A stretch of DNA of 64,000 nt from a virus, in IMG/VR virus record IMGVR_UViG_3300025141_014981, positions 12,290-76,289 of that record; one strand, written 5' to 3'. The first letter of the stretch is position 1, and each line of letters starts with the position of its first letter. Shown one piece after another: positions 1 to 64,000 of the stretch. The notes below the pieces were generated by a model. That model ran no database searches. It was not told the origin of the DNA and saw only the letters and a list, made by a program, of their open reading frames with translations. The position numbers and the translations under genes are program-made.

Positions 1-104
1 AACAAACCACACAGACCAATTATCATTCTTTTGCTCTTGTAATGATGTATATAATGTATTTAAATTCTTTGACGCATTGAAACACGGCGTCACAAAGATA
101 ACTT

Positions 105-2057
105 TCATGAACTTTTTTCCTTGTGACTAGCTATCCAATCATTCACAGCTTTTGGATGTGATATATCTAACTTTATTGAAGGTGTAGGTGTATCAAAATT
201 CACCTTGTTATGAAACACCCAACCACCCATTTCATGTTGAAGACGCTCTGAAAGATTGCAAATTTCATCATCAGATATCTCAGACCATGCTTTGTCAAAA
301 AACATATTATTCTCTGCAGTATCTTCAACTTCTTTGTTGAACAAGGAATTCCAATGTTTTGACCAGTAATTTTTATATGTATGAATCTTTCTATTGATAT
401 CAAACCACGAATAGTGATGAACTGCTGGAAGAATATTTATTGCACTAGCAAGCCATGCTTGATAAACTTCCAATTGCTTTGGATCTGTCAAAGCTTCTTG
501 TCTTAATTGATCTATGTCTGGTGTATAGAATGTTGCATGATTTAGTGGCTCAAACGTATCACTTCTAATATAGTCACACCCATCAGAACCTAATGAATAC
601 ACATCACCCTCTTCATCAAAACGTCTATGTTGTATAGGGATTCCATGCGTTATATGTGGTAAGTTACGACTTAAGCGCCATTTCCATGGATGTACATCTA
701 CTCTTACTTTTTCTTCTTTGCCCCAATATTCTATGACTGGTAATATCATTAATGAAATATTCTTAGGGAAATCTCTAATTAATTGTTTAATTTTATCGTA
801 GCTATCTTCATGAACTACTTCATCAACATCAGCTTGCCAACAAAAATCACCTGTACACAGTGATCTTGCTAATGCTTTTTGTTGACCATCAAATACAGCA
901 AAGCGTTTATGATCCCAATTACGAGCGAATTGTTTGACTTTTAATTTGCTATTTTGCTCTGCGAGCTCTTGTAAGCGTTCCCATGTGCCATCAGTAGAGC
1001 CACCATCTATTACTACTACTTCATCACAAAAACCTGATAGTGATTCTATACATGCTTCCCATGGATAATTTTGTTCTATACAGTTACGAGTTTGAGTATA
1101 ACCACTTATTTTTGGATTATATTCTATGATATGTTTGATACCCTTCCAAAATCTGTCTCTTGCTAGGTATAGATAACTTGTTATAAGTTGTTCATCATTA
1201 GTGTCAAACCATTCTTCATTTTTATGTTGGACATTATCATTCAATATTAATTCGCAACCTAGGAGTTTTGCTTCAATTACTAATCGAGGGCATGTATCAC
1301 CACCACGTGGTAGATATACTAATCCTTTACTTTCAGCAAGCTTGTTGAGCATTTGTTCATATTGCAATCCAGCAATCAATTCAAACTCTAAATTATTTTC
1401 TGTGCAATGCTTAATTGCGTCATCTGTTCCTTTTATCCATGATGTTGATCCTAATACAAGATATTTATCATTCTTAGTAATCACACCATCATTTATATCT
1501 GCTTTTAGCGCACTAAACTTTCTAAAGAATTGTTCATCAAATACAGATGACAATATTGTCACATTTTTGTCTTGTAAAAATGGAAATGACTCAAACCAAA
1601 TATTTGCTTGTGCTTCAGACATAAACCATAATGATTCAGCTTGATACATGAATGTTGATATCAATTTGCCAAAAAAGCTATCAGCACAATCACATTCTTT
1701 CTTTTCACTTTCAAAGTGAAGCTCTTTTAGCCTATACTTACAAAACCTATAGTCGAAATTGATAACAGAGTACTTGATATTATTTGCTACTGTTGGTAAT
1801 AAATTGAGATCGATATTTGCAATATTTGCAAATATCCAATGTAAATTCTGGAACTGCTCAAGAAGCTCCACAGTGACTTGCTTAGATCTTAGCTTTGCAA
1901 CATTTAAATTTGTTGATTGTATTAGCGCTTCTGTTGTTAATTCGGCTCCGCCGATTAGGTCTTCCACGAAGAAGTCATTAACAACGATGATATTAGTATC
2001 ATCTGGTATTAAAACTTTTGTTGGGATGTTAAATGCATTAGAATCTATAAATTTCAT
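105..2057 (-). CDS. Two-domain glycosyltransferase (GT-B-like N-terminus + GT2 C-terminus)
   Basis: GGAE near N-terminus, DTCPRLVIEAKLLGC (GT4-like); C-half has ISGY..TRN, DEVVVIDGGSTDGT and DVDE (GT2 DxD). Confidence 0.8.
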   Translation of the reverse strand: MKFIDSNAFNIPTKVLIPDDTNIIVVNDFFVEDLIGGAELTTEALIQSTNLNVAKLRSKQVTVELLEQFQNLHWIFANIANIDLNLLPTVANNIKYSVINFDYRFCKYRLKELHFESEKKECDCADSFFGKLISTFMYQAESLWFMSEAQANIWFESFPFLQDKNVTILSSVFDEQFFRKFSALKADINDGVITKNDKYLVLGSTSWIKGTDDAIKHCTENNLEFELIAGLQYEQMLNKLAESKGLVYLPRGGDTCPRLVIEAKLLGCELILNDNVQHKNEEWFDTNDEQLITSYLYLARDRFWKGIKHIIEYNPKISGYTQTRNCIEQNYPWEACIESLSGFCDEVVVIDGGSTDGTWERLQELAEQNSKLKVKQFARNWDHKRFAVFDGQQKALARSLCTGDFCWQADVDEVVHEDSYDKIKQLIRDFPKNISLMILPVIEYWGKEEKVRVDVHPWKWRLSRNLPHITHGIPIQHRRFDEEGDVYSLGSDGCDYIRSDTFEPLNHATFYTPDIDQLRQEALTDPKQLEVYQAWLASAINILPAVHHYSWFDINRKIHTYKNYWSKHWNSLFNKEVEDTAENNMFFDKAWSEISDDEICNLSERLQHEMGGWVFHNKVNFDTPTPSIKLDISHPKAVNDWIASHKEKSS

Positions 2058-2344
2058 TAGTCTATCTTGTTTGCCTTATTCTTCAAAGAAGATTTAGTGT
2101 TATCAAGATTAGATTTTAAATCACGTACTGTTGATTGTAAATCACCCTTGGGTGATTTCGAGTACCCATCTTGGTACCACCCGGAACCCTTTAATTTAAA
2201 AGATGTGCGTGATACTTGCCTTACAGATTCTTCACCTTCACAAGTGTCAGAAAAGTGTAATGGGTCAACAATTTTATTTGTTATTTTTGCATTTATTTCA
2301 AAAACTTCATTACATCTTAAACATTTATATTCATATATCGGCAT
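2057..2344 (-). CDS. FmdB-family zinc-ribbon protein
   Basis: MPIYEYKCLRC...FE and SFKLKGSGWYQDGY; start moved to MPIYEY. Confidence 0.8.
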   Translation of the reverse strand: MPIYEYKCLRCNEVFEINAKITNKIVDPLHFSDTCEGEESVRQVSRTSFKLKGSGWYQDGYSKSPKGDLQSTVRDLKSNLDNTKSSLKNKANKID

Positions 2345-2398
2345 AATAATAATCTTATTACGCAAGTAATAATATGTTAATTTTTGTATGAAATAGTT

Positions 2399-2680
2399 TT
2401 ATTCTTGTCTTGCTAGTCTAGTATAGCAGCTTTTTAGATCTTTCCACTCTTGTAAGCGTGGTGCCCGTACTGCTTTACATTTTTCTAGTGCATTTTCAAT
2501 ATACTCTAATGTATATTTTTTGCATGATACAACTTTACTATTGTCAACGCCAACTGGCATGCCAGAATATTTATATGTTGCATTATTACTAGCAAATGTG
2601 TCAAATTGATCAATAGTCAACTGTTTATCTTCATCAATAGTTGCATTTGTGAAGTCTAAGTGTTTTGTTTTATATGGCAT
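2399..2680 (-). CDS. Hypothetical protein coupled to the tail-fibre gene
   Basis: 93-aa ORF whose start overlaps the upstream stop codon. Confidence 0.5.
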   Translation of the reverse strand: MPYKTKHLDFTNATIDEDKQLTIDQFDTFASNNATYKYSGMPVGVDNSKVVSCKKYTLEYIENALEKCKAVRAPRLQEWKDLKSCYTRLARQE

Positions 2681-5600
2681 TATTTGTCATCCGTTAATTT
2701 TTTAACTAGATCCTTAAGCTCTTGAATCTCAGTGTATTGTTGTTTATAACCCTCAACAAGCAAAGGAACAAACTTCCAATATGCTAAGCGGTTAAATCCT
2801 GTTTCATGGTCCTTCCATGTCATGTTTATATCTTCAAATGCTTTGACAGACTCATGTGTAAACCCAAATGATAGACCAGTTTCTTTTTTCTTTAACTCAT
2901 TTGCTGTTTCGTTCCACTCGAACATTTGTGACTCTAGTGATCGTAGCTTATCTAGATAACTATTGCTTATTAGTTTTGCATTAGATTCAAGTTGTTGATC
3001 AAAGAAGTCTTTGTGAGGTTTATTGTGTACAAGATAATTGTTTGCATAGTAAGTGTTGTTACCATCAAGCATAAAATTATATAGCATTTGATTACTTGCT
3101 TGCTTTGATTTTAGTGTAGTTATTTTAACTGTATTTTCTATCATGATAAGTGTATCACCTTTACTTAGCTCAGTAACACATAGTTCATTATATAATCCTT
3201 TATTTTCATGTTTTAATGCTTCGGGTACTATAGACTTCCAACCACCTGTTGTCATAAATGGATGTTCTGCGGTTACAAAATAATTGCAATCATTAATTGC
3301 GTATAATAATCTATTACCTAACATTGGCCTATCATACGCTAATACAGTATTTATTGATCGATCTTGTCCGATCACTTTATCACCAATCTTTATGTCTTCA
3401 ATACTCCTTACTGATCCATCAAACATTATAACTTTAGTTCCAGCTACAAAACAGCTCGGCATGGCGTCGTCGCCCGGAATAGACAGCTGAACTGAGCCTA
3501 TTTGATGATTCCCTTCTAAATTTGCATCTTTGATAACAAATTCAAGAACACCAGCAGTGCCACCTGAGCTTGCAGATGTAAAGTACATGTGAACTTCATC
3601 ATTGTTCATGTTATCGTATGCAACATGTGAACCTGACCGAGGGAGTCCAAAGACTGTTGAGCCAGTTGCATGTAATTGAGCCTGTGGTGTAGCTGTACCG
3701 ATACCAACACGATTGACATCAGCATCTAGACGCATCATCTCAGTTAATGTTCCACCTTTGTTAGCTGTGAAATATATGTCACTATCACTTGAATCATTTC
3801 TTAGTTCTAAGTTACCTGCATCAACACTAAGAGACCCACTGCTACTATCACAACCAAGATATATACGATCACCATCAGTTGCTTGAATAACTAAGTGTGG
3901 CCTAGATGTACCTGAAATAACAATATCACCTGTGGCAACTTCTATCAACCCGTCGGCAGTGTCATGATGTAAGCCCATCCATTGTGTATTGTCTGTATCT
4001 GGATTAGTTATTGAATGAATAAACAATGTTGTGTGGTCTTGTAGTGCATGATCAAAATCTGAACTGACACTGCCATTATCACCAATTACCAGTTGGCGAC
4101 CAAACCCACTACCAATTGTCCATACTAGTTGATCTGTGTCATTTTCACCTTGAATAAAAGCGCCGTCGGCCCCACCGGCGCGCATACGAATGGTTGCGTC
4201 ACTGCCAGCAGCAGGATCTAATTCTAGTTGTGCTCGACCGGTGCCTGATAATGCGTTACCGATTGTTACTAGACCATTAGCAGGAAGCAACTCAATTGCG
4301 CCTAGGCCAGTCTCTACTAATGCTTGACTGGTATCATGATGCATCGATACCCATTGCGTATTATTTGTATCAGGGTCAGTTACCGAGTGGATGAATAGTG
4401 TAGGGTGATCAGCTTGTGCATGATCATAATCTTTTGCTCTACTGTCGAAGTCACCAAGAACAATAGCGCGCCCGGCGCCGTACGCCCCGTACGGCGCCGG
4501 GAGGCCGCGAGGTGCAAATAGTATTTGTGCAAATGTATTATTTGAAGTTATATCAAACATGTTGTTGCCACCTGCTATAAATCTAATGTCTGGGTGTCTA
4601 GACACACCACCATTGAACGAAATATAGTTCAGACCGTCAGTGTCATGAAGTTGTATGGGTTGACTCGCTTCGGCCGTGCTAAGTATTAGCTTGCCGGCGC
4701 TGCTAGTTAGATTTGCACTTGATCCATCATGCCAAAGTGCTACTCCATCACCGTCAGTAGCTTGGACTATTAGACCAGCATTATTTGTACCAGAAATTAT
4801 TAGGTCACCACTACCAACAGAGATTACGCCATGTGTTTTATCATGCATTAACTTGAGTGTGCCAGTGGTACCGGCAACTATGTCATTGATTAACAATGTT
4901 CCAGAAACAGAAAGAACAGTTGTGTGTGTATCTGACCCAACAAGTTGTATTGGTTGTCCATCAACGGTAACTACTGCACCAAGCCCAGTACCACTATTGT
5001 CATATGCATCATCTAATGAACTAGCGCCACCACCACCACCACCCGTAGATGCGATCATAACTGATCCATCCGAGGCGGATGTTATTGTAATATTCGATCC
5101 CTCACGAAGATAAGACGTACCATCCACTAATTTTGTAAGTGAGCCTGAGAAAGCAGGAGAAGTTATTATGGTCGTCGATCCTATAGAACCAGTTACCCCA
5201 ACATTACCTGAAAACTGAGACCCTGTGAGGGTCGCAACAACAGAATTATCGATAGCAACTGTAAACGCTGCCCCTGCTCCGGAATCAGTAGTAGAAATTC
5301 CAGTTCCGTCTGTCCAAACTCTTTCTGCGCTTAATGAGCCCGTCGCAGTAAGTACAAGATACTGCGCGTTTGCATCTCCAGATCCACCGCCACTAGTTGC
5401 TAAATCACTAAGTGATACAGTGCCAGCATTTGCATCATAAAATGTTAAATCATTTGAGCTACTTAATGTAATTAACCCAACTGAAGAACCGCTATTAAAT
5501 TGTATATCTGCAGATGTTATCTTGGTTGAACCAGAACCAACAGTCAAGGTTCCTGAAACGACTGTATCACCTTCGAAGACTGATACACCTTGTGATGAGG

Positions 5601-7944
5601 CACCACCAGTTGAACCAGAAATATGCACAGTTACATCAGAGCCTATTGTAGCTGTTGTTACACCACCACCTATGTATACACCATTTGTTGCTGAGAGATG
5701 AATGTTTGTCGCTGCAATATTCAATTCACCAGAAACTGAGGCACTCATTGCAACAGTTGAGTCTTCAAAAGCTAACGTTCCAGTTATAGCTTGAACTATA
5801 GTTGCTGGTAAAGCTCCTTGGAATTGCACTGGCTGATCATCAACTGTTACTACTGCGCCAACACCTACTCCACCAGTATCATATGCTGTATCTAAATTAC
5901 CTCCAGCACCATGAACTGTACCAGATAAATAAATATTTGTAGCTACTATGTTTAACTCACCAGGTGATGATGCACTCATTGCTGCGGTGCTATCTCTAAA
6001 TTCTAATGAACCACTATCAGAAACCCTTATTGAGCCACTTGCGCTAATTACTAATCTTTGATGTGGTGCAGAGCCAGAAACCGTGGATTCCTTGGTATAT
6101 ATCTCAAGCTCACCTTGACCTTGACCACCTGTATCTTTAAAGATTAAAGCAGTTCCGACATTCTTGGTACTACCCATTGCCAATCCAGTTCCGGCGCCTG
6201 TGGCCGCCCCACCTTCAATATACATATGATATTCTTGTGCATCGGCTATATTATCAAATGGGTCGGTTGTTGTATTCTTTATAGACAATATTGCATTTGG
6301 CTCAACAGTGTTAATACCAACTTTATGCTCACGTGTAATTGATAATACACTTGCACCGCCTTCACTTTCGCCTAGGCTTGATGTTGTAGCTATAATGAAT
6401 TTATCTCGAGTAGAATTGTCTATGCCTATAGCATATGCAATATCATCATTTGATATTCTAAATTCTATTGCACAATCACCACCTGAGTTTGCTTGGTCTA
6501 ATTTAATCAATGCCTTTGTATCATTAGCACTTTTAACTACTTCAAGCGGGTGACTTCCGGTAAATGATGGAGTGCCTACTTTCAAATTTTGTGTAAATTC
6601 AACTTTACCAGTCGCCTTAAGGACATTAAGTCCAGCACCGGTTATTTGAACAGGACCTGAATCAGCAGTTATTGTCGCACCAGCCCCCGCACCACCTTGG
6701 TCATATGCTTTATCAAGTGTATTAAAATCTGCATGTACTGTACCAGAAAGGTAGATATTAGTAGCAACTATGTTTAACTCACCGGTTGCTGAAGAGCTTA
6801 TTGCCGTTGAAGAATCTCTAAGTTCGACTGAACCACTATCTAAGAATCTTGTAGAACCACTTGCTGTTATTATTACTTTTTCATCTATTGGACCACTTAA
6901 ACCTGCGTGTTCTTTAGTTGAAAAAATTAATTCGGCAACATTAAAGTGGGCAATATATTTTGATGTTACAGTTGCTTGTGGTCGAGCAGCACTACCAATT
7001 GCCATACCTGTTTTACTACCTACTGTGACTGAAGGACCCTGTATGCCTAAATGATAGTTGCTTAATGATGCAGCTTCATCAGCACTGGAAATATCTTTTC
7101 CTGTATCTGTGATTAAAAGCTTAGGGTTTGTAGTATTGAAGGCACCCTGAGTACCAATTATCACATCACCACTTTGACTAATTGCTAATGCAATGTTGCT
7201 AATATTTAATGTGCCTGTTGTTGTTATTAGTAATGCATCATCACCTACGCTATTATCTATGCCTATAGCATATTCTTGACCACCTGATAAGGCGAAACGC
7301 ACATAGGCATCACCACTACTACCTTGTTCAAGTTTTAGTAGTGGTTCATTTATTTCACTTGTATTTCCAAATATGTGCACTTTAGATGCATCATCTGCTT
7401 GTCGTGGGAAGTCATGGTCATCACTAACTTGTAATTCATGAATTGAACCGGTTATGTATATACTGCTTGCAGATATGTGTAATTTTCCTGGGGCAGAAGC
7501 GCTTATTCCAGCCGTTGTATCCCAAAAGTTTATAGAAGATGACACTGACATATCTAATGAGCCAGTAGCTATGACAAGAGTGCCTGAAATAGCCATAGCT
7601 TCATTGACTGTTGTTGCAATTAATTGAACAGGTTGTCCATCAACCGTTATAATAGCACCGGCTGAAGCGCCGGCTTCATCGTAAGCTTCATCTAATGAAA
7701 CACCAAACACACTACCTGCATGGACAGTTCCAGAAAGATAGATATTAGTAGCAACTATATTTAATTCACCAGGGTTTGAAGCACTTATTGCAGCACCAGT
7801 ATCGTGAAAATCAATAGATGATGTTGTGTTAAGCCCTAATGATGCGGAAACTTTTATTAAAGCCTCACGCTCACCTGCCCCACCATGGGAACCGGTAGTT
7901 GTTAAATCATTTACTTGTATTCTATCTGCTTTAAATAATGGCAT
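2680..7944 (-). CDS. Large tail fibre/virion adhesin with C-terminal Hint domain and S74-like chaperone
   Basis: G/S/T-rich repeats (GELNIVATNIYLSGTVH; LDxAYDxxGxGAxxTVDGQP), VGIGTxxP motifs, Hint motifs, C-terminal LAYWKFVPLLVEGYKQQ coiled coil. Confidence 0.75.
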   Translation of the reverse strand: MPLFKADRIQVNDLTTTGSHGGAGEREALIKVSASLGLNTTSSIDFHDTGAAISASNPGELNIVATNIYLSGTVHAGSVFGVSLDEAYDEAGASAGAIITVDGQPVQLIATTVNEAMAISGTLVIATGSLDMSVSSSINFWDTTAGISASAPGKLHISASSIYITGSIHELQVSDDHDFPRQADDASKVHIFGNTSEINEPLLKLEQGSSGDAYVRFALSGGQEYAIGIDNSVGDDALLITTTGTLNISNIALAISQSGDVIIGTQGAFNTTNPKLLITDTGKDISSADEAASLSNYHLGIQGPSVTVGSKTGMAIGSAARPQATVTSKYIAHFNVAELIFSTKEHAGLSGPIDEKVIITASGSTRFLDSGSVELRDSSTAISSSATGELNIVATNIYLSGTVHADFNTLDKAYDQGGAGAGATITADSGPVQITGAGLNVLKATGKVEFTQNLKVGTPSFTGSHPLEVVKSANDTKALIKLDQANSGGDCAIEFRISNDDIAYAIGIDNSTRDKFIIATTSSLGESEGGASVLSITREHKVGINTVEPNAILSIKNTTTDPFDNIADAQEYHMYIEGGAATGAGTGLAMGSTKNVGTALIFKDTGGQGQGELEIYTKESTVSGSAPHQRLVISASGSIRVSDSGSLEFRDSTAAMSASSPGELNIVATNIYLSGTVHGAGGNLDTAYDTGGVGVGAVVTVDDQPVQFQGALPATIVQAITGTLAFEDSTVAMSASVSGELNIAATNIHLSATNGVYIGGGVTTATIGSDVTVHISGSTGGASSQGVSVFEGDTVVSGTLTVGSGSTKITSADIQFNSGSSVGLITLSSSNDLTFYDANAGTVSLSDLATSGGGSGDANAQYLVLTATGSLSAERVWTDGTGISTTDSGAGAAFTVAIDNSVVATLTGSQFSGNVGVTGSIGSTTIITSPAFSGSLTKLVDGTSYLREGSNITITSASDGSVMIASTGGGGGGASSLDDAYDNSGTGLGAVVTVDGQPIQLVGSDTHTTVLSVSGTLLINDIVAGTTGTLKLMHDKTHGVISVGSGDLIISGTNNAGLIVQATDGDGVALWHDGSSANLTSSAGKLILSTAEASQPIQLHDTDGLNYISFNGGVSRHPDIRFIAGGNNMFDITSNNTFAQILFAPRGLPAPYGAYGAGRAIVLGDFDSRAKDYDHAQADHPTLFIHSVTDPDTNNTQWVSMHHDTSQALVETGLGAIELLPANGLVTIGNALSGTGRAQLELDPAAGSDATIRMRAGGADGAFIQGENDTDQLVWTIGSGFGRQLVIGDNGSVSSDFDHALQDHTTLFIHSITNPDTDNTQWMGLHHDTADGLIEVATGDIVISGTSRPHLVIQATDGDRIYLGCDSSSGSLSVDAGNLELRNDSSDSDIYFTANKGGTLTEMMRLDADVNRVGIGTATPQAQLHATGSTVFGLPRSGSHVAYDNMNNDEVHMYFTSASSGGTAGVLEFVIKDANLEGNHQIGSVQLSIPGDDAMPSCFVAGTKVIMFDGSVRSIEDIKIGDKVIGQDRSINTVLAYDRPMLGNRLLYAINDCNYFVTAEHPFMTTGGWKSIVPEALKHENKGLYNELCVTELSKGDTLIMIENTVKITTLKSKQASNQMLYNFMLDGNNTYYANNYLVHNKPHKDFFDQQLESNAKLISNSYLDKLRSLESQMFEWNETANELKKKETGLSFGFTHESVKAFEDINMTWKDHETGFNRLAYWKFVPLLVEGYKQQYTEIQELKDLVKKLTDDK
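3022..3453 (-). other. Hint (intein-like/BIL) domain within the tail-fibre gene
   Basis: CFVAGTKV start, VTAEHPF (TxxH), LYNFMLDGNNTYYANNYLVHN end; +1 residue is Lys; no endonuclease domain. Confidence 0.9.
4471..4501. repeat. 14-bp perfect GC-rich inverted repeat inside the tail-fibre gene
   Basis: CCCGGCGCCGTACG-CCC-CGTACGGCGCCGGG. Confidence 0.9.
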
Positions 7945-7978
7945 TGTTTTATATAGGTATTAATTTCGCTATAATTAA

Positions 7979-8602
7979 TTATAACTTTCTAATCATTAAT
8001 GCTGTCCAATATGCTGTTCCTGTAAATACTTCTGAAGCATTTAATGTAAATCCGCCGGGATCAACATCAGTTATATAAAGATTGACATTTTCTGATGCGC
8101 TGATTAATATCGTTGGTGACAAGCCATATACTTTATTTAACGTATTAAATTCACTGACTTTATTGAATGTCACGGTCGCTTTATTGCTTGACAACATTGT
8201 CACTGTTCCTGTATCAACAAGCATTGCAACTTCTCTACCACCAACACCATCTAAGTCTGTTTTATTAAGTGCTATCCAATATACATTTCCAGTAAATACA
8301 TCTGATGTATGTAATGTCACTGTGGTAGTAGTTGGTGCAGATACGGACATATTGATATTGTCATCTGGAATTGCAATCACAGTTGGGGCTTCTGAGAATG
8401 TTATATCAAAAGTTATAGCTTGATTATTACTTGTAGCAAAAGCCTGTATGCCGAAATCAACTTCTAATATATCCGAGATGATAAATGAAGTTGCGACAAC
8501 TTTTTCTATTACTTTCTTTTCTAAGCCAACTTTTGTAGCAGAGTTTGCTTTAAGATATGCATAACGCACTCTATTTTTATCTAATGAAAAAGCGCTTGGC
8601 AC
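7979..8602 (-). CDS. Putative tail-associated beta-rich protein with duplicated domain
   Basis: Two copies of ITF..F..PT.....N......GFTL.....FTG..YW.AL; adjacent to the fibre gene. Confidence 0.45.
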   Translation of the reverse strand: MPSAFSLDKNRVRYAYLKANSATKVGLEKKVIEKVVATSFIISDILEVDFGIQAFATSNNQAITFDITFSEAPTVIAIPDDNINMSVSAPTTTTVTLHTSDVFTGNVYWIALNKTDLDGVGGREVAMLVDTGTVTMLSSNKATVTFNKVSEFNTLNKVYGLSPTILISASENVNLYITDVDPGGFTLNASEVFTGTAYWTALMIRKL

Positions 8603-8603
8603 T

Positions 8604-8993
8604 TTAAAGCACCACCAATGCTAGTGCACCAAAGCTACCAACTTCAACATTTGACTGTGCAACCGTCACACTGCCAGTTGTAACTGCAGATACAAATAGA
8701 TTTCCGAGTTGAGGGAGTGAACCAGATGTATCTATGACAAAGACATTTGGGGCTCCCTTGCTGGCATCTTTAAAAATATCAGCAAAGCTTATATCACTAG
8801 TTTCTTTTGCAGTTTGGTCACCGGAGCCGGCATTAAGCTCAAATTGATATTCAGGACTTTCTACAAATTCAATCTTATCACTTAATGCAACGGTCTGTGC
8901 CGGTACTGTCTTAACTTCAGACTTAGATGTGTCATGCCCATTAAATGGGTATACTATCTTAAGTCGACTTCTTGTATAGTTGATTGCTCCCAC
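8604..8993 (-). CDS. Hypothetical, probably tail-associated protein
   Basis: 129-aa ORF tightly packed in the same run. Confidence 0.4.
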   Translation of the reverse strand: MGAINYTRSRLKIVYPFNGHDTSKSEVKTVPAQTVALSDKIEFVESPEYQFELNAGSGDQTAKETSDISFADIFKDASKGAPNVFVIDTSGSLPQLGNLFVSAVTTGSVTVAQSNVEVGSFGALALVVL

Positions 8994-8996
8994 AAA

Positions 8997-9677
8997 TTAA
9001 AGCCCTTCAACATCTTTGCCCAACCTATACCCTAGTTCACGTGTTGCGGTCTTTAAGTTAAACATCAGCTTTCCGTATTCTGGACGTGATGTATAGTCAG
9101 CTGGGAACTGTGCCATTAATCTTTCAACAGCATTTAAATGATCTGTCATTTGCTTATGTAAGAAGTCGACTTCAATGTTCTTCTCATCACGTGTTTCGTA
9201 ATACATTCTAGCAAATTTGACAATATTGTTCTGCCATTCTGGATCTATTGCTAATTCTTCTGGAGATTTTTGTTTATATTCTGCACTTAAATCAGGATGA
9301 CCGGCTACTTCTGTTGCTATTTTGATGAAAACATTATGAAGCTCATCAGCAGTTTCTTTCGCACCACCACTTTTATCTAAGTCGCTAATTTGTTTTAAAT
9401 TGAGCTCTTTTGCAGCTGCTTCAGCTTTTGCTAGTTCTTGTGGAGTAGGCTCTTGACCAACTTGTCGCTTAAGCATAGGCAATGTAATTGCTTGCATTCT
9501 ACGACTTACTGTCGCTATTGACCCGCCAAACTCTTCAACGAACTGCCGTACAGTCCTACCACCGAGAAGATGTCGTGCTAAGTCACGCTTTGTATACTTC
9601 TTCTCTTCAGCTTCATCAATGATTCTATTGACTTCTTCTGTGACAATTGTTTTAAGCTCGGTTAATGATATATCCAT
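8997..9677 (-). CDS. Hypothetical protein with N-terminal LKxIVxEE leader
   Basis: 226-aa ORF, GGAG SD upstream. Confidence 0.55.
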   Translation of the reverse strand: MDISLTELKTIVTEEVNRIIDEAEEKKYTKRDLARHLLGGRTVRQFVEEFGGSIATVSRRMQAITLPMLKRQVGQEPTPQELAKAEAAAKELNLKQISDLDKSGGAKETADELHNVFIKIATEVAGHPDLSAEYKQKSPEELAIDPEWQNNIVKFARMYYETRDEKNIEVDFLHKQMTDHLNAVERLMAQFPADYTSRPEYGKLMFNLKTATRELGYRLGKDVEGL

Positions 9678-9743
9678 GTTATATTACTCCAGATTGTGAA
9701 CTCTCTAGAAGTAAATATTCTATGAAATATGAAAATGAACTGT

Positions 9744-9977
9744 TTATATACTAGCTGTTTTTAATTTATTTTTAATTTTTGCAACAGCATTGTGTTGTAT
9801 TTGACATATACGCATCTTGGTCAAATTATACATCGATGCTATTTCTTCAAAAGTTTTTGGTGATGTCGCCGACGCTATTATGGCACAATTAAGATCACAA
9901 TTTGAATTGACCCAATATCTACATGACTTTTTGTCACAAGCAACATCATACTCTTGATACGCTTGAAAGCATTTCAT
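9744..9977 (-). CDS. Stand-alone sigma70 region-4 HTH protein with Cys-rich N-terminus
   Basis: TFEEIASMYNLTKMRICQIQHNAVAKIK matches the TLEEIG..TRERIRQIE.KAL.KL pattern. Confidence 0.7.
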   Translation of the reverse strand: MKCFQAYQEYDVACDKKSCRYWVNSNCDLNCAIIASATSPKTFEEIASMYNLTKMRICQIQHNAVAKIKNKLKTASI

Positions 9978-10159
9978 TATTTTTCTATCGTAAGGGTTTC
10001 TGTTCTACAATCTTTTGCTAATTCACGCAATTGCATAAGCCCTTTTCGTAATCTTAAACCGGCAGATTTGTTACCTTTTACATATGTTTTCGTTGCATCA
10101 ACTTTAAGCTCATTAACCAATTCAACAATTAATTCCCACTTGGTACGCTCTTCATTCAT
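9977..10159 (-). CDS. Histone H1-like Hc1-domain nucleoid protein
   Basis: KGNKSAGLRLRKGL..L..LAK..R motif. Confidence 0.7.
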   Translation of the reverse strand: MNEERTKWELIVELVNELKVDATKTYVKGNKSAGLRLRKGLMQLRELAKDCRTETLTIEK

Positions 10160-10202
10160 ATTTTATGCTCCTTCGCATAATAATAATATTCTATAATCAT
10201 TA

Positions 10203-10715
10203 TTATGTATAAATTTTTCTGGTGTATATTTGATGTTGTAGTCGTTTATCACTGGCATTTTTATACTTTTGCCACCCCTTCCATTCATCTTTACTGAGTT
10301 CTGGAAATTTTATCGTATCACCTTCAATTGTTTCTGGTATATATGTAAGATCAATCAATTGTGCATGCTTAAGAGCCTCTTTATAAATTGAAGCACCACC
10401 GATAAACCACGCATGATCTTTATCATTTATGCCCTTTATTTCTTCATGGAAAAGTAATGCATCTTCTATTGAGCGACTTATACATGCACCATTAAATTTT
10501 TTAGAATATTCTTCACTAGTAATGACAATATTGTATCGCCACTTAAGTGGCTTGCATCCCATTGATTCCCATGTTTTTCTACCCATTATGACTGTGCATC
10601 CTAATGTCAATCTCTTAAATCTCTTAAGGTCAATGGGGTATGACTCTACCCACGGAAGCTTATTATCTTTCCCAATCACACCATTCTCAGATATTGCTGC
10701 TATTATGTTCAGCAT
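10203..10715 (-). CDS. folA: Dihydrofolate reductase
   Basis: IIAAISENGVIGKDNKLPW, VIMGRKTWES, FIGGASIY, GDTIKFP. Confidence 0.95.
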   Translation of the reverse strand: MLNIIAAISENGVIGKDNKLPWVESYPIDLKRFKRLTLGCTVIMGRKTWESMGCKPLKWRYNIVITSEEYSKKFNGACISRSIEDALLFHEEIKGINDKDHAWFIGGASIYKEALKHAQLIDLTYIPETIEGDTIKFPELSKDEWKGWQKYKNASDKRLQHQIYTRKIYT

Positions 10716-11431
10716 GCCAGCTCTTCATATGCATTAATTGTTGCCGGCCATAATTCTTTTGCTATTGTCAATAATGCTTCTGCAACCTTTTGGATTTCCC
10801 ATTGTGCACCTTCATGTGTTCTAAGATTGATAAACTTAAGAAGATTGCTCAAGTTTACTGTGCCATAATATTCTGTGTATAAATTCTGTGGGAGAACGCC
10901 CCTTGCTTGCTCTCTACAAACACCAGCAATAATCAATGACTCATAAAGATACAAAGCACCTTGATGAAGTTCTTTCACTGCTTCGGAAGCAGTGTACCCA
11001 CATGTAGATTCATCCCATTGAAATGATACCTTAGGATCAATTAAATCACTTTCATTGCTCGCCTGTCGATTAGTTTCGTGTTGTGTCCTAAATACGTTTG
11101 GTTCATAAAATCTCATATCAATATCCGTATATCTTCTTGATATTTCGTTATAAGACCATGTTCGATGTCTATGATGTTGTGATCTGATAAATAGTGGGAC
11201 GATAAATTTAAATGTTGCACCACAATGTTCTAATGTTGATGTATGCTTGTGCTCAATTAAGTACTTGATAAGTTTCTTGTCACGCTTTGTTATATCTTGA
11301 TGCTCAATACCGAAGCTAACCCTTGCTGCATTGACAACTGTTAGATCGGTACCATAGTGTTGAATTAACTTGACACAGCCAATATCATCACCATAAAGTT
11401 TTATTGATCTATTTAGATGTTCGTCATTCAT
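10709..11431 (-). CDS. thyX: FAD-dependent thymidylate synthase
   Basis: VNAARVS, HTSTLEH, RHRTWSYNEISRRY, REQARGVLP, AQWEI. Confidence 0.95.
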   Translation of the reverse strand: MNDEHLNRSIKLYGDDIGCVKLIQHYGTDLTVVNAARVSFGIEHQDITKRDKKLIKYLIEHKHTSTLEHCGATFKFIVPLFIRSQHHRHRTWSYNEISRRYTDIDMRFYEPNVFRTQHETNRQASNESDLIDPKVSFQWDESTCGYTASEAVKELHQGALYLYESLIIAGVCREQARGVLPQNLYTEYYGTVNLSNLLKFINLRTHEGAQWEIQKVAEALLTIAKELWPATINAYEELAC

Positions 11432-11608
11432 TATTGTATCTCTAGAATAACGTCGCCACGATTTAATTTTATTATTCTTTTACACTGGTTACTTCTATTA
11501 TCTCTTGTTCCAATCCATACTTCATAGCTTTCATCAGTGACAGGATTAATTTCAGGCAATCCTTTAACGTAATTTTTTAATTCTTTAATTGTAATTCCAT
11601 TGAAATTT

Positions 11609-11989
11609 TCAAACATTGCCTTCCTTGTCAATTATACTCTTGTTATCATTTGTGAATAGATCCCATGGCGAGATATATAATTTTCCAATTTTGTAATCCG
11701 CGTATATGACAAGTCGCTTTTGCCAGTATATCTTGATATTATCATCTATTGTCCGTAATTCAACATAATAACAAGAATCATTGTCAATTCTATATTTTTC
11801 TTCATCAGGTATGAAATACGTATCTTCAATTAGATTATCAAATTCAAATTCAATATATGGACCACGTTCACCGACTACAACTCTATCATAGTTTGTTAAT
11901 ACATGTTGTCCTGAGTTTGTGTATAAGTTGAATTGATTCTTGTCATTTACAAGAGGTATTTGTAAACGCTCTTCATACGATGTTTTCAT
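11609..11989 (-). CDS. Hypothetical protein
   Basis: 126-aa ORF in a coupled gene run. Confidence 0.5.
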   Translation of the reverse strand: MKTSYEERLQIPLVNDKNQFNLYTNSGQHVLTNYDRVVVGERGPYIEFEFDNLIEDTYFIPDEEKYRIDNDSCYYVELRTIDDNIKIYWQKRLVIYADYKIGKLYISPWDLFTNDNKSIIDKEGNV

Positions 11990-12425
11990 TAATCTGCTTT
12001 TGCTATTATCAATGAATCACCTTTGATTTCTTTCGCAGCATCTCGAATAGATTTCATTTGATCTCTATTTTCAAGCTCTAATGCTAAAAGATTGACAATC
12101 TCGATAATTTGCCTTTGTGAAACACCAAACTTCATTATCTCACTAACAATGTTTCTACACTCATCTTTCTCTAAAAGATCTTCTTGTGCTTTAGTTATCA
12201 ACCCCTTTGGGATATCTTTGATAATTTCTTGTGTCATTACTTACTTAATAATTCATCTTTGAATAAGTTATCAAAAAACTCAATCAAAGATTTGACATCA
12301 ACTTTAACTTCATGATTAATCCAAATTTTGTCTTTAGCTTCTTGACCAAATTTTGAATACAAGCTTATTATAGTATTACGAAATGTATGTAATTTTTCTA
12401 CTTCTGTCGGTCTCATAGTGTGCTC

Positions 12426-12902
12426 CTAGTGATTTGATTTCCAATATTCAATACTATATTTGAACTCATCATGAATCTTTAACAACTTACCTTCATGATG
12501 AGTGCTGACATCATCTTTGATTTCATCCTTAGTTAATACTAGAAATGGTGTTATGCTATTATTTTTCCATACTCTATTGTCTATAATATATTTTGCTTCC
12601 TCAAATGTGTATAATTCACAATTGTAGTCATTCAATATTGTAACAAGTTTTTCTGGTAGAAATATAGATAAATCATCTTTACTTACTATATTTTCAGATT
12701 CAGAATCAATAATTTCACTTTTACATATTTCATAGACTCTATGTGTTATTCCACAATATGAACATTTTGTCAACTTAGGTATTACGTTTCCATCACCATC
12801 TAGCAATGAAAATACTATAAACGAAAAAAATGGTGGATTGCTAAGTCTACGGTGTTGTGTTAATATACACCGACATGTTATTATATGCTTTTGTGTATCC
12901 AT
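12426..12902 (-). CDS. Hypothetical Cys-containing protein
   Basis: CRC and CSYC motifs, 158 aa. Confidence 0.5.
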   Translation of the reverse strand: MDTQKHIITCRCILTQHRRLSNPPFFSFIVFSLLDGDGNVIPKLTKCSYCGITHRVYEICKSEIIDSESENIVSKDDLSIFLPEKLVTILNDYNCELYTFEEAKYIIDNRVWKNNSITPFLVLTKDEIKDDVSTHHEGKLLKIHDEFKYSIEYWKSNH

Positions 12903-13846
12903 TTGTCAATCAATATTATTCATTATTTGAGTAAACATATTTATACCACTATTCTTCCAGTAGATATCTTTTAATTCACTATCATCCATTTCTATATTAA
13001 TGATATAGTTGAGCCTAATGAAATACTCATTTAGACTTTCTATGATTGACTCTTTATTACACGTTAGCTTCCCATCTTTACATGCAACAGACCAAAGTTT
13101 CATTGCGTTTAAAACAATTTTTGTTCTTGTTGGACAATTGCTAGGGATTTTTGATTCTGATATGTGGTTGATTATATCGATGAATTCATGATTGCCAGAA
13201 TACGGCAAGTTTGACTTGGTAATTGCTTGGGTAAGCAACATTTATTTGTTATCTCTCGATAAAATACGTTCTCTAATACTTTGAGGTTGTGAAGCTTGTT
13301 GCAATTGCTTATTTATTAGTGATGCCTTTAATTCTTCACGTTCACTCTTTATAGATTCTTTTATAGAGTTAAAGTCGCTTGCCATATCACGATATACTTT
13401 ATCTAAAGTTATACTCATCCTCTTGGTTATGACACCCATATCTTGCTCAGATACATCGATATTACCTTCAACATTCAAAGCAAGCAATGTACTACCTAAT
13501 TGTTGCTTTGCATATGCAAGTGTTTCATTTAGTTTAGCAAGTAAGTTATTTTCTGCACTCATGTATATTTTTCTCCTTTAGTGTTTTAATGTTTTCAACT
13601 TCATTCATACACTGTTCCATTATTTCTATATCATTTTGTGCACAATATAAAATAAGCTTGAGCATTTTGTTGCTTGGTATGCAATCTACAAACTCTTCCA
13701 GTGTCAATGCTGTGTTTTTTTCGTTGACATTAATGTCTTCTATAGCAACGAAAATTGTTGCTATGATATTTGGTAACCTTTCTTTGATTTTACTAGTTTT
13801 TATAAAGTCATATATATCGACTTTGTTATGTGCTGTCATAATCATA

Positions 13847-15460
13847 TTAAACATCTTCGTTATTGATAATAAGTGTATCAGTTGTTAACAACAAGCCAGT
13901 TACCGATACAGCATTCTCTAGTGCACACCTCTCTACTTTGGTTGGGTCTATGATTCCAGCATCATACATATTTACATATTTACCAGTTAACGTGTTAAAC
14001 CCATCAAAGTTGTCACGCTTTTGTTTATTTTTAAGTCGTCGCTCTATTTCTTTAGAATTATGACCAGCGTTTCTATTAATCTGTGTAAACGGTGCTTTAC
14101 ATGATTTAATTACAAGCTGATGCCCGGCACATAAGCTTTTATCATCTCCTACATCATAATCTTTTTCAGACAAATCATTTGCTATTGTCAATAATGCTAA
14201 CCCACCACCCTTCACGATGCCCTCATCTACAGCAGCTTGCGTAGCATTTAATGCATCTTCAATCCTCGCAACTTTCTCTTTCAGTTCAGCTTCGGTAAAT
14301 GCGCCAACTTTGATAACTGCTATTCCACCTGATAGTGCGGCAATTCTATATTTAAGGCTTTCAACTTCTCTATCGGCTAGGCCATCTTGATTTAGTTGTT
14401 CCTTTAAAAGAGTGATCCTATTAGACAATGCCTCTTCATTACATGAACCATCTACAACAGTAGTTGTGGATTTTGATACAATTATTCTTCGTGCCGTTCC
14501 TAATGCCTCTGGATCAAAATCAGCCGTGAAGTCTTTATCGATATTATCATCGAAGTATCTTGCACCTGTTATGACAGCAAGATCTTGTAAGATCTTTTCA
14601 CGTTGCTCTCCAAATGATGGTGCCCTTACGGCACACACCTTGATTGCCCCACGCATTTTGTTGATGACTAATGCATTAAGTGCTTCACCCTCTATGTCAC
14701 CAGCGACAATCAATAGCTCTCTTCCAAGTTTTACAGAGCCTTCTAAAATAGGAACCAACTCAGCCATCTTAGTAAACTTTTTATTTGTCACTAATATAAG
14801 CGGCTCTGCAAATACAGCTTCTTCCCTTTCAGGATTTGTAATAAAAAAGTGTGATGCATAACCTCTGTCAAAGCGTATACCTTGAACAATTTCTAATCTT
14901 GTTTCAAAGTTATTTGATTCCTCTATTGTTATAACACCCTCTTTTCCAACCTCACGCATTGCATTTGCTATGACACTGCCAATTACTTTATCATTGTTTG
15001 CTGATATAGTGCCGACATGTTCAACCTCTGTGTAGGAGGATATTTCAGTTGACTGTTCTTGTAATGCTTGAGTTACATCTATTAGTGCCATATCCATGCC
15101 ACGTTTGAGCATTACTGGATCATGACCCTGGTCAATTAATTTGTTTCCATTCATTAATAAGTCATGCGCTAGCACTGTTGCTGTTGTTGTACCATCACCA
15201 GCTGTTTCACTTGTTCTAGTTGCAACCTCTCTAACTAATTGCGCACCTAAGTTTTCAAATTTATCTTCTAAGACAATTGATTCTGCAACTGTTACACCAT
15301 CCTTTGTGACAAGTTGACTTTGATCTGATCTTTGTATGACTACATTTCTGCCCTTTGGACCTAAAGTGCTTTTCACTGCTTTTGTTAATTTAGTTGCTCC
15401 GCTTAAAAGTTTGCTTCTTGCATCGTCTTCAAATAATAATTCATTGAAATTATTTATCAT
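13847..15460 (-). CDS. groEL: Chaperonin GroEL
   Basis: [43 protein letters not shown]; no GGM tail. Confidence 0.97.
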
Positions 15461-15683
15461 ATTATACCTTTATATTTATTGTAAATCTAGTCTTTTCATC
15501 AGAAATTGTACACGCATTATTTATCATTATTCTTACGTAATTTATTCAAGTCACCAATAATTCCGATAGCTATCAAAGTCATATTCATATATGCTAATAT
15601 TTTTAATGACTCTATTTGTAGTTGTTCATGAGCACCTAGTAGAAATATATTAGCAAAGATGCATATAGAATATAAAGCAATCT

Positions 15684-16148
15684 TTATTCCAAACATTGTT
15701 CCATCATATAACCAGCATAGGTTTTCTTAAGCCTGTTACTGAAGCGTTTCAATGAGTGTGCCCATTTTTTAGATTTGTTACCACACTCATTTCCAGCATT
15801 GTAATGGCAAATCCAATCATATCTTCTTTTATAGCGCTTCTTCCACCATGCAGCCATGAAGTTTCCAGCTTCCGCACCTTTTGAATATGATGCGTTCATT
15901 TCTTTGCAAGAGTAGACATGCCACCTTGGAATGACTTGTAGCACACCACATGCTCCAGCTCTTGACACAACATCTCTTCTATGTTTAGATTCATACCATG
16001 CAAGTGAAACCATTTCAAAGGGATCGTTTCCATATCTTTCAGCATGATATACAATTTGTTGTACACTCTCGTGCACTTGTTCATGTTCTAAATGTGTTAT
16101 GTTTGTGTTAAACAAAAGTGCTGCTGTCAACATTAATGTATCTATCAT
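15684..16148 (-). CDS. SLT-type lytic transglycosylase
   Basis: YES...VVSRAGACGVLQV...HYNAG. Confidence 0.8.
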   Translation of the reverse strand: MIDTLMLTAALLFNTNITHLEHEQVHESVQQIVYHAERYGNDPFEMVSLAWYESKHRRDVVSRAGACGVLQVIPRWHVYSCKEMNASYSKGAEAGNFMAAWWKKRYKRRYDWICHYNAGNECGNKSKKWAHSLKRFSNRLKKTYAGYMMEQCLE

Positions 16149-17137
16149 ATTGTTACTTTGCTTGAGCTAAATGTTACTTTCACAGAATTGTGATCTTTAA
16201 TCCATTGTTGCATTTCTATTATGTTGTTAAATTCAAGTTCTTCATTGTTGACAATTAATTTGTATACACCAACTTCTTCCATGACATCAATCTTATTAAT
16301 AATCATTTCTGTGACGCCATTAGCTTTTTGTGCTTTAAGCAATGCATTCCAGTTTAACCAATTGCATTGTCGGGGACGACCGGTCGTTGCACCATATTCA
16401 CCACCAGCCTCTCTAATAGTATCAAATATCGAATCGTTTGGTTCAAAATCTTTAGCACCAACATAAGTGTCATATATCTTAGCAAGGCCAAATACATGTC
16501 TGATAGATTGTGGTGGGACACCGGTACTAAATATGCCACCTATAGTTGGTGATGAGCAAGTTACGTAGGGATAGTCACCAAAATTAATATCTAATTCATG
16601 ACCTTGTGCGCCCTCAAATAAGATAATATTATCAGGCTTATTAAGAATATCAGTAGTATCAACTAAAAATTCTTTTAATGATGCTATATCTTCAGCACGC
16701 TTGCCAGTTCTTGCAAATTTTGATGTATATGCCGGGCCAACGCCCTTGCGACATGAACCGATTCTTACATCTTTACTATCTTCTGTAATATGATCATCTG
16801 TTATTATATGCGTGTTATACGCAATTTTAATATTTTCATATGCTTCTTTGACGCCGGCTTTTACTAAGTAGTCACCTTCCTCAAAGAAGCCTCTTTCATT
16901 TAAGACACAACCACCTCCAATTACAGATGTAATATTATGAAAAACACCCACAGGCCAGCTATGTGTTACTAGCTTTTTGCCTTTATGATAAATTGTATGT
17001 CCAGCGTTTGGACCACCTTGCCAGCGTACCACATAGTCATAATCACTATCTTTAGTAAGGCAATATGTAACCTTGCCTTTTCCACAATCACCGTAGCGCA
17101 AGTCTATAACTACATCTGCAATAGGAAACTTATTCAT
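16145..17137 (-). CDS. purA: Adenylosuccinate synthetase (short form)
   Basis: GDCGKGK, GGPNAGHT, FEGAQG, GDYPYVT, EYGATTGRPR. Confidence 0.92.
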   Translation of the reverse strand: MNKFPIADVVIDLRYGDCGKGKVTYCLTKDSDYDYVVRWQGGPNAGHTIYHKGKKLVTHSWPVGVFHNITSVIGGGCVLNERGFFEEGDYLVKAGVKEAYENIKIAYNTHIITDDHITEDSKDVRIGSCRKGVGPAYTSKFARTGKRAEDIASLKEFLVDTTDILNKPDNIILFEGAQGHELDINFGDYPYVTCSSPTIGGIFSTGVPPQSIRHVFGLAKIYDTYVGAKDFEPNDSIFDTIREAGGEYGATTGRPRQCNWLNWNALLKAQKANGVTEMIINKIDVMEEVGVYKLIVNNEELEFNNIIEMQQWIKDHNSVKVTFSSSKVTI

Positions 17138-17155
17138 TACTTCTCCACTCAGTAT

Positions 17156-17659
17156 TTATTGTATTTTATGTTTTGGTGTTAGTTTAAAAAATGCCATATG
17201 AACTGTGTTCGTTTGACCTTCTATTGGTGGGTCTTGTATCTTTGTAAGCACACCCAAGTACTCACTTTTAAACTCTTCTTCTAATTCAAGCTCTTGTGTT
17301 CGAAAATATGTTGCAACTGCAGTTGCTAAGACAACCTCATCATCATTTAACTCTGGACCCCACACAACTAAAAGCATTCTTTCATTTTCAAAACAATTAT
17401 TAAGTTGAACTATCATGTAATGCTTGCCAAAAGCTCTTGCTATAGCTGGTGCATCTGCTGGAGGGCAATTTGCAGACAAATATTCAACTGTGGGAATATT
17501 TGATTTTGCTTCTACTACAATAGCCTCTGTATCTGACGTTGGTTTTGAATGTGCTCTACAGGATACATTTATGCCACAAGATATTGATAGTGCTAATATT
17601 GTTAGAATTACTAGTTTTTTCATGTCACTCCTAAATTTCATTAAAAAGATACTTATCAA
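17156..17659 (-). CDS. Hypothetical lipoprotein-like protein
   Basis: MKKLVILTILALSISC signal/lipobox-like segment. Confidence 0.45.
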   Translation of the reverse strand: MISIFLMKFRSDMKKLVILTILALSISCGINVSCRAHSKPTSDTEAIVVEAKSNIPTVEYLSANCPPADAPAIARAFGKHYMIVQLNNCFENERMLLVVWGPELNDDEVVLATAVATYFRTQELELEEEFKSEYLGVLTKIQDPPIEGQTNTVHMAFFKLTPKHKIQ

Positions 17660-18683
17660 ATAAGTTCATTTGTTCTATCTTACCGGTAAGAGCATACACA
17701 GTTGCAGCGAGTGAGCTTATTATGCTGTTTCCGTCTTGGGGTGTAAAGCAAAAGCCAGTCACTGTTGTTGAATGCATTGTCTCATTGACAACAATAGAAT
17801 TTTCAATGAAAACTGCTTGATTCAAGATTCTTCCATAATATCCATGATCTCTACCAAATGAAAATACTCTTGCTGAATCTTGCTTTTGAGTCAATGCAGC
17901 AAATTTGTTTTCACGAATCCTGTTGACAATATGATTTTTTGTTAGATTGCTTTCATCTATAGAAAGTTTGAATCTTATTGTATGCATGTATTGTGTGTTT
18001 TGTTTAAGCGCACTAGAAAAAAGCTCGATATCTTTATCTAATGTTTTAAATAAATCATGTGCATCTTTTGCATGATGTGTTCCAAAGATATTATTTTCAT
18101 GTAAACTTATAACAGGTGATGGTACGAATCCTGTCTCTTGGCTAATATCATTAGCTCTTCGTATGCAGACAAAGTCACCATCTAATACTTTTGATAAATT
18201 TCGTGGAATAGTCTTTAAAATACACGCAATGTTGTGTGTATTACAACTTACTATCTGTATAAACTTATGATCCCCCTTTAAGGCAGAATCATTGACACCA
18301 TGTGCGTATGGCACACCAAAACCCTTCTCAGAACCTTGTGCTATGAATACAGTCTTAGGGTTAAACATTTTACTCAAATAGAGTTCTTTGTTCTTATTTC
18401 CTGCGGGTGTGCAGTCGATGACAACATCAGAGTTCATTATAGCATCAATTTTGCTAGCATGAACTTCATGACCTAATTTTTTGAATTTATCAATTGATTC
18501 AATATCAGTGACCAATTTAGCACCGCGATTAATAAAGTTATTGACCCTAGCTACTTCATGCCGTAATGGCGTACGCTTATGAAAATAAACATCAATATTC
18601 AATTGATCACGAAAGTCTGCAAGAAACCCTATCAAGGGTGATCCTATTGTCCCTGTTCCAATTACCAATACATTTTTCTTCAT
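17631..18683 (-). CDS. Archaeal type II GAPDH-like dehydrogenase
   Basis: GTGTIG Rossmann motif, DVVIDCTP, QGSEK, VSCNT catalytic Cys, RRAND, THHAKD. Confidence 0.75.
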   Translation of the reverse strand: MKKNVLVIGTGTIGSPLIGFLADFRDQLNIDVYFHKRTPLRHEVARVNNFINRGAKLVTDIESIDKFKKLGHEVHASKIDAIMNSDVVIDCTPAGNKNKELYLSKMFNPKTVFIAQGSEKGFGVPYAHGVNDSALKGDHKFIQIVSCNTHNIACILKTIPRNLSKVLDGDFVCIRRANDISQETGFVPSPVISLHENNIFGTHHAKDAHDLFKTLDKDIELFSSALKQNTQYMHTIRFKLSIDESNLTKNHIVNRIRENKFAALTQKQDSARVFSFGRDHGYYGRILNQAVFIENSIVVNETMHSTTVTGFCFTPQDGNSIISSLAATVYALTGKIEQMNLFDKYLFNEI

Positions 18684-19277
18684 AATATAATCACCTATTA
18701 CATTTTAACATGTATCTTAGATAAAGCACTTAATGATTTACGCATTTCTTTTTTATAATCAGTCTCAATTTCTGAGGCTAATTGTGCACGCATATAACCA
18801 ATAACTTTTCTTAATTCAGTTTTAGGTGTTATGCCTTTTACTTTTAATACATGTAATTCTTTGCCCTTCTCTTTAATAGTATTAAGCCAAGAACGAGCTT
18901 CTGAGTGTGTCTTAAATGAGCGTTGTCGATTTTTATTATCTTGAGCTCTGTAATTTCCTCTTGATGTCTTCCAGATTTGCCATGGATAGTGTCGCTCTTT
19001 ACGTCTGGCTTCTTTTATAGATTGTCTTGAATTGCTCATATTATATTTATATAGAACTAATCATCATTAATCAATTTCTTTTTAGCCCAAGCTGGCAACG
19101 AATACGTTAATTTCTTGTGAAGCCTTTTATGCAATCGCTTGGTTTCGATATCTAAAAGTCTATTATATTTTCTTGTTGTGACAGATTTAATGTTCTTTAT
19201 TTTGCTTTTACTTTTTTCATTGTGCTTGCCATTATTATCAATCATTGATAACAAGTCAGTTAATAAATCAGGGTTTT

Positions 19278-19835
19278 TCATAAGTAACCCTTTATTGCAT
19301 ATATAACATCATCCACATATGCATGGGCATATCTGTGGGCTGCTGGGTGATCTAATGATATGCATGCTGATGTCACCTTATCTTTATATGCAAACTGTCT
19401 GTATGCAAACTTTGATAGAAATACAACACACTTTGGTTTAGTTAGTTCAATTTCACATGCTAAAAGTTTTTGATCGGCACTGGTGACAATTGGTCGCTTG
19501 TTATTAGTCGTCCAATGCTTTACTATGTTTGTAACACCACCACTTTTATGAAAATCAATGTCAAGCTTATTGCACACATTGATAATAAATTTGACAAACA
19601 TTGACTTTACCCACGACTCTTTAAAGGCTGATTGTTGTTCATCATACGCTAAGTTAGTAAATTCATTAAATAACTTAATGTGGTCTTTTTGAAATGGAGC
19701 CCCGGGGTTTTGCCCCACAAATAAAATCTCAGTACCATTAATCATACCCATCAAGGGTATGATGCACTCATCACTAGATATATGTAACTTACTATCATAA
19801 TAAGCTTTGTAAAGAGTCTCTAGCTCTTCGCTCAT
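19278..19835 (-). CDS. Uracil-DNA glycosylase superfamily protein
   Basis: ILFVGQNPG, TNIVK, LDHPAA. Confidence 0.65.
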   Translation of the reverse strand: MSEELETLYKAYYDSKLHISSDECIIPLMGMINGTEILFVGQNPGAPFQKDHIKLFNEFTNLAYDEQQSAFKESWVKSMFVKFIINVCNKLDIDFHKSGGVTNIVKHWTTNNKRPIVTSADQKLLACEIELTKPKCVVFLSKFAYRQFAYKDKVTSACISLDHPAAHRYAHAYVDDVIYAIKGYL

Positions 19836-21211
19836 AAACTTACAGCGCTTTTCTTTGAATTCGAATTAAAACCAGCCGGCTGACTCACAGAATTATTAGC
19901 TTTTTTTGAATCAAATCCCGCTGAACGCTCTGACTTCTTAGTAACTGCTGTATTATAGTGTGTCAAGCATTGCTCTAAAGCTTCTTCTATATGTGCCTTG
20001 CCAAGTGCTTCCTTTGCGCTTAAAGCAATAATTACACTTTTGAAATAAATCTCTTTCATAAATGCCATTGACATCCCTTCACATTCTTGTGCAACATGTA
20101 ACAACATTGAGTTATCCTGGAAATCTTTCTTAAAGACTTTTTGTAGATACTCAAAGCGTAACTGAAGATTGGGAACTGAAAGTTCGATAATTGTATCAAA
20201 TCTAGATGGTCTATTTAAGAATGCAGAATCTAGATCTTCTGGGTAGTTGGCAGTTGCAAGAACTAACACACCATCTAACTCTTCAACACCGTCTAGGCAA
20301 TTGAATAAACAATCTTTAGTCACAGTACTGATTTGTTTCTCATGCTTGGAGAAGATTCTATCAATGTCTTCAAGTAAAAACAAAGATGGTGCATTTTCTT
20401 TTGCAGTTTTAAATGCTCTAGTGAGATCAGAATTACCTAATTGTGGATTACCAAAGTTGAATTGAACTATATTCAAGTCATATTGTGAAATTATGATCTT
20501 TGTCAAGAATGTCTTACCATTCCCAGGATAACCATGAATTAGTATTCCACGCTTGTAAGGGAACTTACGTTCTCTATACCATATTTCATTATGGTACCAA
20601 AAATCTACTGATTCTCTGATACTATCTCTGATATCAGGGGGAATGACTATATCACCCCAGTCATAACTAAGATTATTAACTGTGTAGTTTTCACCACCAT
20701 AGACCGTTACTAGCTTTTCTGTGGCACCAAGTTGACGTTTATATTCTTTGAACTCTTTAAGAAATGAGCCAAAAGCTTCAAGCTCACTTTCTTTTACAAG
20801 CCATACATTATATTGTACTTCAGTCTTGTCATTTTGATGACAAATAGTGTAATTATAAAAATTACACTTGCTGAAATTGATACGAAGTATTCCACCATTG
20901 ACAAAGTATTTAGCTTCAAAGAAAGACTTAAGGGATCCTCTCTTACGTTTCTTTTGTATAGAGACTTCATAACCATACTCAGAAAAACCTTCTAGGTTTA
21001 GAAAATCTACTTTCGTATCTTCAATACCTTTAGCAAACTTCTTTAAGTTTTCTGATTCACCAACAAACTCTTCACCAGATATCGTGAGCTTATAATCATC
21101 AGACAAAGAAAAGAATTCTTTAACAAGCTTAGTCTTTTCTATAACTTCTTCTCTTAGATTTTTATTTAAATTTTTAACTATAAATTTATTTTCTTGCAAC
21201 ACTATCTCCAA
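19832..21211 (-). CDS. AAA+ ATPase
   Basis: KRGILIHGYPGNGKT, LLEDID, LDGV, ATANYP, RPSRFD. Confidence 0.9.
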   Translation of the reverse strand: MEIVLQENKFIVKNLNKNLREEVIEKTKLVKEFFSLSDDYKLTISGEEFVGESENLKKFAKGIEDTKVDFLNLEGFSEYGYEVSIQKKRKRGSLKSFFEAKYFVNGGILRINFSKCNFYNYTICHQNDKTEVQYNVWLVKESELEAFGSFLKEFKEYKRQLGATEKLVTVYGGENYTVNNLSYDWGDIVIPPDIRDSIRESVDFWYHNEIWYRERKFPYKRGILIHGYPGNGKTFLTKIIISQYDLNIVQFNFGNPQLGNSDLTRAFKTAKENAPSLFLLEDIDRIFSKHEKQISTVTKDCLFNCLDGVEELDGVLVLATANYPEDLDSAFLNRPSRFDTIIELSVPNLQLRFEYLQKVFKKDFQDNSMLLHVAQECEGMSMAFMKEIYFKSVIIALSAKEALGKAHIEEALEQCLTHYNTAVTKKSERSAGFDSKKANNSVSQPAGFNSNSKKSAVSL

Positions 21212-21287
21212 ATAAAAATAAGAGAGACAAAACTCCCTCTCACCTTGCTTCTCTATTATTGTAATGATTTATGTACTGCTTGTACAA

Positions 21288-22040
21288 TTAATTCTGTAAG
21301 TATTTTGTTTCTTTTAACAAATTTTTAATTGCTTCTGAATGTAGTGCTACACTGGCATGTGGAAACCTACCATGTACACCAACTAATATACCTATCACTT
21401 CGAATCTCTTATTGTATACAGGGCTACCTGAATTACCGCCAGTAACTGGTATAGATAGCTCAATCATATTACTATCTACAGGATATCGTCTAACCATAAA
21501 ACCAGTTACCTTTGAAGGAAAATTTCCAAGTGGTGCACCTATAATTGATAATTTTTCACCCATTTCAGGAAGCTCTTTAGCAAGCTTTAGTGGGGTAAAT
21601 TTTCCATTAGTATTATAGATTCTAAAAACACATAAATCAGCAGCATCATCAATATGTAATACTTTACCTTTAAATGTCTCAGTTGTATCTATACTTGTTT
21701 GTTTAATCACCTTTAATCTATTACCATTACTTTTACAAAAATGCTTAACAGACAAACCAATGCTTGAATACTTTCCTTTTTTACTTTTAGAATTTTTTAT
21801 AACAAAACCAGTTGCTATTGATGTTCCTGTATTTTCATCACCATCCATGGAAAATAAAACATTTCTTTCTAGCATTACAACAGAATTAAATACTGGATCA
21901 ACAGTTGTGTCATCAATATTAATGACACTATAATGTGAGTTGTTTGTAACGTTCAATGGGTGCTCAGGTTGATCAACTGTAATGCAACTTGTTAATATTA
22001 AACTTATTAGGCACCCAAACATCATTACTACACGTTGCAT
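21288..22040 (-). CDS. Trypsin-like serine protease (lipoprotein signal)
   Basis: ATGF, KHFC (His), ADL (Asp), GNSGSP (Ser). Confidence 0.85.
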   Translation of the reverse strand: MQRVVMMFGCLISLILTSCITVDQPEHPLNVTNNSHYSVINIDDTTVDPVFNSVVMLERNVLFSMDGDENTGTSIATGFVIKNSKSKKGKYSSIGLSVKHFCKSNGNRLKVIKQTSIDTTETFKGKVLHIDDAADLCVFRIYNTNGKFTPLKLAKELPEMGEKLSIIGAPLGNFPSKVTGFMVRRYPVDSNMIELSIPVTGGNSGSPVYNKRFEVIGILVGVHGRFPHASVALHSEAIKNLLKETKYLQN

Positions 22041-22116
22041 ATATACTATATATTAGCTGTGCTACTATTTTTGTCAATTAACTAGTTTTTTATGTTTAAT
22101 AATCCTATATAATACT

Positions 22117-22145
22117 ATTATAATACATAATTGATGTATGTTTCA
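22117..22145 (-). promoter_or_regulatory. TGAAAC-N17-TATAAT promoter motif
   Basis: Exact motif and spacing. Confidence 0.65.
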
Positions 22146-22171
22146 ACGGTAGGAAGAATAGTTATAATAAT

Positions 22172-24325
22172 ATGATATTACTAGAAGGTGGAATACCCGG
22201 GCACATGCCTCACCCATATGAGGTATTTGAACCAAAAGATTTACTTGATTTTGTTGATAAGTTATTTTCGGGTGATCTTATAGGTACAGAAAAGGTTGAT
22301 GGTGTAAATATTCTCTTGGGGCTTGATAATGACAAAAAAATAGTTTTTGCACGTAATAAAACAGAAGAACCATTCTCGGTCGTTGGCGAAAAGTTTCATA
22401 CAACACATCCTGCACATGATGCGTTTGCAGCAGCATTAATAGCAACACAAACTGCATTTGCTGCACTAAGCGATGAAGAATTAGAACACTTTACATTATT
22501 ACGTAAAGGGCAACCTAATAACTTCATTAATACAGAAATTCTGTATGGTGAAGTACCAAACTTGATTCCATATAGTAAAGTAAAAAATTATATAGTATTT
22601 CATGGATTTAAAGGAAGAAAAGACACGAGCTATGGTGATCCTATAATTGACTCTGATGTTGATACAACAAAACTTCTTAATAAGTTAACAAATAGACTTG
22701 GTGAACTTGAAATTTCATCAAATGTTGTTAAGTTTTTTGGCGCGCCTGGAGGTGTTATAAAGGAAATTGTACCAGAGAAAAGTAAGTGGCAATTTTCTGG
22801 CCCTGTTAATGTTGATCTTAGTAATATCAAAGATCAACTAGATTCAATTCTTAAAGAGCTAAAGACACATGATGAATATAAAGCGCTTTATAAACATATA
22901 AAAGGTGATATTACATTAACTGATGAACAAAGGCTTGATGTCGGTAAAGAATTAATTGCATTAGCCGGCAGTAAAATGCTAGCAATACTTAAATCTGCAT
23001 TAGCTGATCCGGATGTTAGAATACAAACTGGACACCCAGGAATTGAGGGCGTAGTATTTAAGACGTCTACCGGTGATCTTAAAGATCAATTAATTAAAAT
23101 AACTGGAGATTTTTCTGCGCTTAATCAAGATTCATGGGAATACTTACGAAATACAATTCCATCTGTTAAAAAGCTATTTACAGGTAAAGTATTAGATGAA
23201 GCATTTGGTGTCAAAAATTTAATGTCAATAACAGATGCCTCATTTAAAAAGTATGCTGGTCAAAAACAAACAAAACATTCAATTGCAAGGGCATTTCTTG
23301 CAAATAGATCTAAAAAATATAAAAAGCTTGATTACATGCTTGATCAAGAAGATATAAATGTCTATAATATTTTAGTGCGATATGCAACAACAGCAACAGA
23401 CAGGCTTTCAGAAATTTGGACTGAAATAGAAGAGAATCCTGACAAACTTGGTGAAAAACTTGAACAAACGAAACATTCACTATTAATTTCAGCATATCAA
23501 TTTGAGCAATTTTTAAAAATACTTGATTCATCTGATACTGTTGCTAGTATGTTTTTAAAAATGCTTCAAACATTATTTCCAATCAAGTTTATTAGAAAAA
23601 CTGATGGTGTTGTTGAGTCATTTGATCTCAACGAATATGATTATCCTGTTGGTGATGTTAAAAGAATATCAATTTTTATAGGTAAATTTGATCCTGCACA
23701 TGATGGACATATGCAGATAGTACGTGAAATGTTGCATGAAAGTGATGAAGTAATACTATTCGTTTCTAAAGTCAAAAAATATCTTGATCTAGAAAGAAAG
23801 AAAGAGATACTAAACAAGTATATAAGCGATAGTGGGCACGCTAGCAAAGTTAGAATATTTGATATGGCTACAGGATTTATACCTGACTTACTTAAACAGA
23901 CATTTACTGATGATGAAATACAAGAAACTGAATTTACTGTATGGTCAGGATCTGATCGTGCTTATTTAAAGAATGAACCTGATGATGCTGATGAGAAACG
24001 TAGAGGATTAGAAAGCACGTACAAGAAGCACTTTACACGCTATCATAAAACCGGTAAGCCAAATTGGCAATATAAGGTACCAAAGTTTAGAATATTAATA
24101 CGTGATGATGATTCATTAAAAGATAGTGGCAACATTGATAATTTATTATCATTAAGTAAGATACCTATTAAGATGATGTCCAGTTCTTTACTTAGAGAAT
24201 TAGTCAAGATAGGAACTAAAGATGCATTAAGGTTGTTTTTGAATTCACAACCTACGAAAGATAAGAAATTTATAAAAGGTGTTTGGGATGATCTCAAGCA
24301 TGCTATAGAGGTTAAAGATGGTTGA
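22172..24325 (+). CDS. Ligase-like nucleotidyltransferase fused to a HIGH-type cytidylyltransferase-like domain
   Basis: TEKVDG (motif I), IEGVVFK (IV), IKITG (V); later FIGKFDPAHDGH, GSDR, MSSSLLR. Confidence 0.65.
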   Translation: MILLEGGIPGHMPHPYEVFEPKDLLDFVDKLFSGDLIGTEKVDGVNILLGLDNDKKIVFARNKTEEPFSVVGEKFHTTHPAHDAFAAALIATQTAFAALSDEELEHFTLLRKGQPNNFINTEILYGEVPNLIPYSKVKNYIVFHGFKGRKDTSYGDPIIDSDVDTTKLLNKLTNRLGELEISSNVVKFFGAPGGVIKEIVPEKSKWQFSGPVNVDLSNIKDQLDSILKELKTHDEYKALYKHIKGDITLTDEQRLDVGKELIALAGSKMLAILKSALADPDVRIQTGHPGIEGVVFKTSTGDLKDQLIKITGDFSALNQDSWEYLRNTIPSVKKLFTGKVLDEAFGVKNLMSITDASFKKYAGQKQTKHSIARAFLANRSKKYKKLDYMLDQEDINVYNILVRYATTATDRLSEIWTEIEENPDKLGEKLEQTKHSLLISAYQFEQFLKILDSSDTVASMFLKMLQTLFPIKFIRKTDGVVESFDLNEYDYPVGDVKRISIFIGKFDPAHDGHMQIVREMLHESDEVILFVSKVKKYLDLERKKEILNKYISDSGHASKVRIFDMATGFIPDLLKQTFTDDEIQETEFTVWSGSDRAYLKNEPDDADEKRRGLESTYKKHFTRYHKTGKPNWQYKVPKFRILIRDDDSLKDSGNIDNLLSLSKIPIKMMSSSLLRELVKIGTKDALRLFLNSQPTKDKKFIKGVWDDLKHAIEVKDG

Positions 24326-24660
24326 TAGAGCGCAAATACTAGACGATGTCATAAGAACATTAGCAAGGTTAAGTAATGATGTGCAGTCATGGAAGATATA
24401 TGAAAGACATGATGATATTACACGTGAATTACGCTTTGTTGCAAATTCTATGAAAAATATCAATGCTGATAGGACTTTATTATTAAAGGCATTAGATGCA
24501 CATGCACTTGGCTATACACAACTTGCATACAATTATTTATTTTCAAATAATCCATTGAACACTTCTGAAGAAGATGTTCTCAATGCAAAGTTTCGAAATA
24601 ATGAAACAAACTTAACTGGGCGCTTAGTAGTGTGGCGTAATCAACTCAAGAAAAAGTAAA

Positions 24661-25038
24661 ATGAGATATATAATAGCATTATTAATCGCAATATGTTTAC
24701 TACTGACACCAAGCTATCCATATGCGAAAAAAGAGACTGATGTAAATATTGTAAGCAAGTTACAAAGTGTAGCTAGTACAAGAGATGTATACATGATACA
24801 CATACCTGATGATACACGCCAATCATATGTACGTACACGTGTATCATCTGAGTATAACTATGATGCAATTATATTACAAGATTATACAGATAAGAGGTTA
24901 TATTTAATAGTGTATGATGGGAATGAATATAAGATATTCATGACGCCCATGAACACTGGTGACTTTTATATTATTACTGATGAAGAGGCAGTTACAGAAA
25001 TTATCAACAAGATATTATTGGAAAGAAAAAAACTATGA
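24661..25038 (+). CDS. Hypothetical secreted protein
   Basis: Hydrophobic N-terminal signal peptide. Confidence 0.45.
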   Translation: MRYIIALLIAICLLLTPSYPYAKKETDVNIVSKLQSVASTRDVYMIHIPDDTRQSYVRTRVSSEYNYDAIILQDYTDKRLYLIVYDGNEYKIFMTPMNTGDFYIITDEEAVTEIINKILLERKKL

Positions 25039-25472
25039 CAACAAACGAACTTCGAAAGCATGTTAAAGGTATCCTTAAAGAGATGTTACAAATTGAGCAA
25101 GAGGGTCCCGAAGGGGAAGAAGCACCACCGATGGAGGCTGAACCAGAGCCTGAGCCAGAATCTAACGCAACTGATGAAGAAACAGGTGAAGCACTTTACA
25201 CTATAGAGACAATGATTAAATTATTCAATGCAATAAGATCAGGTTCATCAATGAAAGACGAAAATGTTGTTAAGAGCTTAAATGGGTGGTGGGATAAAGC
25301 AAAGCTTGAAGACCTTAAGAAATTCTTGTCAGCATTAGCTAACGTTGCTCAAATAGTTAGTAAGAGTGAAACAGAAGATTCTTCTGAGCCAGATGTTGAA
25401 CTCGAGTCAGAGCCAATAACTGACGAAATTCCTGATGAAGGGGAAGAAGCACCTGATATTGAGGGTACCTAA
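25035..25472 (+). CDS. Acidic hypothetical protein with LRKHVKGILKE leader
   Basis: 145 aa with E/P/D-rich tails. Confidence 0.5.
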   Translation: MTTNELRKHVKGILKEMLQIEQEGPEGEEAPPMEAEPEPEPESNATDEETGEALYTIETMIKLFNAIRSGSSMKDENVVKSLNGWWDKAKLEDLKKFLSALANVAQIVSKSETEDSSEPDVELESEPITDEIPDEGEEAPDIEGT

Positions 25473-26329
25473 TTATCAAGTAAAATCATATTCAATACTT
25501 TTACAAGCTCTCTAATCGACTTAAATATGTTGTAACGCTCATATAACTTATATCTTATCTCAGCAGGTCCAGAATTTTCAAAGTCAGTATCAAGGGTGCC
25601 TCTTCTAACATCTTTTATTCGCTTAGTAACACTTTCTAATGCATTTAAGTCTACTTCTAGCTTTTTCTTTAACATATGCAACCTATTACATAACACTAAT
25701 ACTTGCTCATGTCCCCCGACATTACTGCTTATCTCAGATTTTAACATTTTATAGTCAATTATGTCCATGGACGTGCTCGAAATTATTTTATTAATTTTCA
25801 TTACACACTTACGAACTATGTCCTTTTGAACTCTTATTTCATTTGAGTCATATGTAATCTTGTCAGTTTTCTTTGTCCATCTATTTGTTATAAAATTGTA
25901 GATGTTTATATCAAGTTTAAAGATTTGATCGTTAATATCATTAACATAGAAATTAATAGGGTGTTGACCAATAAAACGCTTGCCATTGACACTTTGTAAA
26001 AAGCTTGCCAAGTACTTATTAGCAGCTACCCTATTATTCACTTGTAAGCTTTTTACAAGTTTGTCATAATCAATTACTATACCAACATCAATATCAGAAT
26101 GCTCTGTCCATTGCAGTGTCAAGATACTTCCAACTAGTACTATACCTTCAATTTTTGGAAAAGCTTTAATACTATTAAGGAGTTCTTGTAATGCATTGTT
26201 GATTTGCTTTCTTGAATTATTTGTTAATGTCAAGTCTACATTAAATACATGTTGATCTAGAGATTTTTTAGGTGGGTCTATTATTGATTCAAAGATTTTC
26301 TGTACTATCTTTACTAGTTTGTTCATCAT
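25469..26329 (-). CDS. Pol-beta superfamily nucleotidyltransferase
   Basis: IVLVGS....WTEHSDIDV (GS..DxD), HPINFYV. Confidence 0.7.
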   Translation of the reverse strand: MMNKLVKIVQKIFESIIDPPKKSLDQHVFNVDLTLTNNSRKQINNALQELLNSIKAFPKIEGIVLVGSILTLQWTEHSDIDVGIVIDYDKLVKSLQVNNRVAANKYLASFLQSVNGKRFIGQHPINFYVNDINDQIFKLDINIYNFITNRWTKKTDKITYDSNEIRVQKDIVRKCVMKINKIISSTSMDIIDYKMLKSEISSNVGGHEQVLVLCNRLHMLKKKLEVDLNALESVTKRIKDVRRGTLDTDFENSGPAEIRYKLYERYNIFKSIRELVKVLNMILLDN

Positions 26330-27512
26330 TTAGATTTAGCAATTTGAGCACATTATTTATTTTTGTTCTTTTTAATGCGCTCAATATAAAACTATATAAA
26401 TTTTCTGTATCTTTACCAAACAACTTAAAGAGAAAGGAAGAAATATTTTTATATTTACTCAAAACATGTGCAGCATATTCTTTTCTATTGTCAATATGTT
26501 GTACATCGTTGATTGCGTCTTGAATACTGTCAACTAGCATGTCAATACCATTTTCAATATTGTCAAACATTGCTTTTGATTCTTCAAAGTATGTCTCTAT
26601 TTCTTCTCGTTCGCCTTCTAACCATAATGGTACTAAGTTTTTATATTGCAATTGCCCTATTAATCTATGACGCTTCAAATATGTTTCTTTCTTTATTTTA
26701 ATACGCTTGTTAGTGCCTCGTTGCCTCACTACAAAACCTTCAAAGTCATCTTGAAATGTATCCATCATTTTAGAGATGCTATCATAATCTGCTTTTACAT
26801 CAAATATTCTAGGGCGTTTTGCATTTATTTTTTTGGCTAATTTATTTAGCTCTGCTTCACTAAGCTCATCTAGTGTTTCTAAATCACGTGCACCTATTAG
26901 GTATAAGCCAAGCTCTTCACGGGTATATTGTGTAACAACAGGTCGTTCTGACAAAATTGCTTCGAAGATCAAAGTGTAGTTGTATACATCACTAGATAGT
27001 GATAGCTTTTTTACATATTCACCGATCTCTTTTAGCAAGCTAACTCTACCACCAGTAAAGAGGTTTATAACGACATTAAGGTCGACATCTGATGATGACA
27101 GCATCTTGCGTGTGTGCCAAATTGGTTTGTTATTTTGATCACGTAAAAATGCTAAACCAACAAGTGTGCCGTCCATTTTTTCTATGATATCACTACTTGC
27201 TAAGTCAATAGGTTCAGCTTCTTTTTCTCCTAGATTGAAAAATCTAATAAATGGAAAGCTTACAATATTACCATGTTTGTCTATTACAAGACCACGCGTT
27301 AATCTGTTTAAGTCATTTCTATCACCAAACTGGTTATAGTTCAAGACAATGTAATCACCTTTATATTTAACATCAATCGACTTTTCTTCTAACCATTCTT
27401 CATCATTGGTTAGCACTTTGTCAATTACTACTTGTAGCTTATTTTTAAGTTCAGAATTCTTATTCTCTAGAAGAATAGATTTCTTTATATAACTGTGTAA
27501 TGCATCTTGCAT
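26289..27512 (-). CDS. T4 Rnl1-like RNA ligase
   Basis: RGLV...FPFIRFFNLGE, EKMDGTL, TLIFE, FEGFVV, RIKIKKETY. Confidence 0.85.
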   Translation of the reverse strand: MQDALHSYIKKSILLENKNSELKNKLQVVIDKVLTNDEEWLEEKSIDVKYKGDYIVLNYNQFGDRNDLNRLTRGLVIDKHGNIVSFPFIRFFNLGEKEAEPIDLASSDIIEKMDGTLVGLAFLRDQNNKPIWHTRKMLSSSDVDLNVVINLFTGGRVSLLKEIGEYVKKLSLSSDVYNYTLIFEAILSERPVVTQYTREELGLYLIGARDLETLDELSEAELNKLAKKINAKRPRIFDVKADYDSISKMMDTFQDDFEGFVVRQRGTNKRIKIKKETYLKRHRLIGQLQYKNLVPLWLEGEREEIETYFEESKAMFDNIENGIDMLVDSIQDAINDVQHIDNRKEYAAHVLSKYKNISSFLFKLFGKDTENLYSFILSALKRTKINNVLKLLNLNDEQTSKDSTENL

Positions 27513-27521
27513 AAATTAACT

Positions 27522-27914
27522 CTATTGATTATTTATTTTTTTTACGTCTTCAATTAATCGTGATTGTCTACTCTTAATAACTGCTTGTTGTGTTTGGATA
27601 CGATCAACTTTGTTATTAAGTCCATCATGTTTATCATTCAAGTCATCTTTAAGGTCTGTCATTTGTTTATTGACATCATTCTTTAAATTTCTGATTGTAC
27701 TCTTAACTTCATCACCACTCTCAGTGATACTATTTTGAATAGTGTCTAGCTTTTCAGTGATACTTACTTGTTGTGCATTATATACGTCTTTATTGACAAA
27801 AGTAGATCCTACATCACTATAATACCATACCATGACACCAGCAACTAAGCTTCCTATAAAAACAAAAAACTTTATCCAGTCAAGCAAGTCGCGATTTTTG
27901 TTGACTAGTGCCAA
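27522..27914 (-). CDS. Single-TM coiled-coil membrane protein
   Basis: N-terminal TM helix then heptad-rich region. Confidence 0.45.
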   Translation of the reverse strand: MALVNKNRDLLDWIKFFVFIGSLVAGVMVWYYSDVGSTFVNKDVYNAQQVSITEKLDTIQNSITESGDEVKSTIRNLKNDVNKQMTDLKDDLNDKHDGLNNKVDRIQTQQAVIKSRQSRLIEDVKKINNQ

Positions 27915-27916
27915 TG

Positions 27917-28687
27917 TTATATTCTTGCATCCTCAATTTGCTTATTGAAGTCGAAAAGTTTTGACTCTGTTTCTAGTAATATTTTCTGTAATTTTATAAT
28001 TGTGTCTTTAGGGGTTCTAAATTCATTTTCTTTTAGAAGTAAAGTATTTCTCCACCATTCAAGTGCCTTTGGTTCTGCTGACTCTTTAATTGTTCTCAAT
28101 GAGACAGCTGCTAGTGTTCCTAAGTCATTAAACATTGTTGCTGACGAACTGGCTGTAGCTAATAGACTCTTTGTTGATGTGCTAATAGCTATGTCGACAA
28201 CATTTTTGTAAGACTCAAATACGTTATTTACATCACCACTTTTTAGTGACTCTGTCATTAATTTACAAGATTTATTTATTTTACCAACTAGTGCCTTCTC
28301 TTTTAATGAAAGTACATTATTTAGTACACTAAATAACCCAAACAGCTCATTGATATGTCCCGTATGCTTCTCTAGAAGTTTTATATTTTGGCGCTTCTTA
28401 ATCTCTGCTTTAAGTTGCTCTTGTACCAGGTCTTTAATATCTTGCTTAGAAAGATTTTCATTTAATGAATTATATGAGTTATCACTAAATGATTTTATAT
28501 TTTTGATATTTGCTACTACATTTTCTACTAGCTTAAGATGCTCATGAATTCGTTTGCTAAAGTTTCTATTAAAAAGCTTTACAAACTCTCTTGAATCTTT
28601 CGCTTCTTCTAATAGAATTATATTAGCTTTTGCTAAACGCTTGACTTTACTATTGGACATATACACTGCCTCCACATTGTTGTACAT
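27917..28687 (-). CDS. Hypothetical helical protein
   Basis: 256-aa ORF. Confidence 0.45.
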   Translation of the reverse strand: MYNNVEAVYMSNSKVKRLAKANIILLEEAKDSREFVKLFNRNFSKRIHEHLKLVENVVANIKNIKSFSDNSYNSLNENLSKQDIKDLVQEQLKAEIKKRQNIKLLEKHTGHINELFGLFSVLNNVLSLKEKALVGKINKSCKLMTESLKSGDVNNVFESYKNVVDIAISTSTKSLLATASSSATMFNDLGTLAAVSLRTIKESAEPKALEWWRNTLLLKENEFRTPKDTIIKLQKILLETESKLFDFNKQIEDARI

Positions 28688-28755
28688 TATATATATTACA
28701 AATATGCGTGATACACAATATAAAATTATAAATAAAAGCGAATGCTTTAAATTAG

Positions 28756-29031
28756 CTAATCTTCGTCTATAAGCATTAGAGCCATGGCTGAATAATTATG
28801 CAAGTCTATAAGAGTATCGCGTAATGTTTCTGATTCGACATTAATAGCACTGTTAGTGATTGTTGTGTAACGCTTGATTTTATCACCTAATCTAATTATG
28901 ACGCCAACTGGTCCATATTCTGAAAATGCGTCCCCATAATCTTTATTTTTCGAGTAAAATAACTCCTTAGCTTCATCATGAATTTTCTGATATTGTTCTA
29001 ATCTTTTCTCAGGTGTTTTGTTTAAGCCCAT
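28756..29031 (-). CDS. DUF1599 / nucleotide-modification-associated domain protein
   Basis: KNKDYGDAF...RLGDKIKR...DTLIDLHNYS. Confidence 0.8.
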   Translation of the reverse strand: MGLNKTPEKRLEQYQKIHDEAKELFYSKNKDYGDAFSEYGPVGVIIRLGDKIKRYTTITNSAINVESETLRDTLIDLHNYSAMALMLIDED

Positions 29032-29156
29032 TAAAGCACCACCAATATTCTGTAATTACACTTATATTCTTCCATCAATTTCTATTGCCTATTAAAGTAG
29101 ATAACTTTTATCATGATACATTATAGTCTCTCAGAGTTGAATGTTCTAAACATACC

Positions 29157-30479
29157 CTATCTGATGTTATCATCTGCATTTTTTGCTCTAATAAACTTGG
29201 CAACTTTTTCTTTTGTTATACTAGGGTCGTTAAACCATAACTCTCGTTGTAGTGAAATTAGCTTACCAATTTCAGGCCCGGGCTTCAAATTGAAGGTTTT
29301 AATCAGGTAACCACCATCAAAGAATATAACAGGTTGCTTACCAAATTCTCTTAGCTTAGTAATTTGATTACGTAACTCTGGCATAATAATGTATAACACA
29401 TCTAGATATTTTAGGCTATTATGCTTTGCTAAAGATGCACCAACCTTCATTACTATATTTTTTGCATTATTTGTCTTTAGTATTTGTATAGCACGTATTA
29501 TTGTTTTGACATGTTTTATGATGTCATTTTTTACCTTTAAAGTTCTTAAGCTGGCATCAATGACTTCTGGATCTAAGTTATGTAGCATGATTATTAACAT
29601 TTCTGTAAATGACAACTTACCATCTTGCTTCTTTAAAAGTTTATTAATGATATCATCTGGAGCATATTCTGGAATAATGAACTCCATTAAATTATTATCA
29701 ACTAGCAACTTGATAGCATGCGGAGCATTTTCGTTAACAATCATTTTTTCAAATTCATCTCTAATGCGTTCTTTAGAGATATTCTTTAGTTCACTTACTT
29801 TCTCTTTTATTGATCGTTCAAGCTCTTTGTCTAGCTTATATTTATAGCGTGATGTAAAGCGAATTGCTCGTAATATTCTGAGCGGGTCTTCTTCAAGGAT
29901 AGCATTTGCTGATCCTGGTGTTCTGATAATACCCTTCTTTATATCATTGAACCCTTTACCAGTTAGATCAAGAACATTGCCTGTTGTTAAATCTTTGACT
30001 AATGAATTAATTGTCAAATCTCTACGCATTACATCTTGATTTATTGTACCAAAAGAAATTTCTGGTTTTCTACTTCCTGGTTCATATACTTCTGTTCTTG
30101 TTACAACTGCTTCTATATCTACACCAGTTAGATCAACATCATTATGTTTTACTCCACGTAAGTCGATCTTTGCAGTTCCAAATTTTGGATATACAACAGG
30201 GTTTGAACCTTGCTTGAAAATACCAAGTCGTTTTGCAAGATACTCTGCAAACCTTATACCACCCTCAGGAAGATCAATTACTATATCTAAATCTTTAGTT
30301 TCTTTCCCCATCACATGGTCACGAACAGCCCCACCTACAAGAAAAACATGTGACTTAAATTCTGATGATGACTTTACTATTTTCTGTAACAGATCAAGTG
30401 CTGAGTCAATTTGCCCTTTTGATGGTTGTATTGATTCAACTATAACTTGTGATATGTACTTTTGCAGTAGTGGTCGCAT
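29157..30479 (-). CDS. cca: Class II CCA-adding tRNA nucleotidyltransferase
   Basis: LVGGAVRD, KDLD, RTEVYEPGSRKP, RRDLTINS, EDPLRILRAIRF, ERIRDE. Confidence 0.88.
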   Translation of the reverse strand: MRPLLQKYISQVIVESIQPSKGQIDSALDLLQKIVKSSSEFKSHVFLVGGAVRDHVMGKETKDLDIVIDLPEGGIRFAEYLAKRLGIFKQGSNPVVYPKFGTAKIDLRGVKHNDVDLTGVDIEAVVTRTEVYEPGSRKPEISFGTINQDVMRRDLTINSLVKDLTTGNVLDLTGKGFNDIKKGIIRTPGSANAILEEDPLRILRAIRFTSRYKYKLDKELERSIKEKVSELKNISKERIRDEFEKMIVNENAPHAIKLLVDNNLMEFIIPEYAPDDIINKLLKKQDGKLSFTEMLIIMLHNLDPEVIDASLRTLKVKNDIIKHVKTIIRAIQILKTNNAKNIVMKVGASLAKHNSLKYLDVLYIIMPELRNQITKLREFGKQPVIFFDGGYLIKTFNLKPGPEIGKLISLQRELWFNDPSITKEKVAKFIRAKNADDNIR

Positions 30480-30499
30480 GATAATATATATGCTATAAT

Positions 30500-31033
30500 T
30501 TAATTGTTGTTCTTTTTCCTTATTCTTGCTATCTTCTTTTTTACTTTTTTAAGCTTGTCATTAGCAAGTTTTTTACTGAGGTTTCCAATTTTATCGAAGA
30601 ATGTTATACCATTAATGTGATCAATTTCATGTTGTAAGCAAACGGCTAGCAAGTCAGATGCTTCAAATTCAATTTCGTTTTCATCAATATCAAGTGCTTT
30701 TATGAATACACTTTTGGCGCGCTTCACATTGACAGTAATCTCTGGGAAGGACAAGCATCCTTCTTTGACGATCAGTTCACCATGTGAATCTACTATTTCT
30801 GGATTAAACAAGACATGTAGTGTTGATTCATCAAACATATAACCAACATCGGCGACTACTATTCGCTTTAATATGTTGACTTGATTCGCAGCAAGGCCTA
30901 TACCCTTGCTTCTATACATTGTTTCTGACATGTCACTTGCAATAGTGACATTATCTCCTGTTATACTAGTGACTATCTCTGCAGGTGTCACCAATACTTT
31001 ACTTGGAAATAGTTCAATTTTTAATTCTGGCAT
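30500..31033 (-). CDS. def: Peptide deformylase
   Basis: GIGLAANQV, EGCLS, QHEIDH. Confidence 0.95.
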   Translation of the reverse strand: MPELKIELFPSKVLVTPAEIVTSITGDNVTIASDMSETMYRSKGIGLAANQVNILKRIVVADVGYMFDESTLHVLFNPEIVDSHGELIVKEGCLSFPEITVNVKRAKSVFIKALDIDENEIEFEASDLLAVCLQHEIDHINGITFFDKIGNLSKKLANDKLKKVKKKIARIRKKNNN

Positions 31034-31559
31034 ATTAACTTCCCTTATTATGCAAGCTCACTATATGGTATGACATATTTTTCAGCTATTAATGTAAAGT
31101 TTTCTCTAAGAGAACTTTGTGCAATATCACGTGTATATAATATATTTCCTGTAAATAAATTGTCAATAGTAAACATGTATACGTTATCTTTACTCACATT
31201 CATTACAACAAGAATTCTTTCTTTATACGTGTTCTCTTGCCATACTTGACCAATTTTAATTTGCAATTGATTCACTACTTGATTGTATTTTACTGTTACT
31301 AATATTGAACATCATTTATTTTATGCTCGTTTTATTTGTTGCTTACAAGACACATATATTATTTGCTTGCAGTAGTTATTACTTTGTGTGTATAGCATAA
31401 CATCATAAGTGTCTATAACATGATGTTTATCTGGTATTTCACCATCGCTAGCCCAACAAGCTGGACAATCTTCACAATATACACTATATTCTAAACCATT
31501 TAGTTTATATCTTTGTGCAAAGTATGGTGCAAAGTCATTACCTTTTGGTGGTCTGTCAA

Positions 31560-32315
31560 TCATTCTTCGTTAAACGTTATTTCACCATGTAACCACTTAT
31601 AGTAATACTGCTTACACTCTTCTTTATGTTCTTCATACCATTGTTTGTCTTTTGGTGTTTCAAAAAATTCTTCTGGTGTTGTTGGGAGCTCATCCCACCC
31701 ACCTTCAAGTGCTATCTCACCATATAAATTTTCTAGCCTTGTTTCAATGATGTCTATCACTTCTGATTTTTCATCAAGAGGTTTATACGTAAATTTTATA
31801 TCATGATACTTACCTGTTAAGTTAGTCAACCAGTGAGATAGTGTTTCATTAATATCACTGGTTGATGATAACTTTCCAATAGCAGGAATATGTAGTGCAT
31901 TAAATTCTTTACTATCTAACAAGTCTTTTATTATACTGCCAACAAAAAATGCTATATCATCATCCAATGTATTCACCTCAATTAAATCTTTAAGGCAGTC
32001 AGCTGGACCAACTGAATATTGTGGTTCAATGATTAGATCGTAATTATTTTCATTATCGATACAACAGTGAAATTTTATATCATGCCAGTGATCATTATAC
32101 TGTGATTCATGATCATTAAACACTTCCTCTGAGATATCTAGGCAAGGATGCGACGTCCAATAAATAATATTATGACCATTACATAAGTGTGTCAACAATG
32201 GAACGAAGACCTCAATGATATCTTTCTCAGAATCATTGAGGTCATCTCTTTTTTTTGTGTTAATTGCTTGAAGTATTTCTAGTAAGTTAATTTTTGGAAA
32301 ATCATTTTTGATCAT
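31560..32315 (-). CDS. Hypothetical protein
   Basis: 251-aa ORF. Confidence 0.45.
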   Translation of the reverse strand: MIKNDFPKINLLEILQAINTKKRDDLNDSEKDIIEVFVPLLTHLCNGHNIIYWTSHPCLDISEEVFNDHESQYNDHWHDIKFHCCIDNENNYDLIIEPQYSVGPADCLKDLIEVNTLDDDIAFFVGSIIKDLLDSKEFNALHIPAIGKLSSTSDINETLSHWLTNLTGKYHDIKFTYKPLDEKSEVIDIIETRLENLYGEIALEGGWDELPTTPEEFFETPKDKQWYEEHKEECKQYYYKWLHGEITFNEE

Positions 32316-33073
32316 TCAGCTTTTCGTTTTCATCAATATCTGAAAATGTCTCGATAGCAATGGATTCGGCATCAATTTTTCCACCATCTTCAATTTCAAA
32401 CTCTTCAAGATCAAGAATGATTTCTTCATTTACAAAAAATGTGGGTTGTTCTTTATCATTTTTGTTTATAGCACCTGTCAACAATAGCTCTTCAAACTCT
32501 TTTGATGATAAGGAGTTGACATCAATCACATCTTCGACTGATAATTCTTGCTTAATGTCATCAGCATGATGATTTGATCTAATCATTCCGATACCAAAGT
32601 GCTTATTAACTAATTTTATTCTATCCTTAAGGGGTCCAAGCATAGCATGTGTTAACTTCTTCTTATTTTCCCAGCTTTCTTTTACAAAGACTAGTTTTGT
32701 GTCTCTCGATATCTCATTAAACGAATATGACAAACCATTGAGTTCTTTAAGCTTAAGAGCTTCTTCTTCAACTACACGCACAGCCATATCATATTGAAGC
32801 TTAATTGACTTTTGCTTGTTAAGCCTAAACTTGTTATTTCTAACAATAGTTCTTTCTAAAGTATTTGTATTTGTCATAGTTATAATTATCTCATTTATAT
32901 GATAGTAACATCATTTATTGAAAATTTACTTGGGCGCCCTCGCCGGCATATTTTCTTTTCTAGATCAACAACAAATGATCCCCATACTGTATCATTTTCA
33001 ACTTTAGTTACTTTGTAAGTTAGTCCCTTTACTTGTATTAATGTTCCTCTATTCATTACTTTCCCTTATTACT

Positions 33074-33102
33074 ATAATAACACCATTGTTATTAATGTTT
33101 CA
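33074..33102 (-). promoter_or_regulatory. TGAAAC-N17-TATTAT promoter motif
   Basis: One -10 mismatch. Confidence 0.55.
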
Positions 33103-33652
33103 CATTATATGAATTATAATGTTTTACTACACGTCGTAATACTTCTGCTTCTACTCTAACGTCTTCTAATGCATCATGTGCATTGATCCTTTTTATCCCA
33201 AAGTGTTCACATACAAAGTCTAATCCATGTGTCCGCTCTTTAGGTAATTCTATATTATTTATGGCGAAATAAGGATATGTAAAGCTCCATAATTCTAGAG
33301 CTTTATGTGTGTTCCCTATACCACTCTGTGTAAACTTTCTTATCACTTCAACATCAAATATATTCCATGATGAAAGTCGTAAGAAATTTAGATCAAATAG
33401 TGACTCAAATTCTTTAAAGACTAAGTTATGATCATATCCAGCTTTGATCAAAAAATTCCTATCAAAGCCATGGACTGCTGCTGCCTTGTCAAACCAGTCA
33501 TCAGTATAAGGTTTGATAAGCTTTACATACTCTTCTTTAGTTTCTAATGTATCTTTATCAAGAAGAGCTGCACCAATTTGTAATGGGTTACACACACTAG
33601 GGTTATTTGAGCTCATTTCTAAGTCAACAAGTAATATATCACTATGAAACAT
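33092..33652 (-). CDS. DEDDh 3'-5' exonuclease (DnaQ-like)
   Basis: VDLE, WNIFD, HDALED. Confidence 0.85.
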   Translation of the reverse strand: MFHSDILLVDLEMSSNNPSVCNPLQIGAALLDKDTLETKEEYVKLIKPYTDDWFDKAAAVHGFDRNFLIKAGYDHNLVFKEFESLFDLNFLRLSSWNIFDVEVIRKFTQSGIGNTHKALELWSFTYPYFAINNIELPKERTHGLDFVCEHFGIKRINAHDALEDVRVEAEVLRRVVKHYNSYNVKH

Positions 33653-34362
33653 TTAATTACTTTGCTTGCTTGCAAGCTTCTGCTTAGCATGTCTTTGCAA
33701 GTGCCCAACTACAATTTGCTTGATAGCTTTGAATTGTGCTTCTGTCATATCTGGTATTTTTTCTTGAATATTTAACTTCAATAATTCTTCCATTGAATCT
33801 GGTGAATTAATAATTGTCTCATCAAGCATTGCTACACTTGCAACATCAACAAGCTTATCAAAGGATACTTCAAGAAGCTGCTCTGCTAAGCCTTCATCCC
33901 AATCACATACTTCAATTAACTCTGTATAATTAGAGAGTAAAAGTGCTTCATCGGCAAAAAAATCATCATCTACTTTAAGTGGTTTTCTTTTTGGGTCGTC
34001 CACGTTTTTTCTTTTTGGGTCGCTCATCTTCTTTCTCTTTATCTTGTTTTATACGCTTTTCTATAGCAAGCACTTTTAACCAATCTTCATCATTCTTCAT
34101 GTCAACTTCTGCAAATGAACATGATGTACCATAACGCATATAATCAATAGTCAACTTTTCATTATCACCCTCATTGATGACTTTTACAAGTTTACACATT
34201 ACTATACCACTTTCATCACGCTTAATAGGTATCAAAAAACGTATACCTAGATCTTTTCTATCTAGATAGCGACCCTCTTTATAAACTTGCCAAAGTTCAA
34301 CATCTTCTGTCTGTATAGTTATTATATTTTTTTTAGCCATAATGTTCTATGTATGCAGTTCG

Positions 34363-34698
34363 CTATCCATTATTTAATAATTTTTGCAATTGAACCCATA
34401 TATTTGGTCCATCTCCAGATACTATATTGACCATCTTTCGTAACCATTGTGGTGTTTCTGATACTTCTATATATTTTGTTCTTTTTTTACTTATTACCGT
34501 ATTTGCTTCTCGCAAACTAGGAATATTAAAGAATTGTGCAGTACCCTTACTGCCATACCCTGGTATTCTACCATATGCAGATTTATATTTGTATGTTTGC
34601 TCACTATCTTTGAATACAAGATAATATTTGTGTGCATTCTTTACACTATTATGACACTCACCATAAAATTTAATTTCGTCTTCTTTTATCTCAGTCAT
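34363..34698 (-). CDS. WGR-like domain protein
   Basis: HKYY....YGRI..G pattern. Confidence 0.5.
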   Translation of the reverse strand: MTEIKEDEIKFYGECHNSVKNAHKYYLVFKDSEQTYKYKSAYGRIPGYGSKGTAQFFNIPSLREANTVISKKRTKYIEVSETPQWLRKMVNIVSGDGPNIWVQLQKLLNNG

Positions 34699-35310
34699 TA
34701 TTATAGTGATATTTAGATGTTAACCTGTCAGCCGTCGACCACCCCTTATTATATACAAACTTGATAGGGTTGCTAGCTTTGCCTGATGTAACAGCCTTAT
34801 CTGTGATAAGCAATTTAATATCTTTCTTTATCAAATTTGGGATGACTGATTTGGTTGTTGGGATAAGTGATATATGTCGTTTGACTTCTTTAGTATTAAT
34901 TGAATTAAATAGATCAGCAAATCCTTTTCCTGCAAAGTATTTATGATTCCAAACATGTAAACCATGCTGTTCGGTATCAATAGTACGTAAACCAGGTACA
35001 AACATAATTGCCAGCATATATTGATAATACTTCAATCTAGCATCTGAATTACCGCATATGATTTTATCTACTTTAGAGTTACGTCGTCTCTTACAGATAT
35101 CTAATTCTATCGACGCTAAAAGCTTTGCATATTTTGCAAATGTTTTTGACTTTCTATTTTTCCACACGATATTATGTATGTCAAGAATATCTTCTGTACG
35201 GAGAGCCATAAACCAGAGCGGATTTTTCATAACCCAATTAGGATCTGCTATCTTTGTTGTCTTCAATGTTCTTGCAACAAGAAGTGCGCTATCAATATTA
35301 AAGCTCATAA

Positions 35311-36096
35311 TTAATCTGTCCAGATATGCTCAATGATTTTATCCATCTTATTGGCAATTGTTTGTTTGTCACCAAAATCAAGACCCTTGATACCGACTTT
35401 GCTTTGTTTTAGATAGGTATCTAATATTCCTAGAGTATTAGGGGGAATTGCATCACCAGCAGCATCTAATACACTAATACCAGCATCATGACATGTTCCC
35501 AGGTATTCTAATCTACGTGGTGTTACTTTTTCTCTATCTTCCTCTTTAAGATGACTCCACCAATTATAGACAAAATTCGCAGTGTCATCTTCCATCTTGG
35601 TTTTCAAGAAGTCAATACTCGGTGTTGGTGCCAACTCAACATGGACATGAAATCTATCTCTAAGTGCAGGATCTAAATCATCAACTTGATACTCTTCAGT
35701 TGGTGGATTGATTGCCGCCCAAACCATTCTTAATTTAGGTAGCTTGACACCATTGATTTGTTTAAATTGAATTAATTCAAGAATAGAGTTTCTAACTTTT
35801 AGATGTGCTCTATTAAGTTCATCAAAGAATAAAAATTCCATGTCAAAGATATCATTTCTTTGAGCAAACTTAAGTCGCCCTGTATCTTTATCAGGATATG
35901 GTACACCAACAAGATCAATATAAGGATCCATTGTTGCTGCACTCCAATAACCTAAGTTAAGCTTTAACTCTTGTGCAATTTCTTGTACCATGTATGTTTT
36001 ACCAATACCATGTGTACCAACAATAATTGCATTAAAGTTGCCCTTTGCTGTCTTGATTAAAAGATTTTTTGTAGCGTCGTAATCTAATCTTTGCAT
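35311..36096 (-). CDS. MoxR-like AAA ATPase
   Basis: GTHGIGKT, FFDELNRA, AAINP, LDPALRDRF. Confidence 0.85.
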   Translation of the reverse strand: MQRLDYDATKNLLIKTAKGNFNAIIVGTHGIGKTYMVQEIAQELKLNLGYWSAATMDPYIDLVGVPYPDKDTGRLKFAQRNDIFDMEFLFFDELNRAHLKVRNSILELIQFKQINGVKLPKLRMVWAAINPPTEEYQVDDLDPALRDRFHVHVELAPTPSIDFLKTKMEDDTANFVYNWWSHLKEEDREKVTPRRLEYLGTCHDAGISVLDAAGDAIPPNTLGILDTYLKQSKVGIKGLDFGDKQTIANKMDKIIEHIWTD

Positions 36097-36137
36097 TCTT
36101 TACCTAAATTTGTTAATGAAAACAATCTGTTATATAT

Positions 36138-36166
36138 ATTATATAACATTAATTATTAATGTTTCA
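36138..36166 (-). promoter_or_regulatory. TGAAAC-N17-TATAAT promoter motif
   Basis: Exact motif and spacing. Confidence 0.7.
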
Positions 36167-37846
36167 GACATTGCCAAGAATTTTAGCGAACTTTGTAAAG
36201 CCAAAAAATCTTGCTTTATTCCATTCAATGTCTTTACATGGTGAATTATTCCATGCGTTAATTAACTTGTCAACATCAACGGCACCATCATTTTTCTCAT
36301 AATAAGGGCACCGAATGACGAAGTTCCAATTTTGCGGGTCATTTACTTTATAGCGCCAATATGAGCCACCATCAGTAATTACAACAACCCTATCTGGATC
36401 ATAATTGCTTTCTTTGATCCAGTCACAAATTGAGCTAAACTCAGTACCATAACCAACATGGCCATGTTTAATTTCTTTAGTCTTACTATCAAGTGTAACT
36501 TCTGCACACCTATTTGCAAATGCAACAGTCTTTACATCAAACATATTTCTTGGGATCCCACGATAACAAGCAAAGAATAATTTTTTATCTGCAGCCGATA
36601 CTGATCCTGAAACATCAAGTGCAACAAGGATCTTTAATTGTGGCTCCCCTTCTTCATGAGGAAGCCTGTAAAGTGAATCATAACCCATTAACACTGTTGG
36701 TTGTCGGCGCCATGTGAACTTTTGTTTTTCTTTTTTTGCTCTACCATCTTCTAAAATGGCGCGCCAATTGGCTCTAACATTAGACAATTTGTCAATGTCA
36801 AAGATTGCGCCGGCACCAACAATATGATCCGCAGTTTGATGAAAGTCAGGTTTGCTCTCTGTCTCGGATCCTGATTCTATTTGTGAATCAGTGTATGAGT
36901 CAGTATCAGAGGTACGAATTTCATCATCTTCTTCTTGTTCTTTACTATCACTGTCACCACTTTCTGCATCTGTTTGATTACCAGCTTTATCATTTAATTT
37001 GTCTTTAAACTCTTTAGATACATTTTTGTCAATCCAATCACTGGCAGCTTCATGATCTACGTTTTTCCAGTTACCATGATCATCAACCATTTCTCCGCCC
37101 ATGCCATTATGTGCATTTGGACATGTTGATTCACCACTCTCACCGTCTTGACCACTACTATGTGTGCAACCTTCACCCCCATCACACTCCCCACCCTCAC
37201 TATCATCATTACCTGGTGCTTGGTCCTGCTCTTCGAAACGCTCAAGTGTCCACTTAAACACCTCCCTTAGCGATTTATCAGAGCAATCAATTCCATCACA
37301 CCCTTTAAGGGTTCTGCAACCAAGGCCCTTGCAAGCTTTACATTCCTTTCCTTTACATATGTCTAATAAGTCACCACACCCATATCCATTACAATTGTCA
37401 CAAAAATATTTTTTACCATAAAACCATGGTCCTTCTGGATAGTTTTCTTCATGTAACCAATCATTAATGATACAATCTGCAGCAACATTGAATGCGCGCC
37501 ACTTCTCTTTATATTCTTCGTTTGACTTTAGTCGTACAAGATGTTCAAGCACCATATGTGAAGTTTCGTGTGCAATTACAAATGCAACCTCTTCATCATT
37601 CAGCCTATCAAAGAAATCTGGATTGAATTTAAATACTGGCTTTACAAGCTTTGGCATAAAACCAACACATGCTGTTGGTATTCTTTTATCCCATTGCACG
37701 CTTAATACATTTACACTTCGTAATGCTAGTACAATTTGTCGATCTGCAAATGTATTCCAGATCTTAACTAAGCGTTGCATGCGTGCATTACGCTCTGCCT
37801 TTAATTGTTTTGCAGTTTTATCTTGTTTCTTAGACATGTTATCCAA
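36164..37846 (-). CDS. HExxH metallopeptidase-like + vWA protein (DUF2201-type)
   Basis: IPTACV, FVIAHETSH, NVAADCIIND; DVSGS, GTEF, ITDG MIDAS. Confidence 0.85.
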   Translation of the reverse strand: MDNMSKKQDKTAKQLKAERNARMQRLVKIWNTFADRQIVLALRSVNVLSVQWDKRIPTACVGFMPKLVKPVFKFNPDFFDRLNDEEVAFVIAHETSHMVLEHLVRLKSNEEYKEKWRAFNVAADCIINDWLHEENYPEGPWFYGKKYFCDNCNGYGCGDLLDICKGKECKACKGLGCRTLKGCDGIDCSDKSLREVFKWTLERFEEQDQAPGNDDSEGGECDGGEGCTHSSGQDGESGESTCPNAHNGMGGEMVDDHGNWKNVDHEAASDWIDKNVSKEFKDKLNDKAGNQTDAESGDSDSKEQEEDDEIRTSDTDSYTDSQIESGSETESKPDFHQTADHIVGAGAIFDIDKLSNVRANWRAILEDGRAKKEKQKFTWRRQPTVLMGYDSLYRLPHEEGEPQLKILVALDVSGSVSAADKKLFFACYRGIPRNMFDVKTVAFANRCAEVTLDSKTKEIKHGHVGYGTEFSSICDWIKESNYDPDRVVVITDGGSYWRYKVNDPQNWNFVIRCPYYEKNDGAVDVDKLINAWNNSPCKDIEWNKARFFGFTKFAKILGNV

Positions 37847-37872
37847 AGTATATAATTCCTCTGTATAGATAA

Positions 37873-37901
37873 ATTATATATTATTTTTAATTCTTGTTTC
37901 A
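37873..37901 (-). promoter_or_regulatory. TGAAAC-N17-TATAAT promoter motif
   Basis: Exact motif and spacing. Confidence 0.7.
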
Positions 37902-37916
37902 GATACAGATAAAATG

Positions 37917-38657
37917 TTATTTGACTTTATTCTTGATTTGTTCAATATCTTGATCTGTGATTTCAAGATCTTCAATATCTGCTGGGTTGATTCCAAATCG
38001 CATATGAACAATATTTGCTTCACGCTCTGATAGCTTATTTATAGCTTTTTGTGTTACACTTGTTAGGTCTTTGAATATAACAGTATCTTCTGGCGAAGAA
38101 GCCTTTGTGTCTTCAACAATATCCATGATATCACGACCCTCCGTACCTATAGGCAATTCAAGTGAAATAGTATTTTTTGGCATAGTCATTATCTTATTAT
38201 AATCACTAATTGATATATCTATTTCGCCACTCACTTCCTCAGGTGTTGGATCTCTCCCAAGTACAGATCTCAATTTATCAGTAGTCTTAACTATTTTACT
38301 TTGTAACAACGTTGCATACACAGGTCGTCTTATGGTTCTTGACTTATCAGCAATAGCACGAGTAATTCCCTGCCTAATCCACCAAACAACATATGTGCTT
38401 AATTTGAAGCCATATCTGTAATTGAACTTTTCAATACCACGAATAAGCCCTATAGTACCTTCTTGAATTAAATCATCAAGTGTCAATGAGTTACATTTAT
38501 ACTTTTTTGCAACAGATACAACAAGACGAAGATTTGCAGTGATCATTTGCTCTTTTGCTTTTTCATCACCAGCTTCTATTCGTTTTGCTAATTCAACTTC
38601 TTGCTTTTTTGTTAAAAGAGGAACCTTTGAAATTTCTTTAAAGTAATGCTCTAGCAT
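37917..38657 (-). CDS. RpoD-like sigma70 factor lacking region 4.2
   Basis: [41 protein letters not shown], then an unrelated acidic tail. Confidence 0.88.
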
Positions 38658-39150
38658 AATAGTCCTTCGGGTCTAGCCCTATGTTTTTCCCAATCATATA
38701 GATATCAGAGAGTTTGAGTTTATTCTCACGACTTGCTATATTCATGGTCATATATGTACCTGAGTAGGCTTTTTTTCCTGTCCAGAAAGCAATTAGGCTA
38801 GTTCCATTACGAATCATGGCCTCATTTCTATCACGATATGTTGTTCCCTTTTCAAGTTTTATTATATGTGTAGCATATTCATGTACATCTTTTGGTACTT
38901 TACTTAGGTTACTTGGCAGGATTGCTATATGCTTTGTGTCTGGAAAATATTTTGTAATCATTTGGGCTACAAAATAATCAACCCCAATACAACCACCAGT
39001 GATGAACCCATCAGGTTCAACCATGTTAGAGATAACAAATTCAATTAAAGATTTATCTTCTTTAGAAATAATTTGTGAACCAGTAAATGCAACTATACTA
39101 GTTCCAGACAATAGTGTTCTCACTATTATGCAACAATAAAGCTTGCACAA
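38638..39150 (-). CDS. SLOG/DprA-like Rossmann-fold protein
   Basis: [22 protein letters not shown]...SGTYMT. Confidence 0.7.
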
Positions 39151-39494
39151 CGACTACCAAGCCATCATTTACAAATTCTTCACCATGCTCTTCTTCTATT
39201 GATTTAATATCATTAAGTGTAGAGATTAGTGTGAGTGTGCCTAAAATGTTATTAATTGTGTTAACAATGCTTTCAGGTTTAGTTGCCATTTTCGTCTTTA
39301 TATTCTTGAAGCAATGAATCTATGATGCTTTCATCTTCATTATCAATTAAGTCATGTTCATTGGACACCTCATGAAAGCCATAAAGTGCTAACTCATCAC
39401 CGTCATTGTCCGAGTATACCCAATCATTTTCTTGATCATGAAATATTTCACGTTCATGAAACTTTTTACCTATCATTAATTTACCTTTATTTAT

Positions 39495-39523
39495 ATTGTA
39501 TCATTAGTTTTCTAAATGTTTCA
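39495..39523 (-). promoter_or_regulatory. TGAAAC-N17-TACAAT promoter motif
   Basis: One -10 mismatch, extended TG. Confidence 0.65.
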
Positions 39524-40134
39524 GAAAATTGGCTTTAAATTTGTCACTAAATACAATACCTTTATCTTCTAATTCTGAGAGACGCTTTAGTAAAAAGATA
39601 TCTAATTCACTTTTACCAACAATAAACTCAATTGGAACTCTAGATCTAGATCGTTTAACAAAGACATCTGCTTCAGTAAATACGATACCGGTATCTTTGT
39701 GCTCAGCACTTAGATGATATGCTGGATTATTATTTATTTCAATTGCTTTTTTCGAAAATGCATCTTGAAGATCTAGTAGAAGCTTATAGTTTTCTTTAGT
39801 TAATAACTTGTCACTCATCTGTCAATAATTGCTATTTGTGTGAATGGGCCCAAAAAGTTAGATAATATGAATTCAATTCTAGTGTTATTGCGCTTCCAAT
39901 GCGTCAATGATCCCTTAGTAAATCCAGGTTCAGATGCTTCATCTCTATGATAACCATTCTCTCTAATAATCTTTAAGATTGCACGCGTATGCCCATGTCC
40001 CTCTAGTTGAAAGTTTGATTTAGCTCCATCTAAGATTGATGCATAAATCAAAGCATGATTGTTATTCTCTTTTGCCCAATCTGGAGCATCAAGCACTTTA
40101 TCTAATTTTTCAAATATATTCATATCATCTCTAG

Positions 40135-40207
40135 TGCGCACACGTAGACTTGAACTACGAGTTTCCGGTCATCAGCCGGAGGTTTTAACCAATTAAACTA
40201 TGCGCGC
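40135..40207 (-). tRNA. tRNA-Ile(GAU)
   Basis: GCGCGCA/TGTGCGC acceptor, TCCGG-CTGATGA-CCGGA, CGTAG-TTCAAGT-CTACG; followed by CTA. Confidence 0.9.
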
Positions 40208-40660
40208 TTAATTAATCTAAGATTACTTTAATCTTAGGATTTGTGAATTCCCATAGGTGCCAAATTTGTGATCTAGCACCATTTTCCCAAAGTATACCAA
40301 TGTCTAAACCATCTCTACCATCTTCTACTGAAAGTATCTCTCCTGGTGTTCCTTTGACGGATATCAACTTCATTCCAACTTTGATATCCTGTTCATTCAT
40401 ATTACCAAGGAGTATTGTCTTAGTCATTCATTTCACTTATTGTCTTTTGAATTGAAGCGGCTTGCTTTCTAATCCAGCGCATGTATAGTAAAGCTTTGTC
40501 ATCAGGAAGCATAGTCGCAATACCAATATCCTCAATTGGTACCGGAAATACAAAGTTGTCCTCACGGACTTCATACCATAGTGCTCTATCTCTATAGAAC
40601 TTAAAATAAACTCTTTTATTCTTTACGAGGTCTTTTACAGATAAATTGAACATAATATTT

Positions 40661-40689
40661 ATTATATCATTATTTAATGAAATGTTTCA
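40661..40689 (-). promoter_or_regulatory. TGAAAC-N17-TATAAT promoter motif
   Basis: Exact, extended TG. Confidence 0.75.
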
Positions 40690-40970
40690 GATTATGAATT
40701 TAATTTGTGAATGAATTCTAAGTTCAATCGTCGTGCCATCTTTTTTGCAACACGCTCTTCAAGGTTTGCCGTAGCCCAACTATCATAAGGTTTATTAGTT
40801 TTCCTATTAATCACGGCCCAACTAAATTTTCCTTCCCTACCTATGCGCTTAGCAACAAAGCGTATATCTAAATATATGATATTATTGGCACTATTGTCTT
40901 TTTCAGAGCCACCATCACCAAGTTGCTTTTTTACGCTCTTCACGTATATAAGTATTAAAAACTGAGTATG

Positions 40971-41513
40971 TTACTCATCAAAATCTTCTTCTGTGATAAA
41001 TTCTACACAAATTGATTCTAGCTTGCCATCATTGTCACGTGTAATTGTGCAATCATATGCACCATCACCAAATCCAGTACTACTACATGCTGCAACTTGC
41101 TTATCATCGATGCTATAAATTCCAGCTTGCTTTACTGTATTTGTTGAGTATGTTGCATTACAAGCATCATTATAAAGCCCCGACCCACCATAGTCACCCT
41201 CATGGATATAACATGGATCTGAAATTACTAATGCTTGCTCTTCGTTATCAATTTTGACTTTACCTACAAAGTCTACATCAACAGGTTTTGGTAGGTCATC
41301 ACGTTGTAATATGAAATGACTTACACGAATACCCCAGCTACCTGAATCAACTTCCCGTACAAAGCTATTATATTCATTGTTCAATCCCTTGACAAGACCG
41401 ATTCCGTTACCTGGCTTTGCAAAGCCAGATCCCTCTTTTGCACCACTGTATTGTGGAATAAATGCCACTTGCCCTGAGTCAACCCAAACTTCAAATGTTT
41501 CTTGCTTATTCAT
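40971..41513 (-). CDS. DUF4241-like protein
   Basis: VDSGQ, ISDPCY, STGFGDGAY. Confidence 0.5.
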   Translation of the reverse strand: MNKQETFEVWVDSGQVAFIPQYSGAKEGSGFAKPGNGIGLVKGLNNEYNSFVREVDSGSWGIRVSHFILQRDDLPKPVDVDFVGKVKIDNEEQALVISDPCYIHEGDYGGSGLYNDACNATYSTNTVKQAGIYSIDDKQVAACSSTGFGDGAYDCTITRDNDGKLESICVEFITEEDFDE

Positions 41514-42645
41514 TTTCTCTTCCTTTGTCTTCTTGAACTCTTTCTTCTAAGATATCACACCATTGTGATGTTTGCATTTCTGTTCCAGTTGGAACCATAT
41601 TCAAAAACGCTGATGCATTTATTACATAAGATGAATAAAAGTCATGACGCCGTGGCTCGAACCGCTCGAGCTGAAGACACGCATATTTCGCATTTGCATT
41701 TTTTATATAAGTGTATGCTTGTTCTTTTTTTATTTGTATAACATCTGTAGGTACTATAAGTTTACCTATGCTTTCAATAAATGAGTGGTTTTTTGAAATT
41801 GAATAGCCCCACGTATTAATTCCGCTTGATTGAAGCTTTGTATCAAAAGTTTTTTGATCAATTTCTGAGTTGTGTAATTCAAGCCATAACCCATGATTTT
41901 TTTGTGTACGTGAATAATACTTTGAGGGTTTTATTAATCTGTTGTTTACTCCCCATGCCCATGAACCTCTTTGATATTCATATGTTTCTTGTGTCTTCCC
42001 ATATACTTTGGTATCAACAAAACCAAGAAGTACCTTAGTTATTCCACTTTTTGTTCTGTATATCGTACCGACTTCTAATTCTGAATTGGGGATTTTCTTT
42101 TTCTTACCACGTATAGTTGTCTCTTTGAGTGCTTTATGTAATTCTGAATTAGCTCTAATTAGTTTCATTTGTGAACCAACTCTTGCCCAAAGAAATTCAC
42201 CGTTCAGCACACCACCAGGTTGTATTCCAACTCTAAGAATTGTGTCTAATAATACATCTTCTCTAAGGTCAAAATAGAATCCTTCATTGGTGACAACTTT
42301 ATATGCCCGCCCACCTTGTGAGTGTGTCTCAAGATTGACAATTTTCAATCCTACAAGTGGCTTGTTATCAACAGCCTTGATAACTGGTTCCTGTGTCGAT
42401 ACTTGTATACTTCGCTGAGCCTTTTCATCCCATTTATAAATTGCTTTTGTTGCCCAATGTTTGCCGGTCTCAATAGATTTATTATTTGTCGCACTTGTAC
42501 AAAATGCAGGAATTACTTCAACATCTTCATCAATTGGTACATCGATTCGATCCCACATATGTCGTTTGATTTTTTTCTTGCTACCTTCCCCATAGATATA
42601 GGCTAACTTAGTTGGAATGTCTTCAATACGTATATTACTTGCCAT
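41506..42645 (-). CDS. Hypothetical phage protein
   Basis: 379-aa ORF with GGGAG SD. Confidence 0.55.
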   Translation of the reverse strand: MASNIRIEDIPTKLAYIYGEGSKKKIKRHMWDRIDVPIDEDVEVIPAFCTSATNNKSIETGKHWATKAIYKWDEKAQRSIQVSTQEPVIKAVDNKPLVGLKIVNLETHSQGGRAYKVVTNEGFYFDLREDVLLDTILRVGIQPGGVLNGEFLWARVGSQMKLIRANSELHKALKETTIRGKKKKIPNSELEVGTIYRTKSGITKVLLGFVDTKVYGKTQETYEYQRGSWAWGVNNRLIKPSKYYSRTQKNHGLWLELHNSEIDQKTFDTKLQSSGINTWGYSISKNHSFIESIGKLIVPTDVIQIKKEQAYTYIKNANAKYACLQLERFEPRRHDFYSSYVINASAFLNMVPTGTEMQTSQWCDILEERVQEDKGRENE

Positions 42646-43064
42646 TGTTTTCTCCCTTTAAAGGATTTTTAATTTTATAGGTATTTACCCCTATAGAATG
42701 TTTCGCAGAATTTCTCGGGGCCTACGGCGGCCTCCCGATTATCTATTTACAAGGAATTATTCATCCTTAGATAACCTCAATGCCTACAACTTTATATTGC
42801 CCGTAACTAAGCAATTTTTCAAAATCAAATATTTGATAGTTGCTTCTTTGATACATGAATAACCAATCATCACATTTTATTACAAATGCTTTCTTGAAGA
42901 AAAGGGATGTTCCATCTTTGAAGACAAGTGACACACAATATTGAAAACGTATATCATCACCCCTTACTGTTTCATTGAACATGCGGGCTCTATGAGCCGC
43001 TTCAGGATAACTAATATCTATTGTTATTTCTTTTGGTGTAACTTGATCACGAATAATTTCTGTT

Positions 43065-43289
43065 TCATGTAGCATTTTTTATTATCGCCAATAATTCACG
43101 TGTACCAATGAGCACACATTTGTTTGTAATTTCTTCAATTCTCCGCTTAGGGATATCATAATGTGGAAATTTACCAGCATGATACCAACAACGTTTTATA
43201 TTTAATGACTTTGCCATCTTATGTAAGTTACCTACACCATAGGGTTTACAAATTAGATGTCGCTTATTGTCACATAGATATGTAAGCAT
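43065..43289 (-). CDS. DUF4031-like small protein
   Basis: LHKMA...I.R.W.H....PHYDI. Confidence 0.55.
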   Translation of the reverse strand: MLTYLCDNKRHLICKPYGVGNLHKMAKSLNIKRCWYHAGKFPHYDIPKRRIEEITNKCVLIGTRELLAIIKNAT

Positions 43290-43290
43290 G

Positions 43291-43866
43291 TTACAGCTTA
43301 CAGGTTTCTAATACCTTAGCAAGAACTTTTGCAATATTCTCTGCATCATCATGACCTCTATGATGTGTTCCTTTAAGGGGAATATCAAAGTGCTTCAATC
43401 CACCAAGCATACCACACTCTTGACCATTGTTGCAAAGCAATGCAAACAATGATTTCACATTCAAGTGGCGCGGCCCAAATGGGTAAAGTGAATCTTTGAA
43501 TGGATAGATCTTTTGTGTTCCCTCAAACATCTTACGATCATAGTCACCCCAGCTTGCCCACATTCTATTTTTAGTAAAATATTCTTGTTTCAAGATATCA
43601 ATCGCCTTAAGCATGCTAATGCCTGATCCAGTAATCATCTTAGGTGTCAATGTAGTTAACTCTGTACAGAATTTGCTTACTGTTGACTTGATTGGCTTCA
43701 CTAAGATGCTTTTCTTATCAGTGATTTCGAAATCATCTAAATGTAGACAGCAAATCCCTATTTCAATAATCTCACTTACTTGACCGCCCCCCTGACCACG
43801 TTCCCAACATGTGCTTTCAACATCAACAACATTTATTATTTTGTGTTGTCTTTTCTTTTTGCTCAT
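43291..43866 (-). CDS. ERI-1/KapD-like DEDDh exonuclease
   Basis: VDVESTCW, EIIEIG, SKFCTELT, SWGDYD, GTHHRGHDDA. Confidence 0.85.
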   Translation of the reverse strand: MSKKKRQHKIINVVDVESTCWERGQGGGQVSEIIEIGICCLHLDDFEITDKKSILVKPIKSTVSKFCTELTTLTPKMITGSGISMLKAIDILKQEYFTKNRMWASWGDYDRKMFEGTQKIYPFKDSLYPFGPRHLNVKSLFALLCNNGQECGMLGGLKHFDIPLKGTHHRGHDDAENIAKVLAKVLETCKL

Positions 43867-44348
43867 GATACTCTTGGTTTATTTAGGTGTGGGAAGCAAC
43901 GCTTACATCCAACATTTGCACATGCTGGCCCTTCACCTGCTTGATGATTATTTGTCTTTACACCCTGTGACCGCCGTGCTTTTAATCTTGAGCGCTTTGC
44001 AGATCTTGATTCTTTTCCGCCAGCCATTGATTCATATGCTGTTTTACGAATTTGATTTTTAGTTCGAGTCTTCAGCTTATTTTGTTGTGCTCGTCTTTTT
44101 CCTGCTTTACTCATTTGTATTGTCCGATATAATAATTTTATCTGATGTCCAAGTTTTTGGTGCTTTCTTCATTTTTACCACTGGTAAGTCATTATCTTTT
44201 ATTGCACCACACTCTTCACATGTCGGTGTTGGCGCTATAATCCCCCACCACATTTGTGGCACAGTGACATTCCCACCACAAATACTGCATTTGCCAATTG
44301 TCTTAGTGTTTACAAAGTTACTATTCATTAAATTTCTCCTAGTTTATT

Positions 44349-44377
44349 ATTATATACCAATGAAGAAATATGTTTCA
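44349..44377 (-). promoter_or_regulatory. TGAAAC-N17-TATAAT promoter motif
   Basis: Exact motif and spacing. Confidence 0.7.
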
Positions 44378-44386
44378 CATTTATAG

Positions 44387-44462
44387 TACCCATGGCACGA
44401 TTTGAACGCGCGACAACCTCGGTTCGTAGCCGAGTGCTCTAATTCCGCTGAGCTACATGGGC
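44387..44462 (-). tRNA. tRNA-Arg(ACG)
   Basis: GCCCATG/CATGGGT acceptor, CTCGG-CTACGAA-CCGAG; followed by CTA. Confidence 0.92.
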
Positions 44463-44470
44463 ATTAATAA

Positions 44471-45313
44471 TTAATCAGTCCAGTTGATCTTTGGACAATA
44501 ATTCTCTTTCGCTGCTTTAATATAACTTCCAAAGAAAGTGAATACATCACTTACACGCTTACCAAGTCGCTCAATGAAATTACTCCCAATTAATATTTCT
44601 GAACCTAGTATAACACCGACACCAATTGTAATGGCACCAGCGCATGCCAAAATTAACATGGCAGTATCTAATGTAATATTAACAATTATAAACATTATTA
44701 GTGTTCCAAGCACCCACCCTACTACACCAGATAAAACCACCAAGCTGAATTTAGCTATTGGCTTTGTAAACCTGATAATAGTATTAAACAAATTATTCAT
44801 TCGAATGAAGTTTCTTTCTTTTCGCTCACTTGACTTCTCTATTGCTATTCTTCGTTTTTCTTGTGCCTCATTCCATTCTTGAACATACTGTTTGACATGC
44901 TCATCAATAGAAATGTCATTATCAAGCCTTGACTTCCACTCAACCCAACAACTATAGTAGAACGAATAATATCTTTCATACTCGTACCTACCATAGAACG
45001 CCACATGAGATCGCCACATCAACATGTATAAATCATACATCTCAACATTTGATGCTCTATCAAGCCATTGATTTACACTTGTAACATTTCTGTTATCAAT
45101 ATCAATAAATGTAACAACAAGGTTGGCAAGTTTGCTAAACGGAAATGCTATAAGTCTAAAAATACCAACAGGAGCAGCCACAGACATACAAAAGATTGTC
45201 AACCAGAAATATGGACAATAGTTATCATATCGTTTAATATGCTTTTTGAAAATCCACTTTTGTAACCCCCAACTAAATGCTCTTTCGCTTACATTGACGC
45301 CATTGCTAAGCAT
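44471..45313 (-). CDS. Hypothetical membrane protein
   Basis: Several hydrophobic segments, repeated NYCP. Confidence 0.5.
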   Translation of the reverse strand: MLSNGVNVSERAFSWGLQKWIFKKHIKRYDNYCPYFWLTIFCMSVAAPVGIFRLIAFPFSKLANLVVTFIDIDNRNVTSVNQWLDRASNVEMYDLYMLMWRSHVAFYGRYEYERYYSFYYSCWVEWKSRLDNDISIDEHVKQYVQEWNEAQEKRRIAIEKSSERKERNFIRMNNLFNTIIRFTKPIAKFSLVVLSGVVGWVLGTLIMFIIVNITLDTAMLILACAGAITIGVGVILGSEILIGSNFIERLGKRVSDVFTFFGSYIKAAKENYCPKINWTD

Positions 45314-45585
45314 TACTTTCTACTTTTTCTTTTTTTATCTTTCTTGCGATTGCTTTTAACTCCACCAAACTTATCTTGTAAACGCTGAATAGTTGCAACA
45401 CTTTCAAGCTTAGTACGTTCTTTTTTTGCACCGATGTCTTTACCCAATAATCTATCAAGTTCTACAAGCTGCTCATCAGAACTACGTTCTTCATAAGCAG
45501 CTTGACGCTCGGTTGCTTCTAGCTGACGTTGTTCTTTGCGACCTGGAAAATTCATTCTTTTCATTTTTATTCCTTATCTGTGATA

Positions 45586-45614
45586 ATTTTATCATTCATT
45601 GATGAAATGTTTCA
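45586..45614 (-). promoter_or_regulatory. TGAAAC-N17-TAAAAT promoter motif
   Basis: One -10 mismatch, extended TG. Confidence 0.65.
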
Positions 45615-46184
45615 CTTTATAGTTCTAGTATATCTTCTGGATTAGCTTTTTCTAACTCTTCGTATTCTTTTTCTAGAATCCATTCCTGCATAGCAGCGTC
45701 AATCTCACTTGGCATTACTTCATCAATCATATACCTAGGTCCAACTAATACGAGTTGACCTAATTTACTTCTTATTTTAAGGGTATCAAAGAACTTTATT
45801 GTACTTGCTTTACCAAATATTACCAATGCTGGTAATGGTAATGCTAAAAATGGCCACCATGATTCAAATACGAGACCAAAAAATGGTACAAGTACCATAG
45901 TAATTAAAATAAGCCCCACTCCTATTTGTGCTATAGTTGACTTGTCTTTGTTTACAACATATTTTATTTGGTCCCAAATTGGTGAATTAATATGTTTGCT
46001 TTTTATATTTGCATCTACAAGATATTCTTTTGCATACTTGTTATACGCAAATAGCGTTCTTGCAACTTCCTCTTTTCTAATTCTATCACGAACATCACGT
46101 ATTGCTTTAAGCTCTAGAGCACTCGGATTATTACCCTTTATACGAACTTCAAGTATTGCTTGTTCAAGTTGCTCTTTATTGAGT

Positions 46185-46889
46185 TCAGATGTTGACATAT
46201 TTTTCAATATACTCTCTGTCTTGTGAGAAGATAGGAATTCCAAGGTCACACTTCCAAGCTCCATTGTCATCTTTTATAATACATGTACCACGCTTTTGCC
46301 ATATATGACAATCATTCCAGTTAATTTTGTGTTCTGAATGAAGTTTTTCTTGAAGCTTTGTACCATTTAACCCTTGTAGCTCTTTATGTGAAAAGAAGCT
46401 TCTTGCTAATGACTGAATGCTGTTTTTTGTTGCATCTTGCTGACGCCATAAGAAGTAATTAGTCACTTCTTCTCTTGGAAGAACAAAGCACCTGCTATCA
46501 AATGTTGGTCGGTCGGCACATCTATTTGCAATAAATGCTGCAGTTGCAATGCTTGCTGAGACAGATGCAATCTTTTGTGTGTTTTTACCAAACCATGGTT
46601 GAGTATTTAAGTTTTTGTAATCTTGTACAAGAATGCTGATTTCATCACTTTGTGTGTACGCAAATTGTGCACCAGCAATCTCTTTACAAAGTGCTTTAGC
46701 TGTTTCACACATTACATTATGAACACTTGCATCCCATGGTTTTTCTGCATCTCGTAATAATGTATGAAATGCGCGCCCATCAATACGAATAATCATTGGT
46801 GTGCGTAAAGTCAAAAACATCTTTGAAGCACTTTCATAACACTTCATGCGCTCCCCCAATGAATTACGAGTATTTTGTTTTTTACACAT
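46185..46889 (-). CDS. tRNA(His) guanylyltransferase Thg1-like protein
   Basis: RMK.YE, IRIDGRAFH, YTQSDEIS, FDSR, YFLWRQQDA.KNS, KRG. Confidence 0.92.
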   Translation of the reverse strand: MCKKQNTRNSLGERMKCYESASKMFLTLRTPMIIRIDGRAFHTLLRDAEKPWDASVHNVMCETAKALCKEIAGAQFAYTQSDEISILVQDYKNLNTQPWFGKNTQKIASVSASIATAAFIANRCADRPTFDSRCFVLPREEVTNYFLWRQQDATKNSIQSLARSFFSHKELQGLNGTKLQEKLHSEHKINWNDCHIWQKRGTCIIKDDNGAWKCDLGIPIFSQDREYIEKYVNI

Positions 46890-47683
46890 TTGGAATTTTA
46901 AATAATCCGCACCAGCTTACAGTGGTGCCATTGGTGTATACCCAACAAGGATGATTTTCAAGTTCATTGACATCTAATACTTTCGTTTTAAATAAAAACT
47001 GCCTAAGTGCATCTTTGCTAAAGGATAACTCATAACAAAACTTTTCGCTCAACCATACGGTGAACCAAAGCTTTGGTTCTATATTTCCTTTTGTGCGTAA
47101 GCCAAAGCTGACATTCTTGATCACAGCCATGGTCTTGATTGATGTATTAGAATCATCAAGCATAATATTATGCTTTCCTTTGTAAGGGTTATTTCTTCTT
47201 ACGTTTTTTTGACTTCTTCTTGTTTAACTTACTAAATGATGAGTCTTTGAAGCGATATGTGTTTTCTTTTTCTCTTTTTTTATCACGTCTGCTCCATTTA
47301 TTTTCGCTCATTTGCCCTTGTTGTTCCCTGCTTGTTTAAGCATCGCATCTAGCACACTCCACATTGCTTTACCACAACCACATGGATATACTAGATCATC
47401 TTTTTTGATATTGACTGACATACGTGAATAATATTTGCATTTGTAAGTTGACTTATCATTTTCATCACGCTCACAATCACAACCAGCAATACGACAACTA
47501 AATAGGTTAGCATTTCTCTTTATAGTCTTGATACAAAGAATATGATTTTTACCATTGACTTTGAACGGCCAGTGAAATCTCTTATCTTTTGATTCTTTAA
47601 ATGCGTTTTTTAATTTAATTGGTGCGGATGTTATTGATAGCATATACTTGCTTCATTACCACGCTGTTTTATCATCTATAATA

Positions 47684-47712
47684 ATTATATCATTAATTGA
47701 TGAAATGTTTCA
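47684..47712 (-). promoter_or_regulatory. TGAAAC-N17-TATAAT promoter motif
   Basis: Exact, extended TG. Confidence 0.75.
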
Positions 47713-47981
47713 TAAATGCTTTCTAGTTTGTGGGCCAAAGTACAACAACAGGTTCTGTGTCTTCTTTATCTATCTCACAATCTTCAAGATCTTCTTCATC
47801 ATATACATCACCATACCATGAGGTATTTGCAATATAGAATAAGCCATCACTTGGTTCATAGCACGGCGAAAATGAATTTCCTTCACTATCTTTCGAAAGA
47901 ACAACTAGGGGATCATCATCACGCTTGTTAGCAATGCCCCTTAGTTGTTTTATTAATTCACTTAACTTCATTTGGCTTTAC

Positions 47982-49562
47982 TCAATCTCTTGAGAAATCA
48001 GAGATGATCTTTGGAGTTGCTGTGTCAAATCCAACAACATCTAACATTCCTGCATCTTTTGGATCAGCAATTGTACGATAACTACTTATCATGCCAACAA
48101 CTACCAACTTAGCTGGGATACCCATCTTTTGGCGATACTCTTGTAGAGCTTGTGTTGGGTGAACATCACCATACCAAGTCTCACTATCTGTGTAGATAAC
48201 AAATGTATCAACAGGCACTTTCTTTTTCAAAGCGTCAATCATTGGAAGTGCACAATCTGTACCACCCATTCTAACTTTTTCAGTTGCACGCACTGCATCA
48301 TCTAGTCTTTGACGCGGCGAGATATTCACCGGTACCATACCATCACTAAATCCAGCAATATGCCAGTTTTGCTCAGTTGCAGCAGTGATCAACGCCATCG
48401 CTGCAGTACCAACTCTTGGAGTCAACCCAGGTATACCTGCAATATTTCCCCAAGTCATTGATCCTGATACATCTAGACCTAAGTAGAATCTCTTACCAGT
48501 TGGTTCAACATTCTGAAATGTCTTGTAGAATGCACCATCAAGTGCATCAACAATCCCAGTCACAGGATTCCATGACAACTTGCCCTTGATGCCTCGACCA
48601 TTTTCATAAGTCTTTAGTGCTGACAAAATTTGTATTGGATGTACTCTGCCCCTACGTAAGAGATCTTCATTCGCTAATGAATTGACTACATGCTGTGTAG
48701 CATCATTGAGTGAATCTAACAATCCAATGCTTGTCATCTTACCTAGATTACGAACCATAGCTGTGATTGGCATGTGCTTTAGAAGCGCGCCCCAAACATC
48801 TGCATCATTTAAGAACTCAGTTGGTACACACTCTCGTGGTAGATTATGATTGCTAATTAGATCAACAACTTCATTCTTGTTAGTCGCTACTTGAATACGA
48901 TTGAACGCATCAACAATAGTACTATCACATGCCTTACCTTGGGTCACCCAATTGTACAACGCTTGGTGCTCATCTGTTGAGGCTTTAGGATGTGCCAGCC
49001 GTAATAGATCTCTATGTGACCAACCATTTCTTTGACGATACTTTACAAGTTGATATGATAATCTATCAGTATCTTTGTCATTATACCAGTTTGTAACAGC
49101 TGTTCTCAGCGCACGACCCCAACCTCTGAATTGCTCAACGAATCCTGCAAAGTTGAATAGATGTGTGCCAATACGGGCTACTTTTGGTAATGCTTCAAGA
49201 GCGGCCTTACGTGTTTCTAAGCTATCTGCAGCTGCACAAAGTGCCAAAGCAAACAACGCTGTGTCATTTTTTGGTGCTCGACCATTGACACTAATATCAA
49301 CAATTGCATTAACAGTACGCAGCCCATCAGAGTTGATACAACGTAACACTGCTTCTGCGTTTTCTTTTGTCAGTTGTGTTTGTCCCACGTAGTAAGATCC
49401 ACCTTCTGTGCCAAGAATCAAGAATCTTTCTAAGCGCTTCCAGTCGTCAATCTCAAATGAGAAACCACCAGCTGCATTTCTACTCATGTCACTACGACCA
49501 GGAATTGGTTGTGACTGAGATGTTCTTTTTGTGCTAAAACTTTTAAGATGTGATGTGCTCAT
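47982..49562 (-). CDS. rsr: Ro60 (TROVE + vWA) RNA-binding protein
   Basis: NAAGGFSF, LERFLILGTEGGSYY, KYRQRNGWSHRDLLRLAHP, MP.TAMVRNLGKMT, DVSGSM, GGTDCALPM, VVGFD; ATG at 49562 has a GGAAGGGAG SD. Confidence 0.95.
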   Translation of the reverse strand: MSTSHLKSFSTKRTSQSQPIPGRSDMSRNAAGGFSFEIDDWKRLERFLILGTEGGSYYVGQTQLTKENAEAVLRCINSDGLRTVNAIVDISVNGRAPKNDTALFALALCAAADSLETRKAALEALPKVARIGTHLFNFAGFVEQFRGWGRALRTAVTNWYNDKDTDRLSYQLVKYRQRNGWSHRDLLRLAHPKASTDEHQALYNWVTQGKACDSTIVDAFNRIQVATNKNEVVDLISNHNLPRECVPTEFLNDADVWGALLKHMPITAMVRNLGKMTSIGLLDSLNDATQHVVNSLANEDLLRRGRVHPIQILSALKTYENGRGIKGKLSWNPVTGIVDALDGAFYKTFQNVEPTGKRFYLGLDVSGSMTWGNIAGIPGLTPRVGTAAMALITAATEQNWHIAGFSDGMVPVNISPRQRLDDAVRATEKVRMGGTDCALPMIDALKKKVPVDTFVIYTDSETWYGDVHPTQALQEYRQKMGIPAKLVVVGMISSYRTIADPKDAGMLDVVGFDTATPKIISDFSRD

Positions 49563-49590
49563 TTTAAATCTCCCTTCCTTCAAAATCAAA

Positions 49591-49695
49591 AAGTGGTCAA
49601 GTTATGACATCGAGTAGTTTGGCTCCACAGCCCAAGGAGGAATCGAACCCCACTTTTTCCATTCAAAAAGATAACCGATAATCTCCGGCCCACTT
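49591..49695 (-). ncRNA. Y RNA-like copy D (Ro stem + T-arm + acceptor-like hairpin)
   Basis: AAGUGGGCCGGAG-N6-GGUUAUC ... ACUUGACCACUU; internal GGGG-UUCGAUU-CCUC T-arm. Confidence 0.8.
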
Positions 49696-49790
49696 AGATG
49701 CTGTTCTAAGATTTGAACTTAGATCTACCCGGCCAGGCAGCAATAAGAGCATAAATTATTTTAAGTCGCTCGCTCAAGACGACAGAAAGA

Positions 49791-49944
49791 TTGGGGCAAG
49801 TTTATGAAACTCGGGATAATATGACTTTTGCTCTGCCACTGAGCTACATGAACTGTTATAACTATAAGTCAACAATTCATAGCTGGATTCGAACCAGCGT
49901 CCCAAAGTTGGTTGTTTATGATAACCGTGCCTCTTCGGCCCCAA
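49791..49944 (-). ncRNA. yrlA: YrlA-type Y RNA copy C with complete permuted tRNA domain
   Basis: UUGGGGCCGAAG-N6-GGUUAUC; T-arm GCUGG-UUCGAAU-CCAGC, loop-closed acceptor stem, D-arm UAGCUCAGUGGCAGAGC; 3' ACUUGCCCCAA. Confidence 0.9.
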
Positions 49945-49956
49945 ATTTAAGAAACG

Positions 49957-50044
49957 TATGGGCAAATAGTGAAAATTGTCTGTGGAATCGAACCACTAGG
50001 ACGTAGTCCCATCAAACTAGATAACCAAATTTCTTCGGCCCATA
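49957..50044 (-). ncRNA. Y RNA-like copy B (Ro stem + hairpin + T-arm)
   Basis: UAUGGGCCGAAG-N6-GGUUAUC; GUGG-UUCGAUU-CCAC; 3' AUUUGCCCAUA. Confidence 0.8.
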
Positions 50045-50053
50045 TAATAATTG

Positions 50054-50114
50054 AGGGCAAGTAAGTGCGTTATGGGAGTGTCGTTATAAAGATAACCCAA
50101 GATGCTCCGGCCCT
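50054..50114 (-). ncRNA. Minimal Y RNA-like copy A (Ro stem only)
   Basis: AGGGCCGGAG-N7-GGUUAUC ... ACUUGCCCU; no T-loop. Confidence 0.7.
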
Positions 50115-50385
50115 ACAAATTTTTAAACTGTATTGTTAATGATCAAACCCTTTATTGTGATGACCTTACTATAATAACATCAAGACTTTGTTTGTACACC
50201 AAAAAATCAATTAAGTTGTTTTTTATACTGCTCAACAATTCCGGAATCAATATCACATCTTTGATGTTTACAAGCTGGCATCTTACAATTTATCCTCTGG
50301 TTACCATTATAAGTATTACATGCACAACAACCCCACCCTGGCATCAGGTTTGGATGCTCGAGCTTTATGCACTTTTCATGTTTTT

Positions 50386-50931
50386 TCATAGCTTATTTGT
50401 TGCACCACGTTTCAAAAGAAGCTCAAGAATCTTTTCTTCATCACCACCAGACTTAAACATCTCAGCTAGCGTATGTGCAAGCTCAGCTTCATCAGAGTCG
50501 AATTCATTAAGTGAATTAACTCTCAAAGTCTTCTCTTTAATCACAGATGCCAACTTTGTAGCTTCTTCTACAAGAGCTGCTGCTCTTTTCTCATCGTTAT
50601 TAATTTCTGCTTGAAGACTAGCTACTTTTCGTTGTCTAGGTGACAAGCCATTATATGTATCATCAATAAGCTCTAAGCAGGTATGTGTTGTTACCTTTAC
50701 TATTGAACCAACCTTTAACTTAGTACAAGAAAATTGATTAAGCACAGGCATTTCTACTATTTTATATTTTGTAAAACGACCCCATGCTTTATTATCTATG
50801 CTTATACATTCAAGAATAGTTCCCTTTGAAAGTTGCGCCACTGTATTATCACAATCAAGTTTGACATCATAATAATTTGGTGAACGCTTAGCTCGGTATA
50901 AGCAACCTACAATTGCATCTGAAAATTTCAT
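50386..50931 (-). CDS. Hypothetical protein with C-terminal coiled coil
   Basis: 181-aa ORF downstream of a promoter motif. Confidence 0.5.
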   Translation of the reverse strand: MKFSDAIVGCLYRAKRSPNYYDVKLDCDNTVAQLSKGTILECISIDNKAWGRFTKYKIVEMPVLNQFSCTKLKVGSIVKVTTHTCLELIDDTYNGLSPRQRKVASLQAEINNDEKRAAALVEEATKLASVIKEKTLRVNSLNEFDSDEAELAHTLAEMFKSGGDEEKILELLLKRGATNKL

Positions 50932-50958
50932 TTATTTATTCCTTTGATTGATTGATAA

Positions 50959-50987
50959 ATTATATCATTGATTCAATCAATGTTTCA
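50959..50987 (-). promoter_or_regulatory. TGAAAC-N17-TATAAT promoter motif
   Basis: Exact, extended TG. Confidence 0.75.
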
Positions 50988-51566
50988 CTTGATAATAGCT
51001 TGTTTGGTGGATCGCCTGTGACTTGAACACAGAGACTACGAGGTGCTCCTACCAGCCTTCTACACGCTGTCCGACCATCACGACCCTTATTTATTGTTAG
51101 GATTATCTTCATGATCTTCCCATTCACCTTCAAAGACAATTTCATCTAAATTTTTTGGAAGACCATCAAATTTATCTGTAGCAAGCTAACCAAACCAATT
51201 GTCATCTATTATCTTATAGTCATATTTAATATTAAGAATATTAAGCAATTCAAATGGATGAAGATAGTCGTGCTGATAAACACATTTTCCATTAATAAAT
51301 ATGCCATAATATTCACCATCACTAGTTATTGTTATTTTTTTATCTGTCATTATTTTCTCTCAAATTCACATTTGACTTCTTTCTTCTTCTCTTTTGGTTC
51401 ACAACAGTAAATTATAGCGCCCTTGTCTTTGACAACCATTCTTGTTCCATGTGGACAATAGTCTACACCATGTAAGACACGAACACTACGAACAACACCA
51501 TACCCACTAGGGATATAGCATGCTGAAATCAATAAAGTTGCTAGTAAAATAAGCGTTTTCATTGTT

Positions 51567-51868
51567 TTATTTGTCCCATTTAATTTTTCTACCTTGTACC
51601 CAACCTAATGCTAACCAATGATTAAGTTTATTTTTTTTAATTCTTTTTGACTCTCTTAAGTTTGTGTTAAAGATCCAACACGTACCATATTGTGAATTTT
51701 TCTTACCTTGTTGATGTTGATTTTTTGCATGTGTATTCCATATTTTTTTATTGCACGTGTTATATGCTTTCCTGAACCCATATAATCATCATTTAAATTA
51801 TTAGTTTTATGAGCGCCTATGTAAATTTTACCATTAAGTTTATTTGTTATTTTATATAAAGTGTACAC
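51567..51868 (-). pseudogene. Seg-like GIY-YIG homing endonuclease, internally deleted and frameshifted
   Basis: [15 protein letters not shown]...YMGSG...AIKKYG, then in another frame [14 protein letters not shown]...GWVQGRK-stop. Confidence 0.75.
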
Positions 51869-51880
51869 TTTATATAAAAT
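51849..51880. repeat. 32-bp perfect palindrome
   Basis: ATTTTATATAAAGTGT|ACACTTTATATAAAAT. Confidence 0.9.
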
Positions 51881-51954
51881 AGCGTGTAAGGGGATTTGAA
51901 CCCACTACCTTTTGATCGGCAATCAAAGATGCTACCATTAAACACCATACACGC
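51881..51954 (-). tRNA. tRNA-Gly(GCC)
   Basis: GCGTGTA/TACACGC acceptor, TTTGA-TTGCCGA-TCAAA, U73; no encoded CCA. Confidence 0.85.
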
Positions 51955-51958
51955 TTAG

Positions 51959-52030
51959 CGCGGGTACCCGGATTCGAACCGAGACGAAAAGGTTGGAAAC
52001 CTCCCATGCTACCATTGACATCATACACGC
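51959..52030 (-). tRNA. tRNA-Gly(UCC)
   Basis: GGAGG-TTTCCAA-CCTTT, CTCGG-TTCGAAT-CCGGG; one acceptor mismatch, G73, followed by CTA. Confidence 0.82.
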
Positions 52031-52472
52031 AATAGTTTATATATTATTCACTACCTGGTTCATACATTTTTAATACCATACCATGATCTGCTTCGAAGAA
52101 TGAGCCGGGTTTTGACCACTCAAAAAATGATATCAAATCTTCTTTTTCTTCATCTGACCAGTGTGTTGATCTTCGATTTACTAGTGATTCTTTACTTTCA
52201 CCAGACCAGACAACCTTCGTTCCAAGTGAGAAAAAATATGCGTAATTATATGCTTTATCTGGTTCCATTAATCACCATCCATTGCAAATCCAATACCAGC
52301 AAACAACGTGCTTGCTGCACTTAATGAAGTGAGCATTAACACGCCTGCTATATTATCTTGTGCCACTAAGTCAGTGAATACAGCAACTCCTGCAATAAGT
52401 ATTAACAGTGTAGTCATCGAGAAGCACCACACACTTGGTTTTATATCATTCATATGTACTCTTTATATAAAG

Positions 52473-52543
52473 CAGAAGCGGAAGGAATCGAACCCTCAGC
52501 GCCGAATTTGGAGGTCGGAATGTTACCATTACACCACGCCTCC
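52473..52543 (-). tRNA. tRNA-Trp(CCA)
   Basis: GGAGGCG/CGCTTCT acceptor, CCGAC-CTCCAAA-TTCGG, G73. Confidence 0.85.
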
Positions 52544-52556
52544 ACATATAGTTAAA

Positions 52557-52829
52557 TTATGCAGAGTGCTCTAGAAGAGAAGGCGCAACTCGCCAAGTAA
52601 CACCTGGCAACTCTTCAACTTTGATATTTTTTTGCATAATCTTGGTCACCTTACCTGTGATTGTAAGTCCTTTTCGTGTCTTAAATGATACCTTGTCACC
52701 AACTCGAAAGTCAAATTTACGTTGCTTGCTAAGCTCTTTGAAGCGCGCATTGACTGTATTACGGATTGATTTGATATCTTCCATGGAGCCGACTCCAAGG
52801 ATTTCACTTTTAATTTCATTGACGTTCAT
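52557..52829 (-). CDS. Small SH3/KOW-like hypothetical protein
   Basis: FRVGDKVSF...GKVTKI...WRVAPSLL. Confidence 0.55.
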   Translation of the reverse strand: MNVNEIKSEILGVGSMEDIKSIRNTVNARFKELSKQRKFDFRVGDKVSFKTRKGLTITGKVTKIMQKNIKVEELPGVTWRVAPSLLEHSA

Positions 52830-52868
52830 TTCTTTTCTCTTTGTTCTCTTTTTTAGTTTCTTCTTAGT

Positions 52869-53263
52869 GAAGATTAATAACCGCTTCGGTGGGATATCCG
52901 CCCAATCACACTTTGTGAGCCATAACAGATTTTCAAATTAACACATGTGTGTATTTCATATCTACTTTTAACTCTTCTCATTTCATATTCTATTTATATT
53001 CTCTTATACGTATAGCTATTATATTCAAGTTCTTCAAAGGAACTTTATAATAAATGATACTTTGACACTGCTAACTGTTTCACGCTATAAACGTCATACT
53101 AATTAATACTTTCTATTAATCCAGTGCATTTTCCGAAATTATGAGCAACGTCTCTCCAATGAGGGTTGTCTCTAGAGATTAATCTATACAATAATATTAA
53201 ATAGATATTTGACCTTAGTTGGTTCTCATCTCTGTTTCATTATTCGAGCGGTTATTAATTTTC
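52869..53263 (-). ncRNA. Candidate ~395-nt structured non-coding RNA
   Basis: ORF-poor gap closed by a 16/17 inverted repeat, many internal hairpins, promoter motif just upstream. Confidence 0.55.
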
Positions 53264-53282
53264 TCCTTTTTTATCTATGATA

Positions 53283-53311
53283 ATTATATCATCATTTTGA
53301 TGCTTGTTTCA
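53283..53311 (-). promoter_or_regulatory. TGAAAC-N17-TATAAT promoter motif
   Basis: Exact, extended TG; precedes the candidate ncRNA. Confidence 0.75.
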
Positions 53312-53327
53312 CTTTATTTACTTTTAG

Positions 53328-53412
53328 TACCGGAGCGGGGATTCGAACCCCGACGCCCATAACGGACACCAGCTTCTAAGGCTGGTATGACTACCAATTC
53401 CATCACTCCGGC
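53328..53412 (-). tRNA. tRNA-Leu(UAG)
   Basis: GCCGGAG/CTCCGGT acceptor, CCAGC-CTTAGAA-GCTGG, long variable arm; followed by CTA. Confidence 0.93.
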
Positions 53413-53417
53413 ATATT

Positions 53418-54044
53418 CTATGTATATATGCAACTTTCTAATTGCACCCATAATTCACATTCAGTATCTTCTATTGTTCTATTATTCTCTAAATAAATCA
53501 ATGCGTGCTCTCCATCAATATAGTATTCTGTAATTGGTGCAATGTTATCAACATATCCTTTGATGCGCGCTAATATTGCTGTTTCATTGTCATCAACACG
53601 CTTGCTTAAGCTCCCTCCACATTCACAAATATCATCACTTGTACAGTGTGACTGCTTACAGGTAACACAAACTTTTCTAGATAATAGGCGCTCTACAATT
53701 GCATCATGTTCTAGATCTATCTTGACAACTACATCGATGTTTATAATCGAATCAAGATCAACTGCTTGTTGCAATCTTCTAGGATAGCCATCAAGTATGA
53801 CGCCTTCATTACAATCACTTCTAGATAATCTATCAGAGACAATCTTGATTAACGTCTCATTAGAGATCAGCAAGCCATTGTCAATCTTTGACTTTATCTC
53901 TTTTCCCAAATCTGTATCTTCTTGTGAATACTCTCTTAGTATCTCACCGGTCGATACGTGTGGAATATTCAAGCGCTTCGAAAGCAGTTGAGCTTGTGTT
54001 CCTTTACCGGCCCCTGGTGGTCCCAAGAAGACTATATTCATCAA
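53418..54044 (-). CDS. adk: Adenylate kinase
   Basis: GPPGAGKGTQA, HVSTGEILR, LDGYPR, Cys-type lid, RVDDNE. Confidence 0.93.
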   Translation of the reverse strand: MMNIVFLGPPGAGKGTQAQLLSKRLNIPHVSTGEILREYSQEDTDLGKEIKSKIDNGLLISNETLIKIVSDRLSRSDCNEGVILDGYPRRLQQAVDLDSIINIDVVVKIDLEHDAIVERLLSRKVCVTCKQSHCTSDDICECGGSLSKRVDDNETAILARIKGYVDNIAPITEYYIDGEHALIYLENNRTIEDTECELWVQLESCIYT

Positions 54045-54230
54045 GTCACACGTTTTCTAAATCTTTCAGGTAAGCTCTCTCTACGTAATTCTGCTGCTTC
54101 AGTTACTTCTTCATCAACCAACCTTCATCATACAATGATTCAGTTAGCTTGCTGAGTCGCGACATGTCTTTAAACGTTGGATACTTTCCAAGTATCTTGT
54201 CAACATTCCCAATGTAATATCTATGTTTCA

Positions 54231-54626
54231 TTATATTATCACTTTCCAATTCTTGTACTTTGGTGTCAATGAATGACAATTTGGGCACAAGATTCTGAGG
54301 TTTTTTCTTGCATTATTCTTATTGTTTCCATCAATATGATCAAGCTGGAGGATGATGTTTCCACCAGCTCTTCGTTTATTGAATCCACATTGTGAACATG
54401 CATAACCTGCTTCTTTAAGAACTCTTTGTCGTTTCTTACCAAAGCTTAGCTTCTTCCATGGAACCTTATCCCATACAAGATTTGTGAACTGGTTACTTCC
54501 CTTCTTACCAAAATTTGGGTTGTTCTTTCCTGATACGTTTCTTTTATTAGTGTGTGCGAACGTTCTATGCATCGCAACTCCACGATTTGTCTTGAACTTT
54601 CGTTTACATAATGTGCACTTCTTCAT
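54231..54626 (-). CDS. HNH endonuclease with N-terminal C2H2-like finger
   Basis: CTLC..H...H; CSQC...LQLDHIDGNNKNN...NLRILCPNCH. Confidence 0.88.
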   Translation of the reverse strand: MKKCTLCKRKFKTNRGVAMHRTFAHTNKRNVSGKNNPNFGKKGSNQFTNLVWDKVPWKKLSFGKKRQRVLKEAGYACSQCGFNKRRAGGNIILQLDHIDGNNKNNARKNLRILCPNCHSLTPKYKNWKVII

Positions 54627-54860
54627 GCATTATATATACAAAAATTTAATTGGGAGCACGGATTTCGAACGATGAGCTCAATATTTAACACATGGTGATA
54701 GCAAACATGAGCAAAATCAACATGCCTACACCAATCACTGACGCACTAGTTGGATTATTGCTCACTGCCCACTCTGCGTCATCGATGATATCTCTTATCC
54801 ACCACTTTACTTCTTTTAAAAATTCACGTCTAGTCATCTAGTTGCTCTCCATCTCAAAGG

Positions 54861-54937
54861 TGGGCCGGGTAGGAATTGAACCTACGACCTCCGCGGCTTC
54901 ACTGCGGCGCTTGAACTACCAACTGAGCTACCGGCCC
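54861..54937 (-). tRNA. tRNA-Phe(GAA), atypical
   Basis: GGGCCGG/CCGGCCC acceptor, CCGCA-GTGAAGC-CGCGG, GTAGG-TTCAATT-CCTAC; enlarged D-loop. Confidence 0.75.
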
Positions 54938-55033
54938 ATAAAGAGATCTTGGTTGTGCTTCCTAGTGTTGCGGCAGTTACGAACACTCCACTCTATGCCG
55001 CTGCGGCTCATCAAAATCTCTATGTACATTATA

Positions 55034-55258
55034 TTACATGATATGTACACGGATATCCGTGTACATATCATCCCAAATTAATATTGTTGGTTTTCCTGAT
55101 AGTATTCGTAGTGTCTCTTCTTTCTTTTCATGATATTGCTTAGACAGGCTTTGCCCAGGCGCTATAAAAAGTATCTTGCCTACATATTCATCTGTATGTG
55201 CCCAGATTTCTTCATAACCCCATGGCTTCATGATTATCTTAGCTTTATTACTTTTCAT
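55034..55258 (-). pseudogene. Truncated cupin (mannose-6-phosphate isomerase type II-like)
   Basis: KPWGYE...GKIL.I..GQSLSKQYH.KKEET; second cupin motif absent, ORF ends in a 34-bp palindrome. Confidence 0.65.
55038..55071. repeat. 34-bp perfect palindrome
   Basis: ATGATATGTACACGGAT|ATCCGTGTACATATCAT. Confidence 0.9.
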
Positions 55259-55580
55259 CTAAATTCCATAATTTTCTATATTCAACTGGTCGACCAATTT
55301 TCTTAGCACGTTCAATTCCATACTCCATGCCTCTTGAAATTCCCAAGTCAGTATAGATAACGGATAGTTCTGCTTCATCACCCCACAAAAGACCTGCATC
55401 AATTCCAAGAATACGCTCTTCTGGAATATTATCATCTAAGATACCAGGTTGTGTATAAAGCAAGTGTGATGCAATCGGTGCCTCATCACGTAATAATGAG
55501 TCTCTCATGCATTGCCTGGCATATGCTATATTCACCTTTACATCACCAGCATATGGTGATTCTAGAATAACTTTTTTCAT
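55248..55580 (-). CDS. Conserved phage protein (nucleoside deoxyribosyltransferase-like fold)
   Basis: ILESPYAGDV..N..YAR, PIASHLLY, GISRGM..GI. Confidence 0.65.
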   Translation of the reverse strand: MKKVILESPYAGDVKVNIAYARQCMRDSLLRDEAPIASHLLYTQPGILDDNIPEERILGIDAGLLWGDEAELSVIYTDLGISRGMEYGIERAKKIGRPVEYRKLWNLDEK

Positions 55581-55879
55581 TCTATCACACCAATAAATTT
55601 ATAATCCGTACCATCATACTTGAAGCATTTGTCATTCTTGACAAGCAGTTCACTGAATGGTGCCTTACCACCGGCTAATCCCTTACACATATAACTATCA
55701 GTACAACTTTTGACACCCACAGCAAGGAATATTATAAGCAATATTGCAACAGCTCCGCCTAAAGTTAGATCTATTAAATAATCTAGATTCATATTATATC
55801 TTCTTACGAGCATGCAGAACTGATGCCATAAAGTAATGATATCATTACAAGTATGACCCCAGTGATGTCTAATGCTCTA

Positions 55880-56302
55880 TCAAGTGTCACTATTTTCTTC
55901 TTTTAGTTTCTGAAAATACTTTCTTGTATGTTCTGCACAATCAATTTTCAATGCTTCATCTACTGTGAAAAATCCTGCACCAGCACCCTCATGTAAATTA
56001 AAAGACAACCATTCAATTGTGCGATTCAATTTGAAAAAACTCGCTAAAGAACCATTGACAACATCTGTGTATAGAAATGTGATATCATCACGATATATGT
56101 GTATATCTAGTTCTTCATCTAACTCAATGATCATTGTAAGCTCTGGATCGTGACCTTCGGTCGCGCCACCAAAGAATGACCATTTGAGTGGATTGAATAT
56201 TCCCTCATTATCATCACGCATTTGTAACAGGTATTTACCTGCGCTATTTTGTATTACACAGCAGGCACCTTTTATTTCATCATTTGAGTTCATCATACTC
56301 AT
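55880..56302 (-). CDS. Nudix hydrolase (divergent box)
   Basis: YLLQMRDD, WSFFGG..E......ELDEEL. Confidence 0.75.
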   Translation of the reverse strand: MSMMNSNDEIKGACCVIQNSAGKYLLQMRDDNEGIFNPLKWSFFGGATEGHDPELTMIIELDEELDIHIYRDDITFLYTDVVNGSLASFFKLNRTIEWLSFNLHEGAGAGFFTVDEALKIDCAEHTRKYFQKLKEENSDT

Positions 56303-56939
56303 CAGGTAATTCTCCTTTCAACCTATTCAACCATGCTCTTGTCTTTACTTTACGCATCCACAGATCATGACCATGTCCACCCTTACATACAACACCTTCA
56401 TGAGTGACAGGGTATTTCCCATCCAACATATCTTCAATGAATGATTTGTTCAAGTTGCCTGTGTAAATCACTTCTGGTATATCTAAGCTACCAAATAGCT
56501 GAATAAACTCTTTAGGTCCAATGATCCCATGCTTATGTATACACACATCAAAGAGCACCAGTTTCTTTTCATCTTCTGGATCATGATATCCTGCAAATGA
56601 ATTCCTTCCAAAGAATTCACAAAACGCCGTAATACTTTGTGTGCTTCTATATTTCTTGTGCTTTCCAATTATTTTCTGCACACTTTCAGCAAATGTGTTC
56701 TCGAAGATAGAGATTGCTTCACCAAAGTCTGGATCAGAAGCATCGAATAAGCGCCTACGTGTTCCAAACTTATACCACCCACGTTTTCGTGACCATTCAA
56801 AGCGTAAGTTGCTTCCATCTAATTTGTCAAAAGCTATACAATGTTTATTGGGTGCTTTTTGTGGCCCTAATATAGTTGGGTAAGTTTTTATTTTAATTCT
56901 GCGTATTGTTGCTTCTTGTATACACCAGTCGATGCACAT
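56280..56939 (-). CDS. RNA ligase-like nucleotidyltransferase
   Basis: YPTI, FDKLDGSN, FGTR, FCEFFG, LFDV, EGVVCK, KVKT; true start uncertain (overlaps the upstream ORF). Confidence 0.7.
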   Translation of the reverse strand: MCIDWCIQEATIRRIKIKTYPTILGPQKAPNKHCIAFDKLDGSNLRFEWSRKRGWYKFGTRRRLFDASDPDFGEAISIFENTFAESVQKIIGKHKKYRSTQSITAFCEFFGRNSFAGYHDPEDEKKLVLFDVCIHKHGIIGPKEFIQLFGSLDIPEVIYTGNLNKSFIEDMLDGKYPVTHEGVVCKGGHGHDLWMRKVKTRAWLNRLKGELPDEYDELK

Positions 56940-57448
56940 TTATTACAAAGAGTTTTAAACCACCCCGATCCCCGACCCCCGCCTGTTGACATTATCACAC
57001 CTATAGCACTACAATTTTCACATGTTACTTCTGATTCTTGCTCTGCAAGAAGTATCTCTTCTGACATCTCATCTGTCTCAGATGTCATATAAAAGCGAAG
57101 TGTTCCATATTTTTCTTTTACTTGACTCGCTTTTGGGTGATAAACATTGAATTGCTTACATTCACATTTGAATTCTTGATCACTACTAAACTTAGAACAA
57201 ATAATATTTACACATCCACTATTTGTGTGTTCATTACGCTTATGGTAACATGAACACACATCAAGATTCTCTATGGTAAACTCTCTGATGAGTGCTTCTA
57301 GTTTCTCTGAAAGGGCCCATATAATATCAAACCAACCATCATCACAATCAAAACCCCAACACATACATGTTTTTCGCATTGACGTAAAACGATCTGCATA
57401 TAATAGTGGGAACGCTTTAACAAGTTTTTCGTCTAATTCTTTTTTCAT
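56888..57448 (-). CDS. Conserved hypothetical phage protein
   Basis: CDDGW, QVKEKYGTLRFY, TCENC, TLC. Confidence 0.6.
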   Translation of the reverse strand: MKKELDEKLVKAFPLLYADRFTSMRKTCMCWGFDCDDGWFDIIWALSEKLEALIREFTIENLDVCSCYHKRNEHTNSGCVNIICSKFSSDQEFKCECKQFNVYHPKASQVKEKYGTLRFYMTSETDEMSEEILLAEQESEVTCENCSAIGVIMSTGGGRGSGWFKTLCNKCASTGVYKKQQYAELK

Positions 57449-57457
57449 TCTATATAC

Positions 57458-57486
57458 ATTATATCATTCAAAATTAAAATGTTTCA
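57458..57486 (-). promoter_or_regulatory. TGAAAC-N17-TATAAT promoter motif
   Basis: Exact, extended TG. Confidence 0.75.
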
Positions 57487-58216
57487 ACAACTTTAGAAGC
57501 TTGATACGATTTGTTTGGCGCGCTTTAGAGCGACCATCTCGCTTTGATATAGGCTCACAACATATACCACACCAGCTCCCATGCCCAGGACATTTACTAT
57601 GATATTTGAATTTACCGTATTGTATCATTCACACTCAAAACACATTTCAATTCTGGTATTGTCATGACAAAACAACTTACCAGACTCTTTACTTTTTAGC
57701 ACTTTGATACAGGGAATACTCCATACACTTTCATGCTTACAAATTTTCTTTATCTCACTACTACCAACTACTTCATAAAGCTTGCATTCATTATGGCTAC
57801 TAAGTGTGCAACAATCAACATTCGTTGCTACACCTTTGGGAGCAGTTGTTCCTGTGATCGGCCCACATGACATTAGAATCAATGTCACTACTGTTATTAA
57901 TAATTTACTCATCTATCTCCTCTATATATCTGCTTGTCAAATGATACCCACCACATATGTCACAGTGGTAGTAACTAAAACCTGGTTTGCCGTTTTGATG
58001 TATCCACCACCTGACATCCCATACTCCTTCAAAATATGTCTTGTCATTACAATCTTGTTTTTTTGACTCATAAAGAATATGTTCTGATTGCGTTGTAAAA
58101 CCGGGTCTAGCGTGTGGCTCGCCACATTCTAAACACCATATAATATGATCATCTATTTTAAGATTATCTGATTTACAATTATTACAGTGTCGCATAAACC
58201 TATGATATTATTGGGG

Positions 58217-58289
58217 TGGATCGAGTCGGAATCAAACCGACCTCAGGTGCATTGCAAGTGCTCCTCGCCCTCTTGGTACATGCCGACCC
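58217..58289 (-). tRNA. tRNA-Ala(UGC), atypical D-arm
   Basis: GGGTCGG/TCGATCC with G3-U70, loop CTTGCAA, GTCGG-TTTGATT-CCGAC, A73. Confidence 0.75.
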
Positions 58290-58308
58290 ATATTTATTTC
58301 CTTTCATT

Positions 58309-58387
58309 TGGAGACAACGGCTGGATTCAAACCAGCAAAAAAACAGGATTTGCAATCCTGCGCCTTAATCATTCGAGCCACGTTGTC
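58309..58387 (-). tRNA. tRNA-Cys(GCA)
   Basis: GACAACG/CGTTGTC acceptor, CAGGA-TTGCAAA-TCCTG, U73, encoded CCA. Confidence 0.88.
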
Positions 58388-58847
58388 TTATTTATTTCTA
58401 ATCCACTTTCTCATCAACTACTTCCATTTCTTCGTAGTCATAATAATCTTTTGCGTTCTTTTCTTTCAAGAATTCTTCAACAGAACTCTTTAAACGCTTC
58501 AAATTTTCTAATTGCTCACAAGCACTATCAGTACTCATTATAGGTGCAGCATTAAATCCTGTACAAGCAAGTATATACTCTTCACCATCTTCTATCTTAC
58601 GTTCTAATTGATCATTAGTTTCATCAAACACTGGTCCAAATTTCTCAAAATCATATCCCTCGAGGAAATCAAATGTGCCGTCTTCAAGAAGTAAAGCCAC
58701 ATTAATACACCCATCTGTATTATACTCATTTGTCTTGCGTACGGCTTCATCTTTGCACATTTTAAGCATGCTCTGGATGAGGGCGTATCTAAAATCTGCA
58801 GCACCATCACTTTCTACCCAATGATTTAATCCCATGTATCCCATTAT

Positions 58848-59960
58848 CTATTCTCCATTTTCTCTTATTGTCTTTCCAACTGGAAATCTTGGTACGCCAT
58901 CTTCACTTTTTTCAAAGAACTTGACTGTAAGTTGCTTTCCAATGTAACTATTCAAGTTCTGCCAGTATTCTGCACGTAACTCTCTTGTTCCCATAGGACG
59001 AACATTAAATTCAAAACCTTCCGGTGTTACACATGTAAATACAACTGTTCCAGTGTCATCACCTATTGCTTCTTTACCACCAATAATCTTGTACTCTTCG
59101 TCAATGAACTGCTTAAGTTTAAGCAGATCTGAAGAGCGACCATCATATTTATAAGCACCCTCAAGATTTCTGATAATAAGCCCTTCATAGCCTTGTGCTA
59201 AAAATATCTTTTCCCATTTACAAATATTTTCCCATGAACCACACAACCTATCATAGACTTTGCGAACTCTACATGTGGTCCCAAGTGCACTTAGGCGGAA
59301 AAGTCGTTGTGCTGTTGAAAGTGCACTTGGGACATCATATATCCAATATTGTAAATCAGCTGTGCACTTATGCTCTTCAGTCTCTACATCACGGCGCTTC
59401 TTATATGTCCGTGTAATTTGTTGAAAGTTCCATTCTGGATGAAATAATTCTCCATCTACAACCTGCCCTTCCCCTAGAACAATTGCTAGATCTTCAACAA
59501 GCTCCCTTAAGATATTTACATCAAAAAGCTTTCCCGCTCTAGACCAAAGGGTGACGTCACCATCTTTCTTTCGAGCCAAACATCGGACGCCATCAAGTTT
59601 TGGTTGGACAGTGCAAGGATATTCAATCTTATGTTTCTGTTTAAGTGCATTCTTGGCAAGCATTGGTTTGAAGAATTCAACTTCACTCTTCTCTTCAATT
59701 GCTTCTGGATCTTCAACATACCCTTTTTCAGTTTGCCGAGTCCATTTCGAAGTTGCTTGCTTAATTGCTTGCTCTTCAGGGGTTGTCTCATTACTTTTAC
59801 CAGTATTCTTACCTTTGATTACCTTAGGTGCAGGCTGTTGTAAAGAGCCATCAAGATACCCATGCTCTGTGTGAAGCATGTTTCCTTCAGTCCAAATTCG
59901 CCATTGTTTAATTTTTCCAGTGCTTGCTTTTGCATAAAGCGTTGGAAGTTTATTTATCAT
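58848..59960 (-). CDS. ATP-dependent DNA ligase with N-terminal WGR-like domain
   Basis: PMLA, QPKLDGVRC, DGEL, YEGLIIR, RSSDLLKLK, PRFP. Confidence 0.92.
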   Translation of the reverse strand: MINKLPTLYAKASTGKIKQWRIWTEGNMLHTEHGYLDGSLQQPAPKVIKGKNTGKSNETTPEEQAIKQATSKWTRQTEKGYVEDPEAIEEKSEVEFFKPMLAKNALKQKHKIEYPCTVQPKLDGVRCLARKKDGDVTLWSRAGKLFDVNILRELVEDLAIVLGEGQVVDGELFHPEWNFQQITRTYKKRRDVETEEHKCTADLQYWIYDVPSALSTAQRLFRLSALGTTCRVRKVYDRLCGSWENICKWEKIFLAQGYEGLIIRNLEGAYKYDGRSSDLLKLKQFIDEEYKIIGGKEAIGDDTGTVVFTCVTPEGFEFNVRPMGTRELRAEYWQNLNSYIGKQLTVKFFEKSEDGVPRFPVGKTIRENGE

Positions 59961-60169
59961 TTATTTTCCTGTGCCAAAATATCCATTGCGCGCATATGCT
60001 AATGATGTTGCAGATTTAAGTAGTTCAAGTGCTGTTCGTCTAACTAATGTTTCAGCAGCTGCAGGATACCGCTCTCTTGCTAACACATATGCTTGGTCAA
60101 ATAATTCTCGAGATACACGCTCATGAAAAACATCACTCTTCTCAAAACTCATTTTCTTTCCTTATTCCT

Positions 60170-60248
60170 TGGTAGCGCTAGGTAGACTTGAACTACCACA
60201 TCACAGTGCGTATGAGACACCGGCTCTAGCCAGTTGAGCTATAGCGCC
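60170..60248 (-). tRNA. tRNA-Met(CAU), elongator-like
   Basis: GGCGCTA/TAGCGCT acceptor, GGTGT-CTCATAC-GCACT, encoded CCA; Ile2 identity not excluded. Confidence 0.85.
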
Positions 60249-60422
60249 AAATTAATCATTTTAAAATTAAAAAACATTTACAATTAGGACAGCTATGCTT
60301 AGTTGCTTCATTAAGTGCTTTCTTTATAGCTTCTCTTGCGATTCTTGCTACTTTCGAATCAACACTATAAGGTTGTCTAAGTAGTGTCTGGTTTGAATCA
60401 TGTTCTTTCATTTTATATTTCT

Positions 60423-60498
60423 TGGTAGCGGGTCCAAGAATTGAACTTGACTTACTAGTTTATGAGACTAGCGAGACCACCAGGCCTTCCCACCCGCG
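60423..60498 (-). tRNA. tRNA-fMet-like (CAU)
   Basis: CGCGGGT/ACCCGCT with 1:72 mismatch, CTAGT-CTCATAA-ACTAG, encoded CCA. Confidence 0.8.
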
Positions 60499-60504
60499 TT
60501 AATT

Positions 60505-60551
60505 TCTTCAGCATTCAGAGTGCCGCAACCTTCCATTTAGTCGACTCTGAA
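60505..60551 (-). pseudogene. 5' fragment of tRNA-Gln(CUG)
   Basis: TTCAGAG, D-arm, CGGCA-CTCTGAA-TGCTG; T-arm and 3' acceptor strand absent. Confidence 0.6.
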
Positions 60552-60567
60552 AAAACTTTATAAATAA

Positions 60568-60596
60568 ATTATATCATTCAAAGTTAAAATGTTTCA
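60568..60596 (-). promoter_or_regulatory. TGAAAC-N17-TATAAT promoter motif
   Basis: Exact, extended TG; precedes the tRNA-Gln fragment and fMet. Confidence 0.75.
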
Positions 60597-61706
60597 CACA
60601 AAATGCTGTTCTGGAAATGGTCGCGCACTATATGTGATTTCATTGAAAAATTTAAGATCGCTTGCTAGTACAATTGACCCATGACCAAGTAAGTTTATAG
60701 CAAAGTTTGTTTGGTCAATGTTATTAAACACACGACTAATCTCTGTTATCTCCTCTATTGCACCACATGGAACCACCTCGTCTGTGAATGGTGCATTATC
60801 GACATATGCGTGACCATGAATCATGTAATTCACTCTTGGGAACAAGAGATATAGAGATCTTTGTATGGGGGTGTCGACTGATGGTTTGTGATCACCATAA
60901 TAAAAATAAATGACACCATGAGTATCCTGTGATACAACAGGAACAAATGCTTCTTTGGATATGAATTTCTTATCTACATTTCGTCTGGATACATAAATTA
61001 TTGCATTGTTATTATCATCTCTAAATGATGGGAAACCACGTTGACATCTAAATGAAGCATTTCCCAAAAAACGAGATGGATTTGCTGGTTGATGCATTAA
61101 CTTGTCAAAGACAGTTGCAGATTTTTTAACAATCTCAAAGAACGCTTTATCATTTGGAACACCGGCATTCTTAGCAGTCAAGCTTGTGCTAGCAACACGT
61201 GTAAACTTTGCTAGTTGAAGTGCTCGATTCGTCATTACGGCACCAACTGTTGTAAAGTCATTTTCATAGTCTAGGAACATGTTTCCTAGTGGGTCAAAAA
61301 TTCTACCTTCGTATATATCATTATGCTTTGAAAACTCAAGAATCAAATTGCTTTTTCTTTTAAGAGCATGATTTACAATCTCTTCAAATGGATATTCATT
61401 TTCTATGTTGCGTTTCGAAGAGACAAGTATGCATTTTTTATTCTCTTGCTTGATTCTATGAATGAATTTTTCTTCAACATCGTTTGAGATATTCGGCATC
61501 CAGATGACAATGTCAAAAGCCGGTATGCTATTTAATATTCGCTCAAGATTACTAAGCATGCCACCATTATGTACATGAATATTTGCTATCTTGTAGTATG
61601 CTTCATGAATACCAAGTAAAATGTCAGAAGTGATCTTTGATTGGCGCCCACCATTATTATCCCATGTTCCGCCAACAAAAAGTATTATACGATCACGGTC
61701 GCCCAT
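60594..61706 (-). CDS. Class II aldolase/adducin-like domain protein
   Basis: GNASFR, KPSVDTPIQ, MIHGHAY, PCG, LLGHG. Confidence 0.65.
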   Translation of the reverse strand: MGDRDRIILFVGGTWDNNGGRQSKITSDILLGIHEAYYKIANIHVHNGGMLSNLERILNSIPAFDIVIWMPNISNDVEEKFIHRIKQENKKCILVSSKRNIENEYPFEEIVNHALKRKSNLILEFSKHNDIYEGRIFDPLGNMFLDYENDFTTVGAVMTNRALQLAKFTRVASTSLTAKNAGVPNDKAFFEIVKKSATVFDKLMHQPANPSRFLGNASFRCQRGFPSFRDDNNNAIIYVSRRNVDKKFISKEAFVPVVSQDTHGVIYFYYGDHKPSVDTPIQRSLYLLFPRVNYMIHGHAYVDNAPFTDEVVPCGAIEEITEISRVFNNIDQTNFAINLLGHGSIVLASDLKFFNEITYSARPFPEQHFV

Positions 61707-61964
61707 TCTTCAAACCTTTGTCAAGCTTATGAAAGACAGTGACCGGTTTCAAGTCAGGCCATGTGACCTGTGTCCATAAGTCAGGCTCAGAAAATATTGT
61801 CCAACCAATAGTCACAAGGAACATCATTGGAACACAATGTGTTATCTTTTTTACAGGACACCCTCTAACTCTATCACCAACTACTTTTGTCACCTTTACT
61901 ATGTAGTCTTGCTTACCATCCTTTGATTGATAGCGCCAATAATCATTCTTTTCAGGTTCGTTTT

Positions 61965-62477
61965 TTATTTTTTCCAATCTATATACTTTTGTGCGAGTTT
62001 CTCTTGTTTGAATGCTTGCGATTTGCTAGCATATTCTTCTATTTTCATCCACATTGAATCAGTGACATCATCACTAGCTGTCACTAATGGCTTTGGTTTG
62101 TCTGTTGGTAATTCAATGATCCAAACAGCATTGACAACATGTGCTCTTGGGTCTGTTCCTGGTTCAGAGTTTACTGTTAGCAAGTTAAGATCACTTTCTG
62201 CAAATTGTCTTAGACTAGTCTCTTCTTCTAGCTCTCTTAATGCACACTGTTCAAGTGTCTCTTTATCTGTTTCTAAGAAACCACCCGGGAATGCCCATCG
62301 ACCAGGTTCAGCTCGTGACTTTGTAGTGCGCTTCATTAGTAACACTTCACCATCATGCATCACCATTATTGTACTACATGCCGCAGGGCGCTTAAACTTC
62401 CAGTACATCCACTTTTCTCCTGGTAGCCAGTTAACTATTCCTGCCATGCCTCTCCTCATATTGTTTAGCGGCTTCAT
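61965..62477 (-). CDS. Nudix hydrolase (ADP-ribose pyrophosphatase-like)
   Basis: WAFPGGFLE...[21 protein letters not shown]. Confidence 0.88.
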
Positions 62478-62961
62478 ATAACATAATATTTGCAGTTTGT
62501 GCTGTATTTAGGCAATGCCCAACACCTGGCATGTCAATGTAAACTACATCACTATTCATGATCAACTCAACTGGAACTCCAGTTTCTTCATGACCTGTCA
62601 CAATGCAAATTGGTGAATCAAAGTCAAATTTGTATTCATCTAAAGAGACTGCGTCGTCAGTCAATTCAGCACAGACAAGCTTGATACCTTGCTCACGCAT
62701 GTGATTCAAGAATTTACTTGGATTCGAGAACTGTGTAATGTCGACATAATCATATGTGCTTCCTGAGAGTGGATTTAATATCTTTCTTGGTGGAAGCTTA
62801 CCAATGACAAACATTGACTTTGCACCAAAACATGCAGCTGCACGAATCAGGTACCCAAGGTTTCCATCATGCATAAATGAGACACTCGCTACATGAATAG
62901 GATACTTCTTTGCAACACTTAACTTGCTGTCATAGCGATCTCTGCGTGTTTCTTTTAACAT
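62431..62961 (-). CDS. TrmH/SpoU-family RNA 2'-O-methyltransferase
   Basis: [27 protein letters not shown]...[13 protein letters not shown]. Confidence 0.88.
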
Positions 62962-62979
62962 AGCAACCTTTATTAATTC

Positions 62980-63008
62980 ATTATATCATAAATTATTAGC
63001 TTGTTTCA
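62980..63008 (-). promoter_or_regulatory. TGAAAC-N17-TATAAT promoter motif
   Basis: Exact, extended TG. Confidence 0.75.
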
Positions 63009-63241
63009 TAGTCAACGATATCGAAATCCCAACCTTCTTGTTCACGGACTTCATCAATAGTTCGCTCAATACCCGCAGTCAAGTTTCTAATTACAGTCAC
63101 TTTATAACCACGATCAAGCCAACCTTTGATATTATCTTTGACACAATAGTCTGATGCGATTCCAAGCACATGAATTTCATATTCATGTGCAGGATGATTC
63201 ACAAGAAATTGATTCAAAGACAGTGGAACGTTCATACCCAT
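62996..63241 (-). pseudogene. C-terminal part of a nicotinamidase/isochorismatase-family gene cut by the GC-rich segment
   Basis: VLGIASDYCVK...GYKVTVIRNLTAGI; N-terminal half missing. Confidence 0.7.
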
Positions 63242-64000
63242 CCGGCGCTTCGGCCACCGCCGACTCCTCGCGGATCCGGGCCAGCAGTTCCGGTGTCAGT
63301 TCGGGCGGCGCAGGCAGGTCACGTGCGATCCTGAGCTTCAAGATTCCTCCTCGATGCGGGCCAGGGCGGCGCGCTGCACACAGACACGACAAGAGGGGTT
63401 GTGGTCTGTGCACAGGTGGGATTCGCCCAGGCAAAGCTGCAGCGCCGCCTTCGCCTCCCGCAACGCCTCGGCCGCCACGTACAGCCGCCCAGTCACCTCG
63501 TCGGTCAGATCCCGCCCGAGCTGCACGTCACGGCACAGGTCGAGGCGTTCGGCCTCCAGGCGGGTGACCTCGGCTTCCGACTGGGCGGCGTAGGCGGCGA
63601 GAAACTCCCACGTTCGGACGCTGACATGTAGCCCTTCGGCGACGCACCACGCCGCGGCACGATCCACCGCCTCCGGGGTCGGGGCGGTCGCCTGCACGCA
63701 GTCCTCCACAGGGTGGTGGTCGCAGGCGCAACGACCGCAACGCAGGCCGTCGCCGCTCATCGGCCGCCATCCCGGACCCGCCAGCCTCGCCCGTCACAGT
63801 CGGAGCAGGAGCCGCACACCCCTGGATGTCCGAACGCGACGAAGCACCTCATGCACCCTCGGCCTGTGCAGGCGACGCACACTTCGACCACCGACGCCGC
63901 CACACGCCGCCCTCGCTCCGCCTGGATGTCCCGCTCCCGCAGCTTGCGGGCGGCGGTCTGCATCTTGGCCTGCACGGCCTTGGGGGGCAGGTGGTCGAAG
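63242..64000. other. GC-rich foreign segment with small coupled phage-like ORFs
   Basis: Abrupt composition switch; ORFs 63338..63760 and 63757..63975 (-) overlap at ATGA. Confidence 0.8.

What the first reader, a model, noticed from the sequence alone, without database searches (positions are those of the whole stretch)
47982..50114. Phage Ro60 preceded by a tandem array of four modular Y RNAs: one Ro-binding stem, four different tRNA-mimic cargoes
Seen: four minus-strand units (50054-50114, 49957-50044, 49791-49944, 49591-49695) directly upstream of the Ro60 start. Each begins GGGCCG(A/G)AG-N6/7-GGUUAUC and ends (C/U)UUG(C/A)CC. The outermost base pairs differ between copies but stay complementary (AAGU/ACUU, UUG/CAA, UAU/AUA, A/U), i.e. 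covariation within the array. Interiors differ: no insert; hairpin + T-arm; a full circularly permuted tRNA (T-arm, loop-closed acceptor, D-arm, anticodon stem running into the Ro stem); T-arm + acceptor-like hairpin. Established: Ro60 binds a bulged-C helix formed by Y RNA 5' and 3' ends, and bacterial YrlA RNAs contain a permuted tRNA domain and lie beside rsr. Inference: a constant-handle/variable-cargo RNA library that gives one phage Ro60 several RNPs, e.g. anticodon-less decoys for host tRNA-targeting defences or adaptors for PNPase and repair enzymes. I cannot tell whether such a graded four-copy array has been described.
Basis: partly seen in the sequence, partly recalled or inferred. 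Interest (0 to 1): 0.9.

Follow-up and report, generated by a model that had tools for sequence, protein, structure and literature searches.

The report
Four Y RNAs beside phage Ro60
A marine phage carries four small RNA genes just upstream of its Ro60 gene; they share one Ro60-binding stem and carry different tRNA-like inserts, a real arrangement but a common one beside Ro60 genes in phages and bacteria.

Summary
Four minus-strand units at about 50118-50051, 50046-49955, 49946-49791 and 49697-49591 share the handle GGCCGRAG-N6/7-GGUUAUC (4 matches, 0 expected by chance) and end in YUUGMCC. They lie directly upstream of a TROVE+vWA Ro60 gene (47982-49562). In related loci the terminal bulged-C helix and an upper stem both covary. 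Unit 3 matches the tRNA-like core of Rfam YrlA, below its threshold. Unit 1 is a minimal Y RNA that weakly matches the nematode sbRNA model, and a sister unit in another phage matches vertebrate Y_RNA.

These are therefore Y RNAs of the YrlA/YrlB kind. The constant-handle, variable-module idea is the established model for Y RNAs. Arrays are routine. Among 67 phage and 78 bacterial Ro60 loci sampled by protein homology alone, about 40% have at least 2 handles upstream, about 25% at least 3 and about 9% at least 4, with a maximum of 7-8. Mycobacteriophage HyRo has three. Earlier notes of this scan report the same arrangement on other DNA.

Verdict: a new member of a known kind. Two residual points of interest: I found no paper describing arrays this large, and the phage handle includes the UUAUC motif so far discussed only for animal Y RNAs and sbRNAs. 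Expression and Ro60 binding are untested.

The parts
47982..49562 (-). Ro60 (Rsr-like) gene, 526 aa, TROVE + vWA domains with a DxSxS MIDAS motif
   Evidence: Pfam TROVE E 1.9e-48 and vWA_Ro60 E 4.5e-64. PHROG 850 RNA-binding protein E 5.4e-93. PDB Ro60 chains 9nen, 1yvp and 2nvo, E 1e-124 to 1e-133.
49591..49697 (-). Y RNA unit 4: handle, T-arm (GGUUCGAUUCC) and an acceptor-like hairpin. The lower stem has one G.A mismatch. The unit ends about 28 nt before the Ro60 ATG.
   Evidence: Handle match. T-loop match to the tmRNA/tRNA T-arm. Partial hit of model R1, 14.9 bits, E 0.32. Sequence read.
49697..49784 (-). Spacer element without a handle: a 5-bp stem (UGCUG/CAGCA) enclosing a small hairpin and a T-arm-like hairpin (CUAAG-UUCAAAU-CUUAG). 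Possibly a decayed tRNA or a processing signal; uncertain.
   Evidence: Fold. ARAGORN calls it only at a lowered threshold. No Rfam hit.
49791..49946 (-). Y RNA unit 3, YrlA type: handle plus a circularly permuted tRNA-like domain (T-arm, closed acceptor hairpin, D-arm)
   Evidence: Rfam YrlA RF02553 over 49826-49906, model positions 23-85, 27.7 bits, E 0.0013, below the gathering score of 69. Handle match.
49955..50046 (-). Y RNA unit 2: handle, small hairpin and T-arm
   Evidence: Model R1 27.9 bits, E 8.4e-5, full length. T-loop match. Handle match.
50051..50118 (-). Y RNA unit 1: minimal stem-bulge-stem Y RNA with no tRNA-like insert
   Evidence: Model R1 52.4 bits, E 1.6e-11; this unit is one of the 20 sequences R1 was built from, so its score is by construction. 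Rfam nematode sbRNA RF01656 27.3 bits, E 2.7e-4, end to end.
50171..50198 (-). Candidate sigma-70-type promoter for the array (TGTACA-16-TATTAT with an extended TG), about 50 nt upstream of unit 1
   Evidence: Consensus scan only: 4 sites found against 2.2 expected. Weak evidence.

Best explanation
The four units are Y RNA genes of the bacterial/phage YrlA/YrlB kind. They are probably transcribed with, or just ahead of, the phage Ro60 gene as one precursor and then trimmed to discrete RNAs. In each RNA the 5' and 3' ends pair into a lower stem with a bulged C and the CG(A/G)A motif. An asymmetric internal loop follows, then an upper stem ending in GG(G)/CC(C), and the loop opens with UUAUC. 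This constant part is the Ro60 docking site (inferred from homology to studied Y RNAs). The variable part differs in each unit: nothing in unit 1, hairpin + T-arm in unit 2, a whole permuted tRNA mimic in unit 3, and T-arm + acceptor-like hairpin in unit 4. So one Ro60 ring can form several ribonucleoproteins (RNPs). By analogy with Deinococcus, Salmonella and Thermus phage phiLo, I infer that these RNPs tether or gate host 3'-5' exoribonucleases such as PNPase and engage enzymes that recognise tRNA. That would let the phage steer structured-RNA and tRNA turnover during infection. The locus lies in a tRNA and RNA-repair island with ten tRNA genes, a Thg1-like enzyme and an RNA ligase. What is shown here: the sequences, the conserved handle, covariation of both stems, linkage to Ro60, and recurrence in many genomes. 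What is inferred: transcription, processing, Ro60 binding and the partners of each module.
For: - Handle: 4 copies against 0 expected by chance.
- Ro60 identity.
- Unit 3 aligns to the YrlA tRNA-like core.
- Unit 1 and a sister unit align end to end to the sbRNA and vertebrate Y_RNA models.
- Lower-stem covariation with the 3' end chosen by motif only: 85% and 76% pairing at the first two variable positions, with all four Watson-Crick types; overall 0.58 against 0.418+-0.028 for shuffled partners.
- MAFFT/RNAalifold: 4 of 6 lower-stem pairs show compensatory changes.
- Model-based alignment of 68 units: 85.7% of cells paired against 66.2% shuffled and 39-52% slid; 13 of 16 pairs show double changes.
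- The same handle precedes YrlA-type and short units upstream of Ro60 in Mycobacterium phage HyRo (3 units) and Gordonia phage BearBQ (2 units).
- Handles lie almost only on the Ro60 strand: 94 upstream and 18 downstream against 3 on the opposite strand in phages, and 1 on the opposite strand in bacteria.
- Literature: the GNCGAA(N)G motif, and YrlA+YrlB processed from one precursor upstream of rsr in M. smegmatis (PMC4201824). phiLo Ro60 binds two upstream Yrl RNAs, and mutations in CGAA weaken binding (PMC12135203).
- Context genes.
Against: - There is no expression or binding data. No RNA run holds this sequence.
- Matches to Rfam YrlA, sbRNA and Y_RNA are all below their gathering scores (27.7/69, 27.3/38, 23.8/38).
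- Thermodynamic folds of the single units are not better than shuffles (z -0.06 to -2.15), and minimum-free-energy folding does not recover the T-arms.
- Units 1 and 4 carry CGGA rather than the published CGAA.
- Unit 4 has a G.A mismatch in the lower stem and only a partial hit to the short-class model.
- The alignment used was fitted to the model structure, which inflates pairing.
- The partner assignment (PNPase, tRNA enzymes) rests on analogy only.
Confidence: 0.85

Rival explanations
1. The tRNA-like modules act mainly as uncleavable decoys or competitive inhibitors of host tRNA-targeting defence nucleases (anticodon nucleases and similar). Ro60 serves as a stabilising chaperone. This makes the array a counter-defence library.
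For: Units 2-4 carry T-arms, and unit 3 carries T + acceptor + D arms but no anticodon loop. The locus sits among phage tRNA genes, a Thg1-like 5'-end repair enzyme and an RNA ligase. Hughes et al. proposed that YrlA could competitively inhibit an anticodon nuclease (PMC7790460). A Ro60-like protein of phage Bas63 was reported to counter the Ppl defence system (10.1101/2024.10.10.617714).
Against: Unit 1 and many units elsewhere have no tRNA-like part at all. The same arrays stand beside chromosomal rsr genes of many bacteria, where a counter-defence role is less obvious. No experiment links any Y RNA to nuclease inhibition.
Confidence: 0.15
2. The units, above all unit 4 next to the ribosome-binding site, are cis-acting Ro60 binding sites in the leader of the Ro60 mRNA and autoregulate its translation or stability. 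They are not free trans-acting RNAs.
For: Unit 4 ends about 28 nt before the Ro60 ATG. In many loci the last handle lies 78-150 nt before the Ro60 start. The handle of unit 4 can form an alternative hairpin followed by a U-run, which looks like a terminator.
Against: In M. smegmatis the upstream units are processed to free RNAs bound by Rsr (PMC4201824). Some phage loci carry the array downstream of Ro60 (L128, L129, L164, L175). Closed terminal helices with covarying ends fit excised RNAs. The terminator-like hit is barely above chance (2 found against 0.7 expected).
Confidence: 0.08
3. The units are decayed tRNA genes or chance repeats in a tRNA-rich region and have no function of their own.
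For: Ten tRNA genes lie on the same strand in the window. ARAGORN calls marginal 'tRNAs' here at lowered thresholds.
Against: The handle is absent from true tRNAs. It is conserved with compensatory changes across dozens of unrelated phage and bacterial loci and is tied to Ro60 in strand and position.
Confidence: 0.02

Closest known systems
Bacterial/phage YrlA and YrlB Y RNAs with Rsr (Salmonella, M. smegmatis, mycobacteriophages; Chen et al. 2014, PMC4201824; Rfam RF02553)
   Same: Encoded next to Ro60 on the same strand. The G-N-CGAA-(N)-G motif lies near the 5' end within a terminal stem. One RNA carries a permuted tRNA-like domain (T-arm, closed acceptor, D-arm), and others are shorter, some with only a T-arm. 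In M. smegmatis several units upstream of rsr come from one precursor.
   Different: There are four units here, against the two validated per species. The Rfam YrlA model matches only the tRNA-like core and stays below threshold (27.7 against 69 bits). Two units have CGGA instead of CGAA. The host is an uncultured low-GC marine phage.
Thermus phage phiLo Ro60 with Yrl1/Yrl2 (PMC12135203; PDB 9KOP, 9L5Y)
   Same: A phage-encoded Ro60 with Y RNA-like genes directly upstream. The stem-bulge-stem design with CGAA was shown there to matter for binding. Ternary complexes with host PNPase were reported.
   Different: phiLo has two units and no tRNA-like modules are described for them. phiLo Ro60 did not appear among the PDB sequence matches of this protein at E<=1e-5, so the proteins are distant.
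Metazoan Y RNAs and nematode stem-bulge RNAs (Rfam RF00019, RF01656; PMC4726728)
   Same: Lower stem with a bulged C (GGNCCGRAG ... ACUUGNCC), an upper stem ending GGG/CCC, and the UUAUC motif at the start of the loop. End-to-end matches below the gathering scores, with significant E-values in these small targeted searches.
   Different: Scores are below gathering thresholds. There is no Pol III context or La-binding U tail. The phage and bacterial RNAs add tRNA-like modules. The published view is that bacterial Y RNAs are not homologous to vertebrate Y RNAs.
Deinococcus radiodurans rsr locus (Yrn1, Yrn2 and further small RNAs a-d upstream of rsr)
   Same: Several small RNAs are encoded upstream of rsr. 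One has a tRNA-like module that tethers Rsr to PNPase (the RYPER complex).
   Different: The Deinococcus RNAs are divergent in sequence. Only two of them are accepted as Y RNAs.

Membership tests
Bacterial/phage Y RNAs (YrlA/YrlB type) | Encoded within a few kb of a Ro60/Rsr gene on the same strand | tested here: met
   All four units lie 28-560 nt upstream of the TROVE+vWA gene on the minus strand.
Bacterial/phage Y RNAs (YrlA/YrlB type) | GNCGAA(N0-1)G motif near the 5' end, within a stem formed by the 5' and 3' ends (bulged helix) | tested here: met
   Units 2 and 3 have GCCGAAG exactly. Units 1 and 4 have GCCGGAG, a variant frequent in related loci. The terminal helix covaries.
YrlA (Rfam RF02553) | Permuted tRNA-like domain (T-arm, closed acceptor stem-loop, D-arm) scoring at or above the family gathering score | tested here: inconclusive
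   Unit 3 aligns to model positions 23-85 with all three arms, but at 27.7 bits against a gathering score of 69 (E 0.0013). The accepted mycobacteriophage locus also scores only 34.3 bits.
Bacterial/phage Y RNAs (YrlA/YrlB type) | Bound by Ro60/Rsr and dependent on it for accumulation | not testable with these tools
   This needs RIP, EMSA or a deletion strain. No RNA run holds the sequence.
Metazoan Y RNA / sbRNA (RF00019, RF01656) | Score at or above the gathering threshold of the covariance model | tested here: not met
   Unit 1 scores 27.3 bits against 38 for RF01656. Related unit L094:8983-9048 scores 28.6 against 38 (RF01656) and 23.8 against 38 (RF00019). This is resemblance, not membership.
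Ro60 / TROVE protein | TROVE HEAT-repeat ring plus a C-terminal vWA domain with a MIDAS motif | tested here: met
   Both Pfam domains score above their cut-offs. DVSGS is present in the translated sequence. Full-length matches to solved Ro60 structures.

The most novel reading that the evidence does not exclude
The handle shared by these phage and bacterial Y RNAs may be directly homologous to animal Y RNAs and nematode sbRNAs, not merely analogous. It comprises the bulged-C lower stem, the CGRA motif, an upper stem ending GGG/CCC and the UUAUC loop start. If so, UUAUC and the upper stem would be ancient parts of the Ro60 particle, not a feature specific to eukaryotic DNA replication. Arrays of up to 7-8 such handles with graded tRNA pieces would then form a widespread, so far uncatalogued adaptor set that lets one Ro60 ring address several RNA-processing partners.
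Probability: 0.35. Interest if true: 0.6.

Novelty: new member of a known kind. Interest (0 to 1): 0.35.

Why it matters
The locus adds a clear four-gene example from an uncultured marine phage to the Ro60/Y RNA system. The comparative work also shows that multi-unit Y RNA arrays are a normal feature of Ro60 loci and that Rfam's YrlA model misses them (no hit at its threshold in 10 array-bearing loci). A dedicated handle model would allow hundreds of Y RNAs to be annotated. The near-invariant GGUUAUC next to the upper stem is also found in animal Y RNAs and sbRNAs. It gives a concrete mutational target for asking what Ro60 recognises beyond the bulged helix. The graded set of modules (none, T-arm only, T-arm + acceptor, full mimic) is a natural deletion series for asking which tRNA features recruit which partner.

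Tried and rejected
- Rfam at gathering thresholds finds only tRNAs in the window and in 10 related loci.
- Nucleotide search of GenBank phages with the locus found nothing. The protein search found 363 Ro60-encoding phages, none above 60% identity.
- Most single-copy hits of the exact handle pattern in IMG/VR (about 95 of 119 loci) have no Ro60 nearby. A 15-base pattern in a collection of that size should give that many chance matches, so I did not use them.
- MAFFT alone misaligned the 3' strand of the upper stem, so RNAalifold recovered only the lower stem. I supplied the upper stem by hand to the covariance model.
- Single-sequence folding is uninformative.
- ARAGORN at its default threshold finds no tRNA in the array. 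At lowered thresholds it gives marginal calls anchored on the T-arms.
- No RNA holder was listed among public runs.
- DNA contigs from four marine runs were identical to the window over the array, so they gave no population variants to test pairing.
- I rejected the ORFs overlapping the array (63 aa on the minus strand, 71 aa and 170 aa on the plus strand) as coding, because the conserved RNA signals explain the sequence. I did not test them further.
- The reviews by Sim & Wolin (2018) and Sim et al. (2020) are not held in the library, so I cannot exclude that they mention larger arrays or the UUAUC motif.
Full report
**1. What is there**

- The window is part of a 76-kb IMG/VR virus record that is about 40% complete. 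The phage is low in GC (about 35%) and marine: near-identical DNA occurs in several marine metagenome runs.
- I read the minus strand of 47800-50400. Each opens with GGGCCG(A/G)AG, then 6-7 nt, then GGUUAUC. Each closes with (A/C)(C/U)UUG(C/A)CC.
- The pattern GGCCGRAG-N5-8-GGTTATC is found 4 times in 64 kb, only here and only on the minus strand. None appeared in 100 shuffles.
- The ORF that follows is Ro60: Pfam TROVE and vWA_Ro60, PHROG 850, and full-length matches to solved Ro60/Rsr structures 9nen, 1yvp and 2nvo at E 1e-124 to 1e-133.
- The likely start is the ATG at 49562, behind an AAGGGAG ribosome-binding site, only about 28 nt after unit 4.

**2. Anatomy of the units**

- Unit 3 aligns to Rfam YrlA model positions 23-85: T-arm, closed acceptor hairpin and D-arm inside an enclosing stem. 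The score is 27.7 bits, E 0.0013, against a gathering score of 69. The accepted YrlA locus of Mycobacterium phage HyRo scores only 34.3 bits with the same model, so the threshold is strict for phage members.
- Units 2 and 4 contain the exact T-loop string GGUUCGAUUCC.
- Unit 1 has no insert.
- Aligning about 20 short units from other phages shows the common design:
  - a lower stem with a bulged C and the CGRA motif;
  - an asymmetric internal loop;
  - an upper stem of 6-9 bp ending GG(G)/CC(C);
  - a loop that begins with UUAUC;
  - a 3' strand ending ...AC-UUG-CYC.
- Unit 4 fits this design but has a G.A mismatch at the third lower-stem pair.

**3. Is the structure real?**

- I fixed the 3' end by motif alone (TTG or TCG plus the three conserved pairs). 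That gave 41 uniquely assigned units from Ro60-linked loci.
  - They pair at 85% and 76% at the first two variable outer positions, using all four Watson-Crick types.
  - Over six outer positions pairing is 0.58, against 0.418+-0.028 when partners are shuffled between units.
- On a plain MAFFT alignment, RNAalifold finds the lower stem, with compensatory changes at 4 of 6 pairs.
- A covariance model of the short class (R1) finds 68 units in 28 sources.
  - Window unit 1 scores 52.4 bits. It is one of the 20 sequences the model was built from, so that score is by construction.
  - Unit 2 scores 27.9 bits. Unit 4 gives a partial hit.
- On the model alignment 85.7% of cells pair, against 66.2% shuffled and 39-52% when partners are slid. 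Thirteen of 16 pairs show double changes. That alignment is fitted to the model, so it leans towards the structure. Searches do not have this bias for the lower stem.
- Single-sequence folding energies are unremarkable.

**4. How common is the arrangement?**

- Scanning IMG/VR with the exact handle returned at least 119 loci. Twenty-four of the 121 loci then held (these plus L001 and the window's own L002) encode Ro60. Most of the rest are what chance predicts for a 15-base pattern.
- In the Ro60-linked loci a relaxed handle search shows arrays of 2-8 units upstream on the Ro60 strand: L108 has 8, L090 has 7, L024 has 6-7, L017 has 5, and several have 4.
- To remove ascertainment bias I sampled Ro60 loci by protein homology only.

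| Sample | Contigs with Ro60 | Loci with >=1 kb upstream | Loci with 0/1/2/3/4/5/6/7 handles |
|---|---|---|---|
| Phage (IMG/VR) | 531 | 67 of the best 80 | 29/11/10/11/3/1/1/1 |

- In the phage sample seven further loci carry handles downstream of Ro60. Only 3 handles lie on the opposite strand, against 94 upstream.
- In the bacterial sample only 1 handle lies on the opposite strand. The loci come from Armatimonadota, Chloroflexota, Myxococcota, Actinomycetota and others.
- The regex is strict, so these counts are lower bounds.
- Cultured actinophages show the same arrangement. HyRo has three units (short, YrlA, short) and Gordonia phage BearBQ has two, both with GGCCGRNG-N6-GGUUAYC.
- Mixed modules are typical. 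In the unbiased phage sample, 38 of 94 units contain a T-arm and 20 also contain a D-arm.

**5. Relation to what is known**

- Chen et al. 2014 (PMC4201824):
  - defined the GNCGAA(N)G motif and the permuted tRNA domain;
  - reported 355 YrlAs in 254 bacteria and 22 phages, listing several per locus where present;
  - showed that M. smegmatis YrlA and YrlB, the latter with a T-arm, are cut from one precursor upstream of rsr;
  - noted four small RNAs upstream of Deinococcus rsr.
- Thermus phage phiLo Ro60 binds two upstream Yrl RNAs, depends on CGAA, and forms complexes with host PNPase (PMC12135203).
- The idea that Y RNAs are modular, with a constant Ro60-binding stem and variable effector domains, is standard (PMC4726728).
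- YrlA as a possible competitive inhibitor of an anticodon nuclease was proposed by Hughes et al. (PMC7790460).
- A Ro60-like phage protein next to tRNA genes was reported to counter the Ppl defence (10.1101/2024.10.10.617714).
- Earlier notes of this scan describe the same kind of array on other DNA. I treated them as leads only; my own samples agree with them.

**6. What may still be new**

- In the papers I could search I found no description of arrays larger than two validated units, or of their frequency. Two key reviews were not available.
- The handle resembles animal Y RNAs more closely than the literature suggests.
  - Unit 1 aligns end to end with the nematode sbRNA model RF01656: 27.3 bits, E 2.7e-4.
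  - A sister unit (L094:8983-9048) aligns with RF01656 at 28.6 bits and with vertebrate Y_RNA RF00019 at 23.8 bits, E 0.0074. It shares CCGAAGGUAGU-GGUUAU on the 5' side and ACAC-UUG-CC on the 3' side.
  - All of these scores are below gathering thresholds.
- UUAUC is described as conserved in sbRNAs and vertebrate Y RNAs and as needed for their DNA-replication activity. The same review calls bacterial Y RNAs non-homologous (PMC4726728).
- I also ascertained YrlA-type cores independently of the handle. GGTTAYC lies within 70 nt upstream of 23 of 28 permuted T-to-D cores in the phage sample, against a background of 0.023 per 70 nt.

**7. Mechanism (inferred)**

- A candidate promoter lies about 50 nt upstream of unit 1 (weak evidence).
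- The units are 5-10 nt apart, except for a 94-nt spacer between units 3 and 4. The spacer holds a T-arm-like hairpin inside a 5-bp stem.
- Unit 4 abuts the Ro60 ribosome-binding site. I therefore expect one precursor that is processed to four RNAs, each stabilised by Ro60 binding to the handle.
- The modules would recruit or gate partners: PNPase-type exonucleases by analogy with the RYPER complex and phiLo, and T-arm or tRNA-shape readers for units 2-4.
- The genomic setting fits a role in tRNA and structured-RNA maintenance during infection:
  - ten tRNA genes;
  - a Thg1-like tRNA 5'-end repair enzyme at 46185-46889;
  - an RNA ligase at 56280-56939.
- A decoy role against tRNA nucleases and a cis-regulatory role for unit 4 remain possible, and I rate both lower.

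**8. Verdict**

This is a new member of a known kind, with moderate residual interest in the size and frequency of such arrays and in the Y RNA/sbRNA-like UUAUC handle.

Noticed in passing
window 49697-49784 (-): Between units 3 and 4 lies a handle-less element: a 5-bp stem (UGCUG/CAGCA) encloses a small GC hairpin and a T-arm-like hairpin (CUAAG-UUCAAAU-CUUAG). A weak hairpin and an A/U-rich run precede it. ARAGORN calls it a tRNA only at a lowered threshold. It may be a decayed tRNA or an RNase P/Z processing signal.
   Followed up: partly
window 46185-46889 (-), 56280-56939 (-), 53418-54044 (-), 55880-56302 (-): A Thg1-like tRNA-His guanylyltransferase (Pfam Thg1 102 bits; PHROG 4717 E 1.7e-84), an RNA ligase domain protein (PF09414, 34.7 bits), an adenylate kinase and a weak NUDIX hit lie on the same strand as ten tRNA genes and the Ro60 locus. 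Together they suggest a tRNA/RNA-repair island.
   Followed up: partly
window 49673-49690 (-): The 5' handle of unit 4 can form an alternative hairpin (GGCCGG...UCGGUU) followed by AUCUUUUUGA. The consensus scan flags this as terminator-like (2 sites found against 0.7 expected).
   Followed up: no
L090:4948-5018 (-), L081:3507-3629 (+), L017:1067-1190 (-), L108:810-881 (-): In other phage arrays the Rfam tRNA model scores above threshold inside the Y RNA array. Two of these hits are about 123 nt long with large insertions. So true tRNAs or tRNA/Y RNA hybrids are interleaved with handle-bearing units.
   Followed up: no
L128, L129, L164, L175, L189 (downstream of the Ro60 match): Some phage Ro60 loci carry 2-4 handle-bearing units downstream of the gene instead of upstream.
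   Followed up: no
window 50207-50389 (-): A 60-aa cysteine-rich ORF just upstream of the array looks like a small zinc-ribbon protein. It has no Pfam or PHROG match.
   Followed up: partly
L207 (Chthonomonadaceae MAG), L257, L268, L284: Bacterial MAG contigs have 4-7 handles upstream of rsr. I did not check whether these contigs are prophages.
   Followed up: no
L001:4001-5584: This 43%-identical phage Ro60 locus showed no recognisable handle upstream, and 29 of 67 homology-sampled phage loci likewise had none. Divergent handle types probably exist that my pattern misses.
   Followed up: no
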